Of a stretch of DNA of 14,460 nucleotides, positions 1-14,460 are shown one piece after another. Each line of letters starts with the position of its first letter. Positions within the stretch are counted from its first letter, which is position 1. The notes below the pieces were generated by a model. The model saw only the letters and a program-made list of their open reading frames with translations. It had not been told where the DNA came from and made no database searches. The position numbers and the translations under genes are program-made. Origin of the DNA: Acidobacteriota bacterium (lineage in GTDB: Bacteria > Acidobacteriota > UBA6911 > JACQSX01); assembly GCA_036507075.1 (NCBI GenBank), contig DASXQR010000106.1:1-14460 (forward strand). The letters are read 5' to 3'.

Positions 1-92
1 ACCCCGCTGAAATGTAGATAATTTTGTAGATGTAATTCCCTCCAGTTTCAACAAGGGGAGCGTTGCCGACTGCTGCAAACCCTTGCAAACAT

Positions 93-169
93 TGGTCGGG
101 GCGGGCAGATTTGAACTGCCGACCCCCTGCGCCCAAGGCAGGTGCGCTACCAGGCTGCGCTACGCCCCG
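93..169 (-). tRNA. tRNA-Pro (anticodon TGG)
   Basis: Reverse complement reads CGGGGCGTAGCGCAGCCTGGTAGCGCACCTGCCTTGGGCGCAGGGGGTCGGCAGTTCAAATCTGCCCGCCCCGACCA (77 nt): cloverleaf, anticodon arm CCTGC-CT TGG GC-GCAGG, T-loop TTCAAAT, encoded CCA. Confidence 0.97.
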
Positions 170-183
170 ATTGGAAACGATTG

Positions 184-189
184 ATTATA
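184..189 (-). promoter_or_regulatory. Putative -10 box (TATAAT) of the tRNA-Pro promoter
   Basis: Perfect TATAAT on the minus strand 14 nt upstream of the tRNA 5' end. The -35 position (207-212, TTCCGC) is a poor match and falls in the adjacent repeat arm. Confidence 0.5.
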
Positions 190-202
190 GAAGATTGTTG
201 GG

Positions 203-486
203 GAAGGCGGAAAGCTGGAAGGCGGAAGGCAGAAAGCAGAAGGCAGGAGGCAGGAGGCAGGAAGCAGGAGGCAGGAGGCGGGAAGCAGCATCAGTTTGGT
301 GGTGTTTTGGAAATGGAGGGTCCGCTTCTCCTGCCTCCTGCCTCCTGCCTTCTGCCTCCTGCCTCCTGTTTCTGCCTTCTGCTTCCTGCCTTCTGCTTCC
401 TGCTTCCTGCTTCCTGCTTCCTGCTTCCTGCCTTCTGCCTTCTGCTTTCTGCCTTCCGCTTTCTGGCTTTCCGGCTTCCGGCATTC
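203..486. repeat. Palindromic heptamer-array element 1: (RGGCAGR-like)n - spacer - (YCTGCCY-like)n
   Basis: Left arm ~203-288 of AGGCAGG/AGGCAGA/AAGCAGG units, unique spacer ~289-327, right arm ~328-486 of reverse-complement units. GCGGAAGGCAGAAAGCAGAAGGCAG in the left arm has an exact reverse complement in the right arm. Confidence 0.92.
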
Positions 487-513
487 GGCGGGTCTTGTGA
501 TATCGTTTAGGTC

Positions 514-1287
514 ATGCGTCCGGATAGAAGGGCTGCCGATCAATTGCGGCCGATTCGTATGGAGATTGACTTTATCAAGCATGCCGAAGGGTCCTGCCTG
601 GTGACTACCGGGGATACCAAGGTCGTCTGCACGGCCAGCGTGGAAGAAAAAGTCCCGCTGCATCAGAAGGGGACCGGCAAGGGATGGGTCAGCTCCGAGT
701 ACGGGATGCTTCCGCGGTCGACCGGTACGCGCATGGTGCGAGAGATTAATAAAGGAAGGCCTTCCGGGCGCACGCAGGAAATTCAGCGGCTCATCGGTCG
801 CGCTTTGCGGGCTGTTACCCGGCTCGAGCTGCTGGGCGAGCGCACCGTTTGGGTCGATTGTGACGTGATACAAGCCGACGGCGGCACCCGCACCGCCTCC
901 ATCACCGGCTCTTTTGTCGCTCTGGCCCTGGCCTTTCAAAAACTGGTGGAGACCCGGCATGCGCCGCAGGTTCCTCTGGTCGATTTTGTCGCCGCTACAA
1001 GCGTCGGAATTGTCAACGCTACGCCCTGCCTTGACCTCAGTTACCCGGAAGATTCCACCGCCGAAGTGGACATGAACGTTGTGATGACCGGCCGTGGTCT
1101 GTTTGTGGAAATCCAGGGAACCGCGGAGAAAACCGCCTTCAATGAGACTCAACTGCAGCAGCTCCTGGCGCTGGCGCGCAAGGGAATCCGCGAGCTCATC
1201 CAGGTCCAGGAAGAAGCACTGCGCAACAGGGTCGATCTTAGCTTCGTGCGCGATCCTTTCGCGGCTATTAACAGTCGCAGGCTGTAA
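514..1287 (+). CDS. rph: Ribonuclease PH
   Basis: 257 aa. [13 protein letters not shown] start, [39 protein letters not shown] and [18 protein letters not shown] are RNase PH signatures. Confidence 0.98.
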
Positions 1288-1544
1288 AGGCCGGAAGGCG
1301 GAAGGCAGGAAGCAGGAGGCAGGAAGCAGGAGGCAGGAGGCAGGAGGCAGGAGGCGGGATGGAGCGCCGGCGTGGGGTGTTGTTTGGAACATGGGGGGTC
1401 CGCTTACTTACGCGCGCGGTTCTGTCAGTGGTGAATCGAAATCTGCCTTCCGCCTTCTGCCTCCTGCGTCCTACCTCCTGCTTCCTGCCTTCCGCCTTCT
1501 GCTTTCCGCTTTCTGCCTTCCGCGTTCTGCCTGCTGCTTTCCGC
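1288..1544. repeat. Palindromic heptamer-array element 2 (same family as element 1)
   Basis: Left arm ~1288-1358, spacer ~1359-1441, right arm ~1442-1544. GAAGGCGGAAGGCAGGAAGCAGGAG has an exact reverse complement in the right arm. The spacer is homologous to that of element 1. Confidence 0.92.
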
Positions 1545-1580
1545 GGTGATAAGATAGATGCGTAAACTGGTGTAGCTACG

Positions 1581-3086
1581 TTGAAACGCATCTTTATTCC
1601 CGCGCTCTTTCTGTTGTTTGCCGCTGTTTGGTTTTCCTTCGGCCAGGACCTGCAGTTTTTCAGCGAAAACAAGCGCAGCAATATCGAGCCGCGCGAGCAC
1701 AACCATGCCGACTATTACTCGCTGCGCGATGTGGCCGCTATCTTCAGCCTTGCACGCGAGGAGCGCAGCCCGCAGGAATTTGTCCTGCGCGGTCCCAAAG
1801 GAAGCGTCTTCTTTTTCCGCGACCGCGCCGAAATCCGCGTCAATGGCGAAATGGTGAGCCTGAACCGGCCCGTGTGGCGGCGCAAGGACGAGCACTGGTA
1901 CGTCACCTCGGATTTCTTTGACAAGGCGCTGCCGCGAATCATAGGCGTGCAGTTGGTGCGCAGATCGGCCACCAGCTTCGAGCTGCAAGCGCCCGCCCCC
2001 CCTCCGGAAGTGCGCGCGCAGCTTCGCATTCAGACTGCAGTCTCACCCGATCATGTGCGGCTGATCCTGGAGCCCTCGCAAGCGGCCGACTTCCAGGTGC
2101 GGGATGCGGGCAGTGCCGTTGAGATATCCTCTGCAACCAGGTTTGCGGCCCCGTCGGTTCCCACTCTTCCCAACCAGCCTTTTGTGGGACGAATTTCCTA
2201 CGATGCTGCCAAAGGGATGCTGCGCGTGGAGAAGGGGCCGAATTTCCAGAGCCGGCGCGAACAGACGCTGGAGAACCCGCCGCGCAAGGTAGTCGATTTC
2301 TATGGCCCGCCCGCCGTTCCCGAAACGCTTCCGCCGCCGCCAACTTCGGAAGTTCCAGTGCTGCCGCCCATCGGCGTTACTCCGGATATCCCCGCAGTCC
2401 AGGCTAAAAAATTCGTGCGGCGGCCCAACAGAAATGTAATTGTACTGGACAGCGGTCACGGCGGATCCGATCTGGGTGTTCATCCCACCACCGAGCTGAT
2501 GGAGAAGAATCTGACTCTGGTACTGGCCCAGAATATCAAGGCCGCCATTGAAGCGGCCGGTACGTACCGGGTCGTGATTACCCGTCAAGGAGACACCTTG
2601 ATGCCGATCCTCCATCGTACCGCGATTGCAAACTCGTTTCAGGCGGAAGCCTTCGTGAGCCTTCATTTCGGAGGTTCCTACGATACACAATTGCGCGGCC
2701 CGCGAGTCTACTTCTACCAGGAAAGGTTGCAGTCGCCGGCCGCAAGTCAGCCTGCTGCCGAACAGGGTCAGGAGCAGACCCAGGCGGTTGCTGCGCCCCT
2801 GGGACTGAAGCCCTGGCGCTCGGCCCAGGCATCGTTCGCGCCGCGCAGTCGTCTGCTGGCAGAACGCCTGCAGTTAAAATTGAACGAAGTCTTTGGAAGA
2901 TCCGATGCACAGCCCGGAACGAATCAGTTTCTGGTGCTGCAGGGCTCGATTTCGCCGGCGGTCATTTTGGAGGCCGGATATCTGAGCAATCCCGATGAGG
3001 CAAAGTTTCTGGCTGAACCGAAGAACATGAAGGCGGTGGCGGGCGTTATTGCGACAGGAATTCTCGATTTTCTAGGTACAAAATGA
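1581..3086 (+). CDS. Secreted N-acetylmuramoyl-L-alanine amidase (Amidase_3, AmiA/B/C-like)
   Basis: N-terminal signal peptide (MKRIFIPALFLLFAAVWFSFG) and Pro-rich linker. C-terminal catalytic domain has IVLDSGHGG, EKNLTL, R-AIAN, FVSLH and ILEAGYLSNPDE, so the Zn ligands H/E/H and the catalytic E are present. TTG start. Confidence 0.9.
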   Translation: MKRIFIPALFLLFAAVWFSFGQDLQFFSENKRSNIEPREHNHADYYSLRDVAAIFSLAREERSPQEFVLRGPKGSVFFFRDRAEIRVNGEMVSLNRPVWRRKDEHWYVTSDFFDKALPRIIGVQLVRRSATSFELQAPAPPPEVRAQLRIQTAVSPDHVRLILEPSQAADFQVRDAGSAVEISSATRFAAPSVPTLPNQPFVGRISYDAAKGMLRVEKGPNFQSRREQTLENPPRKVVDFYGPPAVPETLPPPPTSEVPVLPPIGVTPDIPAVQAKKFVRRPNRNVIVLDSGHGGSDLGVHPTTELMEKNLTLVLAQNIKAAIEAAGTYRVVITRQGDTLMPILHRTAIANSFQAEAFVSLHFGGSYDTQLRGPRVYFYQERLQSPAASQPAAEQGQEQTQAVAAPLGLKPWRSAQASFAPRSRLLAERLQLKLNEVFGRSDAQPGTNQFLVLQGSISPAVILEAGYLSNPDEAKFLAEPKNMKAVAGVIATGILDFLGTK

Positions 3087-3754
3087 GCGACCAAATGGAA
3101 CAGCAGCCTGAAAGCGAAACGTACTTCCCCGGCACCGAGCCGCAACCGTCCGACGTTGAGCGTCCCACGGACCGCCCGTTCTACTCGTATTCGAGGCATA
3201 CCATCTGGATTCTACTGCTTTGTCTGTTGGGTGTTGTGGTCGCTGGAACTTTATTCTGGAGAGAGCGTCAAAGGCTGGCCGGCGAGAGCAAAGCCGCAGG
3301 CGACATCAATATGGAGCGCGAAGAATTGGCGGGCGCCAACCTGGGAAGGATTTCCTCAAAGGTTTATTTTCTGGGAACGGCCGGTCATACGCTGCAGCCT
3401 TTGCCGCGCCAGATATTTGCGGCGCGCGCTCCCGAAGTGCGCGCGCGCCAGTTGGTCCAGGCGTTGATTGAAGGCCCGTTGGAAGGGGAGTCTCAGAACA
3501 TGCTGCCTGTCCTCCCGAAACAAACAAAGATCCGCCAGATTTTTATGCTGAAAGACGGCACCATGATCGTCGACCTGTCCGAAGAGGTGGTTAATCTGCT
3601 GCCGGGCGGAATTGACAGCGAAGTGACCGCGATGGAATCAATCGAGCGCACGCTGCTGGAGAACGAAAAAGCGATCAAAGCGGTGCGGTTTTTGATCAAC
3701 GGCAAAGATACCGAGACGTTTGCCGGGCATATAGCGGTTCAAGTGACCGGTTGA
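3083..3754 (+). CDS. GerMN-domain membrane-anchored protein
   Basis: Single TM segment, then VYF, LVQALIEGP, LP--TKI, VDLS, SIERTL and VRFLINGK...TFAGH, typical of GerMN. ATGA overlap with the amidase stop implies translational coupling. Confidence 0.85.
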   Translation: MSDQMEQQPESETYFPGTEPQPSDVERPTDRPFYSYSRHTIWILLLCLLGVVVAGTLFWRERQRLAGESKAAGDINMEREELAGANLGRISSKVYFLGTAGHTLQPLPRQIFAARAPEVRARQLVQALIEGPLEGESQNMLPVLPKQTKIRQIFMLKDGTMIVDLSEEVVNLLPGGIDSEVTAMESIERTLLENEKAIKAVRFLINGKDTETFAGHIAVQVTG

Positions 3755-4051
3755 CAGGGGCAAGAATAACCAGTTGTGCGTGGTCCGTTGTCCGTGGTCA
3801 GTGGTCCGTTGTCAGTTGCTTGTGGCCAGTGGTCCGTGGAATGCAGAATGTGGAATGCGGAATGTGGAATGGAGAATGCGGAATCTGGAATGCGGAACGT
3901 GGAATGTTTTCACAGGGAATTTGAAGTGAGCCTTCGGGATTTCACTTCGACGTATTCCGCATTCCGCATTCCGAAATCCGCATTATTATGGGAGCAACGG
4001 ACAACTGACAACGGACAACACGCCAAACTGGTTATTCTTGCTCCTGTCAAC
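3750..4051. repeat. Nested palindromic element 3 (unique 26-bp IR > GTCMGTK array > GGAATGY array > central hairpin)
   Basis: 3750-3775 GTTGACAGGGGCAAGAATAACCAGTT matches the reverse complement of 4026-4051 at 25/26. GTCCGTT/GTCAGTG units ~3783-3838 mirror ~3995-4020. GGAATGC/GGAATGT units ~3838-3906 mirror ~3954-3984. Central stem-loop at 3921-3950. Confidence 0.92.
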
Positions 4052-4064
4052 TTGTAACTTGTAC

Positions 4065-4163
4065 GGAGGTGCTTTCGGGCTGGTGTCCGGCACGGTCTTC
4101 AAAACCGTTGGGTCGGCGCGAGAGCGTCCGATTGGTGGGTTCGATTCCCATGCGCCTCCGCCA
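4065..4163 (+). tRNA. selC: tRNA-Sec (anticodon TCA)
   Basis: 99 nt. 8-bp acceptor stem GGAGGTGC/GCGCCTCC, 6-bp D-stem with 4-nt loop (TCGGGC-TGGT-GTCCGG), anticodon arm ACGGT-CT TCA AA-ACCGT, long variable arm, 5-bp T-stem GTGGG-TTCGATT-CCCAT, G discriminator and CCA. This is the bacterial 8/5 tRNA-Sec fold. Confidence 0.97.
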
Positions 4164-4219
4164 GACCTCCCTGGTTTTCCGAGGCAGACCTTCCGGAGGC
4201 ATGGGGTCCTCCACCTGCA

Positions 4220-4283
4220 CTTTGTGTCTTTTGTGTCTTTGTGGTGATTCTTCTTTGACCACAAAGGCACAAAGGGCACAAAG
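4220..4283. repeat. Palindromic 8/9-mer element (CTTTGTG)n-spacer-(CACAAAG)n
   Basis: CTTTGTGTCTTTTGTGTCTTTGTGGT, 12-nt spacer, ACCACAAAGGCACAAAGGGCACAAAG. Confidence 0.85.
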
Positions 4284-4330
4284 AAGGCGTTCCCATTGAG
4301 GGCGAAAAAACTGCTATTCTTGCCTGCAGG

Positions 4331-5491
4331 ATGAAATCCGCTTCCACTCTGTTTGTAGAACCAGAAGACCGGCTGCGCGCGCTGCGCCATTGGGCCGAAG
4401 CGCAGCAGTTCAGCCCGCCATGGTGGTTGCGGCAACCCGACGTACAGACGGCCTGGTACGTGATCCGCGAGATTGCCGCGGCGCTCAAAGACAGGCGCGC
4501 ATCTTCCACACTGGTGTGGGACTACGTTGTGGGACAACACGCAAAGGAAGAGAAGATTTCGCGAAACCCGGAAGGGGTGACGGCAGACGCAGAGGCAAGC
4601 CGCCCGGGGCGCCCGCTTATCAATGAAGAGGTGTTTCCGGTCAACATTCCTTTCGACGACGACGGATACCTGACTGCAATTTTGCACCTCACAGGAGATC
4701 GCCGGCGGCTGGCGATTTTGTTTCACGGGCTGGAAGGAAGCATCGAAGCGACCTACATGCGCGGCGCCAGCCGGGAGTTGCTGCGAAAAGGAATCTCGGT
4801 GCTGCGCGTCAATATGGTCAACTGCGGCGGAAGCGAAGGATGCAGCCGTCGCTTTTATCACGCAGGCTTCACGCTGATGCTCGAAATCGCCGTTCAGTGG
4901 GCTATCACTAACGGGTTCGAGCGTGTGACGATTGTCGGTTTTTCGCTTTCCGCAAACCTGGTCCTCAAATATCTCGGAGGCTCGAATTTTTCCGGTTGTG
5001 CGGAGGTGTGCGGCGGCGTGGCCGTCTGCCCGCCGATTGATCTGGCGCAGGGTGTCGCCCAGATCGACCGGCCGAGGAATGTTTTTTACCGTTACCGCTT
5101 TTTGAAGTCGATGTTAAAGACGCTGGAAAAAAAACAACGGCTGTTTCCGGATCTGTTCCCCGTACCGGTAACCAATGTAAAAACCATTGCCGAATTCGAC
5201 GATCGCTATACTGCCCGAGCCTGTGGCTTTCCAAGCGGCCGCGAGTATTACCGTCGCACCAGCTCTCTTCCATATCTGAACAAAATCGCCCTGCCTACAC
5301 TGCTTCTTCACTCTCAGGACGACATCTTCATTCCTTTTGACGCTTTTCGCCGGTTCGACTGGCAGTGCAATCCCTGTTTGATCACACTTTTCCCGCGCCA
5401 TGGAGGGCATGTCGGCTTTCATTCCTCGGCGCGGGAAAACTGGATGGAACGAAGTATTGCAGAGTTCGCAGAACGACTGACGCATTTCTGA
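4331..5491 (+). CDS. Alpha/beta hydrolase, YheT/ABHD1-3-like esterase
   Basis: PPWWL...VQT near the N-terminus, HGLEGS oxyanion motif, FYHAG, nucleophile elbow GFSLS, EFDDRYTA, SQDD acid and GGHVGF catalytic His. Confidence 0.85.
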   Translation: MKSASTLFVEPEDRLRALRHWAEAQQFSPPWWLRQPDVQTAWYVIREIAAALKDRRASSTLVWDYVVGQHAKEEKISRNPEGVTADAEASRPGRPLINEEVFPVNIPFDDDGYLTAILHLTGDRRRLAILFHGLEGSIEATYMRGASRELLRKGISVLRVNMVNCGGSEGCSRRFYHAGFTLMLEIAVQWAITNGFERVTIVGFSLSANLVLKYLGGSNFSGCAEVCGGVAVCPPIDLAQGVAQIDRPRNVFYRYRFLKSMLKTLEKKQRLFPDLFPVPVTNVKTIAEFDDRYTARACGFPSGREYYRRTSSLPYLNKIALPTLLLHSQDDIFIPFDAFRRFDWQCNPCLITLFPRHGGHVGFHSSARENWMERSIAEFAERLTHF

Positions 5492-5753
5492 AATTAATTC
5501 CACGCCCTTCCTTTTTTTCAGCCAGGCGTCTCGACGTCTTTGCCTCCTGAGACGGCGGGTTTCCGCTTTTGTCGCCGGCGCGTAATTTTTGACGGGCTTG
5601 CTCCAAAAAAATGAAGCGACAAAAAAACATCGCAGACTTCGGCTTTTCAGTCATCTGGAGCCACAAATCCGTTGACCGAGTTTGAACGTATATTCATCGT
5701 AAGAGATTTAATGTCAACTTTTTTGGGCGTTCTGAATCCTTATGGAAGGTTAT

Positions 5754-5769
5754 TGGTACGCGAGTTGCT
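5754..5769 (+). promoter_or_regulatory. Putative sigma-54 (RpoN) -24/-12 promoter
   Basis: TGGTACG-CGAG-TTGCT versus consensus TGGCACG-N4-TTGCW: one mismatch and exact GG-N10-GC spacing. It lies ~38 nt upstream of an ATG with a GGAG RBS. Confidence 0.7.
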
Positions 5770-5806
5770 TTTAAGAGAACGGTTTTGCGAACGGAGAGAA
5801 AAGACA

Positions 5807-5974
5807 ATGTTTTATGACGCGTTGGGGATCCTGTTTCTGGTCCTGATTGGTGCTTTTTTCTTGTTCTTGCCTCTGGCGACCAGCGGGTTGCTGGTTTGGG
5901 GATTCGATCGAGTGCGCACCGTCGTCGATTCCCATCGTCGAGGCCTAACCACTCCTGCAAACACTCAAAGCTAG
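5807..5974 (+). CDS. Small (55 aa) hydrophobic membrane protein of unknown function
   Basis: ATG at 5807 preceded by GGAGAG. MFYDALGILFLVLIGAFFLFLPLATSGLLVWGFDRVR... has a long hydrophobic stretch then a basic tail. Upstream promoter motif and downstream hairpin. The track's longer 5672 start is unlikely. Confidence 0.6.
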   Translation: MFYDALGILFLVLIGAFFLFLPLATSGLLVWGFDRVRTVVDSHRRGLTTPANTQS

Positions 5975-5985
5975 CCCGCCTTGAC

Positions 5986-6029
5986 GAGCAGTGATTTCAC
6001 GGGGTTATTCGTGAGTTCACTGCTCCCAC
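5986..6029. repeat. Stem-loop (REP-like or terminator) after the small ORF
   Basis: GAGCAGTGATTTCACG-GGGTTATT-CGTGAGTTCACTGCTC followed by CCAC. The minus strand begins GTGGGAGC, resembling GTRG-footed REP sequences. Confidence 0.6.
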
Positions 6030-6273
6030 CTTCTTTCAAGGGCGCCGGCGAGTTCTTTTCTACGAGGGTTTCAAAAATTTGATCTGCGGTTCACAATTTT
6101 GTCATGACCAACCTTTCTGTACGAAGGAAATCTCTTGGCTCTCACAACCGGAAACTTTGGTCGCAGGCAGGGCAAAGAACTGCGACATTTAGAGTCACAC
6201 TTCGTCGAGCCGGCAAGTCCGGGTGTAGAAATTGCTTTTCTCAAACCTGCCTTTAGCGATATTTTGGAATCCG

Positions 6274-7098
6274 ATGGGAACTGACAAGATCGTAGATAAG
6301 ATCCAGCAATGGCGCGATCTCAAATCCGAAGGCGTCGATTATCTGGATCTGCCGACGCGCGACCGGGCGGAAAGCCTTGAATTGCTGGATTCATTTCCCA
6401 TCCGTCTTCCCAAGCGTGATTATCAGAAGTTCATCAACGGATTCACCACCGAATACCTGGTCCGGACCCGCCGCCGCGACCTGATCAAGCATTACCTGCT
6501 GTATCGCAGATTTCGAGAGCAGGGATTAATCACTCTGCTGTCGCAGAAATCCGAGACCGAGTGGTTTCTGACTCTGATGTCTGCGGATCACCCTTTCCTG
6601 TTTTCTCAGGTCACAGGTTTGTTGGCCTCCAGAGGAATGGACATCCTGGTGGCGGAAGCGTTCACGCACCGCGACAGTTTTGCGCTCGATCATTTCACTT
6701 TTCTGGACAAGCAGAAGCAACTGCGCAACGAAGACGATCGTAAGAACTTCCAGTCTCTTCTGGAAAGCTATCTGGGAACCGACTCGCTCCCCGAGGACCT
6801 GCTGCCTGCGGAAAAAGAATTCGAACCTTTCGCCGAGGGCGAAGTAACGATCGATCTGATGGATCTGAAGGATCTGAAACAAACGGCGCTCTCCATTGAA
6901 TGCCCGGACCGCCACGGTCTCTTGTTCCGCATCAGTGCCACTCTGTCACGCATGGGAATCGACATAAACTCGGCATTCATCGAAACCAGCGAGAACGTGG
7001 CACACGATCTTTTTCTGGTGACGCAACAGGGAAAACCGCTGCGGGAGAAGGATCACGCCGAACTGGCCGCCGAGCTGAAAGGCCGCCTCACGAGTTGA
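6274..7098 (+). CDS. Stand-alone tandem ACT-domain protein similar to the GlnD C-terminal regulatory region
   Basis: ACT1 DHPFLFSQVTGLLASRGMDILVAEAFT...ALDHF and ACT2 DRHGLLFRISATLSRMGIDINSAFIET...AHDLFLV match the GlnD ACT pair. No nucleotidyltransferase or HD motifs. ATG at 6274 preferred over TTG at 6232. Confidence 0.75.
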   Translation: MGTDKIVDKIQQWRDLKSEGVDYLDLPTRDRAESLELLDSFPIRLPKRDYQKFINGFTTEYLVRTRRRDLIKHYLLYRRFREQGLITLLSQKSETEWFLTLMSADHPFLFSQVTGLLASRGMDILVAEAFTHRDSFALDHFTFLDKQKQLRNEDDRKNFQSLLESYLGTDSLPEDLLPAEKEFEPFAEGEVTIDLMDLKDLKQTALSIECPDRHGLLFRISATLSRMGIDINSAFIETSENVAHDLFLVTQQGKPLREKDHAELAAELKGRLTS

Positions 7099-7100
7099 GA

Positions 7101-7156
7101 CACGAATTAACACGAATTTCACGAATTAACACGAATTCTTTGGGCACGAATTTGTG
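7101..7156. repeat. CACGAATT 9/10-mer tandem array
   Basis: CACGAATT starts at 7101, 7111, 7120, 7130 and 7145, between and overlapping convergent gene ends. Confidence 0.85.
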
Positions 7157-7662
7157 ATCAAAATCCAGACCGTGACGGGACTCCATAGCACCAGTTCAAG
7201 CAGCGTGTAGGGGATCGCCACCTGCAGGCTGTTCGGCTCTCCGCCGAAACGGCGATAGAGCGGCACCAGAAAACTTTCATATCCAAAAGGTTCCCGGCTG
7301 AAGGGCCATAACAGTGTTTCTCCATGTCTGGCCACGCTCGCTACGCAAAAGAAATCGAGGAAAAGATGCGACAGAAGAACCAGGTAGATGACCAGCCAGT
7401 CGCGCCATACGGTCACCCATCCGGCCCGCTTGCCGACAAAAAATGCCGCCAGAGACGCCACCAGCGTAAACGTAAATGAGTGTGTGAAGGTCCGATGGTA
7501 CTGGCGCAGGCCAAGGCCAAGAGCCGCTACAAAAAAGAAATCGAAATCAGGAAGAATCGAAAGCGTGAGCCAGAACAGGGCCTTCCCGGGCGAGTGAATC
7601 CTTTGTCCGAACGCCGTTGCGATTCCGCAGCCGAGGCTAAAGTGGGCGAGAGGAAAGGCCAT
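7126..7662 (-). CDS. Membrane-bound metal-dependent hydrolase (YdjM-like)
   Basis: N-terminal His, SILPDFD, HRTFTHS, SHLFLD and LLWPF motifs with several TM helices. Confidence 0.85.
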   Translation of the reverse strand: MAFPLAHFSLGCGIATAFGQRIHSPGKALFWLTLSILPDFDFFFVAALGLGLRQYHRTFTHSFTFTLVASLAAFFVGKRAGWVTVWRDWLVIYLVLLSHLFLDFFCVASVARHGETLLWPFSREPFGYESFLVPLYRRFGGEPNSLQVAIPYTLLELVLWSPVTVWILITNSCPKNSC

Positions 7663-7665
7663 CGG

Positions 7666-7880
7666 TCATTGTCAGTGGTCAGTGGTCAGTGGTCCGTTGT
7701 CAGTGGTCAGTGGTCAGTGGTCAGTGGTGTCAGTTGTCAGTTGTCAGTTGTAGTCAGTTGTCAGTGGTTACTGACCCTATTGAGCCCGTCATGGGCTGCA
7801 ATTACTATTCCCTGAATTTGCAAAAGGAGAACCGACAACGGACAACTGGCCACTGACAACGGACCACTGACAACGGACAA
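7666..7880. repeat. Palindromic heptamer-array element 4: (GTCAGTK)n - spacer - (MACKGAC)n
   Basis: Left arm ~7666-7767, spacer ~7768-7830, right arm ~7831-7880. GTCAGTGGTCCGTTGTCAGTGG has an exact reverse complement in the right arm. Confidence 0.92.
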
Positions 7881-7890
7881 GTTCGGCGCC

Positions 7891-8115
7891 TCAGCGTTCC
7901 GGATAGACCTGTGCTCCGCTCTTCTCATCCACGATTGTAATTGCCTCGGTTGGGCAGCCTTGGGCGGCATCGCGGATCGACTTTTCGGGATCTCCGGCAG
8001 GGTTTGTGACAACGGACAAGCCCGAGTCATCGAGCGCGAAAGTATTGGGCGCTTCGGAAACACAAATTCCTGACCCGATACATTTGCTGTGATCGACAGT
8101 GATTTTCCATCCCAT
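7891..8115 (-). CDS. Monocluster ferredoxin, probably [3Fe-4S]
   Basis: 74 aa. ITVDHSKCIGSGIC...AP..F...AAQGCPTEAI gives C-x2-S-x2-C...CP. GGAGG RBS upstream. Confidence 0.9.
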   Translation of the reverse strand: MGWKITVDHSKCIGSGICVSEAPNTFALDDSGLSVVTNPAGDPEKSIRDAAQGCPTEAITIVDEKSGAQVYPER

Positions 8116-8142
8116 AAGTCCTCCGAAATTGTTACAACCTGG

Positions 8143-8195
8143 CTTGGTGGCTTGGTGCCTTGGTGGTCCGAGTTTTCAACCACAAAGGCGCCAAG
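8143..8195. repeat. Palindromic 8-mer element (CTTGGTGS)n-spacer-ACCACAAAGGCGCCAAG
   Basis: CTTGGTGG CTTGGTGC CTTGGTGGT, 11-nt spacer, right arm 15/17 identical to the reverse complement of the left arm. Same architecture as 4220-4283. Confidence 0.75.
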
Positions 8196-8240
8196 TCAGT
8201 CGAATTACATGAATTCGTAACCCGAAAACCCGCAATCGGA

Positions 8241-9419
8241 TCACATTCTATCAACTTGCCGCTTACTCTTCCCTGGTTGCTGCGCGGCAATGCGCGAGAG
8301 AATCCCCACGGCGGCCGAACAAAGTGGAAGGATGGAAATCGCTGTGACAATTCCCCTGCGCAGGGCAATCTGACCGATCGTTGCCGGCACACTCATTCCG
8401 CCCAGTGTGGAGCAGGCGAATAAAGCCCCGAAGACAGCGCCGGAGTTTTGGCTGAACCGGGCTCCCATAATCGACAGTGCTGTGGGAAAAATTCCCGCCA
8501 GCGCGTAGCCGAGAAGAAAAACGCCTGCCACTTGCACAACCAGGGTTTTTGAATAGAGCATCAGCAGCCAGGCCAAGGCGGCAGTGAATGCGGAGAAAAA
8601 CATGAATCGTATCTCCGGAACACGCTTCAGCCAGAACCCGACGCCCAGTCGCGCAACCATTACGGCGCCCCAAAACAGCGCCAGGACCCAGGAAGCCTGC
8701 CGGTTGTCCAGCCCCCGGCCACGGGTAAACAGAGTACTGATCCAGCCGCTGGAAGAATATTCAGTTCCGCTTTGAAAGAAAAGCAGCAGCCCCATGATCA
8801 GAACCAGCGGATGAGACAGCATTTTGAGCATCGAGCCGACCGGCAGTTGATCGCGCTGCTTCGCAGATGGAAATTTCAGGAAAAGGAAAGCGGCGGCGGC
8901 CAGCACAGCAATGGCTGTGGCCGAAAACAATACTCCTTTCATTCCGAGCACCGCCAACAGGCTTCCCATCAGAAAGGGAATAAACAGGGCGCCGATGCTG
9001 AAAAACATCCCCAGCCGGTTCAAAGCAACCGTCCGGTCCTCGGGGTGCAAATCGGAAATCAGAGAATTGGTCGCATTATTCAGCGCGCCGCCCCCGAACC
9101 CGAGCAGAATACAGGCAACCGTCAGGCTGACGTAGCTTTGGGCCAGCGCCAGCACGGTAAAAGAAAACCCGATCAACAGCGGCGACACCAGAAGGGTCGT
9201 TTTGTAGCCGTTTCTGTCCACCAGCGGCCCGGCAATCAGCACGGCTGCGAATGAACCGAGGTTGAGAAAGAAAAAAAGGCTCCCAGCCTCGGCAATATTG
9301 ATATTGCGCGATTGCAGCATGAGCGGCATGATCGCGCCCAGCATCGTGAAAACGGTTCCGAAGACAAACATTCCCAGATGGCAGCCGCGCGTGAGTCCCC
9401 GAACCGACGCGTTATTCAT
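8241..9419 (-). CDS. MFS transporter (probable sugar permease)
   Basis: 392 aa, ~12 hydrophobic segments, MFS motif A GPLVDRNGYK. ATGA overlap with the SIS gene. Confidence 0.88.
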   Translation of the reverse strand: MNNASVRGLTRGCHLGMFVFGTVFTMLGAIMPLMLQSRNINIAEAGSLFFFLNLGSFAAVLIAGPLVDRNGYKTTLLVSPLLIGFSFTVLALAQSYVSLTVACILLGFGGGALNNATNSLISDLHPEDRTVALNRLGMFFSIGALFIPFLMGSLLAVLGMKGVLFSATAIAVLAAAAFLFLKFPSAKQRDQLPVGSMLKMLSHPLVLIMGLLLFFQSGTEYSSSGWISTLFTRGRGLDNRQASWVLALFWGAVMVARLGVGFWLKRVPEIRFMFFSAFTAALAWLLMLYSKTLVVQVAGVFLLGYALAGIFPTALSIMGARFSQNSGAVFGALFACSTLGGMSVPATIGQIALRRGIVTAISILPLCSAAVGILSRIAAQQPGKSKRQVDRM

Positions 9420-10174
9420 CGCGACGACCTGATCCGTTCGCGATAATGTTCAAAGATTTGCTTATTGTGGTCCGGCGCAGCTCCCGAGACGTTGGGAGAT
9501 ACAAAGGGCCTGACCGCGTGCCCCTTTGCGCGCAGCAGCACGGCCGTCTCGGAAACCAGTGCCATGGAAACTGCAACGGCTGCCAGCGTCGAGCCGGCTC
9601 CGACCTTCACCGCCAGTCCGGAAATCTCAACCTGGGCGTCTTCCGGCTCAATGCAGTTGTCAATAACGATGTCGCAGCAGTCGAAAAGCTTCTTCCCCGA
9701 AGTATGGGTAGAAGCGGCCTCCTTTTGGTTCCGGGCGGATGCCACCCCGATGACGGTCAGACCGCGGCGACGCGCCTCGAGGGCGGCTTCCAGTGGAGCT
9801 GCGTTCAAGCCGCCGTGCGAAAAAACCAGAAAAGAGTCGCGCGCCTGCAACGGAAAACTTGCAAGAAAATGCTGGATGTAGCCCGGCTGCCGCTCGAGCC
9901 ACAGCAGCTCGGGGGCGCCGCCGGGCCCGACGACGTTAAACCACATCAGCCTCGGGTCCATCAGCGGATAGAATCCGACGTAGCTTCCGTAGCGAGGAAA
10001 GATGTCGAGCACCGGAATTACCGAATGCCCGCTTCCAAAGACATAACACCATCCTCCGGCACCGATCGAATCTGCGATCGCTTGGGAGGCTCGTCGAATG
10101 GCAGGCAGTTGGCTTGATTCAATTCTCTTGAGGATTTCCTGAGCCCGATTCAGGTAAGTTTCCGATGACATCAC
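9416..10174 (-). CDS. SIS-domain (sugar isomerase) protein, UPF0309-like
   Basis: VFGSGHS, FPRYGS, FSHGGLNAAPLE, VIGV-S, DIVIDN and GSTLA motifs. GGAG RBS; start is GTG 10174 or ATG 10171. Confidence 0.85.
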   Translation of the reverse strand: MMSSETYLNRAQEILKRIESSQLPAIRRASQAIADSIGAGGWCYVFGSGHSVIPVLDIFPRYGSYVGFYPLMDPRLMWFNVVGPGGAPELLWLERQPGYIQHFLASFPLQARDSFLVFSHGGLNAAPLEAALEARRRGLTVIGVASARNQKEAASTHTSGKKLFDCCDIVIDNCIEPEDAQVEISGLAVKVGAGSTLAAVAVSMALVSETAVLLRAKGHAVRPFVSPNVSGAAPDHNKQIFEHYRERIRSSR

Positions 10175-10205
10175 CGCTCCATTTCAAGAATTTGAGTCAG
10201 AACTT

Positions 10206-11144
10206 TCATGTGCGTTCCTTGGACCTTCCACGTTCAACTTTCAAACCCTCGAAGCAGACGCGGGCTGCGCCCAAAAGGGAAGCTTCATACCCAAGATCAG
10301 AGCCGGCCAATCGAACTTTTTTGCCGCTCACAGGCTGAGCATGTAGCTCAATTGTGCGGCGAATGGTCGGTTCCATCAGGTCCAGGCCATGCCGCATTCC
10401 TCCGCCAAAGACGATAAGTTCCGGATCGAAAGCAGCAATCAGGTTGCAGAGACCCAGCCCGATATACGTCGCTGTCTGGCGCACTACTTCAAGCGCTTCG
10501 TTTTCTCCTTGACGCGCCCTGTCAAAGATCGACCGGGGCTCCTCCCGGCGACCCGAAACGTCGGCATATCGTCTTGACAGCGCCGGACCGGCCGCCGCTT
10601 CTTCCCAGGTCAATGGAATCTTCTTCTCACCGAAAAGCGCCGGCAAGATGAACCATCCCACTGCGCCCGCCACTGAATGCGCGCCCGAAACGGTTCGGCC
10701 GTCGCACATAACGCCCATTCCGATGCCTGTGCCGATGATCAAGTAGATGCAGTTGATACAATCGCGCGCACAGCCCAGCCAGGCCTCGCCCATCAGGCTT
10801 GCGTTGCGATCACTTTCGATAAAGACCGGAACAGTCAGCCGTTCCGTCAGGAGTCTTCGCAGCGGGATCCAGTCCCAACCGGGAACATTCGGCGCCCAAA
10901 CCCTTTCTTCTGCAGGATCCCAGATGCCGGGCACCGCAAGGCCCCACGCCATTACCGCCGATGTCGTTTCAGCGGTGGCCCGCTGATAAGAGCGCACGAG
11001 CTGATCGAGCGATGCTTCAAGCCCGGTTCTGGAGATATTCTCCTCGTGCACGCACAGTCGCTCCCCCGAACTCGACACCACCGCAGTGGCTATTTTGGTG
11101 CCGCCGACGTCGGTTGCCACCACCCACTGACGCACTGTATCCAT
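10206..11144 (-). CDS. ROK family sugar kinase
   Basis: DVGGTKI, GLAVPG, APNVPGW, ESDRNA..GE.W.G, IGTGIGMG, AGAVGW, FDPELIVFGGG and LLGAA. No N-terminal HTH, so kinase rather than repressor. Start placed at MDTVRQ (11144) because the track's extension to 11492 runs through repeats; a slightly earlier GTG/TTG start is possible. Confidence 0.88.
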   Translation of the reverse strand: MDTVRQWVVATDVGGTKIATAVVSSSGERLCVHEENISRTGLEASLDQLVRSYQRATAETTSAVMAWGLAVPGIWDPAEERVWAPNVPGWDWIPLRRLLTERLTVPVFIESDRNASLMGEAWLGCARDCINCIYLIIGTGIGMGVMCDGRTVSGAHSVAGAVGWFILPALFGEKKIPLTWEEAAAGPALSRRYADVSGRREEPRSIFDRARQGENEALEVVRQTATYIGLGLCNLIAAFDPELIVFGGGMRHGLDLMEPTIRRTIELHAQPVSGKKVRLAGSDLGYEASLLGAARVCFEGLKVERGRSKERT

Positions 11145-11228
11145 TTGAGCCGGCCCGAGACGTGGCGAGTCTATCGTTTCATCCAGACGGTCTACAATCA
11201 CCAATCCGCGGTTCAGTAGTGAGAGGAT

Positions 11229-11308
11229 GTCAGTGGTCCGTTGTCCGTGGTCCGTAGAGACTCTGAAAGTCGAAAGTCCGCGACTACTGACAACGGGCGA
11301 CGGACAAC
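11229..11308. repeat. Palindromic heptamer-array element 5 (GTCMGTK family, short)
   Basis: GTCAGTG GTCCGTT GTCCGTG GTCCGTAG, 26-nt spacer containing GAAAGTC twice, then CTACTGAC AACGGGC GACGGAC AAC. Confidence 0.8.
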
Positions 11309-11370
11309 CCTGTGTCCCCTGTACTACTAACCATGAGAATTTTCGCGGCCTGCACAAATTATTTGGGAGC

Positions 11371-11398
11371 GGAGAGACGGCCCTCGGGCCGTCTCTCC
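11371..11398. repeat. REP-like hairpin GGAGAGACGGCC-CTCG-GGCCGTCTCTCC
   Basis: Perfect 12-bp stem with 4-nt loop. Related copies at 11928-11952 and 11992-12016. Confidence 0.8.
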
Positions 11399-11472
11399 TT
11401 GACTTTTGGTTGCGGCTTCGCCGCGCTAAGCCTCTGTGGTGAAGTTCTTCCTCAATCCGGAATCCGTCCAGG

Positions 11473-11501
11473 TTGACAAAGCGCAGTGGCACTCTTACTA
11501 T
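11473..11501 (+). promoter_or_regulatory. Sigma-70 promoter of the FmdB-family gene
   Basis: TTGACA (11473-11478), 17-nt spacer, TACTAT (11496-11501). AGGAGG RBS before ATG 11547. Confidence 0.8.
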
Positions 11502-11546
11502 CTATCGGGCTGAGACCCGCGCCAGTGCTGAGTTTCAGGAGGACGA

Positions 11547-11885
11547 ATGCCCTTATACGAATACCAGTGTTCCGAATGTGGAAACAACTTCGAGGTGATC
11601 CAGAAGTTCGCTGATCCACCTGTGGACAAGTGCCCCAAGTGCGGAGGCAAAGTGGATAAGAAACTATCCGCGCCGGCAATTCAGTTTAAAGGCCAGGGCT
11701 GGTACATCACTGATTACTCACGCAAAGGCGGGGAATCCAAGCCCGATTCAACGAAAGAATCGAAAGCGGGAGAAGCGAAAACAGAAGGCGCCAAAGAACC
11801 CTCAAAAACAGAGCCATCTAAAGAGACGTCTAAAGAAACCCCAAAAAAAGACTCTTCCCCGAAGGAAAAGGCGAGCGTGGGATAA
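11547..11885 (+). CDS. FmdB-family zinc ribbon protein
   Basis: MPLYEYQCSECG..FE...CPKCGG...S...FKGQGWYITDY followed by a low-complexity K/E/S/T tail. Confidence 0.9.
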   Translation: MPLYEYQCSECGNNFEVIQKFADPPVDKCPKCGGKVDKKLSAPAIQFKGQGWYITDYSRKGGESKPDSTKESKAGEAKTEGAKEPSKTEPSKETSKETPKKDSSPKEKASVG

Positions 11886-11892
11886 GTATCAA

Positions 11893-12058
11893 GGCCGCTG
11901 TAAGCGGCCAGCGCGGCTTCGCCGCGCGGAGAGACGTCCTGAGGGACGTCTCAGGGAATGTCGCAGGATTGCCCTGCCGTCGACTTCGCCCGAGACGGCC
12001 ATCGGGCCGTCTCTCCACTCTCAAAAATGTCCAAACTCCATGGCCGCTGTAAGCGCCT
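11893..12058. repeat. Hairpin cluster with an inverted REP-like doublet in the convergent FmdB/galU gap
   Basis: GGCCGCTGTAAGCG at 11893 and 12042, GCGCGGC-TTC-GCCGCGC at 11911-11927, GGAGAGACGTCC-TGAG-GGACGTCTC on the plus strand and its inverted partner GAGACGGCC-ATCG-GGCCGTCTCTCC. Confidence 0.75.
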
Positions 12059-12092
12059 AAGAGTGACAAACCCAGGACCGCTTCGCCGAAGG

Positions 12093-13001
12093 TCAGCGGC
12101 GCGCGCCCGTTTTCTCCTGGATCAATTCAAGCCCCTGTAAGTACTTCCGAAACGGCGGTCCGAGATCCTCGCGCTTGAGGGCGAATTCCACCGTCGCTTT
12201 CAGGAACTCCAGTTTGTCGCCTGCATCAAATCTCTTCCCGCGGAATTTGAATCCGTATACCGGCTCACTCTCCATAAGGTGTCGGATTCCGTCGGTAAGC
12301 TGAATCTCTCCTCCCGTGCCGGGCTGAGTTTCCTCGAGGGCCTGAAAGATGCGTGGAGTGAGCGCGTAACGGCCGATGACCGCCAGCCGCGAAGGGGCGT
12401 CCCGGGGCGACGGTTTTTCCACCACATTGCGCAAGCGAAACAATCGATTCCCGCCGGCTGGATCTTCTTCCGGATCGATAATCCCGTAACGATCCACCGC
12501 GGACGGCTCCACATCCATAACGGCCAGAATGGAGGTGCCGGTCTTCTGAAACATCTCCATCAGTTGCTTCATAACGGGCACTTCCGCGTCAATGATGTCA
12601 TCGCCGAGCAATACGGCAAAAGGTTCGTCGCCCACCAGTCGCTGCGCCATTAACACGGCGTGACCGAGACCCAGGGCCTCCTTTTGGCGCACATAGGAAA
12701 CGTGGATCAGTTCGGAGATCTGCTGCACCTGGCGCAGCAAATCCAGTTTGTTGCGCGAACTGAGAATGGATTCAAGCTCGTAGGAAACATCGAAGTGATC
12801 TTCGATGGAATTTTTCCCGCGGCCCGTCACCATTATGATGTTGTCAATCCCCGACTGAACGGCCTCTTCGACAACGTACTGGATGATCGGCTTATCCACC
12901 AGGGGAAGCATTTCCTTGGGCTGGGCTTTGGTTGCCGGCAGGAATCGCGTCCCCAGTCCGGCGGCTGGAAAAACTGCTTTTCGAATCTGGTTTGGAGTCA
13001 T
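12093..13001 (-). CDS. galU: UTP--glucose-1-phosphate uridylyltransferase
   Basis: KAVFPAAGLGTRFLPATKAQPKEMLPLVDKP, RQKEALGLGHAV, FAVLLGDD, VEKP and GGEIQLTD. Confidence 0.97.
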   Translation of the reverse strand: MTPNQIRKAVFPAAGLGTRFLPATKAQPKEMLPLVDKPIIQYVVEEAVQSGIDNIIMVTGRGKNSIEDHFDVSYELESILSSRNKLDLLRQVQQISELIHVSYVRQKEALGLGHAVLMAQRLVGDEPFAVLLGDDIIDAEVPVMKQLMEMFQKTGTSILAVMDVEPSAVDRYGIIDPEEDPAGGNRLFRLRNVVEKPSPRDAPSRLAVIGRYALTPRIFQALEETQPGTGGEIQLTDGIRHLMESEPVYGFKFRGKRFDAGDKLEFLKATVEFALKREDLGPPFRKYLQGLELIQEKTGARR

Positions 13002-13018
13002 CTCTTTTGCTTTCTATA

Positions 13019-13166
13019 CACGAATTTTCACGAATGACACGAATTTCACGAATCCTATAACTTAAGTTAGGCACGAATTTTCACGAATGAGACGAATTTC
13101 ACGAATCTTCTAAATAACTTCGTGCGATTCGTGTAAATTCGTGAAAATTCGGCTCAATCTTTTCGT
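13019..13166. repeat. CACGAAT 9/10-mer element with a duplicated block and an inverted arm
   Basis: 36-nt block CACGAATTTTCACGAATGA(C/G)ACGAATTTCACGAATC at 13019-13054 and 13072-13107 (one mismatch), then reverse-complement (A)TTCGTG units at ~13119-13166. Confidence 0.9.
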
Positions 13167-13192
13167 GCTCAATCTAAAAGAGTATAGCGCAA

Positions 13193-14460
13193 ATGCTGGA
13201 CAGGGCTTTTATTCGGGACAACATCAACCGGCTGAGGAAATCCCTGGCGGACCGCAATTGGGATATCGAGCTGGGTCGGTTCGAAGAACTTGACCGGCAG
13301 GAAAGAGACGTTCGAAAGCGGGTGGAAGAGCTGCGCGCCGAGCGAAACAGCAGCAGCAAGCAGATCGGAACATTGAGCAAACAGGGTACCGATACGGCCC
13401 CTCTGCGCCGGCGAATGGCCGAGGTGGGAGACGAAATCAGTTCTTTGGAAAAGCAATTGGCGGAACTGGAAACCGCCCTGGACCAGTTTCTCGCGGAAAT
13501 TCCAAACATTCCCCACGAGAGCGTCCCGGTTGGAACCGACGAGACCGCCAACAAAGTGATTCGCAGGGTCGGCGAGCCTGGGCCGATGGATTTTGCGGTT
13601 AAGGACCATCTGGAGATCGGCAGCCGTCTGGGTATTCTGGATGTCGAAAGAGCGGCAAAAATCACGGGCGCCCGCTTTGCGAATTATTGGAGCGCCGGCG
13701 CCCGAATGGAGCGAGCGCTCATCAATTTCATGCTTGATATTCACACGCACGAACACGGCTATCGCGAAGTATTGCCGCCGTTCATCGTCAATGATCGGTC
13801 CCTCTTTGGCACCGGCCAGCTTCCCAGGTTCAAGGCGGATCTATTCAAGCTGGAAGGCCTGGAATACTATTTGATTCCTACGGCCGAAGTGCCGGTGACG
13901 AACCTGTACCGTGACGAAGTGCTGGAAGCCGACTCTCTGCCGCTGCGCCTGACGGCCTATACGCCATGTTTTCGCAGCGAAGCCGGCTCTTACGGTAAGG
14001 ACGCGCGCGGTCTGATCCGCCAGCACCAGTTTAACAAGGTGGAGCTGGTTTGCTTCTGTCGTCCCGAGGAATCTTACCAGGAACTGGAACGGCTCACCGG
14101 CGCGGCGGAAAAAATCCTGCAGAAACTCGGACTTCCCTATCAGGTAGTGGCGCTCAGCACGGGCGATTTAGGTTTTGCATCTGCCAAGACCTATGACCTG
14201 GAGGTCTGGGTTCCGAGCCAGAAAAAGTATCGCGAAATTTCTTCCTGCAGTAATTTTGAAGATTTCCAGGCGCGGCGGGCGAATATCCGTTTTCGCGCCG
14301 AGCCAAAAGGAAAACCCCGCCTGGTGCACACTCTGAACGGGTCCGGGCTGGCCGTGGGTCGCACCTGGCTCGCAATCCTCGAAAACTACCAGCAGCAGGA
14401 CGGATCGGTTCGAATCCCGGATGCGCTGGTGTCGTATATGGATGGGATTAAGGAAATTCG
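13193..14460 (+). CDS. serS: Serine--tRNA ligase (3' end just beyond the window)
   Basis: Manual translation from ATG 13193: [10 protein letters not shown]...[10 protein letters not shown]...[12 protein letters not shown]...GTGQLPRF...YLIPTAEVP...[26 protein letters not shown]...EISSCSN...[13 protein letters not shown]...[13 protein letters not shown]. No stop before the window end. Confidence 0.97.

Follow-up and report, generated by a model that had tools for sequence, protein, structure and literature searches.

Tandem-unit hairpins in the gene gaps of an Acidobacteriota bacterium: likely REPIN-like, non-autonomous relatives of repeat-flanked gene cassettes

The stretch of DNA analyzed here (the window, 14,460 nucleotides from an Acidobacteriota bacterium) carries hairpins whose arms are inverted tandem arrays, and these are best read as REPIN-like non-autonomous elements that are likely mobilized as single-stranded DNA during competence, by a catalyst for which we name a candidate only. 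In its full form, to which we assign a probability of about one half, this reading holds that the elements derive from cassettes by copying and carry no gene. A unit-specific protein encoded by the cassettes and produced in competence would likely recognize them as hairpins of single-stranded DNA, and they would be copied into further gaps between genes.

Elements in the window

The sequence-only reading had listed eight two-armed elements and a single array, and all of them were recovered where it had placed them. The features are given below, with unit families (F) named as in the genome-wide scan.

200..476, no strand: element 1, inverted F5 pair (arms 200-288 and 321-476) with a 32-nt spacer, between tRNA-Pro and rph
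1290..1545, no strand: element 2, F5 pair (arms 1290-1359 and 1442-1545), beginning 3 nt past the rph stop
3737..4064, no strand: older 46-nt inverted repeat around element 3 (3737-3782 and 4019-4064), a separate repeat family
3770..4020, no strand: element 3, F3 pair (3770-3839 and 3994-4020) around an F1 pair (3836-3909 and 3951-3985)
4219..4285, no strand: element 4, short-arm F12 pair in inside-out arm order, 12-nt spacer, after tRNA-Sec
7087..7154, minus strand: single F4 array overlapping the stop of a GlnD-like gene, no hairpin
7667..7880, no strand: element 5, F3 pair (7667-7770 and 7829-7880), 58-nt spacer without homolog
8140..8195, no strand: element 6, inside-out F12 pair with a degenerate right arm
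8215..8237, plus strand: single F2 array adjoining the stop of an MFS gene
11228..11309, no strand: element 7, F3 pair (11228-11257 and 11281-11309) with an F9 arm (11262-11280) inside
11330..11460, no strand: non-tandem REP-like palindrome composite
11890..12092, no strand: second REP-like palindrome composite, of the same family as that at 11330..11460, between an FmdB-type gene and galU
13017..13151, no strand: element 8, three F4 arrays (13017-13054, 13070-13108 and 13114-13151) between the divergent galU and serS

Elements 3 and 7 are nested composites and element 8 consists of three arrays. In element 6, the family model cannot score the right arm because of its degeneracy, and the F2 array was absent from the earlier list. 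All eight elements fold far better than dinucleotide shuffles (40 shuffles each, best-strand z of -4.7 to -18.6), and the single array near 7100 does not stand out in this way (z -1.3). The older inverted repeat around element 3 occurs in a relative (G003) without the inner arrays, and the palindrome at 11330..11460 also flanks two broken RAYT-like genes that bear the promoter-like motif described below. Since overlapping contigs from two soil runs, one of which may be the source of the assembly, cover elements 3 and 4 with 0-1 differences in a check that spanned positions 1600-7600, these two elements are not assembly artefacts. Among the contig matches listed for this interval, no empty-site joint was found.

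Arrays across the genome

Heptamer STRR arrays are known from cyanobacteria. Using family models at a score of 80, we detected 3,548 arrays of 18 unit families in the 6.1 Mb genome, 137 of them inside genes, compared with 5 arrays per 3 Mb of simulated sequence at the same score. The families were defined by k-mer clustering; clustering by unit distance had merged distinct families. The arms are tandem arrays of 6-10-nt units and are not palindromic, with a forward/reverse k-mer cosine of 0.00-0.01 in 17 of the 18 families and 0.21 in F14. Their lengths vary widely in the long-arm families, the largest of which is F1 (437 arrays).

As the sequence-only reading had supposed, the orientation of the arrays is not random: same-family neighbors within 300 nt are inverted in 1,220 cases and on the same strand in 29. 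Arm order is fixed within each family, all 600 inverted pairs found at a stricter score conforming to it, and F12 is a family with both arm orders. Inverted hairpin-forming doublets are over-represented in extragenic space; about 1,150 pairs in the genome are gene-less, and about 700 of 3,398 arms are unpartnered.

Spacers and local copying

The spacers had been described as unique, which does not hold genome-wide, as 372 of 807 have a homolog of the same family. Those of elements 1 and 2 have a 31-nt core in common (27 of 31 positions identical, with no other genome match at 25/35), and the spacer of element 2, which also contains an arm of another dispersed repeat (about 140 matches), belongs to a cluster of 16 spacers. 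Element 3 has a whole paralog (84% over 146 nt), its only one, directly after the serS stop about 10.5 kb off (overlapping contig C190). For 35 of the 372 spacers the best homolog lies on the same contig, against 6.2 expected, and in 29 of these 35 it lies within 15 kb; new copies settle close to their origin at above the chance rate.

The earlier proposal that the arms of elements 1, 2 and 4 mirror each other was borne out as a small genome-wide excess (16.0 versus 14.4 nt; 686 higher and 441 lower, n=1,148). The effect is weak, and strong arm-to-arm correction found no support: the longest exact arm matches in these elements (27, 26 and 9 nt) were reached by 4, 8 and 18, respectively, of 20 unrelated same-family arms. 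Target-site duplications of at least 5 nt are equally frequent at pairs and at shuffled controls (5.1% each), with ends set by the models, so that short duplications could be missed. In this the pairs differ from a classical DDE-derived MITE, which they resemble in having internally deleted, multiplied copies of a full element (the F14 series described below and one F11 copy).

Cassettes and their proteins

The suggested association of such arms with TIGR02436 and TIGR04256 genes was confirmed both in this genome and in its relatives. Six of the seven TIGR02436 (four-helix-bundle) loci lie between arms of the same family (F5, F2, F11, F14, F3 and F7), and three of the six TIGR04256 (GxxExxY) loci lie between modelled arms (F8, F12 and F4); a fourth is flanked by an unmodelled repeat, as judged by eye. 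A cassette consists of a repeat arm, a promoter-like motif, the four-helix-bundle or GxxExxY gene and the inverted arm, and it is broken at three of the seven TIGR02436 and two of the six TIGR04256 loci. Intact four-helix-bundle proteins are encoded on C199, C88, C225 and C37, and intact GxxExxY proteins on C83, C37, C140 and C145. Cassettes and elements sit between protein or tRNA genes, outside rRNA. The cassettes, as distinct from the empty elements of the window, match a PF05635 ORF within a stem-loop. Neither of the two reverse transcriptase matches in the genome, the larger of group II intron type, lies beside a cassette, and a diversity-generating retroelement with an Avd partner was accordingly rejected. 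A scan for enclosed genes with our own gene caller returned 16 genes (three cassettes, 12 ordinary genes between F12 arms and one F3 case); because it missed known cassettes, we claim no new enclosed gene family.

For 21 of 23 proteins, the closest other protein shares their unit family (5,000 permutations: mean 2.7, maximum 12), with some unit labels set by eye. The protein tree has 49 rows, one of them from an unpublished genome (G015), which also supplied one row to the survey of cassettes in relatives; no conclusion depends on that genome. The F3-flanked protein of this genome stands apart from the F3-like proteins that relatives carry. The concordance between protein and unit could be plain co-inheritance among kin. 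For F1 and F9, no cognate gene was found in the assembly (95.7% complete), and cognates occur only in two relatives, G001 and G003.

GxxExxY proteins keep an invariant D and E-x-K and match the Pfam family PDDEXK_3; they had no match in a PDB sequence search and none at E 0.001 in a fold search. The alignment of four-helix-bundle proteins (16 rows) has two invariant columns, and we know of no catalytic site in these proteins.

The view of the elements as empty relatives of repeat-flanked cassettes encoded elsewhere is supported, as full-length copies enclose recurrent gene families. In F14, a deletion series leads from the full cassette to multiplied copies that hold the promoter plus a remnant, and several spacer copies retain the 3' end of the gene. 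Promoter remnants occur in 11 of 794 spacers (10 of F14, one of F11). Since promoter or gene remnants are known from these two families only, descent from cassettes is extrapolated for the families of the window.

A promoter-like motif in common with competence genes

The cassette motif has 61 matches in the genome, compared with none in 3 Mb of simulated sequence and none within the window. It precedes ssb, dprA, comF, comEC, a comEA-like gene, pilin, radC, comM, recA, recQ, recG and pcrA. With a matrix built from 13 host genes alone, all 11 cassette sites score 22-42 bits, and in genomes of the same taxonomic family 24 of 32 cassettes score at least 15 bits. Outside that family, 13 of 66 four-helix-bundle genes score at least 8 bits, as against 1/66, 0/122 and 0/440 in controls. 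One of 22 control loci in this comparison came from G015. The motif is probably a competence promoter. A candidate for the sigma factor is an ECF gene on contig C17 (71533-72093), and the anti-sigma gene downstream of it bears the motif.

Turnover among relatives

In four relatives, the orthologous gaps were empty or held other families. With the non-random orientation and the enclosed gene families, this leaves none of the three observations that the sequence-only reading had named as refuting it. The rph-side gap of element 2 measures 7-8 nt in three of the four, and the galU/serS gap of element 8 holds no F4 array in three of three. Upstream of the same gene as element 5, G001 has a nested F5 and F7 pair, and no two of five genomes have the same occupant in the gap that precedes tRNA-Sec. 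Cassettes are not at conserved sites: G001 and G003 carry cassettes with 96%-identical proteins at different sites, one cassette keeps its site but lies in the opposite orientation, and families turn over between genera. At the sites of four-helix-bundle genes in relatives, an empty same-family pair was found in this genome in none of six cases.

Discussion

If the elements are gene-less copies of cassettes, the cassette protein would be made during competence from the common motif, its substrate would be single-stranded DNA hairpins, and each protein would read its own unit family. GxxExxY, whose activity is predicted, would cut the hairpin, and the four-helix-bundle proteins would be binding adaptors, with catalysis supplied by the recombination enzymes of the host or by the HUH enzymes that the motif also precedes. 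Arm length would then drift by slippage. Copying to new sites is likely to take place during uptake of foreign DNA, because the related cassettes carry the promoter-like signal of DNA-uptake genes.

In the parts of the paper available to us, REPIN/RAYT systems (Bertels and Rainey, 2011, PMC3116915) are similar in their extragenic inverted hairpin doublets, with each repeat group beside its own gene, in insertion into or next to existing elements, and in singlets as remnants. They differ in having palindromic REPs rather than tandem arrays of 6-10-nt units, and RAYT rather than TIGR02436 or TIGR04256 genes; their doublets are reported as randomly spread, whereas the elements described here show local copying and have a motif in common with competence genes. 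Xanthomonas and Nostoc likewise have intergenic heptamer arrays, often in inverted pairs (70 and 75 cases), near stop codons and rare in divergent gaps, but each genome has a single G-rich unit, which is taken to form quadruplexes; the available sections report no general mobile-element link and mention neither a cognate gene nor a promoter (Rehm et al., 2015, PMC4692102). Geobacter metallireducens has several paired families of 7/8-mer tandem units on opposite strands at variable distance, which, unlike here, are read in the portions consulted as regulator binding sites, with no link to cassettes (Aklujkar, 2009, PMC2700814). In the literature searched, with most subscription journals outside its scope, no published description of the gene-repeat and promoter links was found, and the accessible parts of PMC3686654 and of the myRT preprint (10.1101/2021.01.26.428298) contain nothing on them.

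A domesticated system akin to the Ssn nucleases, in which single-stranded DNA entering the cell would be cut or marked by the proteins at their hairpins so as to tune recombination in transformation, with repeat spread as a secondary effect, is unlikely, and it is compatible with the main reading. According to the sections available to us, Ssn nucleases with their SRM/NTS repeats also have a small gene flanked by hairpin repeats of its own, extragenic copies that number in the hundreds for SsnA/NTS, many gene-repeat pairs with their own specificity and a link to natural transformation, SsnA/NTS lowering transformation of repeat-bearing DNA (Chenal et al., 2025, PMC11893778). They are GIY-YIG enzymes (PMC11893778), whereas the proteins predicted here are of PD-(D/E)XK type or four-helix bundles and the arms consist of tandem units. 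No single-domain GIY-YIG nuclease was found between the tandem repeats of this genome, and its one short GIY-YIG gene is without the motif. The motif common to cassettes and uptake genes and a weak match of the GxxExxY model to Cas4/AddAB-type nucleases (best E 3.4e-3) fit such a system, but the non-conserved sites, the broken cassettes and the turnover of families between genera fit selfish elements better, and to our knowledge no four-helix-bundle protein of this kind is a nuclease.

We also regard it as fairly improbable that HUH (RAYT/IS200-like) enzymes move all the hairpins, with the four-helix-bundle and GxxExxY genes as hitch-hiking passengers. HUH chemistry is expected to proceed without target duplication, consistent with the absence of an excess above, 10 of 12 matches to Y1 transposase (RAYT-like) genes carry the same motif, and a REP-like stem often borders F14 arms. 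The Y1 genes, however, are flanked by non-tandem palindromes of their own and not by tandem-unit arms, and mere hitch-hikers should not match their unit family as often as 21 times in 23, except through descent alone.

Little credence can be given to action at the RNA level, in which the hairpins would be RNase III sites or terminators kept for transcript processing, like ORF-bearing 23S rRNA IVS. The median distance from an element to a stop codon is a short 15 nt, and pairs are enriched in convergent gaps (228/550, versus 629/2,398 of co-directional ones), yet 153/541 divergent gaps hold pairs as well. Hairpin stability shows no preference for the transcribed strand (328 versus 289 of 621, p 0.13), nor does a following T run (121 versus 113 of 649), which leaves the RNA-processing alternative of the sequence-only reading unsupported, and copying and the motif would go unexplained. 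In the available parts of PMC4990558, the Coxiella IVS holds a PF05635 (four-helix-bundle) gene in a stem-loop with heptamer repeats and is cut by RNase III; here, by contrast, the hairpins lie outside rRNA, with a promoter-like motif of their own in the cassettes, about 1,150 gene-less pairs and nothing to suggest selection on the RNA strand.

Plain slippage microsatellites or assembly artefacts are refuted as a full explanation by fixed polarity, homologous spacers, enclosed gene families and the read support for elements 3 and 4, though slippage may still set arm length, in keeping with the wide length variation of long arms and the weak mirroring.

Many bacteria abound in heptamer repeats and similar tandem arrays that lack an explanation, and no function has been assigned to the large TIGR02436 and TIGR04256 families. 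This genome links the two and predicts, for each unit, the protein of 110-140 residues that belongs to it and the time at which that protein is made. Between about one quarter and two fifths of the gaps between genes are occupied, depending on gene orientation, so that the elements could influence how transforming DNA recombines. A broader and more doubtful possibility is that four-helix-bundle "IVS proteins" and GxxExxY nucleases may have arrived independently at one selfish strategy. They would comprise dozens of readers of tandem-unit hairpins, each specific to a lineage and switched on in competence only, that would copy their hairpins along incoming or displaced single-stranded DNA. If so, the source of bacterial heptamer repeats would be named, the orphan PF05635 family would be given a function, and a programmable toolkit of proteins that bind or cut single-strand DNA at specific repeats would be at hand.

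Array pairs of the window and of the genome

The window, contig C106 of a 6.1 Mb genome in 233 contigs, carries genes for tRNA-Pro, rph, an amidase, a GerMN-like protein (a label given in this analysis), tRNA-Sec, a hydrolase, a GlnD-like protein, an MFS/SIS/ROK block, an FmdB-type protein, galU and serS. Tandem repeat arrays occupy 1,102 of its 3,031 intergenic bases. All the two-armed elements and the single array described in the sequence-only reading were recovered, and the eight pairs fold far better than shuffled sequences. Elements 1 and 2, located 1.1 kb apart, have a private spacer core in common. Element 3 has a single paralog with the same nesting; it begins at the stop codon of serS on C190, a contig overlapping the window end by 141 nt. 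Elements 4 and 6 belong to unit family F12, with an inside-out arm order and about 14 nt of spacer. The window further contains:

3737-3782 and 4019-4064: a further repeat family, conserved here in the relative G003 and found beside tRNA genes at 6 of about 15 places
5492-6231: a non-coding, single-copy stretch without arrays around a 55-codon ORF (5807-5974)
11330-11460 and 11890-12092: two composites of REP-like palindromes, matched hundreds of times across the genome

Genome-wide, 1,716 seed arrays were obtained with TRF, 1,670 of which cluster into 18 unit families (F1 to F18). The family models detected 3,548 arrays at score 80 versus 5 in 3 Mb of simulated sequence, and 137 of the 3,548 lie mostly inside called genes (own gene caller, about 77% coding). 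Inverted pairs are in clear excess: same-family neighbours at most 300 nt apart were inverted in 1,220 cases and on the same strand in 29. One arm order per family accounts for 1,141 of the 1,220 inverted pairs and for 600 of 600 at score 150, the exception being F12, where both orders occur (72 and 108). Merging left 3,398 arms, of which 2,318 form pairs; the 1,080 unpaired arms include 121 close to a contig end, 202 with a weak partner and 48 whose partner belongs to a sister family. Spacers keep a narrowly set length in F10 (80-82 nt), F1 (peak near 37-39), inside-out F12 (12-14) and F4 (6-12) while their sequence varies, which suggests a geometric constraint.

Copying and turnover of the elements

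The spacers had been described as unique; this does not hold, since 372 of the 807 have a homolog within their own family, with clusters reaching 57. For 35 of these 372 the best homolog is on the same contig, versus 6.2 expected (reciprocal pairs counted twice), adjacent pairs are of one family in 105 of 714 cases versus 60.8 ± 7.6 expected, and 62 pairs are nested within other pairs. The proposed mirroring of the arms is only slightly above controls genome-wide, and no window element exceeds all 20 of its control arms. A genome-wide search for target duplications at pair ends found none.

Orthologous gaps were compared in four genomes of the same family (G001-G004). The rph-amidase gap measures 7-8 nt in three relatives and holds other families in one, and the galU-serS gap lacks F4 arrays in three of three. 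Before tRNA-Sec, G003 retains an older outer inverted repeat without the inner arrays, and the other three genomes carry three other heptamer pairs (two identified by eye). Nine gaps with a cassette (arms enclosing a motif and gene) in relatives lack one in the window genome, two F14 cassettes share 90% identity over 599 nt between different neighbours, and one cassette, sharing both neighbouring genes, is flipped in G003 relative to G001 (loci L082 and L091), either by inversion between the arms or by independent insertion. No strain-level filled or empty alleles were seen among the listed contigs of two soil runs for window positions 1600-7600. We conclude, with a probability of about 0.9, that the elements are non-autonomous and copied.

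An RNA-level role, also raised by the sequence-only reading, would fit the location of elements close to stop codons and their enrichment in convergent gaps, but neither hairpin stability nor T runs favour the transcribed strand, and the position bias is therefore best read as tolerance or targeting rather than terminator function.

Cassettes and their derived forms

The suggested association of inverted arrays with TIGR02436 (four-helix-bundle) and TIGR04256 (GxxExxY) genes was borne out, as arms enclose both in the window genome and its relatives. The window genome has seven TIGR02436 loci (8 matches); six of them lie between arms of one family, the family differing from locus to locus. Its six TIGR04256 loci comprise three between modelled arms, one between arms of an unmodelled repeat and two where only one side has a scored arm. 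In the relatives the same families flank these genes with unchanged arm order; F1 and F9, both without a cassette gene in the window genome, are among them. Among 24 labelled rows of about 50 examined, the nearest protein neighbour had the same unit family in 21 of 23 cases; as kin rows are non-independent, this shows co-inheritance rather than recognition.

Family F14 gives a direct view of derivation from a cassette: ten pairs still contain a remnant of the promoter, and in several near-identical copies the promoter survives together with the last codons of the gene. One F11 pair carries a similar remnant. Cassette genes and the promoter motif were sought within the window, and remnants in its own families, and none were found.

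Pentamers of four-helix-bundle type bind nucleic acid in bAvd. The four-helix-bundle cassette proteins are PF05635 members related to Xcc0516 (2gsc, five chains). GxxExxY falls into Pfam PDDEXK_3, the D and E-x-K residues being invariant; the matches of its structure model (pLDDT 94), to Cas4, AddAB and lambda exonuclease, are all weak.

A competence-type motif

A two-part motif, TTCGY-N18-GTTATGT, was found upstream of the cassette genes, with 61 matches of at least 19 bits in the genome and 0 in simulated sequence. It also lies upstream of ssb, dprA, comF, comEC, a comEA-like gene, a pilin gene, radC, comM, recA, recQ, recG, pcrA and an ERCC4 nuclease gene, a set typical of a competence regulon. 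The motif stands in front of six of the seven four-helix-bundle loci and five of the six GxxExxY loci, as well as 10 of 12 matches to RAYT-like (Y1) transposases, the remainder being fragments or at contig edges. A matrix built exclusively from 13 host genes finds 11 of 11 cassette sites in the window genome and 24 of 32 in the relatives, and two of the missed cassettes lie directly behind dprA. Broken GxxExxY genes are located immediately 3' of dprA at L113 and L114, in G001 and G003. Outside the family, 13 of 66 four-helix-bundle loci reach at least 8 bits, compared with 1 of 628 control windows. Of the relatives' own host-gene upstream regions only 13 of 34 score, so that the link beyond the family is present but partial or diverged. 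The cassette genes are likely to be expressed at the time of competence.

A locus on C17 (70862-72620) encodes an HTH protein, an ECF sigma factor and a zinc-finger anti-sigma/TPR protein, with the motif lying where the sigma gene ends, ahead of the anti-sigma gene; the locus is a candidate competence sigma switch. Uncharacterised motif-bearing genes, which include a coiled-coil pair, an ERCC4 nuclease, a DUF7674 protein and a weakly NucS-like one, are candidate new competence genes:

C28 575-2368
C97 18644-19267
C48 57222-58103
C83 143915-144415
C17 72728-72964
C192 97720-99135
C57 18379-18768

The REP-like palindrome of the window also flanks two broken, motif-bearing RAYT-like genes (C17, C82). 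Y1 loci on C122, C85, C201, C107, C32, C223 and C88 each have their own palindrome family (5-100 copies) and a competence-type motif; our literature search found no RAYT-competence link. A search of the window genome for a reverse transcriptase of DGR type found none. Reverse transcriptase genes of group II intron-like type occur twice, both damaged (L121 1962-3170, L122 701-1429); the former adjoins a motif-bearing gene in back-to-back orientation.

Relation to known systems and proposed mechanism

Inverted heptamer pairs as such are described in PMC4692102 and PMC2700814. The literature search returned no report tying them to these gene families outside rRNA, or to competence. The working would resemble that of REPIN/RAYT and of Ssn nucleases with SRM repeats, although the elements do not qualify as members of either. 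The local copying is consistent with a donor and a target on one single-stranded stretch, which transformation would provide, as would replication forks. The full model, to which we give even odds, is that hairpins are mobilised on single-stranded DNA in a unit-specific manner.
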